Of a stretch of 57,565 nucleotides of DNA, positions 1 through 57,565 are shown one piece after another. The stretch is from an uncultured Clostridia bacterium (lineage in GTDB: Bacteria > Acidobacteriota > Aminicenantia > JAMOAD01). Every line of letters starts with the position of its first letter. Positions within the stretch are counted from its first letter, which is position 1. Below the pieces are notes generated by a model. The model saw only the letters and a program-made list of their open reading frames with translations. It did not search any database and was not told where the DNA came from. Location: the NCBI GenBank assembly GCA_964634755.1, contig CAZWJH010000005.1, positions 1 to 57,565 on the forward strand, given 5' to 3'. The translations under genes were made by a program, and so were the position numbers.

Positions 1-24
1 CTCCTTATCCAGAATTAACTATAG

Positions 25-53
25 ATAATAAAAAAAAAATAAAAGCAAGTCAA
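25..53 (-). promoter_or_regulatory. sigma70-type promoter for a divergent gene starting just outside the window
   Basis: Minus strand TTGACT (53-48), 17 nt, TATTAT (30-25); AAGGAG Shine-Dalgarno at 6-1. Confidence 0.55.
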
Positions 54-124
54 ATAAAAAATCTAATTAGTTTTGAATCCTCCTCTGGTTTGTTCTTTCT
101 TTTTTATTCCTATATAATAATTTA

Positions 125-1087
125 ATGAATATACTTACTACGGGAGGTTCAGGTTTTGCCGGAAAGTATCTTTTAAAAGCTATTGTTCAAAATGGTTATA
201 ATGTTGTTAATCTTATTCACACTCATAGTTCTGAAATAGAAGGAGTAAAAGATATTAAAATTACGGAATATGAGGTTGATTTTTTTAGGAAAGTTACAAA
301 AGGAGTGGATGTTATCATCCATCTTGCCGCTGTTCTTGGAGGATCAAAAGAAAGCAATGAATATTTTTATAAAGTAAATACAGAGTTTCCCGAAAAGTTG
401 ATTGTATCTGCAATTAATTCTAATGTAAAAAAGTTTATTTACATTAGCTCCGCTGGGGTTTATGGGAGGGGGAGTAAACATTCTATAGATGAGAGCTTTT
501 TGCCTCAACCAGTGGACAGATATGAAAAAGCAAAACTTTTGGGAGAAGAGGCTGTTTTAAAATACAAAGACAAAATTAATGTTGTTGTGTTACGCCCTGG
601 ATGGATTTATGGTCCCGGAGATAAGAGAACACTCAAGTTATATAAAGCTATAAACACTGGCAAATTTTTTATTGCAGGTAAAGGTGACGAGAAACAGTCT
701 CCGATTTTTGTAAAGGATTTTGTAGATGCAATACAACTGGTAATTGAGAAGGATATTAAGTCTGGAGAGATTTTTAATATAGCAGGAGACGAGCAAATCA
801 CGATAGAACGAATGGCTGAGATTATTGCAGATATTTTAGGAAAAAAGATTCTACCGTTTAAAGTTCCTTTAACTCCTCTTATCTTTATTTCGCATATTCT
901 TGATTTTATAGATAATTTAACAGGTATCTCCTTCCCTATCACTCGATCAAGTTTAGCTTTTTTTGAGAGAAGCAAGCCTCTTTCAATTGATAAGGCAAGA
1001 AATCTTTTAGACTTTTTGCCCAAAACCGAATTTAGAGATGGTATAAGAGAAACTATAAGCTGGTATAAGGATAAAGGATTGCTTTGA
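125..1087 (+). CDS. NAD-dependent epimerase/dehydratase (extended SDR)
   Basis: TGGSGFAG Rossmann motif, HLAA, YISSAGVYG, YxxxK (YEKAK), LRPGWIYGPG. Confidence 0.9.
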   Translation: MNILTTGGSGFAGKYLLKAIVQNGYNVVNLIHTHSSEIEGVKDIKITEYEVDFFRKVTKGVDVIIHLAAVLGGSKESNEYFYKVNTEFPEKLIVSAINSNVKKFIYISSAGVYGRGSKHSIDESFLPQPVDRYEKAKLLGEEAVLKYKDKINVVVLRPGWIYGPGDKRTLKLYKAINTGKFFIAGKGDEKQSPIFVKDFVDAIQLVIEKDIKSGEIFNIAGDEQITIERMAEIIADILGKKILPFKVPLTPLIFISHILDFIDNLTGISFPITRSSLAFFERSKPLSIDKARNLLDFLPKTEFRDGIRETISWYKDKGLL

Positions 1088-1114
1088 AATTTATTTATAT
1101 GTTATATTTTTTTT

Positions 1115-1996
1115 ATGAGAATTAATGAAAAACTCATAAAAAAGATAGTAATAGAGTTAAAGAAGAGATCGGAAAGTGAACTTTCGGGGGTTTATAAATC
1201 TCTTTTTAAGGGAGAAGGGATAGAGTTTGAAAATTTGAGAGAATATACATATCTGGATGAATATAAAAATATTGAATGGAATACAAGTTCTCGTACGGGG
1301 AAGTTATATGTAAAGGAATTTAAAGAAGAAAGAAATATCCCTGTTTACATTGCTGTAGATATAAGTTCCTCCATGAATGTTTCCTTGAAAGGTAAAAACA
1401 AGATAGAATATGCGGCTGAGCTTTCTGCCATAATTGGAGCTGTTGCAATTAAAAACAGTGATCCGATTTCTCTTACACTCTTTTCTTCAACGATCGAAGC
1501 TTTTTTGCCTCCTATCAGGGATGAAAAAAGATTAATATCAAATTTTATGTTAATTTTAAAGAATAAATACAAGGAAACTGAGAGAACGGATTTTTCCGCT
1601 ATCATAGAATTCTTTTCAAATAGTGTTAAAAGAAGGTCCATAATTTTCATTATATCCGATTTTTTACCTTTTTATTTTGAAAAAAAGTTTCTAGGATTAG
1701 CTAAAAAAAATAATCTTTTTTTCATTATATTGAGAGACCCCTTTGAAGTTACTCCTCCTGATTCAGGTGTTTTTCATCTATATGATCCTGAGAACCATAT
1801 TTTTAAAGAAATAGATTTTTCAGACAAAGAAGCTTTGCACACATACAAAAGTACATATTACACGATGTATTCCCGTTTTAAAAAATCCGTTTTATCATAT
1901 GGGATTGATTTTATAGATATTATAACGGATAAAAAACCTTTTAAAGAGTTTTACTCCTATTTTAAAAAGAGATATAAAGGGGGTAAGAAAATTTGA
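1115..1996 (+). CDS. DUF58 / vWA-like protein
   Basis: GEGIEFENLREYT..DEYKNIEWN, YVKEFKEERN, MIDAS-like DISSSM, IISDF: typical of DUF58. Confidence 0.85.
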   Translation: MRINEKLIKKIVIELKKRSESELSGVYKSLFKGEGIEFENLREYTYLDEYKNIEWNTSSRTGKLYVKEFKEERNIPVYIAVDISSSMNVSLKGKNKIEYAAELSAIIGAVAIKNSDPISLTLFSSTIEAFLPPIRDEKRLISNFMLILKNKYKETERTDFSAIIEFFSNSVKRRSIIFIISDFLPFYFEKKFLGLAKKNNLFFIILRDPFEVTPPDSGVFHLYDPENHIFKEIDFSDKEALHTYKSTYYTMYSRFKKSVLSYGIDFIDIITDKKPFKEFYSYFKKRYKGGKKI

Positions 1997-3585
1997 ATGT
2001 TGATGAGAAAACAGAAATTTCTTTTTATATATTTCTTTTAGGATTTTTAACATCGGGTTTTTTTTCTATTTATGTTAGATTTTTTCTTGTAAATTTTGCT
2101 TTTAATATTGATAAAACTCTTTTTGTTTTATTTATATCTTTACTCTTTCTTCTGGGAGGCTTTTCTATAAAAAGGACAAACATTCAGGAAAAGGATTTTA
2201 AAAATTATATTCTTTGGAACTTTTTTGGATTTTATCTTGTTTTATATGTTTTGAGTTTACAAATTACCTTAAGTCCCTCTTTAATTAATATAAGGAAGAT
2301 CTTCTTCTTTTCCCTTTTGACTCTTCCTCTGCCCTTCTTTTTTTCCGGAGTTGTGCTTAGAAAAATTGTGAAGAGTAAAGAGGAATTTTTTAGCTCAACA
2401 AAACTCTTATTAGTTTCCTTTGCGCTTTCTCCTCTTTTTATATTTTTTATTCTCTCAAAAAAACTTAACTTTTGGTTTTCGGGGGGGGCCCTTGGAATAA
2501 TTTACATCGGCTTTCTTATAGTTTTTATAGAAAAAGGGAAAAGGAGATTAATCCCCATTTTATTTGTTGTTCCTATTTTTGCCTTCATGATTGTTGGGAA
2601 TAAAGCAATCTTAAAAAAAATGGCATCTCCTTATAAACCGAATTTGTACTTTGAATCAGAACAGGGAACTTATTTTATTGTTTTTAGAGATAAAAAGGTA
2701 ATTTTTTACAAAAACCTTTTTCTTTTGCACTCTTTTCCGTTTAAGGGGAGTTCTTGTAAAGAAAAAGTTTTAAAAATCATAAGAAATTCAAAGAAAAATA
2801 TGGGAAGTGTTTTAATAATCGGAGAAAATCCTAAAATAGTGGATATCTTTTTTTCTGCAGGGCTTTTCAAAATCTATTATTCATTTGAAGATAAAGGGTT
2901 AAAAGAAAATATCCTTTATAATTATCCTTCCATTGTAGTTTATCTTAAAAAAGCCGGGGTAAAAATTTTAAATGATAATGCTTTTTTATTTTTAAAGAAA
3001 GACTCTGTTAAGTTTGATTTAATTTTATTTAATATTAATTTGCAGAATTTTGAAGGTATATATAAAGAAAAATATTGTTGTCTTTTAAAAAAATCATTAA
3101 AGAATGATGGAATGATTATTGTAGAGACAGAAGATAATATTAGTAAAGTATACAATAAAAAAGAATTAATTTTTAAATTTAAAAAATATTATTTATTACT
3201 ATTTTTGTTCTTAGGTATAATACCTATTATTCTCCCATTTTTTATTAGAGGAAAAAGAACTCTCTCTTTTTCTCTCTTGAGTGGCTTTATTTTGAATTAC
3301 TTTTTAGCAATGAAACTGTTTTCATTATTATCAGAAAAGCTGTATTCTTATTCCTCTCTTTTACTTTTTATTATCCTCTCTTCCTATTATATTTCCCTTT
3401 TATTTTTTGAGGCTTTTAAACCTTCTATTATTAAAATATCATTATTTTCTTTGCTCTTTTTATTTCTTGTCCTTATCTTCTCTTTATTTTTATATTTAAT
3501 TGCTTTTTTTATATCTCTTTTCTTTTATTCTTTTTTCTATTTTCCTTTGTATTTTAAAAGAATTGCAGGTACAAGCGGGTTTTGA
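1993..3585 (+). CDS. Multi-pass membrane protein with a central degenerate spermidine-synthase/methyltransferase-like domain
   Basis: TM-rich termini; central VLIIGE...LNDNAFLFLKK..KFDLILFN resembles the fused MFS/spermidine synthase family. TTG start overlaps the DUF58 stop. Confidence 0.55.
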   Translation: MNVDEKTEISFYIFLLGFLTSGFFSIYVRFFLVNFAFNIDKTLFVLFISLLFLLGGFSIKRTNIQEKDFKNYILWNFFGFYLVLYVLSLQITLSPSLINIRKIFFFSLLTLPLPFFFSGVVLRKIVKSKEEFFSSTKLLLVSFALSPLFIFFILSKKLNFWFSGGALGIIYIGFLIVFIEKGKRRLIPILFVVPIFAFMIVGNKAILKKMASPYKPNLYFESEQGTYFIVFRDKKVIFYKNLFLLHSFPFKGSSCKEKVLKIIRNSKKNMGSVLIIGENPKIVDIFFSAGLFKIYYSFEDKGLKENILYNYPSIVVYLKKAGVKILNDNAFLFLKKDSVKFDLILFNINLQNFEGIYKEKYCCLLKKSLKNDGMIIVETEDNISKVYNKKELIFKFKKYYLLLFLFLGIIPIILPFFIRGKRTLSFSLLSGFILNYFLAMKLFSLLSEKLYSYSSLLLFIILSSYYISLLFFEAFKPSIIKISLFSLLFLFLVLIFSLFLYLIAFFISLFFYSFFYFPLYFKRIAGTSGF

Positions 3586-4445
3586 TAAGCTTTTCTTAAT
3601 AACTTCTGTCCCTCTTTGGAAATAAGGAATTTAACAAATTTTTCTGCTTTTTCCCTGTTTGGTGCTTTATTTAGAATACTTATTCCGTAAACTACGGATT
3701 TTCCATGTATCGTAACCTTTTTACCGCCTTTTTTAGTAAGCTCCACTTTTGCGGTTTTGTAAAAGTTTTCGTATTTAGGAGAGCTTAAATTTATCTTTTG
3801 AGGCAAAGGTACAAAAGGCAATTTGTGTTGAAGGGCAACAGAGCTGTACTCAAAAGCAGCATCCAACTCTCCTGTTTCAAGAAGGGCAAGAAGCTCCACT
3901 GATTTAGGCCTTATCCATTTATTGCCGATTTTTTTTCTCATTTTTTGATAAAAACCCTTTTCATTGTAATATTTTTCTGCAAGCTGCATAACCATAAGTG
4001 ATCTGTAGCCACAAGGGTCAAGCTCAGGATCCGAGTGCCCTATCATAAAATCCTTTTTCTGGATTATTTTGTACCAATTATCTTTGTTTATTTTCTCTAT
4101 CCATTTTGATTCGGGACTTATTGTAATTACTATTTCATTTGTGGCAAATTCATAGAGAGAGTCTGCAAACTTTGGAAACATCATTGTTTTTATCAACCTG
4201 TAATCTGCTGAAGCCACTATATCAGGAGTTTTCCCGAGCTCTGTTACTCTTCTTATTATTCCTCTTGAACCTCCGGACTCCGTGTAAACTTTAATTCCTG
4301 TTTTTTCAGTAAATTTTTTTGAAATAATTTTAAATGGATATGAGAGAGAACCCGCATGAAAAATTGTGATACTCTTCCCTCCCGCTGAAAATAGAAGAGA
4401 AAGTGAAACCAAAAAAATTGTTAAAATGCTTAAAAATTTTTTCAT
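3537..4445 (-). CDS. wtpA: Tungstate/molybdate ABC transporter substrate-binding protein (WtpA type)
   Basis: Signal peptide; IFHAGSL, ESGGS, DIVASAD, SDPELDPCGYRS, DAAFEYSSVA, YGISIL motifs. Confidence 0.85.
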   Translation of the reverse strand: MKKFLSILTIFLVSLSLLFSAGGKSITIFHAGSLSYPFKIISKKFTEKTGIKVYTESGGSRGIIRRVTELGKTPDIVASADYRLIKTMMFPKFADSLYEFATNEIVITISPESKWIEKINKDNWYKIIQKKDFMIGHSDPELDPCGYRSLMVMQLAEKYYNEKGFYQKMRKKIGNKWIRPKSVELLALLETGELDAAFEYSSVALQHKLPFVPLPQKINLSSPKYENFYKTAKVELTKKGGKKVTIHGKSVVYGISILNKAPNREKAEKFVKFLISKEGQKLLRKAYQNPLVPAILLKYKGK

Positions 4446-4448
4446 TAA

Positions 4449-4552
4449 ATCCTCCTTTCCTAAAATTGGGAGGCAAGGCCGTTTCCAGCTTTACCCTATC
4501 GGTCGGAAAGCATAGCATTTAGCCGTAGCCTTGCCGACTCGGAGTTTTTCAA
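4449..4552 (-). ncRNA. Moco/Tuco riboswitch (molybdenum/tungsten cofactor RNA motif)
   Basis: Minus strand ACTCCGAG...AGGGT..GCTG-GAAA-CGGC..GCCTCCC-AATTTTA-GGAAAGGAGG matches the Moco motif 3' consensus. P1 (ACTCC/GGAG) overlaps the wtpA RBS. Confidence 0.8.
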
Positions 4553-4684
4553 ATAAATAAAAAATTCTATCATAAAAGATTTTTTATTCAAAGGAAAATT
4601 CTAAGAAAATTATTAATAGAGATATTCGTTTGTTTATGGGATTTAAAATATTGATTTTTTTCTGTTTTTTTGCAATACTGAAAT

Positions 4685-5383
4685 ATGAAAAGAGTTGGAA
4701 TTATAGGTGGTATGAGCTGGCAATCGACAATAGAGTATTATAGGGGGCTTAATGCACTTTCAGAAAAGTATGGCGATGGTTTTAGCACAATTGACATTAT
4801 TATTTACTCACTTAACTTTAAAGATGTGGAAAATTTTCAGAGACTCAATGATTGGGATAGTATAGAAAAATTGGTTTCGCTTGCAGCAGTAAATCTTGAA
4901 AGGGCTGGAGCGGATTTTTTAATAATAGCTTCAAATACGATTCATAAAATTTTGCCTTATTTGAAAATGAGAGTGGAGATACCATTTTTAAGCATAATTG
5001 ATGCTGTCGGAGATGAGATTAATAGAAGAGGGGGGAAAAAAGTGGCACTTTTCGGGACAAGATTTATAATGGAAGAAAAATTTTATATTCACGGGCTTAA
5101 AGAGAAAACCAATGCTGAGATTATAGTCCCTGAAAAAAAAGATAGGAATACAATTGACAGAATAATTTTTGAGGAGCTTACCAAGGATATAATAAATGAT
5201 AAATCGAAAAAAGTGCTTTTGAATATCATAAAAAAATTAAAAAAAGAGGGGGCTGATGGAGTTATACTTGGGTGTACTGAACTTCTTTCAATTATCTCTC
5301 AAGAAATATCCCCGATTTCTGTTTTTGATTCAACAAATATTCATATCAAAAAAACCTTTGAATTTGCATTAAAAGATAATTGA
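4685..5383 (+). CDS. Aspartate/glutamate (amino-acid) racemase family, YgeA/RacX-like
   Basis: GIIGGMSWQST, GADFLIIASNTIH, GVILGCTEL. The first catalytic position reads S-N-T (Cys replaced), the second Cys is retained. Confidence 0.88.
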   Translation: MKRVGIIGGMSWQSTIEYYRGLNALSEKYGDGFSTIDIIIYSLNFKDVENFQRLNDWDSIEKLVSLAAVNLERAGADFLIIASNTIHKILPYLKMRVEIPFLSIIDAVGDEINRRGGKKVALFGTRFIMEEKFYIHGLKEKTNAEIIVPEKKDRNTIDRIIFEELTKDIINDKSKKVLLNIIKKLKKEGADGVILGCTELLSIISQEISPISVFDSTNIHIKKTFEFALKDN

Positions 5384-5405
5384 AGAGAATAAAAGGAGAG
5401 TGGAG

Positions 5406-6284
5406 ATGAAAAAAATATTAAATTTTTTGTTTTTAACACTTTTTTTGTTCTCATTTTGTTTAGCTGCTTCTGTTAATGAGAGAGAAAGAGAGGGTCTTTC
5501 TCTTGCTCATAAGGCTAAAACAATTGCGGGTGGTGGAAATTTCAAAGAAGCTTTTGAGCTTTATGATAAGGCAGCAAAAATCTTTAAGGAATTAATGGCA
5601 AAAAAGCCAGATAATCCTAACCATGTTCAAAATTATAAACACTGTATAGAGATGCCAGGATACATTCAGCTTATGGAGGCTATCAAATATGAAAAAAAAG
5701 GGGATAGTGAGAATGCTGCCAAATACTTTAAAGCTGCTATGGAAATATATGGTAAAATTTCGAAAGAGTTCCCCAAACAAAAGAGTTTTGAGAATAATTA
5801 TAAGTATGCTAAACATCACTGGTATGCTGAAAAATTCAAAGAGCTTGAGGGAAGAAAAGGAAAGGCTTTTGATTTTTATGCGTTGAAAATACCGATCGGG
5901 CTTATAAAATTGCATGATTTTAAAGGTAAAGTAGTGCTTCTTGAGTTCTGGGTATCATGGTGCCCTGAGAGTCGAAAGAGTCTTTTTATGCTTGATAAAA
6001 TTTACAAAAAGTATAAAGATAAAGGGCTTGTTGTGATTGCACTTTCAATGGATAAAGTTGGAGGGTATTTTAGAGAAGGTGGCCCAGAAAGAGCAGCTAA
6101 GCTTTCAAAAGGACACAAATATTTGTTTGGTTGGAGTGCTCCGACAATATCTGATGAATACGGTTATATTGATGCTGTCCCAAAAGTGTTTTTAATTGAT
6201 AAAAACGGTAATATATACAAAAGATTATCTGAAAAAGAGAGAACGGAAGAGAATATATCAAAGATCATTGAAAAATTGCTTTAA
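5406..6284 (+). CDS. Exported TPR-like + TlpA/thioredoxin-fold protein (CxxS)
   Basis: Signal peptide; helical repeats; LHDFKGKVVLLEFWVSWCPES...GLVVIALSMD...VPKVFLIDKNG. ATG 5406 preferred because of SD AAAGGAG. Confidence 0.75.
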   Translation: MKKILNFLFLTLFLFSFCLAASVNEREREGLSLAHKAKTIAGGGNFKEAFELYDKAAKIFKELMAKKPDNPNHVQNYKHCIEMPGYIQLMEAIKYEKKGDSENAAKYFKAAMEIYGKISKEFPKQKSFENNYKYAKHHWYAEKFKELEGRKGKAFDFYALKIPIGLIKLHDFKGKVVLLEFWVSWCPESRKSLFMLDKIYKKYKDKGLVVIALSMDKVGGYFREGGPERAAKLSKGHKYLFGWSAPTISDEYGYIDAVPKVFLIDKNGNIYKRLSEKERTEENISKIIEKLL

Positions 6285-6292
6285 TCTTCATA

Positions 6293-6477
6293 AAGCTGAA
6301 CAGCAGACCAGCCGTTCCAGCTGAGCAGCGAAATTGTTCTGCTCTGTTGTCCCAAAAAGGTTTACAGGATTGTATGCTGTATGCAATAGAAAGAAAAGGA
6401 ATGCAAAGAAATATCAAGAAACAGATAACTAATATTTTGCTGGAACAGCTGAGAGCTGGTCGGCTTTGTGAAAGCTT
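6293..6477. repeat. Degenerate octamer (N-GARCAGC-like) repeat with imperfect inverted arms
   Basis: tgaacagc agaccagc cgttccagc tgagcagc at 6297-6329; mirror gctggaac..gctggtc at 6439-6461. Confidence 0.6.
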
Positions 6478-6524
6478 AAAAAAATGTTTTACACTTTTAA
6501 TTATTATGGTAAGATATCTAAATA

Positions 6525-9500
6525 ATGAAAAGTTTTAAGTCCATAATTAAAAGCTCTCTTTTTATTTCAGGAGGTACTCTTTTAACAAGACTACTTGGTT
6601 TTGTAAGGGAAATTCTTGCTGCAACTTACTTTGGTAGTGGAAAGCTCTATGATGCTTTTATAATTGCCTTCTCGGTCCCAAACCTTTTCAGAAGAGTTTT
6701 GGGAGAGGAGATGTTTGAAAGAGCTTTTCTTCCTCCTTTTAAAAGGCTTCTCAGCGAAAGCAAAGAAGTGAGAGCTAAAAGATTTTTAATCAAAGCATTT
6801 TTAATTACACTTTTAATCTCTTTAATACTTTTGGCCATACTTTATATTTTTATGCCTCCTCTTATTAAGCTCCTTGCTCCGGGGATGGATCATCAGACTT
6901 TTCTTCTTACTGTTTCCCTTGCTAAAATAATAGCTCCTTTTTTGGTGTTAATTGCAGTGTCCACATTTTTAGGCGCTATCCTTCTTTTTAGCGGAAAAAG
7001 TATAATTTACAGTACTGCTCCCGGTATTATGAATCTTTTAGTTATAATTTTTATGATAATTTTTCATGGTAAAATTGGAATAAAAACGATGGTTTATGCC
7101 TATTTGTTAGGCGCTCTGGGATTTATTATTTATCAAATACCAGCTCTTTTTAAGATAAAAAAAGAAATTGACAAAAAAATAGAAAGAAAAGAGAGTGTAA
7201 GAGTAGGAAAATCCTTTGTTGAAGCTGGAAAGGTGCTTTTATCCTCTATTATTACTAAGAGTGTACAAGTGGTTGATAGGGTAGTGGCATCTCTTATAGG
7301 CGCAGGAGCAATATCATCACTCTGGTATAGTTTCAGAATAATAAATCTTCCGTTTTCAATTTTATCCCTTTCACTTTCACGAAGCATTGCTCCAGAGCTT
7401 TCCAAGATGAGAGGGAAAAAGGATAAGAAAGGATTTAAAGATATAATTGGTTTTGGTATTGATTTGAATCTTATAATTTTGTTCCCTGTAACCCTTTTTA
7501 TTCTCTTTTTTTCAAAAGAAATAGTAGCTCTTTTTTACAAAAGAGGAATGTTTGGGAATACTGCTGTCTCGGAAACCTCTCTTGCTCTTTTTTATTATTC
7601 CTTATCACTTTTGCCAAGCGGATTTATAGCTCTTTTCACAAGAGTTTACTCTTCTCTTGAGGATAACAAACTTCCTCTTTATGCATCCTTTTGGGCTGGT
7701 GGAATTAATATTTTCCTTGATTTTATCCTTTACAGAACTCCTTTAAAACAGGGTGGGATTGCTCTTGCGACTGCAATCGCATTGATAGTTCAGTCTTTAA
7801 TACTATTTTTTTATCTTTCAAAGTATGGGATAAAAATTGAATACAGAAGAGTTTTAAGTACTATTGGGAAACTTATCTTTGCTTCTTTTTTCTATATTCC
7901 TTCCTTGTGGATTTTTAAACTCTTCACTTCTAAGGTAAAAAGCCTTTGGAGTATGCTCTTTTTGCTTGGATTAGCCTTTTTAATATCTTTCTCTATTTAC
8001 GGAATAATTGTTTACGGATTCTGGCGGAAAAGGTATTCGAAGAAAAAAAAGGTTATTCTTACAGGTGGTGGAACGGGTGGTCATGTTTACCCTTCACTTT
8101 CAATATATGAAATCTTAAAAAAGAGAGATTTTGTAGGAGATGTTTTATATCTTGGGATAAGGGGAAGAGCTGAGGAAGTAATAGTCCCTCGAAAGGGTAT
8201 AAGGCTTGAGTTTATAACTTCTTCTCCTTTTTCAGGAAATAAGTTTAAAGTATTGCTTAAGCTTTTTAAAGGGACTCTTGAGGCGATAATTAAAATCATC
8301 AAATTCAAACCGCACATTGTTGTTGCAACTGGAGGATATGTTTCAGCCCCTGTGGTTTTTGGTGCATTTTTGTTAAAGCCATTTTTTAAAATAAAAATAA
8401 TAATTGAAGAGCAAAACTTTGTTCCCGGACTTTTAAATAAACTTACATCTTTAATGGCTAATGTTGTTTTTGTTAATTATCGTGAAACATCTTATTTTAT
8501 CTGGAGTAACCGCTGTGTTCTCGCAGGTTATCCTTTGAGGGATGATTATTACAAAGATTATAATAAATTTGTAATAAGGAGAAAGTTAGGCATCCCTGAG
8601 AATAAATTCTTTATTTTAATTACGGGAGGCTCCCTCGGGGCAAGAAGCATAAACAGAGTTACAGCTTTTTCAATGAAAAAACTTATGGAAAATGAAAATT
8701 ATCACATAGTTCATTCATTGGGTCTTGCCTCTTATGATTATTATGATTCTTATGAGGATACAAAAGAGATTCTAAAAAAGGAGCTTGGTGGACTTTTTGA
8801 TGAAAAAAAATTTGAAGTGAAAGAGGAAAATGGTTTTTATTATAAGGGGGAGAGATTTATTCACAATATTGTTGATTATCAAAAAGCTGCTGATTTAATA
8901 ATAAGCAGAGCAGGAGCAGGGGCTATTTCGGAGATTTCCGCTCTTGGGAAAGCTTCCGTTCTTATTCCGAAAAGAGGGCTTCCGGGAGATCATCAGGAGT
9001 TGAATGCAATAAATTTGGTGGAAAAAGAAGCAGCCGAGATAATATTTGAAAAAATTGATTTTAAGAGTGAAATTGATTACATAGATTGTGGTGAGTTTGT
9101 AAAGACCATAAGCTCTCTTGAAAAGAGCAAAGAAAAATTATCACTTCTTGAAAAAAATATAAAACAGTTTTCAATAAAAGAATCAGACAAGATTATTGCT
9201 GATACTGTTGAAGCTGTTTTTGAAGAAAAAGAGATAAATTATATTTTTGAGATTGTTGAACCAAAGTTTGTAAAATTTACAAGGCAATTTGACAGCCTTA
9301 TTCTGTATCTTGACAAAAATATCAAGGAAAAAGGCTTGAATAATCTTTATGCTAAGCTCTACAATAATAAAATAGAAGAGTACATGAGATCAGAAAATTA
9401 TCTTATTGTGAACAGAGCGGTAAAATTAATAGGAAGTTTAAGAAGAGAGGATCTTTACCCTTGGCTCTATGAAAATTTTACCAATTTTAAGGGGTTTTTA

Positions 9501-9989
9501 AAAAGAAATACTTTAATAGGGCTCAAAAAAGCTGATAAGTATTTTTCTTTTTTTAAGGAATTGATATTAAAAGGTATTGATGATTCTTATTATGAAGTTA
9601 GAAGGGGAGCAATTTCTCTTTATAGAAAATTTTATGATGATATGAGTAATGAGGATGAAATAAAAGAAAAAATTCTTGAAAGATTAATGAAAAAATTTGA
9701 AAGCTTTGAAGTGAAAGCGGAGGCTATAAAAGCATCTGCTCTTTTCCTGAATGAAGATGAATTTTTTGCACTTAACAAGTATAATCTTACTTCAAGGAAT
9801 ATAAGAATCAGGGAAGCTCTTTTGGAAAGTATTGAATGCGGGCTTAATATCGGAAAATTCAAAGATAAAAATAAGGTTAAGAACTTTTTAAGACAGATGC
9901 TTATTACCACATCGGAGTTTAAACCTGAATTCAGGGTTAGGGAAAAATATATGAGAGTCGTTAAAAAATTGGAAGGGATAAAGGAATGA
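6525..9989 (+). CDS. murJ-murG: Fusion protein: lipid II flippase MurJ + MurG glycosyltransferase + C-terminal HEAT-repeat domain
   Basis: aa ~1-500 MurJ (TRLLGFVRE, YDAF, PNLFRR). aa ~510-900 MurG (GGGTGGH, GGYVSAP, EQN..PG, GGSLGA, SRAGA, DHQELNA). Helical repeats follow (YYEVRRGAISL, FEVKAEAIKA, NIRIREALLES). One continuous ORF. Confidence 0.9.
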   Translation: MKSFKSIIKSSLFISGGTLLTRLLGFVREILAATYFGSGKLYDAFIIAFSVPNLFRRVLGEEMFERAFLPPFKRLLSESKEVRAKRFLIKAFLITLLISLILLAILYIFMPPLIKLLAPGMDHQTFLLTVSLAKIIAPFLVLIAVSTFLGAILLFSGKSIIYSTAPGIMNLLVIIFMIIFHGKIGIKTMVYAYLLGALGFIIYQIPALFKIKKEIDKKIERKESVRVGKSFVEAGKVLLSSIITKSVQVVDRVVASLIGAGAISSLWYSFRIINLPFSILSLSLSRSIAPELSKMRGKKDKKGFKDIIGFGIDLNLIILFPVTLFILFFSKEIVALFYKRGMFGNTAVSETSLALFYYSLSLLPSGFIALFTRVYSSLEDNKLPLYASFWAGGINIFLDFILYRTPLKQGGIALATAIALIVQSLILFFYLSKYGIKIEYRRVLSTIGKLIFASFFYIPSLWIFKLFTSKVKSLWSMLFLLGLAFLISFSIYGIIVYGFWRKRYSKKKKVILTGGGTGGHVYPSLSIYEILKKRDFVGDVLYLGIRGRAEEVIVPRKGIRLEFITSSPFSGNKFKVLLKLFKGTLEAIIKIIKFKPHIVVATGGYVSAPVVFGAFLLKPFFKIKIIIEEQNFVPGLLNKLTSLMANVVFVNYRETSYFIWSNRCVLAGYPLRDDYYKDYNKFVIRRKLGIPENKFFILITGGSLGARSINRVTAFSMKKLMENENYHIVHSLGLASYDYYDSYEDTKEILKKELGGLFDEKKFEVKEENGFYYKGERFIHNIVDYQKAADLIISRAGAGAISEISALGKASVLIPKRGLPGDHQELNAINLVEKEAAEIIFEKIDFKSEIDYIDCGEFVKTISSLEKSKEKLSLLEKNIKQFSIKESDKIIADTVEAVFEEKEINYIFEIVEPKFVKFTRQFDSLILYLDKNIKEKGLNNLYAKLYNNKIEEYMRSENYLIVNRAVKLIGSLRREDLYPWLYENFTNFKGFLKRNTLIGLKKADKYFSFFKELILKGIDDSYYEVRRGAISLYRKFYDDMSNEDEIKEKILERLMKKFESFEVKAEAIKASALFLNEDEFFALNKYNLTSRNIRIREALLESIECGLNIGKFKDKNKVKNFLRQMLITTSEFKPEFRVREKYMRVVKKLEGIKE

Positions 9990-11092
9990 TAGAATTATTA
10001 ATTGCTCTTTTAAAAATTGCCGGAATAAATTACGGCTTTTTCAGATTAATGAACTATATAACATTCAGAGCTATAATGGCAATGGGAACAGCATTGCTCT
10101 TCAGCTTGATTTTTGGGTTTAAGTTTATTCTTTTTCTTTACAAAAAGAAGTTCAGAGACACATCAGGAGAAACTCTTTCCATAAACGCTTATTCCAAAAG
10201 GGGAACGCCAACCGCTGGAGGGACTTTAATTATTTCTTCAACTCTGTTATCTTTGGTTTTGTGGGGGGATTTTACAAATTCGTTTTTTCTTGTGCTTATA
10301 TCAGCTTTCCTTTATTTCGGATTTGTAGGGTTTTTAGATGATTTCCAGAAATCAAGATTCAAATCATCCCTTTCGGGTTTAAGCCAGCTTGGGAAAACTA
10401 TTCTTATGCTTGCATACATAGTACCCTTTTCCTTTTATTATATCTCACCTCTTTGTCCTATCTCACAAAAATTAAAAACACTTATTTATATCCCCTTTTA
10501 TAAAAATCCTGTGCTTGATTTGGGTGAAATCGGATTTGTACTTTTTATAATATTTGTAATGTTTTCCGTTATAAATTCTGTTAATATGACGGATGGTATG
10601 GATGGTCTTTTGAGTGGGGTTTCTGTTCTCACAATAGGAGTTTACATAGTTTTCGCATATATTATAGGTAATTCCCTTGCATCTTCCCACTATCTTTTTC
10701 CATATATAATGGGTGTGGAGGAGGTGACTGTATTTGGTGCGGCTTTGATAGGAGCTATTTTGGGTTTTCTCTGGTACAATAGCTATCCTGCTGAAATTTT
10801 TATGGGAGATACGGGTTCACTTGCAATTGGTAGTGTGATTGCCCTTATGCTATTTTTCACAAAACAGGAAATGCTTTTTATCATAAGCGGAGGGGTTTTT
10901 ATAGTTGAGATTTTTACATCTCTTTTACAGGAAAAGATAGGAGACAGGTTGGGCAGACGAATGATTTACAGAGCTCCGATTCATCATACCTTAACCCATG
11001 AAGGGATAGCCGAGCCAAAAGCTGTGATAAGAATCTGGATAGTTGCCATAATATTAGCAATAATTTCACTTTTGTCTTTGAAAGTCAGATGA
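9986..11092 (+). CDS. mraY: Phospho-N-acetylmuramoyl-pentapeptide transferase homolog (divergent)
   Basis: YITFRA, KRGTPTAGG, GFLDD, NSVNMTDGMDGL, FMGDTGS, APIHHT. ATGA overlap with the upstream fusion. Confidence 0.88.
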   Translation: MIELLIALLKIAGINYGFFRLMNYITFRAIMAMGTALLFSLIFGFKFILFLYKKKFRDTSGETLSINAYSKRGTPTAGGTLIISSTLLSLVLWGDFTNSFFLVLISAFLYFGFVGFLDDFQKSRFKSSLSGLSQLGKTILMLAYIVPFSFYYISPLCPISQKLKTLIYIPFYKNPVLDLGEIGFVLFIIFVMFSVINSVNMTDGMDGLLSGVSVLTIGVYIVFAYIIGNSLASSHYLFPYIMGVEEVTVFGAALIGAILGFLWYNSYPAEIFMGDTGSLAIGSVIALMLFFTKQEMLFIISGGVFIVEIFTSLLQEKIGDRLGRRMIYRAPIHHTLTHEGIAEPKAVIRIWIVAIILAIISLLSLKVR

Positions 11093-11234
11093 TTAGAAGA
11101 TAGTATAAAATTTAGGCTCTTCAGAATTCTTTGAGATTAGCTATGCAATGAGTATATTTTCGTTTTTCATCAAAAAAAGATATAGATGTTTTTTATTCAG
11201 AATAATAATCTTTTAAAAAAGTTGATAAAACCTT

Positions 11235-11317
11235 TTGACAAGAGGGGGAAAATGCATTATATTTATATATTATATAATTAAATAATTATTTAATAATAAA
11301 ATTATTTAATTATATAA
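11235..11317 (+). promoter_or_regulatory. sigma70 promoter followed by an 18-bp perfect inverted repeat (putative ArsR operator)
   Basis: TTGACA (11235-11240), 17 nt, TATATT (11258-11263). IR arms 11270-11287 and 11300-11317. Confidence 0.65.
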
Positions 11318-11360
11318 AACTATTTAATAAGTTAATGAAATTATAAAAGGAGGTGCTCAA

Positions 11361-11696
11361 ATGTGGGCAATTTGGATTAATTTTATTTTAGGTATTTGGC
11401 TGGTTGTTGCAGCTTTTATCCCTTCCATTACAACATCAAAAAGTACAAGTTTGTGGAATGGTCTAATTGTTGGAGTGGTTGTAGCAATCCTTGCTTATTT
11501 AGCAACAGCAAAGAAAAAGGGAATTTGCTGGATAAATGTCATAGCTGGAATCTGGCTTATTATTTCTGCCTTTATTCCATCTATTGTAGGAACAAAAAGT
11601 GGTAATCACTGGAATGATTTAATTGTTGGTGTAATCGTTCTAATAATCGCTCTTATTGCTGCTCTACAAAAAGGTTCTAATGTGGTAGAATCTTAA
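11361..11696 (+). CDS. SPW-repeat small membrane protein
   Basis: Two internal repeats WINFILGIWLVVAAFIP / WINVIAGIWLIISAFIP, each followed by WNxLIVGV; strong SD AGGAGG. Confidence 0.75.
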   Translation: MWAIWINFILGIWLVVAAFIPSITTSKSTSLWNGLIVGVVVAILAYLATAKKKGICWINVIAGIWLIISAFIPSIVGTKSGNHWNDLIVGVIVLIIALIAALQKGSNVVES

Positions 11697-11708
11697 AATC
11701 TAATATTC

Positions 11709-11743
11709 GAAATTGGAGAGGGAGAGCCTCCCTCTCCAATTTC
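11709..11743 (+). other. 15-bp intergenic stem-loop
   Basis: gaaattggagaggga-gagcc-tccctctccaatttc between the SPW gene and arsR; no U-tract. Confidence 0.6.
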
Positions 11744-11750
11744 AATAGGA

Positions 11751-12146
11751 ATGAAGATGGAAAGGGAGATAAGGTCTTTCGTAAGAATTTATAAAAGCTT
11801 AGGGGATCCTATAAGATTAAAGATATTAAAGGTTATAGCAAAAGAAGGTATATCTGTATCTAAAATAGCTGAAAGAATTGGAATAACAAGCCCTTTGGCA
11901 TCACATCATTTGAAAATACTCGAAAGAGAACATCTCGCTGATAGGAAAAAAGATGGAGTGAAAGTAAAATATCAACTTAACAAAGAGGGACTTGATAAAT
12001 TAATAATAGATTTTTATAGGTTTTTAGGGATTGAGCCGGAGATTGAAAACATCCCTAAATTTCTTAAAACAATCCAAGATGTAGGTACTTTTTTAACCGA
12101 GAAACCTACTTTTAAAAACCTTAAAGATAAATCTAAGAACAAATAA
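11751..12146 (+). CDS. ArsR/SmtB-family transcriptional regulator (Cys-free)
   Basis: KSLGDPIRLKIL, LASHHLKIL..., RKKDGVKVKYQLN winged HTH. Confidence 0.85.
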   Translation: MKMEREIRSFVRIYKSLGDPIRLKILKVIAKEGISVSKIAERIGITSPLASHHLKILEREHLADRKKDGVKVKYQLNKEGLDKLIIDFYRFLGIEPEIENIPKFLKTIQDVGTFLTEKPTFKNLKDKSKNK

Positions 12147-12609
12147 CATATAGCCTATTAAAACCTTACTCCTTTAATAATAGAAGTAAATAATAATCTC
12201 ATATAATCTTATATTTTTTGTATGTGTATTATAGAAATATTTCAAATTTAAAATTTTAAAAGAGGAATATAGTGAATTTACAAGTTGAAAAATATAAAGT
12301 CATAGCTTGTTTTATTTATTTAGGAAGACTCTTTTTTATTCGGAACAAGTTTGAAAAGCTATTTGTTTGCAAGCCTCGTAAAATATTAGTCATTAACATC
12401 GCAGTGTTTAAGGTTTTTAATTTCATAAGGGTTACATTACAGATAGACAAATCTGTAATTCATAAAATTAAAAACATCAAAGCAACCGAATCTCTATTTC
12501 AAAGAACATTAAGTTCTGAAACATAGGCAAAAGAGTGTATTCTTTTAGATAGAAACAATTGAAGAAAAGCGAGACCCCAAGTACTACTAATAATAAGATG
12601 GAGGAAATG

Positions 12610-13161
12610 ATGAGAAAGAATATTAAATTAGGTTTTTGTCCTACAATGGCACATTATGCTGAAATAATAGAAAAGGAGGTTAAAGGGATAGAGATCATTA
12701 CTTATCCCGGTGCTGCAATTGTTATGAGAGCTCTTTTAAACAAGATGATTGATGTGGCACTTATAGGAAGAGAGGCTTACTCTGATGAAATTAATGCTAA
12801 TATTTTAAAAAGAAGGCTTAAAAACGGATACACCTTGGTTTATCGTGAGAAGGTTGCAATTCCGGAAGAAAAATTAAATGAAGTTCCCGTTAAAACTTAT
12901 CTTTATAAAGAGATTGTCGAAAAAATATTGCCAAATCCTGATAATTTAATATACTGTGAAACTCTTGAGGGGTGTGATAATCAGGAAAATGATCTCCCTC
13001 TATTAATAGATTGGAAGGATTTTTCAGATAAGTATGAGCTTTTAATTCCTATAAATTCAAACGGTGAAAAAACTCCTGCTTTTAGAGCTCCTGTTATTTA
13101 TTATAACAAAAAGGTCTCTGAAGAAATAATAGGAAAAATATCATCTATTATTAAAGATTAA
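12610..13161 (+). CDS. Hypothetical protein (possible periplasmic-binding-protein-like fold; GFCPTM motif)
   Basis: Clean ORF with GGAGG SD before ATG 12610; AAIVMRALLNKMIDVALIGR resembles a type 2 PBP segment. Confidence 0.55.
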   Translation: MRKNIKLGFCPTMAHYAEIIEKEVKGIEIITYPGAAIVMRALLNKMIDVALIGREAYSDEINANILKRRLKNGYTLVYREKVAIPEEKLNEVPVKTYLYKEIVEKILPNPDNLIYCETLEGCDNQENDLPLLIDWKDFSDKYELLIPINSNGEKTPAFRAPVIYYNKKVSEEIIGKISSIIKD

Positions 13162-13312
13162 ACTTATTTTAAATTTTTTGTTTAGATATTATTTCATACT
13201 TTCTAACACTTACACAAATTCAATCTCAATATTAAAGATTTGAACATTAGTTAAGTAAGTTATTTTGGCTTTCTACTTTTAGCCTTTTCTTTTTAAGTTT
13301 CTTATCTTTTTT

Positions 13313-13345
13313 GGGCATCCCTTAAGAAGGATGTCCATGTTTTTT
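13313..13345 (+). terminator. Intrinsic terminator
   Basis: gggcatcc-cttaagaa-ggatgtcc stem followed by atgtttttt. Confidence 0.5.
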
Positions 13346-13976
13346 AACTTTCAGATGTGATAACACAATTGTTTTCTATCAAAGTTTCTTTAACTAATTC
13401 TTTGCATTCTGAGACATCTTCATACTGGGTTGAAAGGAGAGTGAATTTTAAAACAGAAGGGGCTTTTTCGTTCATACAAGCTTTAACAGAGGGGGTATCA
13501 ATATTCATGTTTACGATATCACAGGGTTTGTCTTTTAGCTTTTTGAGGATCTTTATCATTACTTCTTTTTCTAAAAAATGACCGGTTGCTTCAAAATCAA
13601 CCGAGGTTTTATTTTTTGAAATTAATGTTTCTGCTAACGCTCTTGCTTTTGCAAGCTCAATCTGACTCATTTTTGGCTGTACTTTTTTTCTTATGATTTT
13701 TAGAACTTTTTTCTCTTTCTCAATTTTTTTTATTAATGATGGGTCCGGAAAATTAATCGCATCAACCGGACAAATTGTTGCACAGGTTGAACACCCTACA
13801 AGACAGTTGTAAGGATTATCTACAGCGGGCTTTCCTTTTTCTTTATCAAGACCGAACACCATTCTGCCGCAAGATACAAAACAAAGGTTGCATCCTATAC
13901 ATTTGTCATAATTTATCTTAGGAAACCACGGAATCTCCTTTCTGTTGATTCCATGCCATTTATCAAATTTTCCCAT
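13344..13976 (-). CDS. 2x[4Fe-4S] ferredoxin-domain protein with C-terminal extension
   Basis: CIGCNLCFVSC and CLVGCSTCATICP cluster motifs; SD GGAGG. Confidence 0.85.
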   Translation of the reverse strand: MGKFDKWHGINRKEIPWFPKINYDKCIGCNLCFVSCGRMVFGLDKEKGKPAVDNPYNCLVGCSTCATICPVDAINFPDPSLIKKIEKEKKVLKIIRKKVQPKMSQIELAKARALAETLISKNKTSVDFEATGHFLEKEVMIKILKKLKDKPCDIVNMNIDTPSVKACMNEKAPSVLKFTLLSTQYEDVSECKELVKETLIENNCVITSES

Positions 13977-14105
13977 TTTAAACCTCCTGCAAAAATTTAT
14001 TTATTAAATTTATTATAAAGGGGATACAATATTTGAAAATCCATGTTACAAGAAGAATAAAATCAACTTCCGACCCACCAACAATAGCAATGATTTCTTC
14101 TTTTT

Positions 14106-14465
14106 CTATTTATCATTTTTACAAATTATATTGGTTTTTTTTGTTTTAAAAGATTTAAGTTTTTCATAATCTGTTTTTATTTGCTCAAAATCTTTCAGTC
14201 TTCCTTTTAGAAAATTAGCCAATCCTTCATTAAGATTGTCGCTAAGAAAGTAACTTACATATTTACCCTCCCTTTTTTGTTTGAGAAAGCTGGCATCAAG
14301 TAAAATATTTAAATTTCTTGAAATTCTCGTTTGTGACATATTAAGAATACTCTCAATTTCACATGGATAAAGTTTATCTGTATAAAAGAACAGGTTTAAT
14401 ATTCTTAGTCTCCCCATCTCAGAAAGTGCTTTAAAAATTTTTTCCAATTCTCTCATTCTCTTCAC
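14106..14465 (-). CDS. ArsR/SmtB-family transcriptional regulator
   Basis: IFKALSEMGRLRIL, LYPCEI, SQTRISRNLNIL, REGKYVSYFL. Start may be ATG 14456. Confidence 0.88.
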   Translation of the reverse strand: MKRMRELEKIFKALSEMGRLRILNLFFYTDKLYPCEIESILNMSQTRISRNLNILLDASFLKQKREGKYVSYFLSDNLNEGLANFLKGRLKDFEQIKTDYEKLKSFKTKKTNIICKNDK

Positions 14466-14479
14466 CTTCTTATATATCT

Positions 14480-14517
14480 ATATATTTAAATATATCAAAT
14501 TGTTATAATTTTGTCAA
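14480..14517 (-). promoter_or_regulatory. sigma70 promoter with a palindromic operator over the -10
   Basis: TTGACA (14517-14512), 17 nt, TATATT (14494-14489); perfect 16-bp palindrome atatatttaaatatat at 14480-14495. Confidence 0.6.
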
Positions 14518-14665
14518 TTACCTTTTATTCGAGTTTTTGGGCGAAAAAAAGCTTTTTTGCTTTTATTCAGCATTCATGATACAATCTTTAATATTTAAAT
14601 TCTGATATAAAGGTTTTGAGGAAGTAAAATCACTTTTTTGGACAATGATATCAAAAAGGAAAGAA

Positions 14666-16246
14666 ATGGAAAAATTCAAAAATCTGGGGCTATCACCAAA
14701 TACGATAGAATCTTTAAGAAGGAAAGGGTATGAGGAGCCCACTCCTATACAGGAGAAAATAATCCCTCTTTTGCTGAAACAGGAAAAGGATGTTATAGGA
14801 CAGGCACAGACAGGAACAGGGAAAACCGCTGCATTCGGGCTTCCGCTTATTGAAAAAATATCCTGTAAAAACAAAAATGTTCAGGCTTTAATTTTGACTC
14901 CAACAAGGGAGCTTGCGATTCAGGTTGCAGAGGAAATTAATTTTTTAAAGAATAGAAAAAGATTAAGCATTGCACCTATTTACGGGGGACAGTCAATTGA
15001 GCTTCAGCTTAGAAAGCTTAAGAAAGGCGTTCAAATAGTTGTTGGAACACCAGGAAGAATTATGGATCATCTTCAAAGGGGCACTTTAAGAATAGATAAT
15101 CTCTCTTACTTTATTTTGGATGAAGCCGATGAGATGCTTAATATGGGTTTTTTGGAGGATATAGAGGAGATTCTAAGTCATACGAATGATGATAAAAGAA
15201 TCTGGCTATTTTCCGCTACAATGCCGGATAAGATTTTAAATATTGTAAAAAAGTACATGAGGAATTATGAGTTTGTGAAAGTTTCAAAAGAGCATCTTGC
15301 AACTGATCTTACGGATCAAATCTATTTTGAAGTTAATGAATCAGATAAGTTTGAGGCTCTCTGCAGGATTATTGATGTTGAGCCTGAGTTTTACGGGCTC
15401 GTGTTTTGCAGAACCAAAGTTAAAGTAGAAGAAGTTGCCAACAGGTTAATTGACAGAGGTTATGAAGCTGAGGCTCTTCACGGAGATATCTCTCAGCATC
15501 ATAGAGAAAGAATTTTGAACAAATTTAAAAAGAATCGAATAAATATCTTAGTAGCTACGGATGTTGCCGCAAGGGGGCTTGATATTAGCAATCTTACTCA
15601 TGTTATCAATTATTCTTTACCTGAAGATCCTAACTTTTATGTTCACAGAATAGGGAGAACAGGAAGAGCCGGAAAAGAGGGGACCGCAATTACTTTTGTA
15701 ACGCCTTCTGAGTACAGAAGGCTTGTTTATATTAAAAAAGTTTCAAAATCAAAAATAAGGAAAGAAAAGCTTCCTGAAGTTTCGGAAATAATAAATGCAA
15801 AAATCGAAAGATTAAAATCAGAGCTTACTTCAATAATAGATGAAGGAGAGCATAAAAAATATTTGGAGATTGCTGAAACTCTTTTAAGCGAGGGCGAACC
15901 TAAAAATTTAATAGCTTCTCTTCTTAAGTATTCCTTTAACGGGGAATTTGATGAAAAAAGCTATGGAAAAATCGGCAAGGTTTCAATAAACAAACACGGC
16001 AAAACAAGGCTTTTTATTGCTAAAGGAAAATCTTCGGATTTTGATGAAAAAAAATTGGTTGAATTTATTATGAAAAAGACGGGGCTTGAAAGTTTAAATA
16101 TAAGAGACATAAAAGTTTTTGACAATTTTTCATTTTTAACAGTTCCATTTGAAGAGGCGGAGGTCATATTGAGATACTTTTCAAAACACAAAAGGGGGAG
16201 AAGACCTCTTGTTGATAAGGCAAAGGGGAGGAAAAGAAATAATTAA
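14666..16246 (+). CDS. DEAD-box RNA helicase (DeaD/CshA-like) with DbpA RNA-binding domain
   Basis: PTPIQ, AQTGTGKT, PTRELA, DEAD, SAT, HRIGRTGRAG; C-terminal RLFI..G. Confidence 0.95.
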   Translation: MEKFKNLGLSPNTIESLRRKGYEEPTPIQEKIIPLLLKQEKDVIGQAQTGTGKTAAFGLPLIEKISCKNKNVQALILTPTRELAIQVAEEINFLKNRKRLSIAPIYGGQSIELQLRKLKKGVQIVVGTPGRIMDHLQRGTLRIDNLSYFILDEADEMLNMGFLEDIEEILSHTNDDKRIWLFSATMPDKILNIVKKYMRNYEFVKVSKEHLATDLTDQIYFEVNESDKFEALCRIIDVEPEFYGLVFCRTKVKVEEVANRLIDRGYEAEALHGDISQHHRERILNKFKKNRINILVATDVAARGLDISNLTHVINYSLPEDPNFYVHRIGRTGRAGKEGTAITFVTPSEYRRLVYIKKVSKSKIRKEKLPEVSEIINAKIERLKSELTSIIDEGEHKKYLEIAETLLSEGEPKNLIASLLKYSFNGEFDEKSYGKIGKVSINKHGKTRLFIAKGKSSDFDEKKLVEFIMKKTGLESLNIRDIKVFDNFSFLTVPFEEAEVILRYFSKHKRGRRPLVDKAKGRKRNN

Positions 16247-16247
16247 T

Positions 16248-16619
16248 TTATGATGCTATACCCTTTCCGAAAGGTAAAAGGGCAAGCTTTGCCATTTTAA
16301 AATGTTGTATTCCAAAGGGAATTCCTATAATTGTAATTGAAAAGAGCACTCCCCAGAAAAGATGGTGAAGTGCAAGCCATATTCCTCCCAACAGAATCCA
16401 TATAATATTCATAAGAAAAGATAAACAGCCTGAGCCTGAATCAATATTTATCACTTCCTTTCCGAATGGCCAGAGTGCAAGGTGGGCCATTTTAAGAATC
16501 TGTATTCCGAAAGGAATTCCTATGATTGTAAGACACATAAGAATCCCTGCTATAAGGTAATGCAAAAATAAAAAAACACCTCCGAATACAAACCAGATAA
16601 TATTCCCAAATGTTTTCAT
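16248..16619 (-). CDS. yccF: YccF-domain inner membrane protein
   Basis: GNIIWFVFGG and a duplicated TIIGIPFG..xLPFG repeat. Confidence 0.88.
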   Translation of the reverse strand: MKTFGNIIWFVFGGVFLFLHYLIAGILMCLTIIGIPFGIQILKMAHLALWPFGKEVINIDSGSGCLSFLMNIIWILLGGIWLALHHLFWGVLFSITIIGIPFGIQHFKMAKLALLPFGKGIAS

Positions 16620-16674
16620 CTTCTCTCCTTTGTTAATATATATGATAATAACGATTCTTATTCAAAAATGTTCT

Positions 16675-17571
16675 TTAAAGTTTTTTGAAAAAAGAAAGAA
16701 ATTCTTTTGGAATAGGAGTTTTTACACAGAAAAAGTGCTTTTTTACCGGGTGAAAGAATACTATTTTTCTTGAATGAAGAGCGAGCCTCGGAAAGTATTT
16801 TTTTGCGCTTCCGTAGAGAGGGTCCCCTATTATAGGTTTTCCCGATTCCGAAAAGTGAACCCTTATTTGATGGGTTCTTCCGGTTTTAGGAAATGCCTCA
16901 ACTAAAGCAAACCCCTTTTTCTGGATTCTTACTTTATAATAAGTAAGGGCATCTCTTGGCTTTTGTGTTTTTGATGATATCTTTTTTCTGTTTTTTATGC
17001 TTCTTCCTATGGGAAATTCTATTTTTCCGGCTCTTTTGTCAAAACTGCCCTTTACAATTAAAACATAGCTTTTCTCAATTATTCTTTCTGCAAACTGTTT
17101 TTGAAGCTCAAGGTAGACTTTATTTGTTTTTGCAATAAGTATAAGCCCTGAAGTATCCTTATCAAGCCTGTGTACAATTCCCGGTCTTTTTTCACTTCCT
17201 ACCTCGGAAATTTCTGGTCTTAAAGAAAGAAGTGCATTTACGAGGGTGTTTTCATAATTTCCCGCTCCCGGATGCACAACCACACCACTTTTTTTGTTCA
17301 CTATCATTATATGCTCATCTTCGTAAACTATTTTCAGTGGGATATCCTGAGGTATTATCTCTGTTTCAGGTTTATCCTCTATTATTATCTCTATTTTGTC
17401 CCCCTCTTTTACTTTATAGCTTGGCTTTTTTATTCTTTCCCCATTTACTTTAAGATTTCCGCTTAATATATTTTTTTTTATCTCTGACCTACTTATTCCA
17501 TCAAGCGAAGAGCTTAGAACACTATCAACTCTTTTTTCTTTTCCGTTAACCAATATCTTCTTTTTCAGCAT
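16675..17571 (-). CDS. rluD: RluA/RluD-family pseudouridine synthase with S4 domain
   Basis: N-terminal S4, VNKKSGVVVHPG, HRLDKDTSG, TGRTHQIRVH, GDPLYG, LALHS. ATG 17571 preferred. Confidence 0.88.
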   Translation of the reverse strand: MLKKKILVNGKEKRVDSVLSSSLDGISRSEIKKNILSGNLKVNGERIKKPSYKVKEGDKIEIIIEDKPETEIIPQDIPLKIVYEDEHIMIVNKKSGVVVHPGAGNYENTLVNALLSLRPEISEVGSEKRPGIVHRLDKDTSGLILIAKTNKVYLELQKQFAERIIEKSYVLIVKGSFDKRAGKIEFPIGRSIKNRKKISSKTQKPRDALTYYKVRIQKKGFALVEAFPKTGRTHQIRVHFSESGKPIIGDPLYGSAKKYFPRLALHSRKIVFFHPVKKHFFCVKTPIPKEFLSFFKKL

Positions 17572-17648
17572 AAAAGATTTTATTATCAAATAAGGTTATT
17601 TTCAAGGTGGTGAATATATATTATAATTTCCTGTTAAAAAGTGTTACG

Positions 17649-18113
17649 ATGAAAGACAGAAGAGATCTTATCCATAAGTTGTTTCATCTTTTATTTTTTA
17701 TGTTGTACATTCTTTTAATATATTTCTCATTACGCTCTTTTTTATTTTGTAATCATTCTTGGTATTCATGGATTGGTCTGGGGCTTGCTGTTTTCGGCCT
17801 TCTTTTTATCATATACTCATCTTATTTAAGAAAAAAGAGTAGTAATAATGGTAATTTTTCAAAAGAGGGAATTTATTCTTTGATCCGCCATCCTGAATTT
17901 TTAGGGCATATTATATTTATATGGGGATTGTTGGTTTTGGGTTATTCTTTTATTGCTCTTTTTTTAGCGATAATTTTAACTGTATTTATGATTGTGGCAA
18001 TTTTTGAGGAGGATAGAAAGAATATAAAAAAATTCGGAGAATCTTATAAAGAATATGTAGAGCAAATTCCAAGAGTGAATATAATAATATCTGTGTTTAA
18101 AAGGTTGAAATAG
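17649..18113 (+). CDS. Isoprenylcysteine carboxylmethyltransferase / PEMT-like membrane protein
   Basis: GIYSLIRHPEFLG, EED..KKFGESYKEYVEQIPR. Start uncertain (17607 or 17649). Confidence 0.75.
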   Translation: MKDRRDLIHKLFHLLFFMLYILLIYFSLRSFLFCNHSWYSWIGLGLAVFGLLFIIYSSYLRKKSSNNGNFSKEGIYSLIRHPEFLGHIIFIWGLLVLGYSFIALFLAIILTVFMIVAIFEEDRKNIKKFGESYKEYVEQIPRVNIIISVFKRLK

Positions 18114-18185
18114 GTTTATAGGTGTCGGTTTTATATAACTCCTTCTTGACAACTTAAAATAATTTGATTAAGATATTGTGTTTTT

Positions 18186-18269
18186 GCCGAAGTGGTGGAA
18201 TTGGGAGACGCGTCGGACTCAAAATCCGATGGGGTTCGCCCCGTGTGGGTTCGAGTCCCACCTTCGGCA
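18186..18269 (+). tRNA. tRNA-Leu(CAA)
   Basis: GCCGAAG/CTTCGGC acceptor, GTCGGA-CT-CAA-AA-TCCGAT anticodon arm, long variable arm, GGTTCGAGTCC; CCA not encoded. Confidence 0.95.
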
Positions 18270-18299
18270 ATTTTTTTATATAAACTATAAGGAGCAATA

Positions 18300-19466
18300 A
18301 TGAAAGTCCACGAATATCAAGCAAAAGGATTTTTAAGAAGGTATGGTATACCTACTCCCAATGGTAAAGTTACTGACAAAATTGATGGTGTTAAGACTTT
18401 TGCCAAGGAGCTGGGTGGAAAAGTTGTTGTAAAAGCACAGGTTCTTGCAGGTGGAAGAGGGAAAGCCGGCGGAGTGAAACTTGCAAAATCTACTGACGAA
18501 GCTGTTGAAGTTGCAAAGAATATTTTGGGTAAAAAACTTTATACCCATCAGACAGGGCCCGAAGGTGTGGAGGTTAAAAAAATCTTAATAGAGGAAGCTG
18601 CAAATATTGAGAAAGAGTTTTATGTTGGGATAGTTCTTGACAGAGCAGCTGAAAAGTACATCTTTATGGTTTCTCCCTTTGGCGGAATGGAAATTGAAGA
18701 AGTCGCCAAAGAACATCCGGATGCACTCTTTAAAGTATATGTGGATTATCTGGAACTTTTTCCTTTTCAGGCGAGACAGCTTGCCTTTAATCTTGGTTTG
18801 AGCGGAGATGCTTTTAAGCAGGCTGTGAAACTTTTTCTCAATCTTTTTAAGCTTCACGTGGAGCTTGATGCATCTTTAACAGAGATAAATCCTTTAATTT
18901 TAACAAAAGAAGGGAATATTATAGCATTAGATGCTAAAATTAATTTTGATGATAATGCACTTTACAGGCACAAGGATGTTGCCGAACTTAAGGATGATTC
19001 AGAAGAGGATAAACTTGAAATTGAAGCGCGTAAGTATAATTTGAACTATATAAAACTTGACGGAAGTGTTGGATGTATGGTTAACGGAGCTGGACTTGCA
19101 ATGGCTACAATGGATATCATTAAATATTATGGCGGAATGCCTGCAAACTTTCTTGATGTCGGAGGAGGTGCCTCTGTTGAGACAGTAAGAAATGCATTTA
19201 AGATTCTCCTTGCTGATAAAAATGTAAAAGTTGTTTTGATAAATATTTTTGGTGGAATAGTTAGATGTGATAGAATAGCTGAAGGTGTTGTAAAGGCTGC
19301 ATCAGAAGTTGGGGTTGACAGACCTGTTGTTATCAGGCTTGTAGGAACAAATCAGGAAGAGGGCAGGGAAATCCTTAAAAATGCACCTTTTAAATTTTAC
19401 ACTTTTGAAACAATAAGTGAAGCTGCCGAAAAGGCAGTTGAGCTTTCAGAAGGAGGAAACCAATGA
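18300..19466 (+). CDS. sucC: Succinyl-CoA ligase beta subunit
   Basis: [53 protein letters not shown]. Confidence 0.97.
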
Positions 19467-20335
19467 GTATTTTACTTGATAAAGATACAAGAGTTGTGGT
19501 TCAAGGATTTACAGGTAAAGAGGGAAGCTTTCACGCAGAGCAAATGATGGAATACGGCACAAATGTTGTTGCAGGGGTAACTCCCGGAAAAGGTGGTCAG
19601 ACTCATCTTGAAAAACCTGTTTACAATACTGTTCATGAGGCAGTGGAAAAAGAGGGCGCAAATGCCTCAATTATTTTTGTCCCGGCTCCCTTTGCTGCTG
19701 ATGCTGTTATAGAAGCTGCTGATGCTGGAGTAAAGCTTATTGTTTGCATAACCGAAGGAATCCCCACAAATGATATGATAAAAGCAAAAAGATATGTGGT
19801 AAGCAGAGGGGCTGTTATGATAGGTCCAAATTGTCCTGGTTTGATATCTCCGGGTAAAGCCAAAATGGGAATAATGCCTGCCAGAATTTTTAAAGAGGGA
19901 AGTATAGGAGTTATCTCACGATCAGGAACTCTTACCTATGAAGCTGTCAACCAGCTTACCGAATTAGGTTTGGGGCAAAGTACAGCGGTTGGAATCGGAG
20001 GAGACCCCATAATTGGTTCTACTTTTATGGATATCCTTAAAATGTTTAACGAAGATGATGAAACAGAGGCTGTTGTTATGATAGGTGAAATAGGAGGAAC
20101 AGCTGAGGAAACTGCAGCAGAGTATATTAAAAATTATTTTAAAAAACCCGTTGTTTCATTTATTGCTGGAAGGACTGCACCTCCGGGGAAAAGAATGGGG
20201 CATGCAGGAGCTATAATAATGGGAGGAAAAGGAACTGCTGAAGGAAAAATTAAAGCTCTTGAAGAAGCAGGTGTAAAAGTAGCTGAAAGCCCTGCAGTTA
20301 TTGGAAAAACTCTTAAGGAAGTTGTTGGTAAATAG
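19463..20335 (+). CDS. sucD: Succinyl-CoA ligase alpha subunit
   Basis: [39 protein letters not shown]. Confidence 0.97.
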
Positions 20336-21300
20336 TGAATCAATTAGAGAAAATAGTAGCTCCTGTAAAAAGTGAGCTAAAAACTCTTGAGAAAAGAATT
20401 AATTCTATTTTAAGGGAAAATGTCTTTAATGAAAAATTTACAGGTACTTTTTTAAATAAAGGTAAAAAATTAAGGCCTATTTTTTTGTTTTTATTAGCAA
20501 GGGCTCTTGGGTATAGAGAGAACGACATAGTTGATTATGGTATTATTGTAGAACTTTTGCACAATGCGAGTCTTGTTCACGATGATATTATAGATCATTC
20601 TTTGAAGAGAAGAGGAGAATCCACTTTCAATGCACTTTATGGGAACAATATAGCAGTACTTTTGGGTGATCTTTTGTTCCTTTTCTCAAATAAACTTGCT
20701 GTGGAAAAGAGGAAATTTGAAATTTTAGATATTCTTGTTGAAAAAAATGAAAATTTGTTAATAGGAGAGATAGAAGAAGGGCTGAATGCAGGGAATGTAT
20801 CTCTTACTGAAGATGAATATATGAAGATTATAAAGAACAAAACAGCTTCCCTTTTTGAACTTGTTGGGGAAATAGCATGTTTACTTACAAATAAAAAAGA
20901 GAATGATTGTGAAGCAATAAAGGGTATGAGTTCTCTTATTGGTCTTAGCTTTCAGATTATTGATGATATCCTTGATTATACCTCTGAAGTAAAAAAAGTA
21001 GGAAAACCTGTGATGAATGATTTAAGAGAAAAAACATTAACGCTTCCGATAATTTATGCAATGAAGAAAAGCTATGATTTAAAAGAAAAAGTGGAAAAGT
21101 TTTTTTCAGATGTTAGTAATGATACCCTTTTGTATGAGATAAGGGATGGAGTAGTAGAACTTGGGGGGTTGAAATATGCTAAGGAAAAAGCTCTTGAGAT
21201 GATGAAACAGACGAGAGGCCGCATAGACAAAATTCCTCCTTCTGTTTATAAAGATAGCCTTTTAGCTTTGGTTGATTTTATAGTAAAGAGAAGTTTTTAG
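20335..21300 (+). CDS. Long-chain trans-polyprenyl diphosphate synthase
   Basis: GKKLRP, HDDIID (FARM) with small Ala five residues upstream (long-chain type), KTA, FQIIDDILD (SARM). Confidence 0.9.
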   Translation: MNQLEKIVAPVKSELKTLEKRINSILRENVFNEKFTGTFLNKGKKLRPIFLFLLARALGYRENDIVDYGIIVELLHNASLVHDDIIDHSLKRRGESTFNALYGNNIAVLLGDLLFLFSNKLAVEKRKFEILDILVEKNENLLIGEIEEGLNAGNVSLTEDEYMKIIKNKTASLFELVGEIACLLTNKKENDCEAIKGMSSLIGLSFQIIDDILDYTSEVKKVGKPVMNDLREKTLTLPIIYAMKKSYDLKEKVEKFFSDVSNDTLLYEIRDGVVELGGLKYAKEKALEMMKQTRGRIDKIPPSVYKDSLLALVDFIVKRSF

Positions 21301-21304
21301 TTAT

Positions 21305-22075
21305 ATGTTAGAGACAGCCTCCCTTGCAAGTGGTTCAAGTGGGAATTCCTATTTTGTAAAGAATGAGGAAGGTGTCTTTATTTTTGATTTAGGCATAAAT
21401 GTAAAAAGATTAAAGGAGAATCTTGAAGAGTTTGGGATAAGTATTTCGGATGTTAAAGCCATTTTTATAAGCCATGAGCATAGTGATCACATAAGTGGAT
21501 TAAAAACATTTGTAAAATATTATCCTGATATTCCTATTTTCATTTCTTTAAAAACGTACAGAGTAATAAAAGATTCAATGCCTGCGGAATCTTTTGTTTT
21601 TTTTGATTCTAATAGCACATTGAAATTTAAATGTTTTGAAGTGGAGCTTCCTTTAAAACTCCATGATGCTGTTGAGCCTGTGTTTTTTAAAGTGAAAACC
21701 GATGATGGAATAGTAAGTATAATAACTGATTTTGGCTTTCCAAATAAAGAAATAATAAAAGCTATTTCAGAAAGTAAGGTTCTATTTTTGGAGTCAAACT
21801 ATGATGAGAGAATGCTTGAAGAGGGGCGATATCCAGAGAGTCTGAAACAGAGAATAAGAAGTCATACTGGACATTTTTCTAATTGTGATTCAGGAAGGCT
21901 TTTAAATCTTCATGTTAGTGAAAAATTAAATTATCTTATTCTTTCACATATTTCCGAAAACTCAAATACCTATGAACTTGCTTTTAAAACAGTGAGCAAA
22001 ATCATTGGGAAAAGAGGTTTTAAAATAATAACAGCCACTCAAAAGAAGCCTGCTTCTTTAATTAAAATATCATGA
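21305..22075 (+). CDS. MBL-fold metallo-hydrolase (YycJ/WalJ-like)
   Basis: LASGSSGNS, SHEHSDH, HDAVEP, LESNYD, GHFSN, HISENSN. Confidence 0.88.
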   Translation: MLETASLASGSSGNSYFVKNEEGVFIFDLGINVKRLKENLEEFGISISDVKAIFISHEHSDHISGLKTFVKYYPDIPIFISLKTYRVIKDSMPAESFVFFDSNSTLKFKCFEVELPLKLHDAVEPVFFKVKTDDGIVSIITDFGFPNKEIIKAISESKVLFLESNYDERMLEEGRYPESLKQRIRSHTGHFSNCDSGRLLNLHVSEKLNYLILSHISENSNTYELAFKTVSKIIGKRGFKIITATQKKPASLIKIS

Positions 22076-22078
22076 GTA

Positions 22079-24412
22079 TTATTTTTCATCTTTACCGTCT
22101 ACGTTTTTTGTGAAAAATTCTAATTTTTCTCTAACTTTTTCAAAAATTTCTTCAGGGGTTTTATCAAGGAAGAAAGATAGTGCTTCCTCTATATTTTCAA
22201 TAGCTATAATCTCAAAATCACCTTTTTCTACAGCTTTTATAACCTCGTCTTTTAGATTTAATTCATTTACATTACTCCTGGGGATTAAAACCCCGTTTTT
22301 CTCCTTAAAACCTCTTGTTTTGCATATTTCAAAAAAGCCTTCAATTTTTTGATTAACTCCTCCTATTGGCTGGATTTTCCCTTTCTGATTTATTGAACCT
22401 GTTATTGCATAATTTTGTTTTATTGGAATTTCCGAAAGTGCTGATAGTAAGGCAATAAGCTCTGCTGCTGAGGCAGAGTCTCCATCTATTTCAGAATAAG
22501 TTTGTTCAAAAACTATTTTAGCAGTAAAATTTAAAGGTGTTTCTTTCCCGATTTTTTCACACATATATCCTGAAAGAATTAATACTCCCTTTGTATGAAT
22601 TGCTCCGGAAAGTTCTGCCTCTCTTTCTATATTTACAATTCCATCCTTTCCCATTCCAACACTTGCACTTATTCTTACGGGCATTCCAAATTCAATATCA
22701 CCCGGGTTTATTACAGTAAGGCCATTAATAATTCCTATTTCTTTTCCTGATGTTGAGATGAAGAATTTATCTTTTTTTATCATCTCAAGTTGTTTTTTCT
22801 TGACAAGGGAAACACGCTCTTCCATCTTTTCTATTGCTTTTTTTATATCCTCTCTTTCTATTCTGTTTTTCCCTTTTATTTTTGAATAATAATCGGATTC
22901 TTTCAGAATAGATGAAATTAATCCGAAGTTAGTTGTGATTTTTTCCTTTTCACCCGCAACTCTTGAAGCATGTTCAAGAAGTGCTATTATCCCATCTTTT
23001 TTGACTTCATTTAGTTTATCCTTTTTTACTATCATAGAAACAAAACTTGCAAAATCATTAACATTTTTTTTATTTAATTCCATTGTTAAATCAAATTCAG
23101 CTTTGATTTTAAAAATCTCTAAAAATTCTTTATCTAAAAATAGAAGCTCATAATAAGTAATTGGATCGCCAATCAATATTACTTTTAAAGACAATGGCAC
23201 AGGCTCAGGTCTTAAGCTTTTTATTGCCGTAAAACTTACGGTGTTTTCCAGGTCTTCTATCTGAAGAAAATTGGTTTGAAGTGCTCTTTTTAATGCTTTG
23301 TAAGAAAAGGGGTGAGATAAAAGTTCCTCTGCGTCTATTATTATATATCCTCCATTGGCTTTTAAGAGAGAGCCAGCCATTATTAAGGAGAAGTCTGTAA
23401 TAAGGTTCCCCATTATTGATTCTCTCTCTATTCTCCCGATGAGGTTTTTGTAAATGGGGTTATCTTCTATTATAACCGGCGAGCCTATTGTTAATGAATT
23501 GTCTACTACTATATTAAGAAAAAATCTTTGTGTGAAGTTTTCCTTTATTTCAGGATTTTCTTTTTGGAATTTGGGGCTGAAGATAGTGTAGTTTTCCACA
23601 ATACTTTCTTTCATTTTATCTAGTAAAGCGGGGAGTTTTTTATATCGCTTAAATCCTCTGTCAATATCTTCAAAAAGATGGTTCACAAAATTTTTTACAG
23701 CTTTTTCCATAAGTTCGTTCTCTTTTTCCGATTGTTCAAAGTCTATTTTCCCGAGATTTCGTAGTATGTTTTCTATTTCATCATTTGCTCTCTCTCTTTT
23801 TTTAAGAATTTGCTCTCTTTCTTTTTCAGAAAGAGAGTTAAACTCTTTCTCATCAAGGTCTTTTCCATTTTTTACAGGTACCGGAAATATTCCTTTTCCC
23901 GTTTTTTCGACCCTAAAACCCAATTTTGCTATCCTATCCTCTCCTTCCCTGATGATTGCTTCTTTTTGTTCCATTGCTTCTCTTCTGATTATATTCACTT
24001 TTTCCAAAAAAGAGTCTCTTTCAAAGAGGGTGAAAAGCTCTTTATCAATTCTCTTTATAATTCTTTTCATCATTCTATTGAATTTTTTGGCTTTACCTGC
24101 AGGAAGCATTATTGCTATGGGGGTGTAAGAATCCGTAAAATTATTTGCAAAGCATATATCCTCAGGTCTTTCTCCCTCTTTTGCCAATTTTTCAACATAG
24201 CTTTTTACAGCTGATGTTCTGCCTGTTCCTGATTTTCCAACTACAAAAATATTAAATCCTTTTGCTTTTATTCCCAACCCTGTTTCAAGAGCTTTTAATG
24301 CCTCTTTTTGTCCTATAATTCCTTTGATTTCTGTAACTTCTGTTGTATCATTGAACTCCAAAAACTCTTCGGGGATTTTCACTAATAATTCATCTGCTTT
24401 GATTTTCTCCAT
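22079..24412 (-). CDS. LonC-type ATP-binding protease (AAA + peptidase S16)
   Basis: IIGQKEA, GKSGTGRTS, KANGGY, HTKG, FEQTYSEIDGDSAS (Ser), PIGGVNQK (Lys). ATG 24412 follows SD AAGGAG. Confidence 0.88.
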   Translation of the reverse strand: MEKIKADELLVKIPEEFLEFNDTTEVTEIKGIIGQKEALKALETGLGIKAKGFNIFVVGKSGTGRTSAVKSYVEKLAKEGERPEDICFANNFTDSYTPIAIMLPAGKAKKFNRMMKRIIKRIDKELFTLFERDSFLEKVNIIRREAMEQKEAIIREGEDRIAKLGFRVEKTGKGIFPVPVKNGKDLDEKEFNSLSEKEREQILKKRERANDEIENILRNLGKIDFEQSEKENELMEKAVKNFVNHLFEDIDRGFKRYKKLPALLDKMKESIVENYTIFSPKFQKENPEIKENFTQRFFLNIVVDNSLTIGSPVIIEDNPIYKNLIGRIERESIMGNLITDFSLIMAGSLLKANGGYIIIDAEELLSHPFSYKALKRALQTNFLQIEDLENTVSFTAIKSLRPEPVPLSLKVILIGDPITYYELLFLDKEFLEIFKIKAEFDLTMELNKKNVNDFASFVSMIVKKDKLNEVKKDGIIALLEHASRVAGEKEKITTNFGLISSILKESDYYSKIKGKNRIEREDIKKAIEKMEERVSLVKKKQLEMIKKDKFFISTSGKEIGIINGLTVINPGDIEFGMPVRISASVGMGKDGIVNIEREAELSGAIHTKGVLILSGYMCEKIGKETPLNFTAKIVFEQTYSEIDGDSASAAELIALLSALSEIPIKQNYAITGSINQKGKIQPIGGVNQKIEGFFEICKTRGFKEKNGVLIPRSNVNELNLKDEVIKAVEKGDFEIIAIENIEEALSFFLDKTPEEIFEKVREKLEFFTKNVDGKDEK

Positions 24413-24422
24413 TTGTATCTCC

Positions 24423-25187
24423 TTATATCTCCATATAATATTTTTTTGCTTTACCAATTAAAATACTCTTTTTTATCTTTTCTTTAACATCAATTTTAGC
24501 TCTTTCAACAGCTTTTTCAAGGGAATATCCTTTTATAAGGTAGGCTAAAATTGAAGATGAAAGAAAACATCCTGTTCCATGAACATCCTTATTAATTATT
24601 TCTCCTTTAAATTCGAATATCTTTTCATTAATTATCAGAAAATCGTCTCCTTTTAGGTGTCCTCCTTTTACTAAAATATTAGTTTTAAATTTATTAGCAA
24701 GAAGTTTTCCTGCTTCTATAGCCTCACTTTCACTCTTTATCAAATATCCGCTTAAAATCTCAAGCTCTTTTAAATTAGGAGTTATTAATGTTGCATATTT
24801 AAAAATTTTTCTCTTGATTTTTTCAATGAATTGATTATTGTTAAATAATTTTAAATTATTACCTGAAAAGAGTACGGGATCATAGACAATTGGGATTTTA
24901 TTGTTTTTAATAAAAAAGTGAATCACTTCTACTATCTTAACACTTCCTAATACTCCGATTTTTATTCCTGATATTTCAAAATCCTCAAAAATTCTTTCAA
25001 GACTCTCTTTCACTTCTCTTACTGATAATGGGAAAACATTTGACACACCTCTTGAATTCTGCGGAACTATTGAGGTTATAATAGCCATGGGAAATATCTC
25101 TTTTGATTTTAGTACTTTAGTATCCAGAAGTACTCCTGCCCCACCTGAGGGATCAAACCCTGCTATTGTTAGCCCTATTTTTTTCAT
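24423..25187 (-). CDS. thiD: Hydroxymethylpyrimidine/phosphomethylpyrimidine kinase
   Basis: TIAGFDPSGGAG, KIGVL, YDPV, ITPN, VKGGH, HGTGC. Confidence 0.9.
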   Translation of the reverse strand: MKKIGLTIAGFDPSGGAGVLLDTKVLKSKEIFPMAIITSIVPQNSRGVSNVFPLSVREVKESLERIFEDFEISGIKIGVLGSVKIVEVIHFFIKNNKIPIVYDPVLFSGNNLKLFNNNQFIEKIKRKIFKYATLITPNLKELEILSGYLIKSESEAIEAGKLLANKFKTNILVKGGHLKGDDFLIINEKIFEFKGEIINKDVHGTGCFLSSSILAYLIKGYSLEKAVERAKIDVKEKIKKSILIGKAKKYYMEI

Positions 25188-26607
25188 TAATGTACTCAAT
25201 GGCTTTTTTTATTCTTTTAATTGCTTCCTCTTTTCCGAAAAATACTAAGATATCAAAAATCCCGGGAGATACTCTGTTCCCTGTTAAAGCAAGTCTCAAC
25301 GGATGAATTATACTTCCTGCTTTGATTCCCAGTTGCTCAGCTTTCTCCCTTAGCCTTTTTTCAAGTATTTCTTGGTGGAAAGAGTCTTTACTTAGATTTT
25401 CTATCTCTTTTAGGTAAGCTTCAAGATATTCTTTTCCTGCCATGTTAAAGAATTTTTCTTCTCCCTTTTTATCATAATAAAGAATTTCGGAAAGATAGTT
25501 TTTCAGAATTTGTATAAATTCTTTTAAGTTTTTCATTCTTGTTTTTAAAAGGTCTATTGCTTTTAAGGTTTTGTCTTTGTCTTTTTCCAAAATACTTTTA
25601 TCTTTATTTGTTGAAATTTCTATAATTTCTTTGTAAAGCTCTTCAGGTTTTAGTGATGATATTACCTTTGAATTTATAAATTCTAATTTTTTAAGGTCAA
25701 AAATAGGGCTGTTTTTTGTTACTTTTCCGAGAGCGAATCTTTTAATTAATTCTTCCAAAGAAAAGAAAGGCTTATCTTCCCCTGGATTCCATGATAGTCT
25801 TGCGAGGAAATTAACGAGACTGAGAGAAAGGTATCCCTCTCGCTTGTAATTTAAAACTGATGTTACTCCATATCTTTTGCTTAGCTTTTGTCTGTCTGGT
25901 CCAAGGATAAGAGGCAGATGGGCAAATTCAGGTATTTTCCATCCGAAAGCTTTGTATAAAAGAACTTGTTTGGGAGTGTTTGATAAATGATCATCTCCTC
26001 TTATAACATTTGTTATCCCCATTAAATGGTCGTCTACGACAACCGAAAGGTGGTATGTGGGAAATCCGTCGCTTTTTAATAATACAAAATCTTCTATTTC
26101 AGAGTTTTCTACTTTAACTTTTTTATGAATTTTATCCTCAAACTCAGTTTTCCCCTCTAGGACTTTAAATCTTATTACATAAGGTTTTCCGTCTTTTAAA
26201 AATTTTTCTATTTCATCTTTTGAAAGATTAAGGCATTTTCTATCATATTTCCATGATTTTATCCCCTTTTTTTCTGCTTGCTTTCTTCTTTCTTCAATTT
26301 CTTCGGGGGTGCAAAAGCATCTGTATGCTTTCCCTTCTTCCAAAAGCTTTTCCACATGCTTTTTATAAATATCAAGTCTTTCAGATTGAAAAAAGGGACC
26401 TTCATCCCATTCCAATCCGAGCCATTTCATAGCTTTTAGGATTTCTTCACTCATCACTTTTGAAGAGCGAATATTGTCTGTATCTTCAATTCTTAATACA
26501 AATTTCCCATTTTTATTTTTTGCAAACATCCAGTTAAAAAGTGCTGTTCGTGCCCCTCCTATGTGAAGATAACCTGTTGGGCTTGGTGCGAATCTTACTT
26601 TTTTCAT
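25153..26607 (-). CDS. gltX: Glutamate--tRNA ligase
   Basis: RFAPSPTGYLHIGG, RIEDTD, CFC zinc region, RGDDH, KLSKR, LRLALTG. Confidence 0.96.
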   Translation of the reverse strand: MKKVRFAPSPTGYLHIGGARTALFNWMFAKNKNGKFVLRIEDTDNIRSSKVMSEEILKAMKWLGLEWDEGPFFQSERLDIYKKHVEKLLEEGKAYRCFCTPEEIEERRKQAEKKGIKSWKYDRKCLNLSKDEIEKFLKDGKPYVIRFKVLEGKTEFEDKIHKKVKVENSEIEDFVLLKSDGFPTYHLSVVVDDHLMGITNVIRGDDHLSNTPKQVLLYKAFGWKIPEFAHLPLILGPDRQKLSKRYGVTSVLNYKREGYLSLSLVNFLARLSWNPGEDKPFFSLEELIKRFALGKVTKNSPIFDLKKLEFINSKVISSLKPEELYKEIIEISTNKDKSILEKDKDKTLKAIDLLKTRMKNLKEFIQILKNYLSEILYYDKKGEEKFFNMAGKEYLEAYLKEIENLSKDSFHQEILEKRLREKAEQLGIKAGSIIHPLRLALTGNRVSPGIFDILVFFGKEEAIKRIKKAIEYINEKNRANNSRV

Positions 26608-27362
26608 GTGAGAAGCTCCCTCTGTCTCTCTATGACATATCTTGAAATTTTGTTTATTGCTCTTTTAAATTCTACCGATCTTTCCAGCAAAAATTCTACT
26701 CCGTAAATTTTTGACTCTGTATTGTAATAGGTTCTCTCGTTTCTTATAATTCCGGAAATTTCAAGCTCATCAAAATCCTCTTTTTTCAGTCTAAACCTCA
26801 TTTCTATTTTATCTCCTACATTTATAAATTCTTGATCTTCATCCACTTTAATGGCAACCCCTCCTGCGGATATATCTAAAATTGTCCCCTCAAATACTCT
26901 CGGTATTGATTCCGGATGATCTTCATCTATGATTACTTCCTCTCCTCCTTTTGGATATACTATGAATTTTACTATTACTGCTTTATCATGAGGTGTAGGT
27001 ACTCTGAAATAATTTCTCCTTTCGCCATCCAAGAGTTTTGTAGGTAGCTTTATTTTATAAGCAGGTACCTTTGTGCTTTCGTTTAAACTATACTTTACCT
27101 TTCCCAATATTTTGGAGTGAAAGTAAAATCTGAAACCAGAGTACTGAAAGTAAACATTAATTTCATCCCCCTTGACGAGGGGCTCAAAGGTATTTCCTGT
27201 CCCCGTGGGAAGATCTATTATAATGCTTCTATCTTTTCTATCAAGATCAAAGAATCTGCTTGTGTAAGTCATCTGTTTCTTTGTTCCCATAAGAGATATT
27301 GTAATATTCTCATTTTCCTCTATTGCTTTAAGTAAAAATTTGCTGTCAATCTCATGAGCCAT
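26604..27362 (-). CDS. YcgR-like PilZ-domain c-di-GMP receptor
   Basis: RxxxR (ERRNYFRV) and DxSxxG (DISAGG) motifs after an N-terminal YcgR-like domain; YGVEF. Confidence 0.8.
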   Translation of the reverse strand: MAHEIDSKFLLKAIEENENITISLMGTKKQMTYTSRFFDLDRKDRSIIIDLPTGTGNTFEPLVKGDEINVYFQYSGFRFYFHSKILGKVKYSLNESTKVPAYKIKLPTKLLDGERRNYFRVPTPHDKAVIVKFIVYPKGGEEVIIDEDHPESIPRVFEGTILDISAGGVAIKVDEDQEFINVGDKIEMRFRLKKEDFDELEISGIIRNERTYYNTESKIYGVEFLLERSVEFKRAINKISRYVIERQRELLT

Positions 27363-27471
27363 AACTAATAATAAAAAAAAAGAGCTTCTTTGTCAATTTG
27401 AGTTTGCTTTCTTAGTAATAAATAACTTAAATTAATCCTTTAAAAATTATTAAAGAATGATATAATTAAAG

Positions 27472-28398
27472 ATGGGTGTGATGGAATTTGTTAGAAACTA
27501 TTTTGGTATAAGTTTTGTAATTCAATACAAAATTTACCTTTCAATTTTAATAATTCTCGTCCTTTTTTTGCTAAAAAAGGTTATTCAATGGTTTGTTTTT
27601 AAAAAAGTTGTTTCTGTTGAAACAAGGTATTTTTTGGCAAAAGTCTTTACTTACATTGAAGTTGGATTAATTGTTCTTATTTTGGTAAAGATCTGGTTTG
27701 AAGGATTAAAGCCATTAGCTACATATTTTGGTCTTGTTTCAGCAGGTATTGCAATAGCTCTTAAAGATCCTTTTACTGATATGGCAGGGTGGATTTTTAT
27801 TCTTTTAAAAAAACCATTTTCCATTGGTGATAGGGTACAAATTGGAAAGCTCAAAGGGGATATAGTAGATATCAGGGTTTTTCAGTTTTCAATTGTTGAA
27901 ATCGGTGAATGGATTGGAGCTGAGCAAAGTACCGGTAGAATTGTAAATATCCCTAATTCCTATGTTTTTAAAGAGCCTCTTGCAAATTATACAAAAGGTT
28001 TTAGATTCGTCTGGAATGAAATTCCGGTGCTTATTACTTTCGAAAGTAATTGGAAAAAGGCAAAGGAGATCTTATTTAATATAGCTAAGGATTGCGATAG
28101 GGGAGTAAGTCAAATTGCAGAAGAGGAGCTAAAGAGAGCAACACTTAAGTATTATATTCACTATTCCGTACTTACACCAACTGTTTATACTAAGGTTGAG
28201 GATAGCGGGATTTTATTAACAATCAGGTATCTCTGTGATCCAAGAAAGAAAAGAGTAACGGAAAATGATATCTGGGAGATGATTTTAGAAAGGTTTGAAA
28301 AAGAGGACGATATAGATTTTGCTTATCCGACAATTAGGTATTACAATAATCTTCATGAAGGGAAGATCGGAACAAAACCACCCTCTTCCGAAATTTAA
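27472..28398 (+). CDS. mscS: Small-conductance mechanosensitive channel family protein
   Basis: GLVSAGIAIALKD, PFSIGDRVQIG..GDI.DI, IPNS, C-terminal FAYPT. Confidence 0.88.
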   Translation: MGVMEFVRNYFGISFVIQYKIYLSILIILVLFLLKKVIQWFVFKKVVSVETRYFLAKVFTYIEVGLIVLILVKIWFEGLKPLATYFGLVSAGIAIALKDPFTDMAGWIFILLKKPFSIGDRVQIGKLKGDIVDIRVFQFSIVEIGEWIGAEQSTGRIVNIPNSYVFKEPLANYTKGFRFVWNEIPVLITFESNWKKAKEILFNIAKDCDRGVSQIAEEELKRATLKYYIHYSVLTPTVYTKVEDSGILLTIRYLCDPRKKRVTENDIWEMILERFEKEDDIDFAYPTIRYYNNLHEGKIGTKPPSSEI

Positions 28399-28466
28399 TG
28401 AGATTTTGATTGGAAAAAAGATTTTTATAATGTATAATATAAAACTTATTTTATTGTGAGGTGATT

Positions 28467-29510
28467 ATGAAAAGAAGAGTTTTACTTGTTATTATTTTAA
28501 TCCTTTCATTTAGTTTCCTTGTTTCTTTTTGTTTTGCTGAAGAGAAAATTGATAAAAAAGTACTGAAACAGGCTTCTAAGCTAAGAAAAAAAGGAGATAG
28601 TGAATTAAAGAAGAAAAATATTGATAAGGCAATAGAATATTATCTTGAGTCATTAAAATTAAATCCAATGGATAAAAGTGTTCATAATAATATCGCAATT
28701 GCTTATGTTCAGAAGAATGAATATGAAAAAGCAGCTGAACATTATGAGAAAGCACTTGAAATAGATCCAAAGTTTAAAAATCCCAGAAGGCCTCTTTTAA
28801 GTCTACTAAATTTTCTTGGTGGAAAGTATATGAAAAGAGGTGATTTTAAAAAGTCAAATGAATATTATGAGAAATTCCTAAAATACTTGGGAGATGATAA
28901 AAAAAATCAAAAGGTAATATTATCTGTTAATTACAAAATGGGAATTAACTATTATAAGCTGAGGGATAATAAGAAATCTCTTGAGTATTTCCAAAAAGTT
29001 TTAAATTACCCTGATTTCCAGAAAAATTTCCCCAATCTTTATCCTCCTGTAATTTATCTTATAGGCGTTAATTATTCGCTTTTGGGAGATTCAGAAAAGG
29101 GAAATAAATATTTAAGAGAGTATATAACATTAAAATCTTCTGAAGAAAAAACTGACCCCTTTGTTGCCATTGCATATTTCTTTTTAGGTGAAAATAATTT
29201 TAAAATTCTTGAGGACAAAGTCGAGGAATTGAAAAGAAATAAAGATGAGAAAGAGATAGAGAAAGTTAGAGAGCTTGCTGCCTCTATGAGAGATAAGATA
29301 GAACCTTATTTTAAAAAATGTATAGAACTTAATCCTAAACTTGAAGATGCCTACACGAAATTAGGGAATTTTTATTATCTTGCAAAGGATAATGACAAAG
29401 CTCTTGAAATCTATAATAAAATTATAGAGCTTTTCCCAAACTCTCCTGCAGTTGAGTCTTATAAAAAGTTCAGAGATACTCTTAAAAGTAGTAAAGAAAG
29501 TAAGAAATAA
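28467..29510 (+). CDS. Exported tetratricopeptide-repeat protein
   Basis: Signal peptide; multiple TPRs (AIEYYLESLKLNP, AAEHYEKALEIDP, AYTKLGNFYY). Confidence 0.85.
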   Translation: MKRRVLLVIILILSFSFLVSFCFAEEKIDKKVLKQASKLRKKGDSELKKKNIDKAIEYYLESLKLNPMDKSVHNNIAIAYVQKNEYEKAAEHYEKALEIDPKFKNPRRPLLSLLNFLGGKYMKRGDFKKSNEYYEKFLKYLGDDKKNQKVILSVNYKMGINYYKLRDNKKSLEYFQKVLNYPDFQKNFPNLYPPVIYLIGVNYSLLGDSEKGNKYLREYITLKSSEEKTDPFVAIAYFFLGENNFKILEDKVEELKRNKDEKEIEKVRELAASMRDKIEPYFKKCIELNPKLEDAYTKLGNFYYLAKDNDKALEIYNKIIELFPNSPAVESYKKFRDTLKSSKESKK

Positions 29511-29574
29511 GAAAATAAAGCAAAAGATTAAAGGAATAAAATTCCGAAGAATAAAAAAAACAAAGGAGGCAAAA

Positions 29575-30009
29575 ATGAGTGTTAAAAAAGGTGATAGGGT
29601 CGTCGTAAATTATACAGGTTCATTTGAAGATGGTACTGTTTTTGATTCAAGTTATCATGGAGATCACTCCCATCCGATAGAATTTACAGTGGGTTCAGGA
29701 GAGATTATCAAAGGATTTGACGAAGCTGTTATTGGTATGGAGGTGGGAGAAGAAAAAGATATTACGATTATGCCAGAAGATGGCTATGGTGAAAAAAAAG
29801 AAGAGCTAATCCAAAGAATCCCAAAATCGCAGTTCCCTGATAGTGAGGGGATACAGGAAGGCATGAGTGTTAATCTTGTTACAACAGAAGGACAAGAATT
29901 TCCAGCAACTATTGTAAAAATAGAGAATGAATTTATAACAATAGATCTTAACCATCCTCTTGCAGGAGAGAAACTTAACTTTAAGATTAAATTAGAAGGA
30001 ATAAAATAA
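29575..30009 (+). CDS. FKBP-type peptidyl-prolyl isomerase (SlyD/FkpB-like, IF domain, no His tail)
   Basis: YTGSFEDG.VFDSS, GSGEIIKGF, PEDGYG, DLNHPLAG. SD GGAGG before ATG 29575. Confidence 0.9.
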   Translation: MSVKKGDRVVVNYTGSFEDGTVFDSSYHGDHSHPIEFTVGSGEIIKGFDEAVIGMEVGEEKDITIMPEDGYGEKKEELIQRIPKSQFPDSEGIQEGMSVNLVTTEGQEFPATIVKIENEFITIDLNHPLAGEKLNFKIKLEGIK

Positions 30010-30077
30010 TTTTGTTCTTTTCTCATAATAATCTTTTCTCCGAAATGTGTTAAAATAAACATTAATTCGGAGGGAAA

Positions 30078-31124
30078 ATGATCTTTACTATTTTCGGATA
30101 TCCAAAGACGGGAAAAACCACGTTATTTAATCTTTTAACAGGTAAAAGAGAGCATGTTGATAAATTTGCATCTTCAAAAGGAGAACTTCACAAAGCTGTA
30201 GTTTCAGTACCTGATTTCAGACTTAAAAAGCTTAACCAATTCTATAATACAAAAGTAAAACATGCGCAAATAGAATACCTTGACACAGGTAGTCTTGCTT
30301 TCGGGGAAGTAAAAACATCAACTTTTTTGGATATTTTAAGGAGAAGTGATGGATTAATTCATGTTGTCAGAGGTTTTGAAGATCCTGAAATTATACATCC
30401 TGCAGGTTCTATAAATCCTATGAGAGATATTTCTTCAATGGAAGATGAGTTAATAATTTCAGATATAATAACTATTGAAAAAAGACTTGAGAGAATAGAA
30501 AAAGATTTGAAAAGGAATAAAAGCAAAGAACTGAAATTAGAACAGAAAGTTTTGGTTAAAATAAAAGAGTTCCTGGAACAAAATTTACCTTTAAGAGAGA
30601 TGGATTTGAACAAGGATGAGGAGTTTATGATTAGGTGTTTTCAGTTTTTATCTCAGAAGCCAATTATCCATATGATAAATCTCAGTGAAGGCGATAAACT
30701 AATAGAATTAGAGGGGAGGAACAAAAAGATACTCTCCTTTTACGGAAAAATCGAAGAGGAAATAATGGATCTTGATGAGGATGAAAGAAAATTGTTTTTG
30801 GAGGAATATGGAATAGATGAATCCATAAGGGATAAGTTTATTAGAGAGAGTTATAAATTGATGAATCTCATATCATTTTTTACCGTAGGGGAGGATGAGG
30901 TAAGGGCCTGGACTATTAAGAACGGTGATACAGCTTATGAAGCAGCCGGTAAGATTCACACTGATTTACAAAAAGGCTTTATCAGAGCTGAGGTGATTTA
31001 TTGGGAAGATTTTGTGAAAGTCGGAGGCTTTAAGAATGCGAAGGAAAAAGCCCTTCTGAGGCTTGAAGGAAAAGAGTATGTTGTTAAAGATGGGGATGTT
31101 GTTCATATTAGATTCAATGTCTGA
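30078..31124 (+). CDS. ychF: YchF/OLA1-family ATPase (divergent)
   Basis: GYPKTGKTTLFNLLT, DGLIHVVRGF, FFTVGEDEVRAWT, IHTDLQKGFIRAEV, LEGKEYVVKDGD. Confidence 0.85.
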   Translation: MIFTIFGYPKTGKTTLFNLLTGKREHVDKFASSKGELHKAVVSVPDFRLKKLNQFYNTKVKHAQIEYLDTGSLAFGEVKTSTFLDILRRSDGLIHVVRGFEDPEIIHPAGSINPMRDISSMEDELIISDIITIEKRLERIEKDLKRNKSKELKLEQKVLVKIKEFLEQNLPLREMDLNKDEEFMIRCFQFLSQKPIIHMINLSEGDKLIELEGRNKKILSFYGKIEEEIMDLDEDERKLFLEEYGIDESIRDKFIRESYKLMNLISFFTVGEDEVRAWTIKNGDTAYEAAGKIHTDLQKGFIRAEVIYWEDFVKVGGFKNAKEKALLRLEGKEYVVKDGDVVHIRFNV

Positions 31125-32056
31125 TGAATGAGTGGGAATTAATCTTTTTTTTAAAGGGTGAACTATCATCAAAAATTGAGCTTTCAATAGGGGATGATGC
31201 TGCTGTAATAAGAGAGGGCAATGAATATTTTGTAATTACGAAGGATTTAATGGTTGAAAATACACACTTTATTTTAAATGATTATCCTCTTGCACTTTTA
31301 GGTAAAAAACTTGTTAACTCAAATATTAGCGATGTGGTAGCAATGGGTGCTTATCCAAAGTATGCCCTTTTAGGTATTTCTATCAGGGAAGGTTTGGGAG
31401 ATGAGGCTTTGAAAATAATACTGACGAGTGTAAAGGATGAACTTAAAAATGCAGGAGTGTCTCTTATAGGTGGAGATACCGTAAAAGGGAAAAGTCTAAT
31501 GCTTTCTATGACTGTGATAGGGCAAACAAAGAGGTATATAACTCGAAAAGGAGCTCAGGCTGAAGATTTTGTTTTTTTGTCAGGAAGAATCGGTTATTCA
31601 CGAGCTGGTTTGAGAGAATTTTTGTTAAAAGGTATAATTAAAAATTCTGAGGCAGAAAAAGTTTTTTTTGAAGGTAAAAATAGAAGAGATCTTCTTAGTT
31701 TTCTCTCTGAAGTTAAGATAAATGCAATGATAGATATTTCTGATGGTTTTTATCAGGATTTAAACCACATTCTTGAAAACTCTGAAGTAGGAGCTGAAAT
31801 TTATCTTGACAATCTTCCTTATGATCCATATCTTAAAGAGCTTTCTGAAGAAGAAGGTATTTCTTATTATGATTTTGTATTGAACAGTGGTGAAGAATAT
31901 GAGCTTATCATAGTTGTTCCTGCATATGAAGAGGAAAGATTAATTAAGAAGGGGTTAATAAAGATTGGAAAAATAACAAAGGAGAGAGATCTCATATTTA
32001 TTAAAAAGGGCAAAAAGGTTAATGTTAGAAACCTTTCATATACTCACAAATTTTAA
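31124..32056 (+). CDS. thiL: Thiamine-monophosphate kinase
   Basis: IGDDAA, DLMVENTHF, NISDVVAMG, IGGDT, IDISDG, GEEYEL. Confidence 0.92.
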   Translation: MNEWELIFFLKGELSSKIELSIGDDAAVIREGNEYFVITKDLMVENTHFILNDYPLALLGKKLVNSNISDVVAMGAYPKYALLGISIREGLGDEALKIILTSVKDELKNAGVSLIGGDTVKGKSLMLSMTVIGQTKRYITRKGAQAEDFVFLSGRIGYSRAGLREFLLKGIIKNSEAEKVFFEGKNRRDLLSFLSEVKINAMIDISDGFYQDLNHILENSEVGAEIYLDNLPYDPYLKELSEEEGISYYDFVLNSGEEYELIIVVPAYEEERLIKKGLIKIGKITKERDLIFIKKGKKVNVRNLSYTHKF

Positions 32057-32131
32057 AACTTATTTTGAAGAAGACAAAATTTAACTCATATATTTTTTGA
32101 CCTTTTAACGAAAATAACATAAAATATTCCT

Positions 32132-32965
32132 ATGAATATTATTAATGAAAAAACAAGAAAGTTAATCAGTATGGCTCTTGAGGAGGATCATATTGAAAAT
32201 GATGTTACAACAAATTCTCTTTTCCCTGAGCCTGTGAAAGCAAAGGCAAAGGTGATAGCAAAATCTAATGGAATTCTTTGTGGGCTGGATGTTTTCAAAG
32301 AAGTCTTTTTGTTTATTGACAAGACTATTAAATTTGAAAGTAATTTTAAAGATGGAGATAAGTTCAAAAAGGGAGATACAATTATAAAAATATACGGGGA
32401 TGTTCGAACAATTTTAAAAGGAGAAAGAACAGCACTTGATTTTTTAGGTCATCTTTCCGGAATAGCAACCAAAACCAGTAATTTAGTAAAAAAGGCAAAA
32501 GGTAGGATAAAAGTTTTAGATACAAGAAAAACGACACCTGGTTTCAGAGAGCTTGAAAAGCATGCAGTTAAGACAGGTGGAGGTTTTAACCATAGAATGA
32601 ATCTTGAAGAGATGGCTATGTTAAAAGAAAATCATCTTATATTTTTTAAATCTATAAAAGATGCTGTTGATAGAATAAGAGAAAAATTCAAAAGTGTTAA
32701 GATTGAGGTTGAGGTAAAAAACCTCAAAGAATTTGAAGAGGTTCTTAAACTTAATGTTGACAGGATAATGCTTGATAATTTTTCTTTGGAAGATATTAAA
32801 AAGGCAGTAAAAATAAATGGAGGAAAGAGGGAGCTTGAAATTTCAGGTGGTGTAAATGAAAGTAATATTGAAGAATACTCTTTAACAGGTGCTGATTTTG
32901 TTTCATCCGGAGCATTGACCCATTCGTTTAAAAACTCAGATTTTTCCCTCTTAATTGAAAAATGA
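32132..32965 (+). CDS. nadC: Nicotinate-nucleotide diphosphorylase (quinolinate phosphoribosyltransferase)
   Basis: ALEED, ERTAL, DTRKTTPG, HRMNL, KENH, EVEV, MLDNF, SGG, GALTHS. Confidence 0.95.
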   Translation: MNIINEKTRKLISMALEEDHIENDVTTNSLFPEPVKAKAKVIAKSNGILCGLDVFKEVFLFIDKTIKFESNFKDGDKFKKGDTIIKIYGDVRTILKGERTALDFLGHLSGIATKTSNLVKKAKGRIKVLDTRKTTPGFRELEKHAVKTGGGFNHRMNLEEMAMLKENHLIFFKSIKDAVDRIREKFKSVKIEVEVKNLKEFEEVLKLNVDRIMLDNFSLEDIKKAVKINGGKRELEISGGVNESNIEEYSLTGADFVSSGALTHSFKNSDFSLLIEK

Positions 32966-34542
32966 GCAAAGATCCGGTAGAAACTGATGTTTTAATTATT
33001 GGTTCAGGTATAGCAGGACTTACAGCAGCATATATTTTGGGGACCGAAAATATTAGCACTATTGTAATTTCAAAAGAGAAGGAGACTTCAGAGACAAATA
33101 CTCTCTATGCTCAAGGTGGTATAGTGGCCCTTGGACCCAATGATGATCCCGAGCTTTTGAAAAAGGATATAATAAGTGCAGGTGCAGGAATTTCCAATCC
33201 CGAAGCTGTTGACATTGTTGTAAAGAGGGGAGTAAAATTTGTAAAAGACATTTTAATAGATAAGCTGAATATTCCATTTTCAAAGGATGAGAAAGGAGAA
33301 TATCTTTACACTAAAGAAGGAAACCATTCGTGCAGAAGAGTTCTTTTTGCAAAGGATGAAACTGGTAAAGCTATTGAAAACACACTTGATAAGAGTGTTA
33401 AAAAACTAAAATCCGTGAAGCTTTTATCAGGAGTAACTGCAATAGATTTAATTACGAAGCATCATCACTCTACAAATCCATTGAGCCTTTACAAGGAAGC
33501 AGAGGTTATGGGGGCTTATGTTCTTCTTCAGAAAGAGAAAAAAGTAGTTAGAATCTTTGCGAGAGCAGTTATTCTTGCAAGCGGTGGTCTTGGAAGAATA
33601 TTTTTGCATACGACAAATCCTCCTCTTGCAAGAGGAGATGGCTATGCTATGGCATATAGAGCAGGAGCGAACCTGATTAATATGGAGTATGTCCAATTTC
33701 ATCCGACTTCTTTTTATCATAGAGATGCGGATAGTTTCCTGATTTCCGAGGCAGTAAGAGGAGAGGGCGCGATTCTTATTAACAGAAAAGGCGAAGCTTT
33801 CATGAAAAATTATTCAAAGCAAAAAGATCTTGCTCCCAGAGATGTTGTCTCAAGAGCTATTTATGAGGAAATGCTCAAAAATGGAGATCATTATGTTCTG
33901 CTTGACCTTTCAAATATAAAAGTTAATGTTAAAGATAGATTCCCCCATATTTATGAAACATGCAAAAAATACGGAGTTGACATATCAAACGAGCCCATAC
34001 CGGTTGTTCCGGCGGCTCATTATTCCTGCGGAGGAGTCAAGGTTGACACAAGAGGGAGGACTACTTTAAAGAGACTTTATGCAGCAGGTGAAGTCTCTTG
34101 CACAGGTCTTCATGGGGCTAATAGGTTGGCATCAACATCACTTCTTGAAGGTTTAAGCTGGGGCTATTTTGCAGCCGAAGATATTTTGAATTCAAAGGAA
34201 ATTATCGGAGAAGAACCGGCTTATAATGAGATCCCTCCCTGGAAGTATCCTTCAAAACCGGAAAAAATTGACCCTGCCCTGATTGTTCAGGATTGGAACC
34301 AAATTCGCTCGACAATGTGGAATTATGCTGGTATTATAAGGACTACAAGAAGACTTAACCGCGCAAAATCTGATCTTGAATATCTAAAGCACAGGATTGA
34401 AAAATTTTACAAAAGTGCGGAGGTGGTTGATTCAATAATTGGTTTGAGAAATAGTGTTCAGACAGCTTTAATTGTTATTTATTCAGCTTATTTTAATAAG
34501 ATAAGTAGAGGTGCCCATTATATAATAGATAACGGCGGATAA
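32962..34542 (+). CDS. nadB: L-aspartate oxidase
   Basis: GSGIAGL, AQGGI, EGNHSCRR, QFHPT, SEAVRGEG, LAPRDVV, AHYSCGG, GLHGANRLASTSLLE, SRGAHY. Confidence 0.93.
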   Translation: MSKDPVETDVLIIGSGIAGLTAAYILGTENISTIVISKEKETSETNTLYAQGGIVALGPNDDPELLKKDIISAGAGISNPEAVDIVVKRGVKFVKDILIDKLNIPFSKDEKGEYLYTKEGNHSCRRVLFAKDETGKAIENTLDKSVKKLKSVKLLSGVTAIDLITKHHHSTNPLSLYKEAEVMGAYVLLQKEKKVVRIFARAVILASGGLGRIFLHTTNPPLARGDGYAMAYRAGANLINMEYVQFHPTSFYHRDADSFLISEAVRGEGAILINRKGEAFMKNYSKQKDLAPRDVVSRAIYEEMLKNGDHYVLLDLSNIKVNVKDRFPHIYETCKKYGVDISNEPIPVVPAAHYSCGGVKVDTRGRTTLKRLYAAGEVSCTGLHGANRLASTSLLEGLSWGYFAAEDILNSKEIIGEEPAYNEIPPWKYPSKPEKIDPALIVQDWNQIRSTMWNYAGIIRTTRRLNRAKSDLEYLKHRIEKFYKSAEVVDSIIGLRNSVQTALIVIYSAYFNKISRGAHYIIDNGG

Positions 34543-34554
34543 GGAGGGTAAAAA

Positions 34555-36594
34555 ATGCCTTCTGATAAACTTTTAAATTTCGGGCAACAGGTATACAATC
34601 AAAAAGATTTTACATTTTCTAAAAATCTTTATGAAAGAATAAAATCTTTAAACTTTGGAGAGGAGTCCGCTTTAATAGGATTTTTTGCCAGAGCCAATAT
34701 TTATGATGATTCTATTAGAAAGAAGCTATTGGAAAGTTTTGGAGAAAATGTGATAGAAAGCATTGAGCTTCTTCAAAGGCTCAGCAGAATAACCGTTCCG
34801 GAAAGAGAGAGAAGGATAAGGCAGTTGAGAGAATTTTTTGTTGAGCTTAGCAGTGATGTGAGAATTATTATTATTAAACTTGCGGAAAGATTGGAAGCTC
34901 TTATAGAAGCAGAAAGATTGAAAAAAAACAATATAAAAAGATTATCGGAAGAATCTCTTTTTTTCTATTCTACAATAGCCCATAGATTGGGTATAAGCAA
35001 ACTTTACACTGAAATGGAGGATATAGCTTTTAAGCATCTTTATCCGAATGAATATAGAAAAATAGAGAGGTTTTTGGGTGAAAACAAAAAGGTTTATGAA
35101 GAAAAATTGAAAAATATGATTTTGGTGATAAAAAATATTCTTGAAAAGAATGGCATTAAAGCGAGAACACAGTACCGGCTTAAAAGACCTTACAGCATAT
35201 ACAGGAAGATGCAAAATAAAAAAGTGGGATTTGACGAAATCTTTGATTTAATGGCAATAAGGATTATTACAAATGAGATAAATAGCTGCTACACGATTTT
35301 AGGGCTTGTTCACAGCAATTGGACACCTATCAACGGAAGATTCAGGGATTGGATTTCAAATCCCAAGCCAAATGGATACCGTTCAATTCAAACAACTATA
35401 ATCTCAAGAACAGGTGATAAGTATGAGATTCAAATAAGAACAGAGGATATGCACAGAGAAGCTGAATACGGTGCAGCTGCTCACTGGAGCTATAAAGAAG
35501 GGGTTAAAGCTACATCCGGATGGACAATAAGATTGAAGGAATTTTTGGAAAACGATGAAATATTTGAAAATCCGATTGAGGCTTTAGAACACATTCAAAG
35601 TGAGATAAAAAAGGATTATATAAGCGTAATTACTCCTAAGGGTGAGGTTATCTCTCTGCCCGAAGGCTCAACTCCCCTTGATTTTGCATATATGGTTCAC
35701 ACAGAAGTTGGACATCATACTACGGGAGCAAGGGTAAACCAGAGGTTTGTATCTTTAAAGACAGAGTTAAAATCCGGAGATGTTGTTGAAATTATTACTC
35801 AAAAGAACTCAAAGCCCTCAAGAAACTGGCTAAATTTTGTAAAAACGTCAAAAGCGAAGTCAAAAATAAGGGAGTGGTTTAGAAAGAATGAAAGAGAAGC
35901 TTTTATAAAAGAGGGTAAAAGAATTTTTGATTCACAGATAAAAAAGCATAAGAAAAAATACGAGGGATTTGATAAAGAGCAGGAGTTTAAAGAAAATCTT
36001 CTAAAATATGGGTATAAGAATATAGAATCGCTTTACTTTGCCATAGGTACAAAGTCTGTGAAAGCAGGCCTTCCACTTTTAAAAAAATTGTTTCCTTTGA
36101 AGCACAAAAGAAAGGATGGATTTTTAAAAAAGAAAAAGAGTGTTGATAGTCTACTTTCTCCTCAGATTATTATAGAAGGAGAGAAAAATATTGATTTTAA
36201 GATAGCCAGATGTTGCAGACCTTTAAAAGGGGAACCAATTGTTGCATATATTACAAAAAACTCGGGAATTAAAGTTCATTCTGTTGACTGCCCTTATATA
36301 AAAAGCGGAACAATGGATCCTGAAAGATTGAGAAAAGCTGAGTGGGTAGGTGATAGCTCTTTCCAGCAGATAAGAGTAAGAATTAAAGGGGAAAATCTGG
36401 AAGAGATTGTTTCCTCTCTTGCGGAAGTGTGCAAAAACAATGATATATTTTTGAATTCTATAAAAAGATTGGATAGTGATGAAACATCTGCAATTGAGGC
36501 TGAACTTTTGGTAAAAAGTATGGATGATTTTATCCATATGAAGAATCTTTTATTAAAGAAAAATGGGGTAAATAAAGTTATCCTTTTAAGATAG
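34555..36594 (+). CDS. Long RelA/SpoT homolog, (p)ppGpp synthetase with degenerate hydrolase domain
   Basis: HRLGI, RLKRPYSIYRK, DLMAIRII, PKPNGYRS, EIQIRT, AAHWSYK; TGS (LPEGSTPLDFAY); CC zinc finger; ACT. No HD motif. Confidence 0.9.
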   Translation: MPSDKLLNFGQQVYNQKDFTFSKNLYERIKSLNFGEESALIGFFARANIYDDSIRKKLLESFGENVIESIELLQRLSRITVPERERRIRQLREFFVELSSDVRIIIIKLAERLEALIEAERLKKNNIKRLSEESLFFYSTIAHRLGISKLYTEMEDIAFKHLYPNEYRKIERFLGENKKVYEEKLKNMILVIKNILEKNGIKARTQYRLKRPYSIYRKMQNKKVGFDEIFDLMAIRIITNEINSCYTILGLVHSNWTPINGRFRDWISNPKPNGYRSIQTTIISRTGDKYEIQIRTEDMHREAEYGAAAHWSYKEGVKATSGWTIRLKEFLENDEIFENPIEALEHIQSEIKKDYISVITPKGEVISLPEGSTPLDFAYMVHTEVGHHTTGARVNQRFVSLKTELKSGDVVEIITQKNSKPSRNWLNFVKTSKAKSKIREWFRKNEREAFIKEGKRIFDSQIKKHKKKYEGFDKEQEFKENLLKYGYKNIESLYFAIGTKSVKAGLPLLKKLFPLKHKRKDGFLKKKKSVDSLLSPQIIIEGEKNIDFKIARCCRPLKGEPIVAYITKNSGIKVHSVDCPYIKSGTMDPERLRKAEWVGDSSFQQIRVRIKGENLEEIVSSLAEVCKNNDIFLNSIKRLDSDETSAIEAELLVKSMDDFIHMKNLLLKKNGVNKVILLR

Positions 36595-36757
36595 ATATGG
36601 AATTAGTATGAGGTGAAATAAAGTAAAAATGGTTTAATAATTAAGTTTATATAAATCTGAGTTTCTAAAATTTGTAGACATATAAGTATAGGTGGGAAAT
36701 TATTATGCCCCTTGACCTCTATGGTATAATAAATAAAAAAACACGGGAGGGTAGAAA

Positions 36758-38587
36758 ATGAAAGGAAGAGAGGTTTTGAAGTTTCAATCTGAAGTTAAAA
36801 GACTTCTGGATATTCTTGTTTATTCACTTTATAAAAACAGGGAGATTTTTTTAAGGGAGCTTATATCCAACTCTGTTGATGCTCTCAACAAGATTCAATT
36901 TGAAATGCTTACTGATAAATATATTGAGGATAGGGATATTGAACTCAGAATAGACATAAAAACCGATAAGGATAAAAATATGTTAATTGTTGAGGATACA
37001 GGAATAGGGATGACCAGAAAAGAGCTAATTGATAATCTTGGCACGATTGCCCATTCCGGGACAATAGATTTTCTTAAAAGGGCTGAAAAGAGGAAAAAGG
37101 ATGAAGAGCTTGACCTCATAGGGAAGTTTGGTGTGGGCTTTTACTCTGTTTTTATGGTTGCAAAGGAGGTTAGAATCTTAACAAAATCCTTTAGAAAGGG
37201 AAGTTCCGGCTATCTCTGGATATCTCAGGGTGGAGAGGAATATACAATAGAAAAAAGCAAAAAGGAGAAGAGAGGAACAAGAATAGAAATCCTGTTAAAG
37301 GATGATGCAAAAGAATTTTTAGAGGAACTTAGAATAGAGAACATAATTAACAAGCATTCAAAATTTGTTCCTTTTCCGATTTACATAAATGGTAAGCCAT
37401 TTGAAAAAAAACCTCCCATCTGGAGTCAACCAAAATCATCATTAAAGGAAAAGGATTACCATGAATTTTACAAATATCTGACAAACTTTGAGGAAAAACC
37501 GCTTACCTACCTGCACCTTTCAGCTGATGCGCCTTTTCAATTTCACGCTCTTTTGTATGTCCCTGATACTTCTCTGGAGTTCATTGAACTTTTCAAAAAA
37601 GAGTCCGGTGTGGATCTTTACTCAAAAAAAGTTCTCATTCAGAAGCATTCAAAAGATATTGTTCCCGAATATCTCTCTTTTTTGAAAGGAGTTGTTGATT
37701 CTGAGGACATACCTTTGAATATTTCAAGGGAGAGCATTCAGGATGATGCTGTTGTGGTTAAAATTAGAAAACGCATTACAAAAAAGTTTTTGGAGCACAT
37801 TAAAAATATAAAGGAAAAGAATTTTGAGCTTTATCTTAAAATCTGGAAAAAGTTCAGCAGAAAGTTCAAAGAGGGTATAATAAGTGATTTTGACAATAGA
37901 GAGATTCTTGCCGAGCTTTTGCTTTTTGAATCTTTAAACGGAGGAGAGGGTAAATTCATTGACCTTGAAGAGTATAAGAAAAATTTTAAAGAGGGGCAGA
38001 CTGAAATTTACTATATTTCCGGAGAATCTTACTCGACCATAGAGAAAAACCCATCTCTTGAGATTTTCAAAGAGAAGGGAATAGATGTGCTATTTTGCAC
38101 TGACCCTGTTGATGAATTTGTTCTGGAGCATCTTAAAGTTTTTAAATCTTATCCTTTTAAAATGGCTGAAAGCTCTGATATTAAGGTGGGAGAAGATAAG
38201 AAAAAGGATGATAAGGAACTAAATGATTTTGTAAAATACCTTAAAGAGCTTTATGGCAACAGGGTAGGGGATGTAAGGGTTTCAACAAGACTTGTTAAAA
38301 GTGCCTGCACCCTTGTAAACCCTGAAAACTCACCTTCAATTCAGGTGGAAAAAATTATGAAAATGATGAATAAGGATTTTGAAATTACGAAAAAAATATT
38401 TGAAATAAACCCTGAAAATCCTTTGATTAAAAAGATGCAGGAGCTTTACAAAAAGGATAAAGATTCTGAAAAGCTCAAAAATCTTGCATTACACATTCTT
38501 GAAAGCCAGATGTTAAGAGAGGGCTTAATAAAGGATTTGAATGAATACATTGAAAGAAGCGAGAGGATAATGATAGAAAGTCTTTAA
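36758..38587 (+). CDS. htpG: Molecular chaperone HtpG (Hsp90)
   Basis: YKNREIFLRELISNSVDA, DTGIGM, IGKFGVGFYS, GVVDSEDIPLNISRE, FEINPENP. Confidence 0.96.
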   Translation: MKGREVLKFQSEVKRLLDILVYSLYKNREIFLRELISNSVDALNKIQFEMLTDKYIEDRDIELRIDIKTDKDKNMLIVEDTGIGMTRKELIDNLGTIAHSGTIDFLKRAEKRKKDEELDLIGKFGVGFYSVFMVAKEVRILTKSFRKGSSGYLWISQGGEEYTIEKSKKEKRGTRIEILLKDDAKEFLEELRIENIINKHSKFVPFPIYINGKPFEKKPPIWSQPKSSLKEKDYHEFYKYLTNFEEKPLTYLHLSADAPFQFHALLYVPDTSLEFIELFKKESGVDLYSKKVLIQKHSKDIVPEYLSFLKGVVDSEDIPLNISRESIQDDAVVVKIRKRITKKFLEHIKNIKEKNFELYLKIWKKFSRKFKEGIISDFDNREILAELLLFESLNGGEGKFIDLEEYKKNFKEGQTEIYYISGESYSTIEKNPSLEIFKEKGIDVLFCTDPVDEFVLEHLKVFKSYPFKMAESSDIKVGEDKKKDDKELNDFVKYLKELYGNRVGDVRVSTRLVKSACTLVNPENSPSIQVEKIMKMMNKDFEITKKIFEINPENPLIKKMQELYKKDKDSEKLKNLALHILESQMLREGLIKDLNEYIERSERIMIESL

Positions 38588-38676
38588 AATTATTATATCC
38601 TTTTTACTCAGTATCTATACAAACTGAATGTTTTGACAAATTAAAAGTTGAGCTTGCAATTTGCCAAAATGAGACT

Positions 38677-40800
38677 TTAATCCACATACCCCAATGATTT
38701 TAAGTTTTTCTTAATTTTTTCAAGATTTTTTCTTCTCTGGGAAGCTGCTTTTTTATAGTAAAAGTTAAGTATTCTCTTTAATTCTCTGAATTCTTTTCTA
38801 TTTTTGTAAACAACATTATGTTTTTCATTAGGGTCATTTTTTAAATCATACATTTCGTATTTTGGAAGATTTGGAGGATTACTAAATTTCCTTTTATCAA
38901 TTTTCACGTTATAAATAAGTTTGTATCCATCTTTTAAAACTCCTATCCTGAATGGAAAAGATAAGAGAGAATATTCGGGAGATGTTGAAAATACTATAAA
39001 ATCTTCTTTCCTTCTATCCCAATTTTTGTAAGGTTTTAACTTTAATGCTTTGGTAATAATAAATGTGATTTTTTTCAGTGATATGGGAGAAATCTTCTCT
39101 CCTCTCTCTTTTTCATTAAATTCTTTTACTATTAAAGGAACTCTTACCTCTTCCTGATAAAGAGAATATCCGTGCTCCCAGCTTCCGTGCTCATAAAACT
39201 GCTCACCATGATCTCCGAAAATTATTATCATTGTATTATCATAAAAGTTATTTTTCTTTAAGAATTTAACCAATGGTTTTAGAAAATCCTGATCAATTGC
39301 TAATATTTCCTCTTCATAGAGAATTTTAGCCTTTTTTCTTATTTTGTCGGGAAGAGGGGAGAATGTTCCTCTAACACCCTTTGTCATTGAAAACATATCA
39401 ATGACTCCTTCAGCCCCTAAAATTGAATACCTTTTGGGAGGCATGTAGGGGGAGTGTGCCTGATATGTATGAAGAAAGATGAATGTATTTTTACCTTTAT
39501 TCAGCTCTATATATGTTTTTGCTCTATTGTAAAGAACTTTTCCAGCCTCTCTATTGAAAAGGTTAAAATTATCATCAAGATAGCTTGTAAAACCCCTTGC
39601 GAATCCAAGACCTGATGAGACAAGGTTTCCTCCCGTTAGTGCTATTGTGTAAAAACCCTTTTTTTGCAGAAGCTCTGCAACAGAAAGCTCTTTTTTGTCC
39701 CAGCTATATGTAGAGAAAAATACTGATCTATGGGCTTCTGTTGTCCAGGGATGCGTTGTATATGCATTTGTGTAATAAAGACAATCAGAAATTGCCCATT
39801 TTTTTAAAAAAGGGGAAGTTTTTAGCCCTTTTCTGTATAAGGAAAGGCTTTCAGCTCTCACTGTATCAAGGGAAATAAGAATAATGAGTTTTCTTTCTTT
39901 TTGAGGTGTGTAAAGATAAGGTGCTCCCCAGAAACTTATATCTCCTATTGTATTTTTACCTTTTGAGGTTTTTAAAATAAGTGTATCTCCATTTTCCGGG
40001 ATTTCAATATCAAAATACTTTATCGCATTTGTAATTCTTTTCTCAAAAATTTTCTTCTCTCCGGTTTTACTTTTTAAAATTATTGAAAATACCGTCCCAT
40101 CTCCGATTTTATCAAAAAAGTCTGACTCATTAAGAGAATTGAGTGATCCGGCATAAAAGCTAAGTCTCATCCCTTTCTTAAATTTGTTTTTTATCTTTAA
40201 TGATGTGAATTTTGATGACAAATAGTGTGCTTCGTATGCTGTTTTGTTTACCTTGATGTAAGAATAGTTTTTTAAAAAGTCAAACTTTTTGTCCCACTCC
40301 TCAGAATTAAATTTATCCTGAAGGATAATCTTTTCATTCGGAGAAATTTTTAAAGATTTTGTAATTTTTTCTTTAACTTCAAAAAGATTATCATCTTTTT
40401 TTATTAAGATTCTTACGAAATTTTCTTCCTTAAATTTTTTCTCCATTTTCGAGTAAAATGGTTTCAGCTTAAAATTCGGAGACACAAAGGCAACTATTTT
40501 TCCCTTGAGAACTTTAATTTTCACATTTTTTTCATCCGGAAAAAAATGGAGAAATTTCCCGTTTATTATTAGCTTTTTCCTATTTATCTCTATTTCAGCA
40601 TTAACTCCTCTCAGAAACAGACCTCCTTTGATTTTCCCTGAAAAGGGTAAATTAAGGTTTTCCATTTCTTTTTTAGCTGTGAAAATGTTTGTGTTTGCTG
40701 GTTTAAGAAGATAAACTCCACTCTGTTCTTCATTTTTTTGATGAAATATAATAATTATGGTGATAATTAAACTTAAAATTATTATTAATATCTTTTTCAT
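38677..40800 (-). CDS. Membrane-anchored sulfatase-like (alkaline phosphatase superfamily) protein with Thr at the nucleophile position
   Basis: ILISLDTVRA, HPWTTEAH, HTYQAHSPY, GDHGE, EHGYSLY, LYDL..DPNE; N-terminal anchor plus ~300-aa unknown domain. Confidence 0.75.
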   Translation of the reverse strand: MKKILIIILSLIITIIIIFHQKNEEQSGVYLLKPANTNIFTAKKEMENLNLPFSGKIKGGLFLRGVNAEIEINRKKLIINGKFLHFFPDEKNVKIKVLKGKIVAFVSPNFKLKPFYSKMEKKFKEENFVRILIKKDDNLFEVKEKITKSLKISPNEKIILQDKFNSEEWDKKFDFLKNYSYIKVNKTAYEAHYLSSKFTSLKIKNKFKKGMRLSFYAGSLNSLNESDFFDKIGDGTVFSIILKSKTGEKKIFEKRITNAIKYFDIEIPENGDTLILKTSKGKNTIGDISFWGAPYLYTPQKERKLIILISLDTVRAESLSLYRKGLKTSPFLKKWAISDCLYYTNAYTTHPWTTEAHRSVFFSTYSWDKKELSVAELLQKKGFYTIALTGGNLVSSGLGFARGFTSYLDDNFNLFNREAGKVLYNRAKTYIELNKGKNTFIFLHTYQAHSPYMPPKRYSILGAEGVIDMFSMTKGVRGTFSPLPDKIRKKAKILYEEEILAIDQDFLKPLVKFLKKNNFYDNTMIIIFGDHGEQFYEHGSWEHGYSLYQEEVRVPLIVKEFNEKERGEKISPISLKKITFIITKALKLKPYKNWDRRKEDFIVFSTSPEYSLLSFPFRIGVLKDGYKLIYNVKIDKRKFSNPPNLPKYEMYDLKNDPNEKHNVVYKNRKEFRELKRILNFYYKKAASQRRKNLEKIKKNLKSLGYVD

Positions 40801-40821
40801 TACAAATTATATCACAGGTTT

Positions 40822-41463
40822 TCAGTTTTCAATTGAATAGGAAACTGAAATATCTTTCAAAGAAATGCTTTTTTCTTTTATTTCCCCGTAAATGTAAGAG
40901 TCAGAAAACTCTCCTGAAATCGGATCTATTGCAAACCAACCATTGTTCGGGAAAAAGACTTCTATCCAGCTGTGTTTCTGTAGAATATTTTTTTTATCAA
41001 AAAAATAAAATCCCGACACTTTTTTTACTATAACCCCGCCTCTTTTCAAAAGCACATATGCTAAATTAGTATAACCTGTACAAAAAGCTGTGCCTCTTTT
41101 CAGAACCGTTATTGGGTCCTGTGGAGCTTTGCTCTCATCATATTTAAGATTGCCTTTTAAAAAGAGCAAAACATTTTTAACATAAGATGTATATGAATCT
41201 GATGAATGATAAATTCTTTTGGCAAGGGAGCTGAGTTTATCATTCTCCTTGAATTTTGGGAATAAGAATCCTCTGGATACATAGGGAAGTTTTTTAAATA
41301 AATATCTTATGTCTATTCTTATATCATTTTTCTCTTTTATTATTCTTACACTCTGGGAAAAATTTTCTATCCTATAATCATAAAAATTTATTTTATTATT
41401 TATCGGAATAAAGAAACTAATCTGCCTGAAAATAAAAAAAAGCAAAAACAGATGCTTTATCAA
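40822..41463 (-). CDS. Transglutaminase-like superfamily protein
   Basis: Cys-His-Asp triad: AFCTGY, HSWIEVF, WFAIDP. Confidence 0.8.
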   Translation of the reverse strand: MIKHLFLLFFIFRQISFFIPINNKINFYDYRIENFSQSVRIIKEKNDIRIDIRYLFKKLPYVSRGFLFPKFKENDKLSSLAKRIYHSSDSYTSYVKNVLLFLKGNLKYDESKAPQDPITVLKRGTAFCTGYTNLAYVLLKRGGVIVKKVSGFYFFDKKNILQKHSWIEVFFPNNGWFAIDPISGEFSDSYIYGEIKEKSISLKDISVSYSIEN

Positions 41464-41882
41464 TTTAGCTCTTTTCTTAAATTTTTGTTTATGGAATCAA
41501 GTATGCCATTAATAAATTTTGGTGAGGTATCTGTTCCATAAAGTTTTGCTATTTCAACCGCTTCATCTATTACCACAGGTATGGGAGTCTCCTTTTTAAA
41601 CATCAGTTCATAAACAGCAATTCTTAAAATGTTCTTATCAACTCTGAACATTCTTTGCAGATTCCAGTTCTTTGACACCTTTTCAATGCTTTTGTCTATT
41701 AATTCTAAGTTATTTACCACTCCTTTCACTAACTCTTTGGTGTATTCCCTGACTTTTCTATCTTTTGTGGTGGAAAGATTTTCCCAAAAGCATTTCATTA
41801 TCTCATCAATCTCGTCATGGGTGGAATCATACTCAAAAAGTATTTTTAATGCCTCTTCTCTGGCTTTTCTTCTTCTTCCCAT
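41460..41882 (-). CDS. nusB: Transcription antitermination factor NusB
   Basis: RRRKARE.A, NWNLQRM..VDKNILR, VVIDEAVEIAK.YG, FINGILD. Confidence 0.95.
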   Translation of the reverse strand: MGRRRKAREEALKILFEYDSTHDEIDEIMKCFWENLSTTKDRKVREYTKELVKGVVNNLELIDKSIEKVSKNWNLQRMFRVDKNILRIAVYELMFKKETPIPVVIDEAVEIAKLYGTDTSPKFINGILDSINKNLRKELN

Positions 41883-41916
41883 CTATCTCTGATTAAATCC
41901 TTTTACTGAGATTTTC

Positions 41917-42399
41917 TTAAATTTCCTTGTAAAGGTTTATCATTTCTATAAGAGCCATTGCGGATTCAAACCCTTTGTTACCCATCTTTGTGCCTGCTCT
42001 ATCGGTTGCCTGATCAATCGTATCCGCTGTTATTATTCCGTAAGTTATAGGGATAGGGGAATTTATCCCAACGCTTGCTATTCCTTTGGTTGTTTCAGCT
42101 GCTATGTAATCAAAATGGGGGGTTTCTCCTCGGATAATAACTCCGAGGGTCAAAATACCATCAAATTTTTCATTTTTGTTATTCCCTTCATTATTTTTAA
42201 CAAGTTTTTTCAACAAAAGCGGTATTTCAAAAGATCCGGGAACTTTGTAAACCGTGATATTATTTTCACTACCTCCCGTCCTTTTTATTGCATCAACGGC
42301 CCCTTCAAGAAGTCTTCCGGAAAAAAAATTATTAAATCTTGATATTACTATTGCTATTTTCAGCCCTTTAGAGCTGAGTTTTCCCTCTTTTACTTTCAT
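41917..42399 (-). CDS. ribH: 6,7-dimethyl-8-ribityllumazine synthase
   Basis: SRFN, VPGSFEIP, GVIIRGETPHFDY, RAGTKMGNKG. Confidence 0.96.
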   Translation of the reverse strand: MKVKEGKLSSKGLKIAIVISRFNNFFSGRLLEGAVDAIKRTGGSENNITVYKVPGSFEIPLLLKKLVKNNEGNNKNEKFDGILTLGVIIRGETPHFDYIAAETTKGIASVGINSPIPITYGIITADTIDQATDRAGTKMGNKGFESAMALIEMINLYKEI

Positions 42400-43589
42400 T
42401 ATCCCTCCATGACTTTTTTAAGTTTTTCCAATGCCCAATCTATTTCCTCCTTTGTAATTATAAGAGGTGGTGCAAATCTGATTACCATTTCATGGGTCTC
42501 TTTGCACAAAAGCCCATTTTCCATTAATTTTTCGGCATATGGTCTTGCGAGCTCTTTAAGCTCCATTCCTATAAGAAGCCCTTTTCCTCTAACCTCTTTT
42601 ATTACGGGATTATTGATTTTCCTTAATTCATTCATAAAATAATTTCCTAATTCATTTGCTTTTTCAGGTAAATTCTCATTCTCAAGTACCTCAAGAGCTG
42701 CTATACCAACAGCTGCACCCAGTGGGTTTCCTCCGAAAGTGGAGCCATGATCTCCGGGATTGAACACACCCAAAACTTCCTTTGTGGATACAACAGCTGA
42801 AACCGGCATCACACCTCCTCCGAGAGCCTTACCAAGAATAATCATATCAGGTCTTATGCTTTCCCACTCAAATGCAAATTTTTTACCGGTCCTTCCGAGT
42901 CCTGTTTGAATTTCGTCCAGTACAAGAAGAACATTATTTTTATCTGCTATCTCTCTTAGTTTCTTTAAGTATCCATCTTTAGGTATTATAATCCCTCCTT
43001 CTCCCTGAATAGGCTCAACCATGATTGCCACTGTGTTGGAAGTTATAGCTTTTTCAACTTCATCAGCATCTCCATACTTTACAATCTTAAATCCCGGTGT
43101 AAAAGGCCCGAATCCATCTCTATATTGCTCTTCGGTTGAAAAACTTATAATTGTGACTGTCCTTCCGTGAAAATTGTTTTCAGCAACGATTATTTCGGCT
43201 TTATCCTTTTCAACACCTTTTTTATAATAACCCCATTTTCTTACTGCTTTTATCGCAGTTTCCACTGCTTCTGCTCCTGTATTCATTGGAAGAGCCATCT
43301 CAAAACCCGAGAATTCGCAAATTTTTTTGAGAAAAAGAGGAAGCTGATCATTGTGGAATGCTCTTGATGTAAGAGTTACTTTGTCTAATTGTTTTTTTGC
43401 TATATCAATAATATAGGGATGTCTATGTCCCTGATTAAGAGCTGAATACGAAGAGAGCATATCCATGTATTTGTTCCCTTCAACATCCCATACCCAGACT
43501 CCTTCAGCTTTTGAAATAACTATTGGGAGCGGATGATAATTATGAGCACCGTATTCATCGTTAATTTTAATTAATTCCTTTGAATTCAT
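42399..43589 (-). CDS. rocD: Ornithine--oxo-acid aminotransferase
   Basis: [67 protein letters not shown]. Confidence 0.93.
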
Positions 43590-43652
43590 GATTCCTCCTT
43601 AAATTATTATAAAGTTAGTCAATTTTAAATTTTTAAACCCTTTTTGTCAACC

Positions 43653-45143
43653 CTAATTCGAACTTTTAATAAAAGCCTTTTCAGCATTTTCTATTTTTTC
43701 CTTAAAGTTCATATATACGCCTTTAAAGTACGTGTCCAGGAAAAAAAGAGCACTTTTTTTATTTTGCTTGTATAATGATAGGAAGGTTTTTTCAAATTGT
43801 GATTGAAAATTCAAAAGTTCCTCCTCAAAGTTTCCAAAAATCCTTTTGAGTACTTTTATCCTCTTGTAATAATCCTTTTCAACAAATCTTTCCATTTGGT
43901 TTACTCTTGTATAGATCAATTTATTTTTTGAGAAATAAGATTTTACAGGTGAAAAGTGAGATTTTACTATTGATTCATAATCATAGGGAGGTTTTTTAAA
44001 GGAAAAATCAGCAGGGAAATTTTTTATCCCGAAATATAAGGGAATAAAAAGCGATGTATCAGGTTTTCCGATAGATAACCATAAAAGAGAAGAAATTGGT
44101 TTTGGAAGATTGTTTCTTAATTGTGCAACTATTGAATATCTGGTTGTGTGAACGCAAATGGGCCTTTTGTTTTCATAGGTAGTGGGTGTGTTTGGTCCTC
44201 CCTTTTTCTTGCTTAAATCATATTTTGTCCCTTCAAAGTGATCTCTTAAAACTCTCATTAAATCTTTGGGTGATAATTTTTTTATTGGTTTTATTTCAAA
44301 GGGATAAATATCATCAACTTTGAATTTATTACCTCCAATTAATCTCAATGCACTCCATTGCCTATATGTATTATATGTGTTTTTTAGGTTCTCAGCATAA
44401 ACCTTGGCAAAGTCGAATTCTCCGTCTTTTTTCGGATTGTAAAGCCCTTGTTTTATTGCAAAAGAGATTATATCCTTTGATCCTAAAAATTTTTTAGTAT
44501 TGTTAAGGTCAATTTTATGGATATTATAATGATTGGGAATTATGGCGACTTTATCATCATCCACTCTTTCAGCAACCCAATGGTGACCTTTTACAACAGC
44601 AACCATCCATCCCTCATTACTATCTGCTATCGAATATGTTCTTCCTAATGAATCATAACCATACTTTTCTACAAATTCCCCCAACAGGAGAACTGCTTCT
44701 CTTGCAGAGCGAGCTCTCTCTGCGACAAGCATTCTTAACATATATGAAATTTCCCCTTCCTCATGAGCATTCTCTTTTGAGGCACAGCCGTTCGATACTA
44801 TTACAACTCCGCTTTCATTTAGAAAAGAATCTGCAAAATAAAGCTCGGGCATTTCAAACCAGATTAATTCCTGTGTCTGAGAAGAAACTTCAATTTTTTT
44901 CCCGTTTTTCAGAAAGGCAAAAGTGGGGAAGAGGAGTTTTCTTGGGAAAACTCTCATAATTTGCAAAAATTGATTTCCACCATCATCCTCATTATGAGCT
45001 AAAAGTACAGAGCCGTCCACTGTTGTATTTTTCCCGGCAATTATTGTGAAACAATTGCAAACACAATTTTGACTACTTGAAAAAACAGAGAGAGTGGAAA
45101 ATAAAAGCAAAAAGATAGTTAATATAATTCCTTTTTTTCTCAT
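43653..45143 (-). CDS. Exported C69-family dipeptidase (Ntn hydrolase)
   Basis: Signal peptide, then CFTIIAGKNTTVDGS.LLAHNED; ARSAREAV, DSNEGW. Confidence 0.85.
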   Translation of the reverse strand: MRKKGIILTIFLLLFSTLSVFSSSQNCVCNCFTIIAGKNTTVDGSVLLAHNEDDGGNQFLQIMRVFPRKLLFPTFAFLKNGKKIEVSSQTQELIWFEMPELYFADSFLNESGVVIVSNGCASKENAHEEGEISYMLRMLVAERARSAREAVLLLGEFVEKYGYDSLGRTYSIADSNEGWMVAVVKGHHWVAERVDDDKVAIIPNHYNIHKIDLNNTKKFLGSKDIISFAIKQGLYNPKKDGEFDFAKVYAENLKNTYNTYRQWSALRLIGGNKFKVDDIYPFEIKPIKKLSPKDLMRVLRDHFEGTKYDLSKKKGGPNTPTTYENKRPICVHTTRYSIVAQLRNNLPKPISSLLWLSIGKPDTSLFIPLYFGIKNFPADFSFKKPPYDYESIVKSHFSPVKSYFSKNKLIYTRVNQMERFVEKDYYKRIKVLKRIFGNFEEELLNFQSQFEKTFLSLYKQNKKSALFFLDTYFKGVYMNFKEKIENAEKAFIKSSN

Positions 45144-45219
45144 TTTTCAGCTCCTTTTAATCTTTATGATATTTTATTTTAGAACAAAAGAATTAAGTAT
45201 GCAAATAAAATCCCCCTTA

Positions 45220-45292
45220 AATAAAAAAGGGAGCCTTCTTTATAGCTCTTTTGCTGCCTCTTTACGAGGCCGAGGCTCCCTTTCTAAATTAT
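45220..45292 (-). ncRNA. Candidate ~70-nt structured RNA, or long-loop terminator of the fab-hppA operon
   Basis: 11-bp stem 45226-45236/45273-45283, inner GCCTC-GTAAA-GAGGC hairpin, U-tract; upstream TTGACA-16-TATATT. Confidence 0.4.
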
Positions 45293-45329
45293 ATACTAAT
45301 ATATAATTTTTTTTATTTTTGTCAAGTTT

Positions 45330-47522
45330 TTAAAAAATATGAAAGGCTACTGTAAGACCTGCCACAACAACAGAAACCATACTCATAAGTTTAATAAGGA
45401 TGTTTAAAGATGGCCCTGATGTATCTTTTAAAGGATCTCCGACAGTATCTCCGACAACTCCGGCTTTATGAGAAGCAGAGCCTTTTCCACCTAAATTTCC
45501 TTCCTCAATATATTTTTTAGCATTATCCCAACTTCCACCTGCATTTGCCATAAAGATTGCAAGAATAAAACCTGAGCTTAAAGCTCCTATCAGAAGTCCC
45601 ATCACTCCTGCAACACCGAAAATAATTCCCACAAAAATAGGAACCAATACTGCAGCGAGTGAAGGTGCCACCATTGATTTTTGTGCTCCTTTTGTTGAAA
45701 TAGCAACACAGGCCTGGTAATCAGGTTTTGCCTTACCTTCCATAATTCCCGGTATTTCTTTAAACTGTCTTCTAACTTCATCAACCATTTTCCCGGCAGC
45801 TTTACTTACAGCTTTTATTGTAAGGCCGGAAAAGAAAAATGCCATCATTGCGCCGATGAAGACTCCGGAAATTACCATAGGATTCATAAGATTTACTTTA
45901 AATATTCTCATAAAATCTGCAATAGTAAGATCATGTAAGAATTTAATAAGTTCAATTCCTTTTTGTTCTGCAAGTTTTGCAAGATCAGCAAAAACCCTTC
46001 CGTGTTCAACAGCTCTAATAAGGCCGGCTCTAACTTCTTCGACATAGGCTGCCAGAAGGGCAAGAGCTGTAAGAGCGGCTGAACCAATTGCGAATCCTTT
46101 TCCTGTAGCAGCTGTCGTGTTACCGAGCGCATCAAGTGCATCCGTGATTTTTCTAACCTCGGGAGGTAATTCTGCCATCTCAGCATTTCCACCTGCATTA
46201 TCTGCAACAGGGCCATAGGCATCTGTTGCAAGTGTAATACCAAGTGTTGAAAGCATTCCCACTGCTGCAACACCTATTCCGTAAAGTCCTTTAATCGGAG
46301 TTGAGAATCCGCCTGCAAAGGCAAAAGCTCCGACAATACCTGTTACGACTGCTAAAATTGGAATCGCAGTTGAAATCATTGCTTGAGACATTCCGGCTAA
46401 AATTGTTGTAGCTTCACCGGTTTTTGTTTGCTCTGCTACAAATATTGTAGGTTTATAACCTGATGATGTATAGTATTCTGTGGATTTTCCAATTACCAAT
46501 CCGACAATAAGCCCGATTACTACAGAACCAGCTATCCCCATATTTCCAGGGAGGAGTGTTTTAACTAAAAAGAAAACTCCAATTATAATAATAGCGGAAC
46601 TGAGGTAAATACCTCTATTTAAAGCATTTAAAAGATTTTTTTGAGAAGCATCCTCTTTAGCTTTAACTGCATATACACCGATTATAGAGGCGAGAATGCC
46701 CAATCCTGCAATTGTCATTGGTAAAACAACAGCATTAAAAGCAAGAGTCTTATTAGCTATGAAAGCTGCTGCTCCGAGAGCTGCAGAAGATAAAATTGAA
46801 CCGGTATATGATTCATAAAGATCTGCGCCCATCCCTGCAACATCCCCAACATTATCTCCAACATTGTCTGCAATTGTGGCAGGATTTCTTGGGTCATCTT
46901 CAGGAATTCCTGCTTCAACTTTTCCTACAAGGTCAGCTCCTACATCCGCAGCTTTGGTAAAAATACCTCCTCCGACTCTTGCAAAAAGAGCTTGAAGTGA
47001 TGCTCCCATTCCGAATGAAAGGAGAATAACAGTTGTTTCTCTTAGGCTATAATGCGCTCCAAAGTAAAGAGCACTAAACCAGATTGAAATATCAACAAGA
47101 CCCAATCCGACAACGGTGAGTCCCATAACTGCTCCAGCTCTAAAAGCAATTCTCAAAGCATCGTTTAAAGATTTTCTTGCTCCGTTTGCTGTTCTTGCTG
47201 AGGAATTTGTTGCTGTCATCATTCCGATATAACCGGAAAGAGCAGAGAAAAAACCTCCTGTTAAGAAAGCAAAAGGTGTCCATCCTGATTGAACATGGAG
47301 TCCGTAAGCCAGAAAGGCTAAAAATCCAGATGTTATTATAAAAAATATGGCAACAACTTTATACTGTTGTGATAGATAGGCCTTTGCTCCTGTTTTAACC
47401 GCATTAGCTATTTCTATCATTTTTTCCGTACCTTCATCTGCTTTCATAACATTTTTATAAAATATGAAAGCAAAAAGAAGGGCAACCACTGCGCTAATAG
47501 GTGCTACCCAAAAAATTCCCAT
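45330..47522 (-). CDS. hppA: Membrane-integral pyrophosphatase, K+-dependent, Na+(/H+)-translocating
   Basis: [46 protein letters not shown] (Ala = K+-dependent), [10 protein letters not shown]. Confidence 0.95.
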
Positions 47523-47523
47523 C

Positions 47524-48795
47524 TCAATCCTCCTCTCTTATATTTTTAAAGACCAAAGTAGCATTTGTTCCACCAAATCCGAAAGAATTGCTCATTGCAT
47601 ATTTTATCTTTTTCTTTATGCTGTTATTCGGAGTATAATTCAAATCGCACTCAGGGTCAGAGTTTTCGTAGTTGATAGTGGGAGGTATAATATCATCTCT
47701 CATAGCAAGGAGAGAAAAAGCTGCTTCTATTGCACCGGCAGAACCCAATAGATGACCTGTCATGGATTTTGTTGATGAAATATTCACTTCATAAGCATAA
47801 TCTCCGAAAACCTTTTTTATAGCCATTGTTTCAGTTTTGTCATTCAAAACAGTTGAAGTGCCATGTGCATTAATGTAGTCAATCTCTTCGGGTTTTAACC
47901 CAGCATCTTTTAATGCTTCTGACATACACCTTGCAGCTCCCGAACCGTCAGGTGCAGGAGATGTTTGGTGGTAAGCATCAGAGCTCATTCCAAACCCTAT
48001 TATTTCTCCGTATATTTTAGCTCCTCTCTTTTTCGCTCTTTCATATTCTTCAAGAATAAGAACTGTAGAGCCCTCAGCTATTACAAACCCGTCTCTCTGT
48101 GCATCAAATGGTCTTGAAGCTTTTTCGGGCTCATCATTCCTTCGGGATAAGGCTCTCATTATGTCAAATCCGCCTATGGCAAGAGGTGTTATGGGAGCTT
48201 CCGAACCTCCTGTAATCATTATGTCAGCATAACCTGTTTGAATTATCCTGAAAGCTTCTCCTATTGAGTGGGTAGAAGTAGCGCATGCTGTGACTGTGGA
48301 AAGATTGGGGCCTTTTGCTTGGTATATCATAGACAATATTCCCGAGGCCATATTAATTATTGCCCCGGGAATAAAAAAAGGTTGAATTTTTCTGTGTCCT
48401 TTTTCCATCAGGATATTCTGATTCTTAGCAATCATTCCAATACCACCTATCCCTGAACCTATTGCAACTCCTGTTCTGTCCTGTTCATTCTCACTAAGTT
48501 CTTTTAATCCTGAATCTTCCCAGGCAATTTTTGCAGCTGCCACAGCATAGTGAATAAATTCATCATTCCTACGGATAACTCTATTGTCCATATATTTCGT
48601 AGGATCAAAATTTTTGATTTCTCCTGCAATTTGAGAGCCAAGATCCGTAGTATCAAATTTCGTTACCTTTCCTATTCCGCTTTTACCCTTTTTAACATTT
48701 TCCCATGGCTCTTCAAGACCGATGCCAACCGGTGAGACTATACCGATACCTATGACAACAACTCTTCTAAGTTTTAAAACTTTTTCTTTTGACAT
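47524..48795 (-). CDS. fabF: 3-oxoacyl-ACP synthase II
   Basis: TACAT (Cys), [33 protein letters not shown]. Confidence 0.96.
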
Positions 48796-48821
48796 AACAA
48801 ATTTTTGTTTTACAGAATATC

Positions 48822-49064
48822 TTATGATTTTTTCTCTGCTATATAATTAACAAGTTCTCCCACTGTTATTATTTTGTCAAGATCTTCATCGGGAATTCTA
48901 ATGTCAAACATATCCTCTACATCCTGAAGTAATGTGGAAACATCTAAAGAATCAAATCCCAAATCCTCTAAAAAAGTTGCATCATTTGTGATCTGGCTTT
49001 CTTCAATCTTGAACTCATCCGTAATAAAATTTTTGATCTTTGCTAAAATTTCTTCCTTTGTCAT
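48822..49064 (-). CDS. acpP: Acyl carrier protein
   Basis: DLGFDSLD phosphopantetheine site, IPDED, TVGE. Confidence 0.95.
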
Positions 49065-49084
49065 TCTTTTCCTCCTTAAATTTT

Positions 49085-49819
49085 TTAGATATAAAGACCA
49101 CCTGAAACATTTATTGTTTCACCTGTTATATAATCTGCATCTTTTGAAATCAAAAATCTTACCACATTTGCAATATCTTCCGGCTTTCCGAATCTTTTAA
49201 GTGGTATAGCTTTGATGTATTCTGCCTTAACTTTTTCGGGAAGTTTGGCTGTCATATCTGTTTCAATGAATCCAGGAGCAATTACATTTGCTGTAATCCC
49301 TTTAGCTCCGTACTCTTTTGCGATAGATTTTGTAAACCCTATAATTCCGCTCTTTGAGGCAGCATAATTACTCTGACCTGCGTTTCCCATCAATCCAACT
49401 ATTGAGCTAATGTTAACTATTTTGCCTGATCTCTGTTTTGCCATATAAGGAATTGTATGCTTTGTGAAATTAAAAACTCCTTTAAGATTAATTGCTATGA
49501 CACTATCCCAATCTTCTTCTCGCATTCTGAGGAGAAGAGTATCTCTGGTGATTCCAGCATTATTAATAAGATAATCTATTTTTCCGTATTTTTCAAAGAC
49601 ATTTTTTACAACATTTCCAACTTCCTCAAAATTCGAAACATCACAAGGGAACACAGAATGAGAATCTGAATTGAGAAGATCCTTTTTAAGTTTCTCCAAA
49701 CTTTCTTCACTTCTTGATACCAGAGCAAGAGAGATTCCCTCATTTGCCAGAGCAATTGCAATACTTTTTCCTATCCCTCTTGATGCTCCCGTGATTATTG
49801 CTACCCTCTTATTCTCCAA
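49085..49819 (-). CDS. fabG: 3-oxoacyl-ACP reductase
   Basis: TGASRGIG, NNAGITRD, GNAGQSNYAASK, APGFIETDMT. Confidence 0.96.
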   Translation of the reverse strand: MENKRVAIITGASRGIGKSIAIALANEGISLALVSRSEESLEKLKKDLLNSDSHSVFPCDVSNFEEVGNVVKNVFEKYGKIDYLINNAGITRDTLLLRMREEDWDSVIAINLKGVFNFTKHTIPYMAKQRSGKIVNISSIVGLMGNAGQSNYAASKSGIIGFTKSIAKEYGAKGITANVIAPGFIETDMTAKLPEKVKAEYIKAIPLKRFGKPEDIANVVRFLISKDADYITGETINVSGGLYI

Positions 49820-50816
49820 TGTTTACCTCCTTCAGTTTTTCTGCAATTTTTATATCAACCTGACTTTCAATCATTTTCTTTGTGGTTAATAATCCGTTTT
49901 TAATTGCCTTTACTCTGGATCTTCCGTGACCTATGACAACTACCCCTTTTACACCTAAAAGAATTGCTCCACCGTATTCAGAGTAGTCTAACTTTTTCTT
50001 TAATTTTCTTAAGCCACTCCAGAGGAGAAGAAGACCCATTTTGTGTAAAATATTTCTCGTTAAAGTGTTTTTAAAGTGCCCGTAAAGATTTTCAGCCATT
50101 CCCTCCGCCACTTTTAAAGCCACATTTCCTGTGAACCCATCGGTTACGATAATATCCACTATCCCCTGGTGAATCACGTGTCCTTCAATATTCCCTTTGA
50201 AATTAAGATTTGAATTGGAAAGGAGTTTAAATGTTTCTTTTGTAAGTTTGTTTCCTTTTAAAGTTTCTTCGCCAATTGACATTAACCCGACAGAGGGGTT
50301 TTCTTTGCCTAAAATTTCTTCCGAAAAAATGGTTCCCATAATTGCAAACTGGAAAAGATGCTCAGGTTTGCAATCTGCATTGGCACCGACATCTAGGATT
50401 ATAGATTCTCTGTTCTGTGTTGGGAAAACAACCGCAAGAGCAGGTCTTTTAATTCCTTCTATAGGTTCAAGGATAAACTTTGCATTGACCATCACCGCTC
50501 CGGTATTACCTGCTGAGAACATCCCTTCGGCTATTCTGTTTTTGACTAAGTCCAAAGCTAATTTTATACTGGACTTCTTTTTACCCCGTAGATAGCTCAT
50601 TATTGTGTCTTTCATAGTGACTACTTCGGGAGCATCTACTATTTCTATCTTATCATAATGTTTAAACCCTACCTTTTCCAGACACTCCTTTACACTTTTT
50701 TCCAGACCTACGAGGTAAAGTTTTATATTCTCATTTTCAAGAGTGGACTTTGCTCCCTTTATAATTTCGCAAGGGGCAAAATCCCCGCCCATAACATCAA
50801 GTGCGATGGATCTCAT
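49809..50816 (-). CDS. plsX: Phosphate acyltransferase PlsX
   Basis: IALDVMGGDFAP, SAGNTGA, RPAL, DVGAN, DGFTGNVALK, YGGA.LLG, HGRS. Confidence 0.96.
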   Translation of the reverse strand: MRSIALDVMGGDFAPCEIIKGAKSTLENENIKLYLVGLEKSVKECLEKVGFKHYDKIEIVDAPEVVTMKDTIMSYLRGKKKSSIKLALDLVKNRIAEGMFSAGNTGAVMVNAKFILEPIEGIKRPALAVVFPTQNRESIILDVGANADCKPEHLFQFAIMGTIFSEEILGKENPSVGLMSIGEETLKGNKLTKETFKLLSNSNLNFKGNIEGHVIHQGIVDIIVTDGFTGNVALKVAEGMAENLYGHFKNTLTRNILHKMGLLLLWSGLRKLKKKLDYSEYGGAILLGVKGVVVIGHGRSRVKAIKNGLLTTKKMIESQVDIKIAEKLKEVNIGE

Positions 50817-50822
50817 ACTTTT

Positions 50823-51005
50823 TTATTCTTGATTGCCCTGAATTACCTGCCTTCCTTTATAATATCCGCATTCAGGGCATGCTCTGTGCGGCATCATAGG
50901 GCTACCGCACTTAGGACATAAGGTTAAACTTTTAACTTCCAATGCATGATGAGATCTTCTTTTTCTTTTTCTTGATTTTGAAGTTTTTCTCTTTGGTACA
51001 GCCAT
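50823..51005 (-). CDS. rpmF: 50S ribosomal protein L32 (Zn-binding form)
   Basis: [14 protein letters not shown]...[10 protein letters not shown]. Confidence 0.97.
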
Positions 51006-51006
51006 T

Positions 51007-51525
51007 TTATTTACCTCTCATGTTTTCTATTATTAGATCTATTCTCGGATCTCTTTTTTTTACTTCACAGCCACAGGGTCCCTCATTTAAGTTTTTTCCG
51101 CAAACAGGACACAAACCTTTGCAATCTTCGGAACAGAGGGGTTTAAATGGTATTGAAAGGTTTATCTGATCAATAATTATTCTATCTATATCAATAATTC
51201 CTTCTTTATAATAGAGGGTGTTAAGGTCATCTTCATTTAACTCAATTTCTTCTTCAAACCGGGTAGTTTCCTCCGGGAAGAAGACAAGATCAAAGGAAGA
51301 ATTTATCTTTTCTGTATAAGGAGAAAGACATCTTGTGCATTCAAGTTCTATGGTGGTTTTTACTATCCCTTTAACTACTATTTTATCTCCGCTTTTAATT
51401 ATTCGAACTTCTGCGGAGACGGGGTCCAGAAATCTGCTTTTCTCAACCAAATCGTCCGGGTTGACATCAAAAATCTCATTAATGTCTAAACCATCCCTTG
51501 GAATATCTTCAACAAAAATTAACAT
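51007..51525 (-). CDS. yceD: DUF177/YceD family protein
   Basis: [29 protein letters not shown]; canonical position upstream of rpmF. Confidence 0.9.
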
Positions 51526-51667
51526 TTTTTTCTCCTTTTATTTTAAGGTTGAATTATACACCAATGAAGCCAATTGTCAAGTATTTAGAGCTTGAGATAG
51601 ATAGAGACTTGGATTTTAGTTTTTAAAATTTTCTTGACTGTTTAAAAAGAAAAACATAAACTTTTAT

Positions 51668-52432
51668 ATGCTTCAAGTGAAGAAGTTGACAAAAAAATTC
51701 GGGCATTATCCTGCTGTTGATAGGGTTAATTTTACTATTGAAAAGGGAGAGATTGTCGGTTATTTGGGGCCCAATGGGGCCGGAAAATCAACCACAATAA
51801 AGATGCTATCCGGCTTGCTTGAACCAACTGAGGGTGAAATTTTTTATAATGACAAAAATATTTACGATGATTTGATTTCATACAAAGGGAAATTGGGCTA
51901 TGTCCCGGAAGAAAGCGAAATCTACCCGCATCTTAGCGGTTTTGAGTATTTGCAGATGGTAGGGAGACTCAGAGGTCTGGAAGAGAATATTATAACAGAA
52001 AAAGCCGAACAGCTTTTAGAGCTCTTTAAACTTTACGGGAGTATGCACTTTTACATATCATTATATTCTAAGGGGATGAGGCAAAAAATACTGATTATCG
52101 CCGCACTTTTGCACAATCCGGAAATTCTTTTGCTTGATGAGCCATTGTCCGGTCTTGATATTGCGACTGTTTTAGTGTTTAAGGATGTTTTAAAAAAACT
52201 TGCCGGTGCCGGGAAAATGATACTTTACAGTTCCCATATTCTTGAGGTTGTGGAGAATTTGTGTGATAGGGTTATAATAATTCACAAGGGTAAAATACTT
52301 GCTGATGATTCTGTTAAAAATCTAAAAGAGTTGAGCAAAAAACCATCTCTGGAAGAAGTTTTCAGCAATCTTGTTTTAAAGGAAGATACTGAGAGGATTG
52401 CAGATGAAATGTTCAAAACAATAGTGGGGTAG
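51668..52432 (+). CDS. ABC transporter ATP-binding protein (drug/export type)
   Basis: GPNGAGKST, Q-loop variant YVPEE, signature variant YSKGM, LLLDEP, SSH. Confidence 0.92.
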   Translation: MLQVKKLTKKFGHYPAVDRVNFTIEKGEIVGYLGPNGAGKSTTIKMLSGLLEPTEGEIFYNDKNIYDDLISYKGKLGYVPEESEIYPHLSGFEYLQMVGRLRGLEENIITEKAEQLLELFKLYGSMHFYISLYSKGMRQKILIIAALLHNPEILLLDEPLSGLDIATVLVFKDVLKKLAGAGKMILYSSHILEVVENLCDRVIIIHKGKILADDSVKNLKELSKKPSLEEVFSNLVLKEDTERIADEMFKTIVG

Positions 52433-54141
52433 TGAGGAAAAGAATAGAGGAAGTTATCAAAAGGGTAAAGATTCTTGTAAATCTTTTTTTTCTTAGATTC
52501 TTTAGAAATGAGAATATGCCCTTTGAAAATGAAGCTGAAGCAAAATTTATCTTTATCTTAGTTTTATTTTCCGTATTAAGTCTTTTTTTCTCTTTTAATC
52601 TTTTGTTTAAATATGTTTTTGTTCCGGAAAACGGAAACTCATGGCAGGAAAAGTCTCAAATTATTTTAATTTTTATGCTTGTAATAGGCTTTATCACAGT
52701 ACTTGAGTGGGATGTGCTTTTGCCGGACAAAAGTGATTTTTATGTTTTAGGTCCATTACCGCTTGGTAAAGGTATAATACTTTCTTCAAAATTTATTAGC
52801 TTTTTATCCTTTGTGGGGCTTTTTGCTTTTACAACCAATTTTTTATCAGCTCTTTTTTTCCCTGTTTTCTTAGCTGCATTTTACTCCCACACTTCTCCGT
52901 TTTTCTTTATCCTTTTTAGTATTGTTCATTTAATCATTTCATTTCTTGCAAATATTTTCACATTCTTTTTCTTTCTATTTATAAGCAATCTCCTTTTTAT
53001 TTTATTCCCATTTAATTTTTTTAAAAAGGTTTCTTCAATGGTTAGAGGGTTGGTTATGATAGCCATTCTTTCAATCTATGCATTTCTTCCTAAGCTTTAT
53101 TCTTTTTTACCGGAGATGGTGGATAGGGGAGATAAAAGAATTTTTTATTTTCCTCATCTCTGGTTTACAGGATTTTATGAAAATCTTCTGGGTAGAAGTA
53201 ATGATTTGACAGTTAAAATGAGTAAGCTTTCTATTCTCTCTGTGACTGTCATCCTTTTTCTTTCTTTTGTAACTTATGGAATTGCTTTTTACAAAAATAC
53301 CAGATCAGTTTCTAAGAGTAGTGAAGGTTCTTCTTTTTCAAAAAAACATCCTTCATGCGCCATTTCCCGTATTTTTTATAATCTTCTCTTTAGATCTCAA
53401 CCTGAAAGAGCGATTTTCTATTTTCTGAAAAAGACTTTAAAAAGAAGTGAAAAACACAGAGTTAAGTTATACAGTTTTCTGGCAGTATCAATCGGAATAA
53501 TTATCTCAAAATATCTTACGGAGCAAAATCTATTAAAAAATGTTTCGAATTTCAAAGAATGGAGTAAGGTAATATATTCAGCGCCTTTTATAGTTTGGTT
53601 TTTTTATATGGCGGGGTTGAGATCCCTTGCAAATAATCCGTATAATCCTTCGGCCAACTGGATTTTCAAAATTACAGAAAGAAAAGATAAGGGAATTTAT
53701 CGTCGTGCAATTCATAAGTTTAATATTTTACAAAATATTATCCCCATCAGTTTGTTCTTGCTTTTGTTTTATTTATTCGTATGGGATATTGAAAAATCTC
53801 TGATAATCACTTTTTTCTCTTTTTTTGTAGCTTTTTTCATAGAAGAAATACTTTTTTTTAATATTAAAAAAATACCTTATACATGCATATCACTTCCTGA
53901 TAAGGGAAATTTAAAAATGCTTTTCATCCCTTATTTTCTTCTTTTCCTTTTTTATACCCAGACAATGGGATATTTTTCTTATTGGTTTGTTGAATATCCG
54001 CATTATTTTAAAAATTTAATATTTATAGGTGTTGCTCTTCTGCTTCTCCTTTTTGTTTTTAAGAGAGTTTTTGAAACAAAAGACTTTTCTCTGGTGTTTG
54101 AAGAAGAGCCGGAACCTGAATTTTTGTCTCTTGAATTATAA
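52432..54141 (+). CDS. Putative ABC transporter permease (about 12 TM)
   Basis: Multi-pass; GTG start overlaps the ATPase stop; internally repeated architecture. Confidence 0.7.
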   Translation: MRKRIEEVIKRVKILVNLFFLRFFRNENMPFENEAEAKFIFILVLFSVLSLFFSFNLLFKYVFVPENGNSWQEKSQIILIFMLVIGFITVLEWDVLLPDKSDFYVLGPLPLGKGIILSSKFISFLSFVGLFAFTTNFLSALFFPVFLAAFYSHTSPFFFILFSIVHLIISFLANIFTFFFFLFISNLLFILFPFNFFKKVSSMVRGLVMIAILSIYAFLPKLYSFLPEMVDRGDKRIFYFPHLWFTGFYENLLGRSNDLTVKMSKLSILSVTVILFLSFVTYGIAFYKNTRSVSKSSEGSSFSKKHPSCAISRIFYNLLFRSQPERAIFYFLKKTLKRSEKHRVKLYSFLAVSIGIIISKYLTEQNLLKNVSNFKEWSKVIYSAPFIVWFFYMAGLRSLANNPYNPSANWIFKITERKDKGIYRRAIHKFNILQNIIPISLFLLLFYLFVWDIEKSLIITFFSFFVAFFIEEILFFNIKKIPYTCISLPDKGNLKMLFIPYFLLFLFYTQTMGYFSYWFVEYPHYFKNLIFIGVALLLLLFVFKRVFETKDFSLVFEEEPEPEFLSLEL

Positions 54142-54223
54142 TATTTTTTGACAAAAAACTTTTGTTTGAAAGCTTGTAAAAAATAATATATTATATGAAA
54201 TAAGTCAAGAAAAAGGAGGTAGT

Positions 54224-55465
54224 ATGAGAAAGAAAGCAAAGGTAATTTTTGTCTTGATTATGGGGCTTGCTTTAACTTTTAGTCTTTTTTCAAATGGTTT
54301 GAATCTTAACAGTGTAGGAACAAAAGCTGCGACAATGGGAGGCGCTTTTGTCGGATTGGCTGATGATTATAGTGCTGTATTCTGGAATCCTGCAGGTCTT
54401 ACTCAGATGAAAAGTCAGAATTTTGCTGTTTATGGCTCATTTATAATGCCTGAGGCTACCTATAAGTTTCCTCTCTTAGGCATTGATGCTAAAACCAAAA
54501 GCTCAACATATCCTGCCGGTGCTCTTGGCTATTTTAAGCCTATTTCAGAAAAATTGGTAGTGGGGTTTCTTGTTTATGTACCTTCAGGCTCGGGCGCTGA
54601 ATGGAATGGAGATGATCTTGTTAACCTTCCTGTTACCAAGGGGCATTCCTATGAGTGGAAATCAATGATTGGAATGGTGACCTTTTCTCCGGTAATTGCT
54701 TACAAAATTAATGATATGGTTTCTATTGGAGCTACCATAAATGTTGATTACGGTATGTTGGATTTTAATACTGCCGGGGTAGGCCAGTACTCAGAAGAGC
54801 TTACAGGTACAGGAATAGGTGCTACTTTTGGTCTTATGATTAAACCTTCCGATATGCTAAGTATTGGTTTGACTTATAAAACTCCGGTAAAAATAAGCGC
54901 AGAAGGAAAAGTTACCATGGAAGGAGCTCCTCTTTTAGGACTTCCCGGTCTAACTGCTTCTTCTACTGGTACAAGAGAAATTACCTGGCCGATGTGGGTT
55001 GGAGCAGGGGTTGCTTTGAAACCTATGAATAATCTGACAATAACAGCTGATATTCAATACACAAACTGGAAAAAATTGGATGAAATAGATATATCTTTTG
55101 ATAATCAATTGTGGAACTTACTTTTTGCTCAGATTTTCAAATTCCATTTGAATTGGGATAATACCATTCAGTACAGATTTGGATTTGAATACTTGCTTAA
55201 TGATTCTATTGCAATAAGAGGGGGATATTACCATGACCCTTCTCCTGCTCCTGCCGAGACTTTAAATATTCTTTTACCTGAAGTTACTTACAATGCTTTT
55301 ACTTTTGGGATTGGATACAAATCAGGAGGTCTGGAGTTAGACCTTGGGATTGAGTACCTAAAGGGACAGGAAGTAGAGTGTCCGTTGACATCAGAACTTG
55401 GAATGCCGGGCTATCACAATGTGAATATGATGGTTCCTAATTTCGCAATTTCTTACAGATTCTAA
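54224..55465 (+). CDS. FadL/OmpP1/TodX-family outer-membrane transporter
   Basis: Signal peptide, NGLNLNSVG..ATMGGA, DDYSAVFWNPAG, RGGYYHDPSP, C-terminal aromatic YRF. Confidence 0.88.
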   Translation: MRKKAKVIFVLIMGLALTFSLFSNGLNLNSVGTKAATMGGAFVGLADDYSAVFWNPAGLTQMKSQNFAVYGSFIMPEATYKFPLLGIDAKTKSSTYPAGALGYFKPISEKLVVGFLVYVPSGSGAEWNGDDLVNLPVTKGHSYEWKSMIGMVTFSPVIAYKINDMVSIGATINVDYGMLDFNTAGVGQYSEELTGTGIGATFGLMIKPSDMLSIGLTYKTPVKISAEGKVTMEGAPLLGLPGLTASSTGTREITWPMWVGAGVALKPMNNLTITADIQYTNWKKLDEIDISFDNQLWNLLFAQIFKFHLNWDNTIQYRFGFEYLLNDSIAIRGGYYHDPSPAPAETLNILLPEVTYNAFTFGIGYKSGGLELDLGIEYLKGQEVECPLTSELGMPGYHNVNMMVPNFAISYRF

Positions 55466-55484
55466 TATTTATTAATTTATATTG

Positions 55485-55519
55485 AAGAGGACAGGGCTTA
55501 AGCCCTGTCCTCTTTTTTT
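55485..55519 (+). terminator. Intrinsic terminator
   Basis: gaggacagggc-ttaa-gccctgtcctc followed by a T-run. Confidence 0.9.
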
Positions 55520-55590
55520 ATTTAATGAAAAATCCAAATATTGTTCTTGATTTATTATTAGTGTTTTATTATAATAACCTACTTTGTTGT

Positions 55591-55662
55591 GGCGGTGTAG
55601 CTCAGGGGTAGAGCAAGCGGCTCATATCCGCTGCGTCGGGGGTTCAAATCCCTCCATCGCCA
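55591..55662 (+). tRNA. tRNA with CAT anticodon (probably elongator tRNA-Met)
   Basis: GGCGGTG/CATCGCC acceptor (G1-C72, so not initiator), AGCGG-CTCATAT-CCGCT, GGTTCAAATCC; CCA not encoded. Confidence 0.92.
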
Positions 55663-55673
55663 CTTTTTTCATT

Positions 55674-57017
55674 ATGATTAAAATTTTTCTAAAATTCAGA
55701 AATTTTGTGATTTCAAATAAATTAATAGAAGAAGGAGATAGTATTTTACTATCATTTTCCGGAGGGCCTGATTCCACAGCTCTTGCACTTCTTTTGAAAA
55801 AACTTCAAAAATACATTAACTTTGAGCTATCTCTCTTTTACTTGAATCATGGTTTAAGGGATGATAGTGATGAAGAGGAAAAAAAAGTCAAAGAGTTTGC
55901 GAACAGGTTTGAATTAAGACTTTTCTCAAGAAAAGTTGAGATAAAAGCTGGAAAAGCTAACATTGAGGAAATGGCAAGGGCAATAAGGTATGAAATATTA
56001 AAGGAAATAGCTGAAAAGCATGGATTTAACAAAATTGCCACAGCGCATAATTTAGATGATCAGATAGAGACTTTTTTAATCAGGCTTTTAAGAGGGAGTG
56101 GTTCAAAGGGATTATCCTCAATTCCAATTATAAGAGAAGGTTTTATAATAAGACCTCTTTTGGAGATAAGAAAAAGGGAGATTCTTGATTATCTTAAAAT
56201 GATGAGAATAGAATATGTTACTGATAAAACAAACTTTGATACAAAACTTTTAAGAAACAAAATAAGGCATAGTTTAATTCCACTTCTTGAAAATGAATAC
56301 AATCCTGCAATTGTTAAAATATTAAAAAATGAGATAGAAATTTTAAGAGAAAATGAAGGCTTTATAAAGGAAAAGGCAAAAGAAGTAAAGGGGGATATTA
56401 TAAAAGATAAAAAGCTCAATTTAAAAATATTGAAAAAAGAGCATCCTGCAATAAGGAGCTTTCTTATAAGAGAGTACATAAGAGAACTCAGAGGCTCTTT
56501 AAGAAAAATTACATACTCTCATGTAAAATCAATCTTGGAATTGAAAAAAGGGCAAAAAGTATTTATACCTGATCTTATTCTTATAAGGGAGTATGATTTT
56601 GTTTTGCCGTATATTCAGAAAAAAGTTAAGTATTATGAATACAAAGTGAAAAATGTACCTTTCAGATTAAACATTAAAGAGTTGGAAAAAACTTTTGAAT
56701 TTAGTATGGAAAAGAGTCTCGGGGAGTTTGATGATAAAACCCGTGCTTTTCTTGATTTTGATAAGATAAAGTTTCCGATTATCGTAAGAAAAAGAAAAAA
56801 AGGAGATAGGTATTCTCCTCTCGGGATGAAGGGAAAAACAAAAAAGATAAAGGATATTTTCAATGATATGAAAATAAGCAAAAGCGAAAGAGATTTTTCA
56901 CCTGTTTTTACTGATGCCGAAGGTGAAATACTTTGGGTGAAAGGATTAAGGATAAATGATAAATATAAAGTGGACGAAAGTACTGAAAATATTTTAAGAA
57001 TAGAGGAAATAGAATAA
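55674..57017 (+). CDS. tilS: tRNA(Ile)-lysidine synthetase
   Basis: SFSGGPDS, NHGLR, ARAIRY, TAHNLDDQIET.L.RL.RG, RPLL, RNKIRH, C-terminal GDR..P.G. True start ATG 55674. Confidence 0.95.
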   Translation: MIKIFLKFRNFVISNKLIEEGDSILLSFSGGPDSTALALLLKKLQKYINFELSLFYLNHGLRDDSDEEEKKVKEFANRFELRLFSRKVEIKAGKANIEEMARAIRYEILKEIAEKHGFNKIATAHNLDDQIETFLIRLLRGSGSKGLSSIPIIREGFIIRPLLEIRKREILDYLKMMRIEYVTDKTNFDTKLLRNKIRHSLIPLLENEYNPAIVKILKNEIEILRENEGFIKEKAKEVKGDIIKDKKLNLKILKKEHPAIRSFLIREYIRELRGSLRKITYSHVKSILELKKGQKVFIPDLILIREYDFVLPYIQKKVKYYEYKVKNVPFRLNIKELEKTFEFSMEKSLGEFDDKTRAFLDFDKIKFPIIVRKRKKGDRYSPLGMKGKTKKIKDIFNDMKISKSERDFSPVFTDAEGEILWVKGLRINDKYKVDESTENILRIEEIE

Positions 57018-57056
57018 TCTGGCTAAAAAGCGTAAAGCCCGAAGATGTCCCAACTA

Positions 57057-57189
57057 TTATAAAGCTGAGCAGCAGAACAGCACCAAGCCGAGCAGCCATT
57101 TTAAAAGCATTGAGCTCTGAAGCCTCCAGAGCAGCCTCGCACCAAATTATGAAGCTGAGCAGCCGAGCAGCTGTTCTAGCCTCCGAGCT
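57057..57189. repeat. Degenerate octamer (N-GARCAGC-like) tandem repeats, same family as 6293-6477
   Basis: ttataaagctgagcagc-agaacagc and ttatgaagctgagcagc-cgagcagc direct copies. Confidence 0.6.
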
Positions 57190-57257
57190 GATTTTGGTGA
57201 TTTGTGTCTCTGTTTTTTTACGAAATTAAAATATCAAATAATTAATAACAAATCACC

Positions 57258-57287
57258 TGTAGAGACCTTGCATGCAAGGTCTCTACA
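57258..57287. repeat. REP-like perfect 30-bp palindrome with GTAG foot
   Basis: tgtagagaccttgca|tgcaaggtctctaca. Confidence 0.75.
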
Positions 57288-57336
57288 CCGCTTATAACCA
57301 ATAAATGACAACAAATATAATAAAAAAACAAATTAT

Positions 57337-57379
57337 TTGTAGATACAACAAAAGACGCCCAATTTGGGCATCTCTACAA
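57337..57379. repeat. Second REP-like GTAG palindrome with a small internal insertion
   Basis: ttgtaga-tacaacaaa-agacgcccaatttgggcatct-ctacaa. Confidence 0.55.
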
Positions 57380-57565
57380 GGAATTGACGGCAAATTAAAA
57401 ACGAAAAAAGATCATTTGATATAATGATTTAATTGTAAGATTTTATTATATGAATAACGATAGGTTTGTTTTTATGACAAGACACTTTGGGCTCAGAAGC
57501 TGTGGGCTTCAGGCTTGTATCTTAATATATTAATATTTTTATTCATAAAAATATTTATTAATCAG

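What the first reader, a model, noticed from the sequence alone, without database searches (positions are those of the whole stretch)
6525..11092. Candidate undescribed lipid-II assembly line: MurJ-MurG-HEAT fusion translationally coupled to MraY
Seen: one 1154-aa ORF joins a full ~500-aa MurJ flippase to a complete MurG through a short basic linker (WRKRYSKKKK), followed by a helical-repeat tail. The next gene, with an ATGA overlap, is a full-length MraY. No mur ligase, ftsW or fts gene is nearby. Established: MraY, MurG and MurJ catalyse the three consecutive membrane steps lipid I, lipid II and flipping. They are normally separate proteins, with mraY/murG in the dcw cluster and murJ elsewhere. 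I know of no characterised MurJ-MurG fusion. Inference: either a covalent channelling machine replacing the canonical genes, or a paralogous pathway making a variant lipid-linked glycan or specialised peptidoglycan alongside a standard dcw set.
Basis: partly seen in the sequence, partly recalled or inferred. Interest (0 to 1): 0.9.

Follow-up and report, generated by a model that had tools for sequence, protein, structure and literature searches.

The report
MurJ-MurG-HEAT fusion with coupled MraY
In this uncultured Aminicenantes-type bacterium one gene joins the lipid II flippase (MurJ), the lipid II synthase (MurG) and a helical-repeat tail, and overlaps the gene for the preceding enzyme (MraY). 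The arrangement is real, conserved and apparently undescribed, and it is one form of a widespread MurG-tail/MraY gene pair that lies outside the usual cell-wall gene cluster.

Summary
ORF 6525-9989 (1154 aa) is a full-length MurJ, a 9-residue basic linker, a complete MurG and a 250-aa HEAT-like solenoid. MraY (9986-11092) starts in an ATGA overlap. The 57-kb window holds no other dcw, mur or fts gene.

The fusion is not an artefact. The identical ORF occurs on three contigs, from at least two independent assemblies, and at least 31 protein clusters (40-72% identity) keep the same architecture. Catalytic and substrate-binding residues are conserved in all three enzymes.

The wider unit is new information. 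A MurG-HEAT gene immediately followed by mraY, detached from the dcw cluster, occurs in at least eight phyla, including cultured Desulforhabdus amnigena. MurJ joins this pair in three ways: as a separate overlapping gene, fused N-terminally (this window) or inserted between MurG and the tail.

My best reading is that this is the housekeeping lipid I, lipid II and flipping machinery, tethered into one assembly, with the HEAT tail as an adaptor, probably for MraY. I could not test whether the same genomes carry a second, dcw-encoded mraY/murG, so the paralog model is weakened but not excluded.

I found no description of this fusion or of MurG-HEAT in the searchable literature. I rate it a new variant of a known kind, of moderately high interest.

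The parts
6525..9989 (+). Single ORF of 1154 aa: MurJ, linker, MurG, HEAT-like tail (stop codon included)
   Evidence: Identical ORF on 3 contigs, from at least two independent assemblies. Architecture conserved in at least 31 clusters.
6525..8024 (+). MurJ domain (aa 1-500), full-length MVF/MOP lipid II flippase
   Evidence: TIGR01695 scores 302 bits against a cut-off of 236 and covers model positions 1-494 of 506. It aligns with solved MurJ structures up to their C-terminus. R22, R28, D43, R56 and R271 align with E. coli R18, R24, D39, R52 and R270 and are invariant or at least 90% conserved in the family.
8025..8051 (+). Basic linker RKRYSKKKK between the last MurJ helix and the first MurG strand; contains an A8 run at 8043-8050
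   Evidence: Relatives have linkers of similar length and charge but different sequence, so the fusion does not depend on the homopolymer run.
8046..9221 (+). MurG domain (aa 508-899), GT28 GT-B glycosyltransferase with a ~20-residue insertion in the C-domain
   Evidence: Pfam PF03033 and PF04101. TIGR01133 scores 217 bits, below its cut-off of 250. Aligned with E. coli MurG 1F0K: GGTGGH loop (H520), GGSxGAR loop, E803 (= E269), Q824 (= Q289) and N827 are invariant or at least 90% conserved in the family; Q288 is replaced by H823.
9237..9986 (+). C-terminal HEAT-like alpha-solenoid tail (aa 905-1154)
   Evidence: AF2 pLDDT 90.7, pTM 0.86, 14 helices. Foldseek hits are all HEAT/ARM solenoids, E 5e-3 and weaker, TM up to 0.63. 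Pfam HEAT_2 is below threshold here but unmarked (recorded at E no worse than 1e-5) in Syntrophobacteraceae homologues. The family has only 307 representatives and is almost always found with MurG and/or MurJ.
9986..11092 (+). mraY (368 aa), phospho-MurNAc-pentapeptide translocase
   Evidence: TIGR00445 scores 254 bits against a cut-off of 192. E 8e-64 to solved E. coli MraY 8G01. D118, D119, K122, N197, N200, D203, D206, D275 and H333 are conserved in at least 95% of 55 MraYs.
9986..9989 (+). ATGA stop/start overlap (translational coupling of the fusion gene and mraY)
   Evidence: Overlaps of 4 or 8 nt are seen in relatives.

Best explanation
The locus is a two-gene operon encoding the three membrane steps of peptidoglycan precursor supply. 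MraY makes lipid I. The MurG domain adds GlcNAc to give lipid II. The MurJ domain flips lipid II to the outer face of the membrane.

Shown here:
- All three enzyme modules are full length with their key residues intact.
- The fusion is real and is conserved across a clade (Aminicenantes and Thermoanaerobaculia within Acidobacteriota).
- It is a derived form of a much wider module, MurG-HEAT immediately followed by mraY, that sits outside the dcw cluster in at least eight phyla.

Inferred:
(a) These are the organism's housekeeping, probably only, copies, relocated from dcw.
(b) The 9-residue basic linker holds the membrane-facing N-domain of MurG at the cytoplasmic end of MurJ's last helix. By my recollection of the MurJ structures, this is next to the TM13-14 groove thought to hold the undecaprenyl chain. 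Lipid II would then be made next to its flippase at 1:1 stoichiometry. Because a permuted MurG-MurJ-tail order also exists, the benefit is proximity and stoichiometry, not a sealed channel.
(c) The HEAT-like tail is a protein-protein adaptor. It is always the last part translated, directly before the overlapping mraY start, so its most likely partner is MraY, completing a MraY-MurG-MurJ assembly.

My confidence by step: functional peptidoglycan enzymes about 0.85; sole housekeeping copy about 0.6; tail docks MraY about 0.35.
For: Enzyme identity and residues. MurJ and MraY pass the equivalog cut-offs. The flippase cavity arginines and aspartate, the MurG G-loops and UDP-GlcNAc contacts, and the MraY DD/NxxNxxD/GD/H motifs are conserved.

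Reality of the fusion.

Structure. The full-length AF2 model has pLDDT 87.7, with helix 474-500 followed by strand 508-513.

Module and context.
- Of 45 genome loci with the tail, 40 have mraY immediately downstream, 3 end at the contig edge and 2 lack it. Only 1 of 45 has any other dcw gene within 10 kb (L045, murF directly after mraY).
- Of the 35 tail-less MurG loci, 27 lie in a canonical dcw cluster (rsmH-ftsI-murE-murF-mraY-murD-ftsW-murG-murC...ftsZ); the other 8 are truncated, tail-less module-type or plain MurGs outside dcw.
- In this sample the phyla with the module contributed no canonical dcw murG.
- Flanking genes are ordinary housekeeping genes and differ between relatives, while the pair itself stays intact.
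- Peptidoglycan-related neighbours occur in some relatives: PBP1a (L001), BacA and MreB (L004) and MurF (L045).

Intermediate forms. A three-gene overlapping operon murJ | murG-HEAT | mraY exists in L013, L023 and L024. It is one stop codon away from the fusion.

Conservation. MraY is 72% identical in the relative whose fusion protein is 62% identical.

Own knowledge, not tested here. MraY (TIGR00445) is used as a near-universal single-copy marker (GTDB bac120). MurG-MraY interaction is known in E. coli (PMC2170320, listed).
Against: - No whole genome could be inspected, so a second, dcw-encoded mraY/murG/murJ in the same organisms is not excluded.
- Module-type MraYs form one clade across unrelated phyla in a neighbour-joining tree. 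They carry module-specific changes in a stretch I place, from my recollection of MraY topology, in a cytoplasmic loop: R57 and D58 instead of G and Q, with the MraY_sig1 signature weak or absent.
- The MurG domain scores below the TIGR01133 cut-off, has an insertion and has Q288 replaced by His. These features would also fit an old paralogue.
- By my recollection, cultured Myxococcota have a complete dcw cluster, yet some Myxococcota MAGs carry the module.
- The docking of the tail on MraY rests only on gene order. pTM 0.59 means that the inter-domain arrangement in the model is not reliable.
Confidence: 0.6

Rival explanations
1. Paralogous pathway. The MurG-HEAT/MraY module, with or without MurJ, is a second set of lipid-linked glycan enzymes that coexists with canonical dcw-encoded mraY and murG. 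It would make a specialised peptidoglycan or a variant lipid-linked glycan, for example for a particular growth mode, stress or cell pole.
For: - The module is always detached from dcw.
- Module MraYs group together across phyla rather than with canonical MraYs of related phyla, for example Gemmatimonadota and Latescibacterota against Bacteroidota and Eisenbacteria.
- There are module-specific substitutions in a MraY stretch that I place in a cytoplasmic loop.
- MurG scores below the equivalog cut-off, carries an insertion and has Q288 replaced by His.
- MurG paralogues that can make lipid II are known in actinomycetes (PMC8092295).
- MurJ-family proteins fused to GT4 or O-antigen-ligase domains exist (P0034-P0042).
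Against: - MurJ and MraY pass the curated equivalog cut-offs, and every catalytic or substrate residue I checked is kept.
- No polysaccharide or sugar-modification genes accompany the module in any of about 45 loci; the flanks are housekeeping genes.
- murF follows mraY in L045.
- None of the module-bearing phyla contributed a canonical dcw murG among the 80 best genome hits.
- MraY is normally single copy (own knowledge).
Confidence: 0.22
2. Housekeeping genes, but the tail does not dock MraY. The fusion and the overlap only secure co-expression and stoichiometry. The HEAT-like tail would bind something else, such as Mur ligases like MurF, MreB or FtsZ-associated scaffolds, or the membrane, or it would regulate MurG.
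For: - Two permuted domain orders and split versions (murG | tail | mraY in L026 and L032) show that geometry is not fixed.
- Two Delongbacteria loci have MurG-tail without an adjacent mraY.
- Described Mur chimeras include pairs of non-consecutive enzymes that are thought to stabilise complexes (PMC10214165).
- The conserved tail residues are mostly the generic HEAT signature D..VR..A.
Against: Tail-mraY adjacency holds in 40 of the 42 loci where it can be assessed, across at least eight phyla and through every rearrangement of MurJ. The tail is always C-terminal, directly before the mraY start.
Confidence: 0.15
3. Artefact. The single ORF results from an assembly or sequencing error, for example at the A8 run at 8043-8050, that joins separate murJ and murG genes.
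For: There is an A8 homopolymer exactly in the linker. Related genomes with separate, overlapping murJ and murG-HEAT genes exist (L013, L023, L024).
Against: The identical 1154-aa ORF is on 3 contigs, including independent ENA and JGI assemblies. At least 31 clusters at 40-72% identity from JGI, ENA, NCBI and Logan keep one ORF of 1152-1183 aa with different linker sequences. There is no start codon or ribosome-binding context for a separate murG in the alignment.
Confidence: 0.02

Closest known systems
Canonical MraY, MurG and MurJ of E. coli and the dcw cluster
   Same: The same three enzyme families with the same key residues. They catalyse the same consecutive reactions, lipid I, lipid II and flipping (established knowledge).
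   Different: In E. coli they are three separate proteins. mraY and murG lie in the order mraY-murD-ftsW-murG inside dcw (seen in 27 loci), and murJ is elsewhere. Here MurJ and MurG are one polypeptide with an extra HEAT-like domain, mraY follows murG, and the pair lies outside dcw.
Natural Mur chimeras (MurE-MurF of Bordetella pertussis; MurG-MurC, MurC-MurB, MurC-Ddl, MurD-FtsW, MraY-MurG), PMC10214165
   Same: Fusion of peptidoglycan-pathway enzymes into one polypeptide, restricted to particular lineages and interpreted as stabilising a biosynthetic complex.
   Different: No chimera involving the flippase MurJ and none with a HEAT-type accessory domain is listed. This fusion joins an integral 14-helix transporter to a peripheral glycosyltransferase.
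MurG-HEAT | MraY module found here (Syntrophobacteraceae including Desulforhabdus amnigena, Acidobacteriota, Gemmatimonadota, Latescibacterota, Myxococcota and others)
   Same: Homologous MurG with the same C-domain insertion, a homologous tail, and mraY immediately downstream outside dcw.
   Different: These lack the N-terminal MurJ. They are annotated only as 'glycosyltransferase' or MurG and, as far as I could find, are not described in the literature.
Permuted MurG-MurJ-tail proteins (P0033; L029, L031, L033, L038, L049, L051, L057, L059, L075)
   Same: The same three domains and the same downstream mraY.
   Different: MurJ is inserted between MurG and the tail through a linker of about 120-190 aa. 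Their MraYs are not sister to those of the window's clade in the NJ tree, so the fusion probably arose independently.
MurG paralogue MglA/MurG2 of Kitasatospora and Streptomyces (PMC8092295)
   Same: A GT28 enzyme encoded outside dcw that can make lipid II. It is the precedent for the paralogue model.
   Different: It is a stand-alone protein that coexists with dcw murG. It has no MurJ, no HEAT tail and no coupled MraY.

Membership tests
MurJ (MVF/MOP lipid II flippase, TIGR01695 / PF03023) | Full-length match above the curated equivalog cut-off | tested here: met
   302.1 bits against 235.55, model positions 1-494 of 506. PF03023 E 5.8e-77.
MurJ (MVF/MOP lipid II flippase, TIGR01695 / PF03023) | Cationic cavity residues that are essential in E. 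coli (R18, R24, R52, R270; D39). The list is from my own knowledge. | tested here: met
   R22, R28, R56, R271 and D43 align to them. R22 is at least 90% conserved and the other four are invariant in 25 relatives.
MurJ (MVF/MOP lipid II flippase, TIGR01695 / PF03023) | C-terminus in the cytoplasm, so that a fused MurG faces its substrates | tested here: inconclusive
   The alignment runs to the natural C-terminus of solved MurJs and the linker is strongly basic. N-in/C-in topology is taken from E. coli MurJ (own knowledge) and was not predicted with a dedicated tool.
MurJ (MVF/MOP lipid II flippase, TIGR01695 / PF03023) | Lipid II flipping activity | not testable with these tools
   Needs complementation or a colicin M-type flipping assay.
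MurG (GT28, TIGR01133) | Both GT28 domains present, with the N-terminal GGTGGH loop and the GGSxGA loop | tested here: met
   PF03033 and PF04101. GGGTGGHVYP and GGSLGAR are aligned with 1F0K, and their G, H, S and R positions are invariant. AF2 shows two alpha/beta domains.
MurG (GT28, TIGR01133) | UDP-GlcNAc contacts of E. coli MurG (E269, Q288, Q289, N292). The list is from my own knowledge. | tested here: inconclusive
   E803 and Q824 are invariant and N827 is at least 90% conserved. Q288 is replaced by the invariant H823.
MurG (GT28, TIGR01133) | Score above the curated equivalog cut-off | tested here: not met
   216.9 bits against 250.25. The shortfall coincides with a ~20-residue insertion in the C-domain.
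MraY (PNPT superfamily, TIGR00445) | Equivalog cut-off and the catalytic Asp/Asn/His motifs | tested here: met
   254.2 bits against 192.05. D118, D119, N197, N200, D203, D206, D275 and H333 are conserved in at least 95% of 55 MraYs. E 8e-64 to E. coli MraY 8G01.
MraY (PNPT superfamily, TIGR00445) | Canonical MraY_sig1 motif (GQ..R..GP..H; PF10555) | tested here: not met
   R57 and D58 replace G and Q. PF10555 is not recorded for the window protein or its closest relatives.
dcw cluster genes | Location among mraZ/rsmH/ftsI/murE/murF/murD/ftsW/murC/ftsQAZ | tested here: not met
   None is present in the 57-kb window. None is within 10 kb in 44 of 45 module loci.
HEAT repeat proteins (PF13646 / PF02985) | Pfam match above the gathering score | tested here: not met
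   The window tail scores 18.5 bits against 27.7. Nine of 17 relatives give weak hits, best E 8e-4. Syntrophobacteraceae homologues do carry unmarked HEAT_2 hits, recorded at E no worse than 1e-5.
HEAT repeat proteins (PF13646 / PF02985) | Alpha-solenoid of paired antiparallel helices | tested here: met
   AF2 model with 14 helices and pLDDT 90.7. All the best Foldseek matches are HEAT/ARM solenoids (PP2A-A, karyopherin beta2, AP adaptors, alphaRep), TM up to 0.63, but E is only 5e-3 or weaker.
Described natural Mur chimeras | Belongs to one of the listed chimera types | tested here: not met
   PMC10214165 lists six types, none with MurJ. Text searches for MurJ-MurG or MurG-MurJ fusions returned only laboratory tags.

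The most novel reading that the evidence does not exclude
In at least eight bacterial phyla the essential mraY and murG genes have left the dcw cluster as a unit. The HEAT-like tail of MurG is a dedicated adaptor that clamps MurG onto MraY. In Aminicenantes-type lineages MurJ has been welded on twice independently. The result is a stoichiometric lipid I synthase, lipid II synthase and flippase supercomplex, that is, a natural, isolable lipid II factory and physical proof that synthesis and flipping are coupled.
Probability: 0.3. Interest if true: 0.8.

Novelty: new variant of a known kind. Interest (0 to 1): 0.62.

Why it matters
Whether lipid II synthesis (MraY, MurG) is physically coupled to its export (MurJ) is a standing question in cell-wall biology. 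So far it rests on localisation and interaction data in a few model species.

A conserved natural MurJ-MurG fusion, found in two domain orders and always followed by a coupled mraY, is 'Rosetta-stone' evidence that the three proteins work together.

It also offers a ready-made, possibly stable complex for cryo-EM and for in-vitro reconstitution of three antibiotic targets.

The HEAT-like tail is a new, family-specific accessory domain of MurG. Only about 300 representative clusters have it, and it is almost always found with MurG or MurJ.

The MurG-HEAT/MraY pair shows that the supposedly very stable dcw cluster has lost two core genes as a unit in many poorly studied phyla. One of them includes a cultured species, Desulforhabdus amnigena, that could be studied directly.

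Tried and rejected
1. Direct test for a second mraY, murG or murJ. The tools give only 10 kb either side of a hit. All three homologue searches list only the best 120 hits, and these were all module-type. The question stays open.

2. Sampling the nearest MraY homologues for a canonical context. All four sampled were module-type, so no dcw cluster of a module-bearing lineage was seen.

3. Literature. I found no description of a natural MurJ-MurG fusion, of MurG-HEAT or of mraY/murG leaving dcw. The main dcw evolution paper (Megrian et al. 2022) is not in the library. I also found no citable source for MraY as a single-copy marker.

4. Sequence search of the tail against PDB gave nothing below E 0.08.

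5. Rfam found nothing in or next to the operon.

6. The 5' leader folds well (z -3.6) but is not conserved in relatives, so I did not pursue it as a regulatory RNA.

7. Promoter and terminator scans are uninformative in this AT-rich DNA.

9. Artefact at the A8 run: rejected.


Full report
**1. The observation**

The window carries an ORF at 6525..9989 (+, 1154 aa) and an ORF at 9986..11092 (+, 368 aa).

- Pfam places MurJ at aa 33-469 (E 5.8e-77), the GT28 N-domain at 510-649 and the GT28 C-domain at 697-843. The second protein is a Glycos_transf_4 member.
- In NCBIfam, TIGR01695 (murJ) scores 302 bits against a cut-off of 236 and covers almost the whole model.
- TIGR00445 (mraY) scores 254 bits against 192.
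- TIGR01133 (murG) scores 217 bits, below its cut-off of 250.
- The junction reads ...GFW-RKRYSKKKK-VILTGGGTGGH (nt 8025-8051) and includes an A8 run at 8043-8050.
- The two genes overlap in ATGA at 9986-9989.
- Annotation of every ORF of 100 aa or more found no other mur, fts or dcw gene in the 57 kb. The neighbours are ordinary chromosomal genes: an amino-acid racemase, a TPR-redoxin, a DEAD helicase, sucCD, gltX, relA, htpG, fab genes and others.

**2. The fusion is not an artefact**

- The identical 1154-aa product is encoded on three contigs, including an ENA MEGAHIT assembly (60 kb) and a JGI assembly (16 kb).
- A search of 5.8 billion proteins found at least 31 clusters of 1152-1183 aa at 40-72% identity with the same Pfam architecture, from JGI, ENA, NCBI and Logan.
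- In a 25-sequence alignment the linker keeps its length and charge but not its sequence. Invariant residues occur in all three parts.

**3. The enzymes look active**

The residue lists below come from my knowledge of the E. coli proteins.

- MurJ: R22, R28, D43, R56 and R271 align with E. coli R18, R24, D39, R52 and R270. R22 is at least 90% conserved and the other four are invariant in the family.
- MurG, against E. coli 1F0K: the GGTGGH loop (H520), the GGSxGAR loop, E803 (= E269), Q824 (= Q289) and N827 are kept. Q288 is an invariant His, and the C-domain has a ~20-residue insertion, which explains the lower TIGR01133 score.
- MraY: it aligns end to end with solved E. coli MraY (E 8e-64). 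D118, D119, K122, N197, N200, D203, D206, D275 and H333 are conserved in at least 95% of 55 MraYs.
- The full-length AF2 model has pLDDT 87.7 and pTM 0.59. The last MurJ helix is at 474-500 and the first MurG strand at 508-513.

**4. The tail**

- On its own with a 17-sequence alignment, aa 905-1154 folds with pLDDT 90.7 and pTM 0.86 into 14 helices.
- Every leading Foldseek match is a HEAT/ARM solenoid: STAG1, symplekin, karyopherin beta2, PP2A-A, AP adaptors and alphaRep. The statistics are weak (E 5e-3 or worse, TM up to 0.63).
- Pfam HEAT_2 is below threshold in the window protein, but is recorded at E no worse than 1e-5 in homologues from Syntrophobacteraceae.
- There is no sequence match in PDB.
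- A profile of the tail finds only 307 representatives among 1.84 billion clusters (171 at E 1e-10 or better). Apart from short tail-only entries (fragments or stand-alone genes) and a few giant multi-HEAT proteins, the best hits are MurG-tail (58), MurG-MurJ-tail (12), MurJ-tail (6) or MurJ-MurG-tail (11, counting six already found).

'HEAT tail' is therefore a fair description. The domain is a small family that is specific to this system.

**5. The wider unit**

I scanned one genome per GTDB species with the fusion alignment. I then classified the hits with domain HMMs and with dcw reference proteins labelled through NCBIfam.

- The window's clade is Candidatus Aminicenantes plus Thermoanaerobaculia (L005-L008).
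- Of 45 loci with the tail, 40 have mraY immediately downstream, usually overlapping or within about 60 nt. Three end at a contig edge and two lack mraY.
- Only one of the 45 has any other dcw gene within 10 kb. This is L045, where murF follows mraY.
- Of the 35 tail-less MurG loci, 27 sit in the canonical order rsmH-ftsI-murE-murF-mraY-murD-ftsW-murG-murC...ftsA-ftsZ. The other 8 are truncated, tail-less module-type or plain MurGs outside dcw.
- The MurG-tail | MraY pair occurs in genomes labelled Acidobacteriota/Holophagae, Myxococcota, Gemmatimonadota, Latescibacterota, Fermentibacteria, Handelsmanbacteria and Sumerlaeota. In Delongbacteria the tail occurs but mraY is not adjacent in the loci where this can be judged.
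- The pair also occurs in Syntrophobacteraceae, including cultured Desulforhabdus amnigena, whose MraY is 52% identical to the window's.
- MurG-HEAT is abundant there. There are 1339 homologues at E 1e-30 or better, and all 122 that I examined have the MurG-tail architecture. NCBI names them only 'glycosyltransferase'.

**6. How MurJ joins the pair**

- A separate, overlapping upstream gene: murJ | murG-tail | mraY (L013, L023, L024).
- Fused N-terminally (the window and L001-L008).
- Inserted between MurG and the tail, giving proteins of 1258-1324 aa (L029, L031, L033, L038, L049, L051, L057, L059, L075 and P0033).
- Absent (most other phyla).
- In Sumerlaeota, replaced by an unrecognised polytopic membrane domain (L045).
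- Split versions murG | tail | mraY also exist (L026, L032).

In a neighbour-joining tree of 55 MraYs, all 41 module MraYs form one clade. The N-terminal-fusion group is nested next to the Acidobacteriota/Holophagae MurG-tail forms. The insertion-type groups branch elsewhere. The tree has no support values and uneven sampling, so this is only suggestive. It points to independent fusions from a three-gene operon.

**7. Housekeeping genes or paralogues**

I could not inspect whole genomes, so this central question is answered only indirectly.

For housekeeping copies:
- MurJ and MraY pass the equivalog cut-offs, and all checked residues are intact.
- MraY is more conserved than the fusion protein (72% against 62% in the same relative).
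- The flanks are housekeeping genes and vary, while the pair stays intact. Within Syntrophobacteraceae the position purD-purE-sua5-murG.HEAT-mraY-apbA is stable.
- Peptidoglycan genes occur nearby in some relatives: PBP1a, BacA, MreB and MurF.
- No polysaccharide genes accompany the module.
- Module-bearing phyla contributed no canonical dcw murG to the 80 best hits.
- From my own knowledge, MraY is a near-universal single-copy marker.

For paralogy:
- The module is detached from dcw.
- Module MraYs form a cross-phylum clade.
- There are module-specific changes in a MraY stretch that I place in a cytoplasmic loop (R57 and D58 for G and Q; the MraY_sig1 signature is lost).
- MurG has an insertion and Q288 replaced by His.
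- By my recollection, cultured Myxococcota have a full dcw cluster.

I put about 0.6 on sole housekeeping copies and about 0.2 on a paralogous set.

**8. Mechanism**

What is shown is one polypeptide with an intact flippase, an intact GT28 transferase and a solenoid, translationally coupled to an intact MraY.

What I infer is the following.

- MurJ ends in the cytoplasm (E. coli topology, own knowledge). The short basic linker would therefore hold MurG's membrane-binding N-domain at the end of the last MurJ helix. By my recollection of the MurJ structures, this is beside the TM13-14 groove proposed to hold the undecaprenyl chain.
- Lipid II would then be formed next to the flippase at 1:1 stoichiometry.
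- Because the permuted and split forms exist, selection seems to act on proximity and stoichiometry rather than on a fixed channel.
- The tail is always C-terminal and always immediately precedes mraY. This suggests that it docks MraY, possibly during coupled translation, but it rests on gene order alone.

**9. Novelty**

A survey of natural Mur chimeras lists six types, none with MurJ (PMC10214165). Other searches found only laboratory fusions and no mention of MurG-HEAT or of mraY/murG leaving dcw. The proteins are in public databases under generic names.

I rate this a new variant of a known kind. The enzymes and chemistry are familiar. The architecture, the accessory domain and the operon are new, and the distribution is unexpectedly wide.

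Noticed in passing
L029, L031, L033, L038, L049, L051, L057, L059, L075; protein P0033: Permuted fusion MurG, linker of about 120-190 aa, MurJ, HEAT-like tail (1258-1324 aa), also followed by an overlapping mraY. It is mostly found in MAGs labelled Aminicenantes. The linker has no recognised domain.
   Followed up: partly
L045:10019-15945 (Sumerlaeota MAG): A 1115-aa protein made of MurG, a hydrophobic domain of about 430 aa with roughly 16 hydrophobic peaks that is not recognised as MurJ, and the tail. It is followed by mraY and then murF (TIGR01143, 342 bits). This is the only module locus with another dcw gene.
   Followed up: partly
L026:9998-12996 and L032:10082-13107: Split version of the module: murG, then a separate tail gene of about 230 aa, then mraY. 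The tail can therefore exist as a free-standing protein.
   Followed up: no
L013, L023, L024: Three-gene operon murJ | murG-tail | mraY with 4-nt overlaps in L023 and L024. It is a plausible precursor of the window's fusion, one stop codon away.
   Followed up: partly
window 10154-10159 (MraY aa 57-58) and relatives: Module-type MraYs share R57 and D58 where dcw MraYs have G and Q, in the MraY_sig1 motif, and G319 where dcw MraYs mostly have S. I take the first site to lie in a cytoplasmic loop, so it could be a docking site or a sign of divergence.
   Followed up: partly
window 6287-6475: The 240-nt region upstream of the fusion gene forms a long-range stem (MFE -65.7 kcal/mol, z -3.6, none of 200 shuffles as stable). 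The sequence is not conserved upstream of the gene in L004, L005 or L007.
   Followed up: partly
window 8043-8050: An A8 homopolymer lies exactly in the MurJ-MurG linker. It is a possible slippage or sequencing-error site, but the fusion is independent of it in relatives.
   Followed up: yes
window 4436-4556 (-) and 3537-4445 (-): A molybdenum-cofactor (Moco) riboswitch (Rfam RF01055, 71 bits) lies directly upstream of a periplasmic solute-binding protein gene (SBP_bac_11), presumably a molybdate or tungstate transporter.
   Followed up: no
window 4685-5383 (+): An amino-acid (Asp/Glu) racemase of the TIGR00035 family lies 1.1 kb upstream on the same strand. It could supply D-amino acids for peptidoglycan, but the linkage is not conserved in relatives.
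   Followed up: partly
window 55584-57017 and 55591-55663: The mechanically listed TTG start of the tilS ORF overlaps a tRNA-Met gene. The real tilS start must lie downstream of 55663.
   Followed up: no
proteins P0034-P0042: Other MurJ-family fusions exist in metagenomes: MurJ with GT4 glycosyltransferase domains (921-1451 aa) and MurJ with the O-antigen ligase domain Wzy_C (about 950-985 aa). They are 24-29% identical to the window's MurJ part.
   Followed up: no
L011:11937-13316 and L015:11272-12726: The Myxococcota module MraYs carry an insertion of about 100 aa between profile positions 158 and 165.
   Followed up: no
L022, L025, L034; L041, L047: MraY sequences that sit almost together on very short branches of the NJ tree come from MAGs labelled Latescibacterota and Gemmatimonadetes, and other MAG labels ('Clostridia', 'Patescibacteria', 'Gammaproteobacteria', 'Bacteroidaceae') look misplaced. 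The phylum counts for the module are therefore approximate.
   Followed up: no

What the first reader, a model, noticed from the sequence alone, without database searches (positions are those of the whole stretch)
9340..9989. HEAT-repeat tail and internal insertion on the MurG module
Seen: after the MurG C-terminal helix there are ~250 extra residues with HEAT-like units (SENYLIVNRAVKLIG, DSYYEVRRGAISL, ESFEVKAEAIKA, SRNIRIREALLES). MurG also carries an acidic/aromatic insertion (YDYYDSYEDTKEILKKELGGLFDEKKF) before the UDP-sugar-binding motif. Established: canonical MurG is ~360 aa with no such tail. Inference: a cytoplasmic scaffold recruiting partner enzymes, or a regulatory input.
Basis: partly seen in the sequence, partly recalled or inferred. 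Interest (0 to 1): 0.6.

Follow-up and report, generated by a model that had tools for sequence, protein, structure and literature searches.

The report
HEAT adaptor module linking MurG to MraY
The extra ~250 residues after MurG are a real, conserved HEAT-repeat domain that, in about a hundred related loci, is always encoded directly in front of an unusual MraY, so it most likely holds the membrane enzymes that make the cell-wall precursor lipid II together.

Summary
Both observations are confirmed. ORF 6525-9989 (1154 aa) is MurJ + MurG + a C-terminal tail of about 250 aa. The tail folds confidently as a five-repeat HEAT/ARM-type solenoid, and its homologues pass Pfam HEAT thresholds. MurG carries a 21-residue, confidently folded insertion compared with plain MurGs of the same class.

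The main result goes beyond the finding. The tail is an autonomous module. In 92 of 92 distinct loci with enough downstream sequence it lies directly upstream of mraY, usually overlapping it. This holds whether it is fused to MurJ-MurG (here), MurG, MurG-MurJ, or stands alone.

These MraYs form one divergent clade (SH-aLRT 100). They lack the canonical HHH motif (0/59, against 38/38 plain acidobacterial MraYs). The linked MurGs share the insertion motif Y-x-[AS]-[YFW]-x-D-T.

In this genome the fusion is the only MurG and the only MurJ. The dcw cluster lacks exactly mraY and murG.

Most likely the HEAT domain is a cytoplasmic adaptor tying MraY to MurG and MurJ. This is an inference. One complex prediction gave no verdict.

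I found no paper describing it. This scan had already met the related MurG-MurJ-HEAT family on other DNA.

The parts
6525..8021 (+). MurJ (lipid II flippase) module, aa 1-499
   Evidence: Pfam MurJ 5.8e-77. TIGR01695 scores 302 bits, above the 235.55 cut-off. It is the only MurJ match in the 100%-complete genome.
8022..8051 (+). Short basic linker WRKRYSKKKK joining the last MurJ helix to the first MurG strand
   Evidence: Sequence.
8040..9206 (+). MurG (GT28) module, aa 506-894
   Evidence: GT28_N and GT28_C are above the Pfam cut-offs. TIGR01133 matches full length but scores 216.9, below the 250.25 cut-off. It is the only GT28_N match in the genome.
8733..8849 (+). MurG insertion, aa 737-775: an aromatic/acidic loop with the cassette-wide motif YDSYEDT (aa 740-746), a lengthened helix, and a beta-hairpin (FEV...FYYKG)
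   Evidence: Anchor spacing is 93 against 72-73 in plain class-mates. The motif Y-x-[AS]-[YFW]-x-D-T is present in all HEAT-cassette MurGs listed and absent from the 8 plain ones. Block pLDDT in this stretch is 90-97, with helix 238-253 and strands 260-262 and 268-272 in model numbering.
9207..9344 (+). Linker with a conserved helix (EPxFVxFxRxFDSLIxYLD, aa 912-930) between MurG and the repeats
   Evidence: Alignments A2 and A6. Helices 412-415 and 418-432 in the MurG+tail model, block pLDDT 73-88.
9345..9899 (+). HEAT/ARM-type solenoid, aa 941-1125: a capping helix plus five helix pairs
   Evidence: AF2 pLDDT is 92-99 over this stretch. VIA-align Z is 14-17 to importin-type, alphaRep, designed ARM and YibA structures. 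Homologues pass HEAT_2 and HEAT gathering scores. Invariant columns are N58, K62, L63, R89, N90, Y117, E119 and R191.
9900..9944 (+). Conserved C-terminal linear motif LITTSEFKPEFRVRE (aa 1126-1140)
   Evidence: P229 and F231 are nearly invariant in 59 tails and T-T-S-x-F-x-P-x-F is conserved. It is modelled as a non-helical stretch with lower confidence, block pLDDT 64-68.
9945..9989 (+). Terminal helix and stop codon. GGAAGGG and AAGGA Shine-Dalgarno-like runs and an ATGA stop/start overlap with mraY lie inside it.
   Evidence: Sequence.
9986..11092 (+). mraY of the divergent, HEAT-linked clade (loop E reads APIHHTLTHEGI)
   Evidence: TIGR00445 scores 254 bits, above the 192 cut-off. It is the only MraY-type gene of three GT4 genes in the genome. 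HHT replaces HHH. The clade split has SH-aLRT 100.

Best explanation
The tail is a five-repeat HEAT/ARM-type alpha-solenoid followed by a conserved linear motif. It is the signature component of a variant 'lipid II membrane-step cassette'. The cassette consists of a HEAT module, then a divergent MraY, and usually a variant MurG and MurJ.

In this genome the cassette has replaced the canonical mraY and murG of the dcw cluster. The proposed mechanism is an inference. [quoted passage not shown] MraY's cytoplasmic loops A and E carry the clade-specific changes. The domain thereby holds MraY against MurG, and here also against the covalently attached MurJ. Lipid I would then be made, glycosylated to lipid II and flipped within one assembly.

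The MurG insertion is the cassette-specific MurG surface. It is most likely where the HEAT solenoid packs, in cis here and in trans where the module is fused to MurJ or is free.

Shown: the fold class, the conservation, the modularity, the invariant gene adjacency, and the co-inherited changes in MraY and MurG. Inferred: physical binding and substrate hand-over.
For: Fold.
- The AF2 tail model has pLDDT 88.5 and pTM 0.85.
- Its top structural matches are all HEAT/ARM solenoids, Z 14-17.
- Homologues pass Pfam HEAT_2 and HEAT.
- The nearest Atlas clusters are HEAT_2.

Modularity. Homologous tails occur in four settings:
- on MurJ-MurG;
- on MurG alone;
- on MurG-MurJ;
- as free ORFs of about 230-300 aa.

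Invariant partner.
- In 92 of 92 distinct loci with at least 500 nt downstream, mraY is the next gene on the same strand.
- Just over half of these (51 of 92) overlap, and the median projected gap is about -4 nt.
- No query used any MraY sequence.
- Free HEAT+mraY pairs sit among unrelated genes.

Co-inherited MraY type.
- 0 of 59 HEAT-linked MraYs keep HHH, against 38 of 38 plain acidobacterial MraYs.
- One branch separates the two sets, SH-aLRT 100.
- 5 of 9 group-discriminating columns lie in cytoplasmic loops A and E.
- All 121 sampled genomes have MraY at one locus. It scores 38-43% identity in HEAT genomes and 47-65% in nearly all others.

Co-inherited MurG type.
- The insertion motif is present in every cassette MurG listed, including unfused ones, and absent from the 8 plain class-mates.

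Replacement of the canonical genes.
- This genome has a single MurG and a single MurJ.
- Its dcw cluster runs murE-murF-murD-ftsW-murC, with mraY and murG cleanly missing.
- Tail-less class-mates keep mraY-(murD, ftsW)-murG.

Domain packing.
- The MurG+tail model has pTM 0.85 over 650 aa. This is consistent with a fixed MurG-HEAT arrangement.

Translational coupling.
- There is an SD-like run and an ATGA stop/start overlap at the junction.
Against: - No direct evidence of binding exists.
- Gene adjacency and co-inheritance could reflect one ancestral cassette spreading as a unit, without HEAT-MraY contact. Relatives are not independent samples.
- The tools gave no coordinates or inter-domain error maps. 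Neither the HEAT-insertion contact nor the position of the conserved residues on the surface could be read.
- Whether organisms with free HEAT+mraY pairs have the variant MurG is unknown, because their contigs are not held.
- The tail's own Pfam score is below threshold.
Confidence: 0.5

Rival explanations
1. The HEAT tail is a docking platform for soluble partners, such as the Mur ligases (for example MurF, which makes the MraY substrate) or cytoskeletal/divisome proteins (MreB, FtsA). This extends the known scaffold role of MurG and does not involve binding MraY.
For: HEAT/ARM solenoids are generic protein binders. MurG is reported to scaffold Mur ligases in Bordetella and Thermotoga (PMC6420597; cited in PMC10214165). 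Moving mraY and murG out of the dcw cluster might create a need for a recruiting device.
Against: No mur ligase or fts gene travels with the module. The only invariant neighbour is mraY. Free HEAT+mraY pairs lie among unrelated genes. The clade-specific changes are in MraY and MurG. The ligases were not examined.
Confidence: 0.15
2. The tail is a regulatory domain. It gates MraY or MurG activity in response to a signal such as precursor level, phosphorylation or membrane state. It is not a passive tether.
For: Notes of this scan describe an FHA-like domain in the related MurG-MurJ-HEAT proteins (not tested here). From memory, mycobacterial MurJ/MviN carries a cytoplasmic pseudokinase domain used for regulation. 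The conserved C-terminal motif is modelled as a low-confidence loop, as linear regulatory or docking motifs often are.
Against: The window's protein has no FHA or kinase-type domain. No ligand-binding or modification site was identified. Regulation and tethering are not mutually exclusive.
Confidence: 0.15
3. The HEAT module is a functional subunit of the variant MraY. It completes or alters the nucleotide-peptide substrate site, compensating for the lost third His and the changed PxHHHxExxGW signature. The cassette might then use a modified substrate.
For: The loop E signature is systematically changed only in HEAT-linked MraYs. A review states that this signature was proposed to set specificity for UDP-MurNAc-pentapeptide (PMC5039524). 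The pairing is strict, 92 of 92.
Against: The catalytic Asp residues and the first His are invariant. MraY passes the equivalog model. The genome keeps ordinary murC-F and ftsW, which argues for ordinary lipid II. There is no structural evidence.
Confidence: 0.12
4. The tail is a structurally stabilising appendage with no specific partner. It is retained by history.
For: The MurG+tail model suggests a compact unit.
Against: The same module persists when it is fused to MurJ or is free, with invariant surface-type residues across 59 diverse sequences at about 20-30% identity. That is hard to explain without a conserved function.
Confidence: 0.05

Closest known systems
Natural Mur chimeras (MurE-MurF, MurC-Ddl, MurC-MurB, MurG-MurC, MurD-FtsW, MraY-MurG), surveyed in PMC10214165
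   Same: Peptidoglycan-precursor enzymes are joined in one polypeptide, and this is taken as evidence that pathway enzymes work as complexes.
   Different: The survey, as read, lists no MurJ-MurG fusion and no HEAT module. Here a non-enzymatic adaptor domain is the constant element, and the enzymes around it are shuffled.
MurG as an oligomeric scaffold for Mur ligases (Bordetella pertussis, PMC6420597; Thermotoga maritima)
   Same: MurG serves as an organising platform on the cytoplasmic membrane face.
   Different: Those MurGs are canonical proteins of about 360 aa that use their own surface. Here a dedicated 250-aa solenoid and a MurG insertion are added, and the implied partner is MraY.
Bacterial HEAT-repeat proteins of Pfam HEAT_2/HEAT (for example E. 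coli YibA, PDB 1OYZ) and eukaryotic importin-beta/PP2A-A type solenoids
   Same: The same fold class: tandem antiparallel helix pairs, the D-x-x-x-E-V-R-x-x-A signature, and Z 13.9-16.9.
   Different: Sequence identity is about 10-16%. This family has its own signature (W-x-[IV]-[RK]-N, F-x-R-R-N, a C-terminal T-T-S-x-F-x-P-x-F motif) and a fixed genomic partner.
Mycobacterial MurJ (MviN) with a C-terminal cytoplasmic pseudokinase domain that recruits FhaA (from memory, not checked here)
   Same: A lipid II pathway membrane protein carries a C-terminal cytoplasmic protein-interaction domain.
   Different: A different fold (kinase-like against HEAT), a different host protein and a phospho-dependent mechanism. 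There is no link to MraY.
Canonical MraY (A. aeolicus 4J72, E. coli 8G01)
   Same: The neighbouring gene aligns full length (E 8e-64 to 8e-60) and keeps the catalytic Asp residues and the first His.
   Different: The conserved PxHHHxExxGW loop E signature reads PxHH[TSA]x[QT]xxG[ILV], and the loop A His is lost, in all HEAT-linked members.

Membership tests
HEAT repeat (Pfam HEAT_2 PF13646 / HEAT PF02985, ARM-like clan) | Profile match above the curated gathering score | tested here: inconclusive
   The window's tail alone scores 18.6 bits (E 0.0024) against a cut-off of 27.7. Homologues of the tail found by phmmer (E 1e-7 to 1e-11) score 55-73 bits for HEAT_2 and 38-48 for HEAT. They include a GT28_C+HEAT_2 protein.
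HEAT repeat (Pfam HEAT_2 PF13646 / HEAT PF02985, ARM-like clan) | Tandem antiparallel helix pairs stacked into an alpha-solenoid | tested here: met
   The AF2 model has 14 helices, pLDDT 88.5 and pTM 0.85. The best 50 VIA-align matches are HEAT/ARM solenoids, Z 12.5-16.9, covering residues 1-249. Foldseek's best hit is E 2.6e-3 to designed armadillo proteins. Caveat: helical repeats reach Z of about 13-14 easily.
HEAT repeat (Pfam HEAT_2 PF13646 / HEAT PF02985, ARM-like clan) | Repeat signature with conserved Asp and Arg (D-x-x-x-x-V-R-x-x-A) in the second helix | tested here: met
   DSYYEVRRGA lies at aa 1020-1029. D115 is nearly invariant, Y117 and E119 are invariant, and R121 is nearly invariant in 59 tails. 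Weaker copies are NRAVKLIG, FEVKAEAI and IRIREALL.
MurG (GT28, TIGR01133) | GT28 N- and C-terminal Rossmann domains above the Pfam cut-offs | tested here: met
   PF03033 scores 93.6 bits and PF04101 scores 82.1 bits.
MurG (GT28, TIGR01133) | Equivalog-level score for MurG | tested here: not met
   TIGR01133 scores 216.9 bits against a cut-off of 250.25, although the match is full length, 4-352 of 353. The shortfall fits the insertion and the divergence. It is the only GT28_N gene in a 100%-complete genome.
MurG (GT28, TIGR01133) | G-rich loop GGTGGH, and the conserved C-domain motifs around GGSxGA and xRxGA...SE | tested here: met
   TGGGTGGHVYP, GGSLGAR (aa 701-707) and SRAGAGAISE (aa 794-803) are present. 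G10-H16, G197, S199 and G201 are invariant in A6.
MraY (TIGR00445), the neighbouring gene | Equivalog-level score and catalytic Asp/His residues | tested here: met
   254.2 bits against a cut-off of 192.05. D118, D119, D203, D206, D275 and H333 are invariant in 59 HEAT-linked MraYs.
MraY (TIGR00445), the neighbouring gene | PxHHHxExxG loop E signature (PMC5039524) | tested here: not met
   The window reads APIHHTLTHEG. 0 of 59 HEAT-linked MraYs have HHH and 38 of 38 plain acidobacterial MraYs do.
HEAT-before-mraY cassette (unnamed family; defined operationally here and in earlier notes of this scan) | A family-specific HEAT module encoded immediately upstream of mraY on the same strand | tested here: met
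   In the window the stop and start overlap as ATGA. The arrangement holds in 92 of 92 distinct related loci.

The most novel reading that the evidence does not exclude
The HEAT module is an obligate, so far undescribed subunit of a second type of MraY (HHx loop E). Together with a variant MurG and MurJ it forms a physically coupled MraY-MurG-MurJ 'lipid II synthasome'. This assembly has replaced the canonical dcw-encoded enzymes in several acidobacterial classes and in many uncultured lineages. The HEAT subunit may also take part in substrate recognition or gating at the MraY active site.
Probability: 0.3. Interest if true: 0.8.

Novelty: new variant of a known kind. Interest (0 to 1): 0.6.

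Why it matters
It has long been debated whether MraY, MurG and the flippase MurJ act as one complex that hands lipid I and lipid II from enzyme to enzyme. In model bacteria this is hard to test, because the proteins are separate and their contacts are weak.

Here nature supplies a covalent MurJ-MurG protein with a dedicated adaptor domain that is strictly paired with its own MraY type. That is a ready-made, thermodynamically favoured version of the proposed complex, suited to biochemistry and cryo-EM.

The work also defines a second, widespread MraY subtype that lacks the 'universally conserved' HHH motif. This is relevant to how the motif is interpreted and to MraY-directed inhibitor design, and it gives a clear evolutionary marker.

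For annotation, it explains why these genomes appear to lack mraY and murG in the dcw cluster. It also explains why the long 'MurG' proteins score below the equivalog cut-off.

Tried and rejected
Complex prediction.
- MraY (alignment A5) with the HEAT tail (alignment A4) scored 0.06 and 0.23 against a mark of 0.32. The tool's verdict is 'no answer', so I count it neither for nor against binding.

Tools that did not run.
I obtained the context of the stand-alone HEAT proteins from a metagenome scan instead.
I could not check whether organisms with free HEAT+mraY pairs carry the variant MurG or a second MraY.
- The search for related loci with the broad alignment A1 had no sufficiently conserved stretch. 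I repeated it with A2.

Weak or limited results.
- Foldseek against the PDB gave no match at E <= 1e-3. The best was 2.6e-3, to designed armadillo proteins. VIA-align supplied the structural matches used here.
- The structure tools return no coordinates or error maps. The HEAT-MurG interface, a possible role of the insertion as docking site, and surface mapping of invariant residues could not be examined. pTM 0.85 for the 650-aa model is only an indirect hint.

Ideas rejected.
- The fusion is an accessory paralogue. It is the only MurG and the only MurJ in the genome.
- The tail is low-complexity K/E-rich read-through in an AT-rich genome. It is conserved down to about 20% identity across 103 representative clusters.

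Literature.
- Searches for MraY with 'HEAT repeat', for dcw with Acidobacteria, and for MurJ/MurG gene fusions found no description.
Full report
WHAT IS THERE

The window carries one 1154-aa ORF at 6525-9989 on the + strand. Pfam and NCBIfam divide it as follows:
- MurJ at aa 33-469. TIGR01695 scores 302 bits, above its cut-off.
- A ten-residue basic linker.
- A full-length MurG at aa 506-894. GT28_N and GT28_C are above their cut-offs. TIGR01133 matches end to end but scores 216.9, below 250.25.
- About 260 further residues.

mraY follows at 9986-11092. Its start overlaps the stop as ATGA, and GGAAGGG and AAGGA runs lie just upstream. It passes the MraY equivalog model with 254 bits. The closest genome records are Candidatus Aminicenantes MAGs in the Acidobacteriota.

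CHECK OF THE OBSERVATION

They fall on the most conserved columns of the family.

On its own the tail only grazes Pfam HEAT_2, with 18.6 bits against a cut-off of 27.7. Three other lines establish the fold class:
- Proteins found with the tail by phmmer include members scoring 55-73 bits for HEAT_2 and 38-48 bits for HEAT. One has GT28_C followed by HEAT_2.
- An AlphaFold2 model built on 24 sequences has pLDDT 88.5 and pTM 0.85. It shows 14 helices: a linker helix, a cap, five helix pairs, and a terminal helix.
- Every one of the 50 best VIA-align matches in the PDB representatives is a HEAT/ARM solenoid. Examples are RanBP5 at Z 16.9, designed armadillo and alphaRep proteins at about Z 15, and E. 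coli YibA at Z 13.9. The ESM Atlas neighbours are HEAT_2 clusters.

Foldseek's best E-value was only 2.6e-3. Helical repeats reach Z of about 13-14 easily. The structural claim is therefore 'HEAT/ARM-type solenoid', not kinship with any particular solved protein.

The MurG insertion is also real. Against E. coli MurG, 51 residues face 28. The spacing between the GGSxGA and xRxGA anchors is 93 here. It is 72-73 in eight plain MurGs of the same class.

In a 650-aa MurG+tail model (pLDDT 91.8) the insertion is confidently folded, with block pLDDT 90-97. It forms a loop, a lengthened helix and a beta-hairpin.

THE TAIL IS A MOBILE MODULE WHOSE CONSTANT NEIGHBOUR IS mraY

A word-based search and an exhaustive phmmer search found 27 and 103 relatives respectively. 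Domain mapping shows four architectures:
- MurJ-MurG-HEAT, about 1155-1206 aa. This is the window's form.
- MurG-HEAT, about 650-780 aa.
- MurG-MurJ-HEAT, about 1250-1333 aa.
- Free HEAT proteins of about 230-300 aa. Two loci read murG | HEAT | mraY as separate ORFs.

I fetched loci three ways: with a tail motif from reference genomes, with the tail profile from Acidobacteriota genomes, and with a repeat-1 motif from metagenomes. No query used any MraY sequence.

In 92 of 92 distinct loci with at least 500 nt of downstream sequence, the next gene on the same strand is mraY. Just over half of these (51 of 92) overlap, and the median projected gap is about -4 nt. Free HEAT+mraY pairs sit among unrelated genes such as serA-like, trpC and PPDK, which is outside any dcw context.

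THE LINKED MraY AND MurG ARE THEIR OWN SUBTYPES

None of 59 HEAT-linked MraYs has the canonical HHH of loop E. They read HHT 30, HHS 8, HHA 8, HHG 4, HHN 4, and others 5. All 38 plain acidobacterial MraYs have PLHHHFE..GW.

A maximum-likelihood tree of the 97 MraYs separates the two sets by a single branch with SH-aLRT 100. This holds even though both sets contain members of the class Aminicenantia.

Nine alignment columns discriminate the groups. Five of them lie in cytoplasmic loops A and E: window positions 58, 68, 335, 337 and 341. A review states that the PxHHHxExxG signature is highly conserved and was proposed to contribute to specificity for UDP-MurNAc-pentapeptide (PMC5039524). The catalytic Asp residues and the first His remain invariant.

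All 121 sampled Acidobacteriota genomes have MraY at one locus (in three it matches in two pieces of one frame). Nearly all the others are 47-65% identical to a plain query. The ones in HEAT-bearing genomes are only 38-43% identical, including those in the query's own class.

Likewise, every cassette-linked MurG listed has an insertion carrying Y-x-[AS]-[YFW]-x-D-T right after the H-x-x-G strand. This includes the unfused ones and those of the MurG-MurJ-HEAT form. The eight plain class-mates lack it.
- The core insertion adds about 10 residues (spacing 83).
- The acidobacterial MurG-HEAT clade, including the window, adds a further beta-hairpin (spacing 93-98).

GENOMIC ROLE

The window's genome is 100% complete by marker genes and has one GT28 MurG and one MurJ. 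Both are in this ORF. Of three GT4-family genes, only the neighbour is MraY-like.

Its dcw cluster on contig C60 reads mraZ-rsmH-ftsI-murE-murF-murD-ftsW-murC-ftsQ-ftsA-ftsZ. The murF/murD and ftsW/murC frames abut, so exactly mraY and murG are missing. Tail-less class-mates keep the canonical mraY-(murD, ftsW)-murG order.

The cassette is therefore the housekeeping route.

Within the class Aminicenantia:
- family f1 (the window's) has MurJ-MurG-HEAT;
- families f2 and f6 have MurG-MurJ-HEAT;
- nine other families have plain MurG.

In the phylum sample, strong full-length matches occur in about 40 of 301 genomes. The other matches are generic HEAT proteins.

The HEAT-domain tree places the window inside a well-supported clade (SH-aLRT 100) of acidobacterial MurG-HEAT tails. 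Some of these have a separate murJ gene directly upstream (L016, L018). The window's order is therefore best explained by fusion of an adjacent murJ onto murG-HEAT. The MurG-MurJ-HEAT forms are a separate clade, SH-aLRT 98.

MECHANISM

Shown:
- a protein-binding type of fold;
- strong conservation of specific residues (N58, K62, L63, R89, N90, Y117, E119 and R191 are invariant; P229 and F231 in a C-terminal T-T-S-x-F-x-P-x-F motif are nearly so);
- modularity;
- strict adjacency to, and co-inheritance with, a distinct MraY and a distinct MurG.

Inferred: the solenoid is an adaptor on the cytoplasmic membrane face. It binds MraY, whose changed loops face the cytoplasm. It packs on MurG through the cassette-specific insertion. 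The result would couple lipid I synthesis, lipid II synthesis and, in the fused forms, flipping.

The pTM of 0.85 for the 650-aa MurG+tail model fits a fixed MurG-HEAT arrangement. I could not inspect the interface.

Stop/start overlap with mraY suits co-translational assembly. That is established knowledge for operon-encoded complexes and was not tested here.

The rivals are listed with odds in their own section: a platform for soluble Mur ligases or cytoskeleton, a regulatory gate, a contribution to the MraY substrate site, and an inert appendage. I put about 0.5 on the adaptor-to-MraY reading.

COMPARISON WITH WHAT IS KNOWN, AND NOVELTY

The survey of natural Mur chimeras lists MurE-MurF, MurC-Ddl, MurC-MurB, MurG-MurC, MurD-FtsW and MraY-MurG. 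It lists no MurJ-MurG fusion and no HEAT module (PMC10214165). Full-text searches for MraY with 'HEAT repeat', and for related terms, returned nothing relevant. Public records give these proteins only automatic MurG names.

The fold and the idea of a scaffold are known. Three things appear undescribed: the dedicated HEAT module strictly paired with an HHx-type MraY, the variant MurG, and their replacement of the dcw genes. I therefore rate the finding a new variant of a known kind.

Earlier notes of this scan had already met the related MurG-(FHA)-MurJ-HEAT family on other DNA. Two of them state that the HEAT module always precedes mraY. I reached that conclusion independently and re-tested it.

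This report adds:
- the MurJ-MurG-HEAT order and its likely origin;
- the HHH loss and the MraY clade split;
- the MurG insertion motif;
- the exact gaps in the dcw cluster.

CAVEATS

- Relatives are not independent, so the 92 of 92 and 0 of 59 counts describe a family, not 92 separate events.
- The trees used a quick search with a midpoint root.
- The phylum tallies include three genomes flagged unpublished (G181, G063, G086). No individual claim, locus or sequence in this report rests on them.

Noticed in passing
window 9986-11092: The neighbouring MraY reads APIHHTLTHEGI, not the canonical PxHHHxExxGW, and it lacks the loop A His. This is a clade-wide trait of all 59 HEAT-linked MraYs examined.
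   Followed up: yes
own genome contig C60 (locus L128:2253-15453, minus strand): The dcw cluster is mraZ-rsmH-ftsI-murE-murF-murD-ftsW-murC-ftsQ-ftsA-ftsZ, with mraY and murG cleanly absent from their usual slots.
   Followed up: yes
own genome contigs C130:3309-4424 (-) and C36:5753-6784 (+): There are two further GT4-family (PF00953) polyprenyl-phosphate sugar-phosphate transferases. They look WecA/WbpL-like, not MraY-like. Their substrates are unknown.
   Followed up: partly
window 6285-6480: The GC-rich CAGC/GCTG-type short repeats form imperfect inverted arms around an AT-rich core just upstream of the murJ-murG-HEAT start. They might be a regulatory or dispersed repeat element.
   Followed up: no
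L051:4530-5702 and L062:1844-2737 (metagenome loci): Some stand-alone HEAT proteins upstream of mraY may carry an extra N-terminal stretch of up to about 135-175 residues (counted in the stop-to-stop frames, so partly dependent on the start codon chosen) with no match to MurG or MurJ.
   Followed up: no
G052:C104:24254-25366, G069:C53:8319-9434, G084:C3:87515-88627 (family f24): The plain MraY of this acidobacterial family matches in two pieces within one open frame. This suggests an insertion of about 40 residues near position 145-160.
   Followed up: no
L086:1-2727 and L115:226-2098 (metagenome loci): murG, the HEAT gene and mraY are separate, abutting ORFs. Their MurG already carries the cassette-type insertion (spacing 83). 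This may be the unfused form of the cassette.
   Followed up: partly

What the first reader, a model, noticed from the sequence alone, without database searches (positions are those of the whole stretch)
9986..11092. MraY with altered substrate-recognition motifs
Seen: the catalytic DD, NxTDGxDG and FMGDTGS motifs are intact. The HHH motif is HHT (APIHHTLTHEG versus canonical APIHHHFELKG). The first loop reads SINAYSKRGTPTAGG versus PESHFSKRGTPTMGG. The segment after LQ is EKIGD rather than V..FK. The fused MurJ also changes the canonical ADRLME segment to SFRIIN while keeping the Arg. Established: the HHH loop contacts the sugar/peptide part of the donor and nucleoside inhibitors. Inference: co-ordinated divergence that could reflect a different UDP-sugar(-peptide) donor or natural resistance to tunicamycin/muraymycin-type antibiotics.
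Basis: partly seen in the sequence, partly recalled or inferred. Interest (0 to 1): 0.65.

Follow-up and report, generated by a model that had tools for sequence, protein, structure and literature searches.

The report
HEAT-partnered MraY with fused MurJ–MurG
This gene is a working-looking MraY (first membrane step of cell-wall synthesis) from a large, apparently undescribed subfamily: its altered motifs are family-wide, and the gene always sits directly behind a HEAT-repeat protein, usually fused to MurG and here also to MurJ.

Summary
ORF 9986-11092 encodes a 368-aa MraY with intact DD, NxTDGxDG and FMGDTGS motifs but HHT instead of HHH. Its Loop A and the segment after LQ are also altered.

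It is not a private oddity. About 120 homologues (46-86% identical) carry the same signature, and they split from canonical MraY in 30/30 bootstraps.

Among 172 MraY loci, 150 canonical ones had no HEAT neighbour, and 148 of the 148 that could be read had HHH. The other 21 loci (19 distinct) all have a HEAT-repeat ORF ending 0-100 nt upstream of mraY. It is usually the C-terminal domain of a MurG. In three loci it stands alone, and in two lineages MurJ is fused in, in two different domain orders.

Every residue known to bind Mg2+, uridine or nucleoside inhibitors is conserved. The third His is not a documented contact, so intrinsic antibiotic resistance is not supported. A changed donor cannot be excluded.

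Best reading: a physically coupled MraY / MurG-HEAT / MurJ lipid-II assembly line, in which the remodelled cytoplasmic loops fit the HEAT partner.

Not resolved: whether these genomes also keep a canonical dcw mraY.

The parts
9986..11092 (+). MraY-family phospho-sugar transferase, 368 aa, of the HEAT-associated subfamily
   Evidence: TIGR00445 at 254 bits (cut-off 192), PF00953. About 35% identical to E. coli and Aquifex MraY structures. About 120 subfamily homologues.
10982..10990 (+). HHT in Loop E (H333 H334 T335, equivalent to Aquifex H324 H325 H326)
   Evidence: The first His is invariant in both classes. The second is 84% H in the subfamily. The third is S/T/A/N/G/E/D in the subfamily and 100% H in canonical MraY.
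10178..10222 (+). Loop A segment SINAYSKRGTPTAGG. The canonical residues R60, G63, P64, H67 and M76 (Aquifex numbering) are replaced; K70, G72, T73, P74, T75, G77 and G78 are kept.
   Evidence: The closest ~98 homologues have no PF10555 (MraY_sig1) hit.
10925..10945 (+). LQEKIGD at the cytoplasmic end of TM9b. Q305 is kept. Canonical V306, I307, F309 and K310 become E/D, K, G and a variable residue.
10337..10342 (+). Catalytic DD (D118 D119, equivalent to Aquifex D117 D118)
10583..10606 (+). NMTDGMDG, the Loop C uridine pocket (N190, D193, G194, D196)
   Evidence: PMC6606608.
10799..10819 (+). FMGDTGS in Loop D: F262 uracil stack and D265 Mg2+ ligand
   Evidence: PMC6606608.
9986..9989 (+). 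ATGA: the stop codon of the fusion gene overlaps the mraY start codon, which suggests translational coupling
6525..9989 (+). 1154-aa MurJ-MurG-HEAT fusion protein
   Evidence: About 31 clusters share this architecture.
6525..8024 (+). MurJ flippase domain (aa 1-500). Equivalents of R18, R24, D39, R52 and R270 are kept. SFRIIN lies at 7329-7346.
   Evidence: TIGR01695 at 302 bits (cut-off 235.6). Alignment to E. coli MurJ.
8040..9209 (+). MurG (GT28) domain, aa 506-895. Carries GGTGGH (8067), EQN (8409), GYPLR (8526), GGS (8625) and HQELNA (8991).
   Evidence: PF03033 and PF04101. TIGR01133 at 217 bits, below the 250 cut-off. AF2 model with pLDDT 91.6; best Foldseek hits are E. coli and P. aeruginosa MurG. 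Invariant residues.
9210..9986 (+). C-terminal HEAT-like alpha-solenoid, aa 896-1154
   Evidence: AF2 pLDDT 92.3, all-helical. Foldseek finds only generic HEAT, alphaRep, PP2A-A and AP-2 folds at E >= 3e-3. Weak HEAT_2 hit, E 0.0028. Invariant N963, K967, G990, R994, N995, Y1022, E1024, R1026, E1062, V1063, R1096. The domain was found only at the C-terminus of MurG or MurJ-MurG proteins, or alone next to mraY.

Best explanation
The ORF is a catalytically competent MraY. It belongs to a distinct, old subfamily defined by three things:
- a relaxed HHH motif (H-H/Y-x)
- a rewritten Loop A and TM9b/Loop E region (consensus Q-[ED]-K-x-G-x-x-x-G-R-R-x-x-[YF]-R-A-P-x-H)
- a HEAT-repeat protein encoded immediately upstream, always

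In most lineages the HEAT domain is the C-terminal domain of a MurG. In this lineage the MurJ flippase is also fused to the front, and the fusion gene overlaps mraY by 4 nt.

Most likely mechanism: MraY transfers phospho-MurNAc-peptide from the UDP donor to undecaprenyl phosphate, giving lipid I. The tethered MurG adds GlcNAc, giving lipid II. The fused MurJ flips the product. The result is a stoichiometric, physically coupled three-step machine. The HEAT solenoid would be the adaptor that docks on the remodelled cytoplasmic loops of MraY. On this reading HHT, Loop A and EKIGD are interface or partner-specific changes rather than changes of chemistry.

Shown here: subfamily membership, the motif statistics, the invariant HEAT adjacency, the fusion architectures, and conservation of the catalytic and ligand-contact residues.

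Inferred: enzymatic activity, the nature of the donor, HEAT-MraY contact, and channelling.

The subfamily is a separate clade from canonical MraY of the same phyla, and this part of the conclusion is firm. I judge it about 65% likely that it coexists with a canonical dcw mraY in Syntrophobacteraceae, Gemmatimonadota and Myxococcota. For the window's own lineage I put this at about 50%.
For: Subfamily:
- About 120 homologues of ~368 aa carry HH[STAGEND] and LQEKxG..GRR.
- Mean identity is 53% within the subfamily, 54% among canonical MraY, and 38% between the two.
- The subfamily/canonical split was recovered in 30/30 NJ bootstraps.

Conserved catalytic and ligand residues (Aquifex numbering): K70, T75, D117, D118, N187, N190, D193, G194, D196, F262, G264, D265, Q305, A321, H324. 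All are >=95% conserved in both classes.

Context:
- 21 of 172 MraY loci have a HEAT ORF ending 0-100 nt upstream of mraY, and all 21 are subfamily members.
- None of the 150 canonical loci has one.
- The one subfamily locus without a HEAT ORF is cut off at the contig end.
- A standalone HEAT protein sits next to mraY, with no MurG, in L096, L173 and L172.
- Two independent MurJ fusion orders exist: MurJ-MurG-HEAT and MurG-MurJ-HEAT. In L095 a separate murJ follows mraY.

Partners look canonical:
- The MurG fold and its UDP-GlcNAc-binding residues are kept.
- The MurJ domain scores above its equivalog cut-off and keeps the essential Arg residues.

Other:
- ATGA overlap between the fusion gene and mraY.
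- BacA/UppP lies two genes upstream in relative L088.
Against: - No experiment or complex model was possible, so HEAT-MraY contact is inferred from gene adjacency only.
- The residues lost here (Loop A R60/G63/P64/H67, M76, H326, E328) are invariant in canonical MraY, and the HHH loop has been proposed to give MraY its specificity for UDP-MurNAc-pentapeptide (PMC5039524). A changed donor is therefore a live alternative.
- The MurG domains fall below the TIGR01133 cut-off (210-233 bits against 250) and carry a family-wide GNP to GYP change at the cleft.
- I could not show whether a canonical mraY coexists in any one genome.
Confidence: 0.5

Rival explanations
1. Altered donor. The subfamily transfers something other than phospho-MurNAc-pentapeptide, for example a MurNAc carrying a different, shorter or absent peptide, or another UDP-HexNAc derivative. 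The dedicated MurG and MurJ would then complete and flip a lipid-linked product that is not canonical lipid II.
For: - Residues invariant in canonical MraY are lost in Loop A and Loop E, and new charges appear in the TM9b/Loop E pocket (V306 to E/D, I307 to K, M320 to R). This pocket holds the peptide-like part of muraymycin and mureidomycin (PMC6606608).
- The HHH loop has been proposed as a specificity determinant (PMC5039524).
- The MurG partner scores below its equivalog cut-off and has GNP to GYP at the cleft.
- A dedicated flippase has been recruited three separate ways.
- L089 lies next to O-antigen-type genes, and L096 has a sugar nucleotidyltransferase downstream.
Against: - No Mur-ligase-like or other precursor gene is conserved next to the module in 19 distinct loci, and no other dcw gene lies within 10 kb in the 11 loci tested for that.
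- The MraY scores above the MraY equivalog cut-off and far below the WecA and archaeal models.
- The MurG UDP-GlcNAc residues and the MurJ cavity arginines are canonical.
- Position 326 is simply unconstrained (S/T/A/N/G/E/D, and H in L008) rather than switched to a new conserved residue.
Confidence: 0.25
2. Nothing special. This is simply the lineage's ordinary housekeeping MraY. It has drifted at positions that do not matter, and the HEAT/MurG/MurJ neighbourhood is just a rearranged cell-wall operon.
For: - It passes the MraY equivalog model.
- It sits among housekeeping genes in every locus.
- No catalytic role has been assigned to the third His (PMC5039524; it is absent from PMC6606608).
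- No second mraY was seen for this lineage, though only about 57 kb of it is available.
Against: - The changes hit about 18 positions that are >=90% conserved in canonical MraY of many phyla.
- The clade is separated in 30/30 bootstraps and contains Desulfobacterota, Gemmatimonadota, Myxococcota and candidate phyla, while canonical dcw-type MraY from Desulfobacterota and Bacteroidota fall on the other side.
- The association with a HEAT domain is perfect, and that domain occurs in no other architecture.
Confidence: 0.15
3. Intrinsic resistance to nucleoside antibiotics (tunicamycin, muraymycin, mureidomycin or caprazamycin class), achieved by reshaping the Loop E / TM9b pocket.
For: Residues flanking the TM9b/Loop E hot spot are changed (V302S, V306E, I307K, F309G, M320R, H326T). 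Inhibitors other than capuramycin use this pocket.
Against: - Every residue named as an inhibitor contact is conserved: K70, T75, N190, D193, G194, D196, F262, G264, D265, Q305, A321, H324, H325.
- No antibiotic biosynthesis genes lie nearby in any locus.
- The subfamily is spread over anaerobic sediment and hydrothermal-vent lineages and is tied to a HEAT partner, which resistance does not explain.
Confidence: 0.04

Closest known systems
Canonical MraY (E. coli 8g01, Aquifex aeolicus 4j72; TIGR00445)
   Same: Same 10-TM PNPT fold family. E-values to solved MraY structures are 8e-64 to 8e-60. The DDD catalytic triad, uridine pocket, Q305, A321, H324 and H325 are the same. It scores above the equivalog cut-off.
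   Different: - Only 34-40% identical to canonical MraY.
- The third His and E328 of PxHHHxExxG are lost.
- The Loop A signature (PF10555) is lost.
- The TM9b end is rewritten.
- It is not located between murF and murD in a dcw cluster.
- It is always preceded by a HEAT-domain ORF.
MurG2 of Streptomyces/Kitasatospora, an alternative lipid II synthase encoded outside the dcw cluster (PMC8092295, listed)
   Same: Precedent for a second, non-dcw copy of a membrane-step cell-wall enzyme that can do the canonical job.
   Different: MurG2 is, from its abstract, described only as a MurG substitute; I did not read its full text. Here the MurG carries a HEAT domain and is paired with a matched MraY subfamily, in other phyla.
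Natural Mur chimeras: MurE-MurF, MurG-MurC, MurC-Ddl, MurC-MurB, MurD-FtsW, and MraY-MurG mentioned (PMC10214165)
   Same: Gene fusions of peptidoglycan-precursor enzymes, read as evidence for multi-enzyme complexes and fixed stoichiometry.
   Different: That survey names no fusion with MurJ and none with a HEAT domain. It also excluded unidentified species, which is where these proteins occur.
Planctopirus limnophila mraY1/mraY2 (PMC10632474)
   Same: A cultured bacterium annotated with two mraY genes, each individually dispensable. This shows that two MraY per genome is possible.
   Different: The gene table links neither copy to murG (Plim_1131 mraY against Plim_0205 murG). I could not obtain the sequences, so no relationship to this subfamily is shown.
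Archaeal pseudomurein MraY-like transferases (NF053644) and WecA/GPT GlcNAc-1-P transferases (TIGR02380)
   Same: Same PNPT superfamily. These are known examples of MraY relatives with a different donor.
   Different: The window protein scores 97.5 against a cut-off of 450 for the archaeal model, and 34 against 326 for WecA. It is clearly on the MraY side.

Membership tests
MraY (phospho-MurNAc-pentapeptide translocase, TIGR00445 / PF00953) | Profile score above the curated equivalog cut-off | tested here: met
   254.2 bits against 192.05. Other subfamily members score 254-310; a canonical control scores 440.
MraY (phospho-MurNAc-pentapeptide translocase, TIGR00445 / PF00953) | Catalytic Asp triad (Aquifex D117, D118, D265) and uridine pocket (K70, N190, D193, G194, D196, F262) | tested here: met
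   All present: D118, D119, D275, K71, N200, D203, G204, D206, F272. All are >=95% conserved in the subfamily.
MraY (phospho-MurNAc-pentapeptide translocase, TIGR00445 / PF00953) | Complete Loop E motif PxHHHxExxG | tested here: not met
   The window has P-I-H-H-T-L-T-H-E-G. The third His and the Glu are replaced. Canonical MraY have 100% H and 95% E at these positions, and HHH in 148/148 readable loci.
MraY (phospho-MurNAc-pentapeptide translocase, TIGR00445 / PF00953) | Loop A signature (PF10555 MraY_sig1; GP..H..K.GTPTMGG) | tested here: not met
   No PF10555 hit. It is also absent from the ~98 closest homologues. R60, G63, P64, H67 and M76 are replaced.
MraY (phospho-MurNAc-pentapeptide translocase, TIGR00445 / PF00953) | Position in the dcw cluster (murF-mraY-murD-ftsW-murG) | tested here: not met
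   No murE, murF, murD, ftsW, murC or ftsQAZ within 10 kb in the 11 subfamily loci tested. In the canonical loci where a murG lies within reach (most of the first 75), it is roughly 1.3-5 kb downstream, mostly 2.5-3.7 kb.
MraY (phospho-MurNAc-pentapeptide translocase, TIGR00445 / PF00953) | Lipid I synthesis from UDP-MurNAc-pentapeptide and C55-P | not testable with these tools
   Needs a biochemical assay or complementation.
HEAT-associated MraY subfamily (defined here) | HEAT-repeat ORF or domain encoded immediately upstream of mraY | tested here: met
   HEAT domain at 9210-9986, with a 4-nt overlap onto mraY. True of 21/21 subfamily loci that have upstream sequence and of 0/150 canonical loci.
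HEAT-associated MraY subfamily (defined here) | Signature Q-[ED]-K-x-G...G-R-R-x-x-[YF]-R-A-P-x-H-[HY]-x, with D at Aquifex position 57, S at 302 and R at 320 | tested here: met
   Window residues D58, S312, E316, K317, G319, R324, R325, R329, H333, H334, T335.
MurG (TIGR01133, GT28) | Profile score above the equivalog cut-off | tested here: not met
   216.9 against 250.25. Other subfamily partners score 210-233. NCBI names them only 'glycosyltransferase'.
MurG (TIGR01133, GT28) | GT-B fold with the G-loop GGTGGH, EQN, R164-type Arg, GGS, E269-type Glu and Q..NA that bind UDP-GlcNAc | tested here: met
   The invariant residues are shared with 43 canonical MurG. AF2 pLDDT 91.6. Foldseek TM-score (target-normalised) 0.80-0.91 to E. 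coli and P. aeruginosa MurG.
MurJ (TIGR01695) | Profile score above the cut-off, and the essential cavity residues R18, R24, R52 and R270 | tested here: met
   302.1 against 235.55. The alignment to E. coli MurJ keeps all four Arg and D39.
WecA/TagO/GPT GlcNAc-1-P transferases (TIGR02380) | Profile score above the cut-off | tested here: not met
   34.1 against 326.
Archaeal pseudomurein MraY-like (NF053644) | Profile score above the cut-off | tested here: not met
   97.5 against 450, and only the C-terminal half matches.

The most novel reading that the evidence does not exclude
The HEAT-MraY / MurG / MurJ module is a second lipid-linked glycan(-peptide) pathway that has not been recognised before. 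It would run in parallel to classical lipid II synthesis in at least five phyla, using a donor or making a product that differs from lipid II. The HEAT subunit would select or deliver that donor to a re-tooled MraY active-site rim.
Probability: 0.25. Interest if true: 0.85.

Novelty: new variant of a known kind. Interest (0 to 1): 0.6.

Why it matters
MraY, MurG and MurJ are the three essential membrane steps of peptidoglycan precursor synthesis, and all are antibiotic targets. Whether they work as a physical complex is still debated.

This locus gives natural fusion evidence for that coupling. MurJ and MurG are fused in two independent domain orders, and both forms are tied to a matched MraY.

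It also identifies a HEAT-repeat subunit that is strictly co-encoded with one MraY subfamily. As far as the searchable literature shows, this partner has not been described.

It shows that the 'invariant' HHH motif and Loop A signature are dispensable in a whole natural clade. That is useful for understanding what those residues do and for predicting inhibitor spectrum.

If the clade turns out to use another donor, it would define a new cell-envelope pathway.

One carrier, Desulforhabdus amnigena, has a named-species genome and should be available in culture, so the questions are testable.

Tried and rejected
1. Same-genome test for a canonical mraY. This failed.
- The metagenome scan found no contig carrying both types.

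2. Plasmid location. Only canonical mraY turned up, on large records that look like chromosomes filed as plasmids.

3. Planctopirus limnophila mraY1/mraY2 as a known example. The gene table shows mraY and murG far apart and gives no sequences.

4. Literature searches for MraY paralogues, MurG-HEAT or MurJ-MurG fusions found nothing relevant. Syntrophobacter fumaroxidans proteome supplements have no MraY or MurG entries.

5. Expression. No RNA runs hold the locus.

6. A specific function for the HEAT domain from its fold. Only generic solenoid matches at E >= 3e-3.

7. The adjacent racemase as MurI. Rejected: it is an Asp-type amino-acid racemase (TIGR00035 at 179 bits), not glutamate racemase (34 bits against a cut-off of 147).

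8. Conserved neighbours other than HEAT, MurG and MurJ. None found. panB/panC/apbA/coaBC recur in four lineages but not in the others.

9. Promoter and terminator scans were uninformative in this AT-rich DNA.
Full report
**Observation**

ORF 9986-11092 (+) encodes a 368-aa protein. It matches PF00953 and the NCBIfam MraY equivalog TIGR00445 at 254 bits against a cut-off of 192. It aligns end to end with the solved E. coli and Aquifex MraY structures, with E-values of 8e-64 to 8e-60.

- DD at 10337-10342
- NMTDGMDG at 10583-10606
- FMGDTGS at 10799-10819
- HHT at 10982-10990
- SINAYSKRGTPTAGG at 10178-10222
- LQEKIGD at 10925-10945

The upstream ORF 6525-9989 (1154 aa) contains a MurJ domain. 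Its SFRIIN aligns with E. coli ADRLME, keeping the R270 equivalent and also the R18, R24, D39 and R52 equivalents.

**It is a subfamily trait, not a private mutation**

The closest ~120 database proteins (46-86% identical, almost all ~368 aa) carry HH followed by S/T/A/G/E/N/D, and the LQ[ED]KxG..GRR segment. The closest ~98 lack the Pfam MraY_sig1 hit.

I aligned 120 of these with 76 canonical MraY: 74 taken from genome loci, plus E. coli and Aquifex.
- Mean identity is 53% within the subfamily, 54% among canonical MraY, and 38% between them.
- A neighbour-joining tree recovers the subfamily/canonical split in 30 of 30 bootstraps.
- In canonical loci the motif is HHH in 148 of the 148 that could be read.
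- In the subfamily the first His is invariant, the second is 84% H and 12% Y, and the third is H in about 1%. One Gemmatimonadota member keeps HHH and another has HIA.

**What is conserved and what is changed (Aquifex numbering)**

Conserved at >=95% in both classes: K70, G72-T75, G77, G78, D117, D118, N187, N190, D193, G194, D196, F262, G264, D265, Q305, R316, A321, P322, H324. This set includes the Mg2+/catalytic Asp triad and the uridine pocket. Apart from H325 (100% H in canonical MraY, 84% in the subfamily, and kept in the window as H334), it also covers every inhibitor contact listed in the structural survey of nucleoside inhibitors. That paper never mentions H326 (PMC6606608).

Changed or relaxed, although >=90% conserved in canonical MraY:
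- Loop A: R60 to G, G63, P64, H67 to A/T/V, and M76 to A/G. Q57, which is 88% conserved, becomes D.
- A199 to L/V.
- Cytoplasmic end of TM9b: S301 to T, V302 to S, V306 to E/D, K310 to variable. F309, which is 83% conserved, becomes G. Position 307 is variable in canonical MraY but is K in 97% of the subfamily.
- Loop E: M320 to R, H326 to a variable residue, E328 to T/Q.

A review records the proposal that about 13 MraY-specific residues, including the HHH loop, give specificity for UDP-MurNAc-pentapeptide. It also notes that no catalytic role has been assigned even to H324 (PMC5039524).

**Genomic context is the key finding**

I collected 172 loci holding an MraY gene: the window, loci found by protein look-up, 80 from one-genome-per-species contigs and 80 from metagenomes.

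- In the canonical loci of the first (genome) scan where a murG lies within reach, it is roughly 1.3-5 kb downstream of mraY, mostly 2.5-3.7 kb, which is the dcw order.
- Twenty-one loci (19 distinct) instead have a HEAT-repeat coding region ending 0-100 nt upstream of mraY. All of them are subfamily members.
- None of the 150 canonical loci has this.
- The single subfamily locus without it is cut off at the contig start.
- No other dcw gene lies within 10 kb of the module in the 11 loci tested.

The carriers are labelled Desulforhabdus amnigena and many Syntrophobacteraceae, Gemmatimonadota, Myxococcota, Candidatus Delongbacteria, candidate division CSSED10-310, and 'Acidobacteria' and 'Bacteroidales' MAGs. 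The window itself comes from hydrothermal-vent metagenomes.

**Architectures**

The HEAT domain appears in five arrangements:
- Usually it is the C-terminal ~260-300 aa of a MurG protein of 650-740 aa.
- In the window's lineage, about 31 protein clusters are MurJ-MurG-HEAT of ~1150-1180 aa.
- In another lineage the order is MurG(2-394)-MurJ(520-979)-HEAT(1087-1301), again followed by mraY.
- In L095 a separate murJ follows mraY.
- In L096, L173 and the fragment L172, a standalone HEAT protein of 255-295 aa directly precedes mraY, with no MurG nearby.

An exhaustive search of 1.84 billion cluster representatives with the window's HEAT domain found 102 proteins. In every one the domain is C-terminal in proteins of these size classes or in short proteins, and never in another architecture.

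In the window, the fusion gene's stop codon overlaps the mraY start codon (ATGA).

**The partners look canonical**

- MurG domain. It keeps GGTGGH, EQN, the R164-type Arg, GGS, the E269-type Glu and Q..NA. It models with pLDDT 91.6 and pTM 0.86. It superposes on E. coli and P. aeruginosa MurG with target-normalised TM-scores of 0.80-0.91. It does score below the MurG equivalog cut-off (217 against 250; relatives 210-233). It also carries a family-wide GNP to GYP change.
- HEAT domain. It models as an all-helical solenoid with pLDDT 92.3. It matches only generic HEAT, alphaRep, PP2A-A and AP-2 repeats at E >= 3e-3. It has 11 residues invariant between the window-type proteins and the Syntrophobacteraceae proteins.
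- MurJ domain. It scores above its equivalog cut-off.

**Interpretation**

The strict co-occurrence of the HEAT domain with this MraY clade, with or without MurG, points to MraY as the partner of HEAT. The repeated, independent recruitment of MurG and MurJ by fusion or adjacency argues that all three act on one lipid-linked intermediate.

My best reading is a physically coupled lipid I, lipid II, flipping machine. In it the remodelled cytoplasmic rim of MraY (Loop A, the TM9b end and Loop E, including HHT) serves the HEAT partner.

This is inference from gene organisation. No complex model or assay was possible.

It lacks any conserved companion precursor gene, and it sits awkwardly with canonical MurG and MurJ residues. 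I give it about 25%.

Intrinsic antibiotic resistance is not supported, because all documented contacts are intact.

**Unresolved: paralogue or sole copy?**

The clade is separate from canonical MraY of the same phyla, so it is not the ordinary orthologue. I could not examine any single genome for both copies.

- Within Syntrophobacteraceae the module sits in conserved synteny: purD-purE-sua5-module-apbA-panB. That indicates stable vertical inheritance.
- In the window's lineage, the fusion of what may be the only MurJ, together with BacA/UppP two genes upstream in relative L088, is compatible with the module being the main pathway there.

**Comparison with known systems, and novelty**

NCBI's pipeline names the MraY as ordinary MraY, the MurG-HEAT proteins as 'glycosyltransferase', and the triple fusion as 'MurJ'.

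Full-text searches found no paper describing a MurG-HEAT fusion, a MurJ-MurG fusion, or a HEAT partner of MraY. The published survey of Mur chimeras does not list them (PMC10214165).

The closest precedents are MurG2 of actinomycetes (PMC8092295) and the two mraY genes of Planctopirus limnophila (PMC10632474). Neither is shown to be related.

I therefore class this as a new variant of a known kind.

Noticed in passing
window 4436-4556 (-), upstream of ORF 3537-4445 (-): A molybdenum/tungsten-cofactor (Moco) riboswitch (RF01055, 71 bits, E 3e-15) lies directly in front of a periplasmic solute-binding protein (SBP_bac_11). This is probably a molybdate/tungstate uptake gene under riboswitch control.
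   Followed up: no
window 4685-5383 (+): An Asp-type amino-acid racemase lies two genes upstream of the MurJ-MurG-HEAT gene (TIGR00035 at 179 bits; not glutamate racemase MurI, 34 bits against a cut-off of 147). It could supply a D-amino acid, but it is not conserved next to the module in other lineages.
   Followed up: partly
window 55591-55663 (+) and ORF 55584-57017 (+): A tRNA with anticodon CAT, called tRNA-Met by ARAGORN, overlaps the mechanically predicted TTG start of a TilS (tRNA-Ile lysidine synthetase) ORF. The real tilS start must lie further downstream. TilS acts on the CAT-anticodon tRNA-Ile2, so this tRNA may be its own substrate rather than tRNA-Met.
   Followed up: no
L001/L002, L091, L087, L088, L173: Pantothenate/CoA genes (panB, panC, panD, apbA/panE, coaBC) lie within about 6 kb of the HEAT-MraY module in four unrelated lineages: Syntrophobacteraceae, Delongbacteria, the 'Acidobacteria'-labelled MAG, and L173. 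They are absent in the window and in seven other loci. This may be coincidence or a remnant of old synteny.
   Followed up: partly
L089 10001-13939 (protein P0273): A second fusion order, MurG-MurJ-HEAT (1312 aa), has an unassigned linker of about 120 aa between MurG and MurJ (aa ~395-520). It sits just downstream of O-antigen-type genes: Wzy_C, a Wzm/Wzt ABC transporter, GT1 and an acyltransferase.
   Followed up: partly
L096 9051-9935 and 11883-13172; L173 8001-8837: Standalone HEAT proteins directly precede subfamily MraY genes whose Loop E is even more divergent (HFS in L096, HDT in L173). In L096 a sugar nucleotidyltransferase (PF13562) follows mraY.
   Followed up: partly
L088 8264-9070 and 133-1170: In a relative that has the same triple fusion, undecaprenyl-diphosphate phosphatase (BacA/UppP) is two genes upstream of the module on the same strand, and MreB is 9 kb upstream.
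   Followed up: no
window 1993-3585 (+), 12559-13161 (+), 52432-54141 (+): Three sizeable ORFs (530, 200 and 569 aa) have no Pfam match, or only a marginal one. The first follows a DUF58/VWA gene.
   Followed up: no
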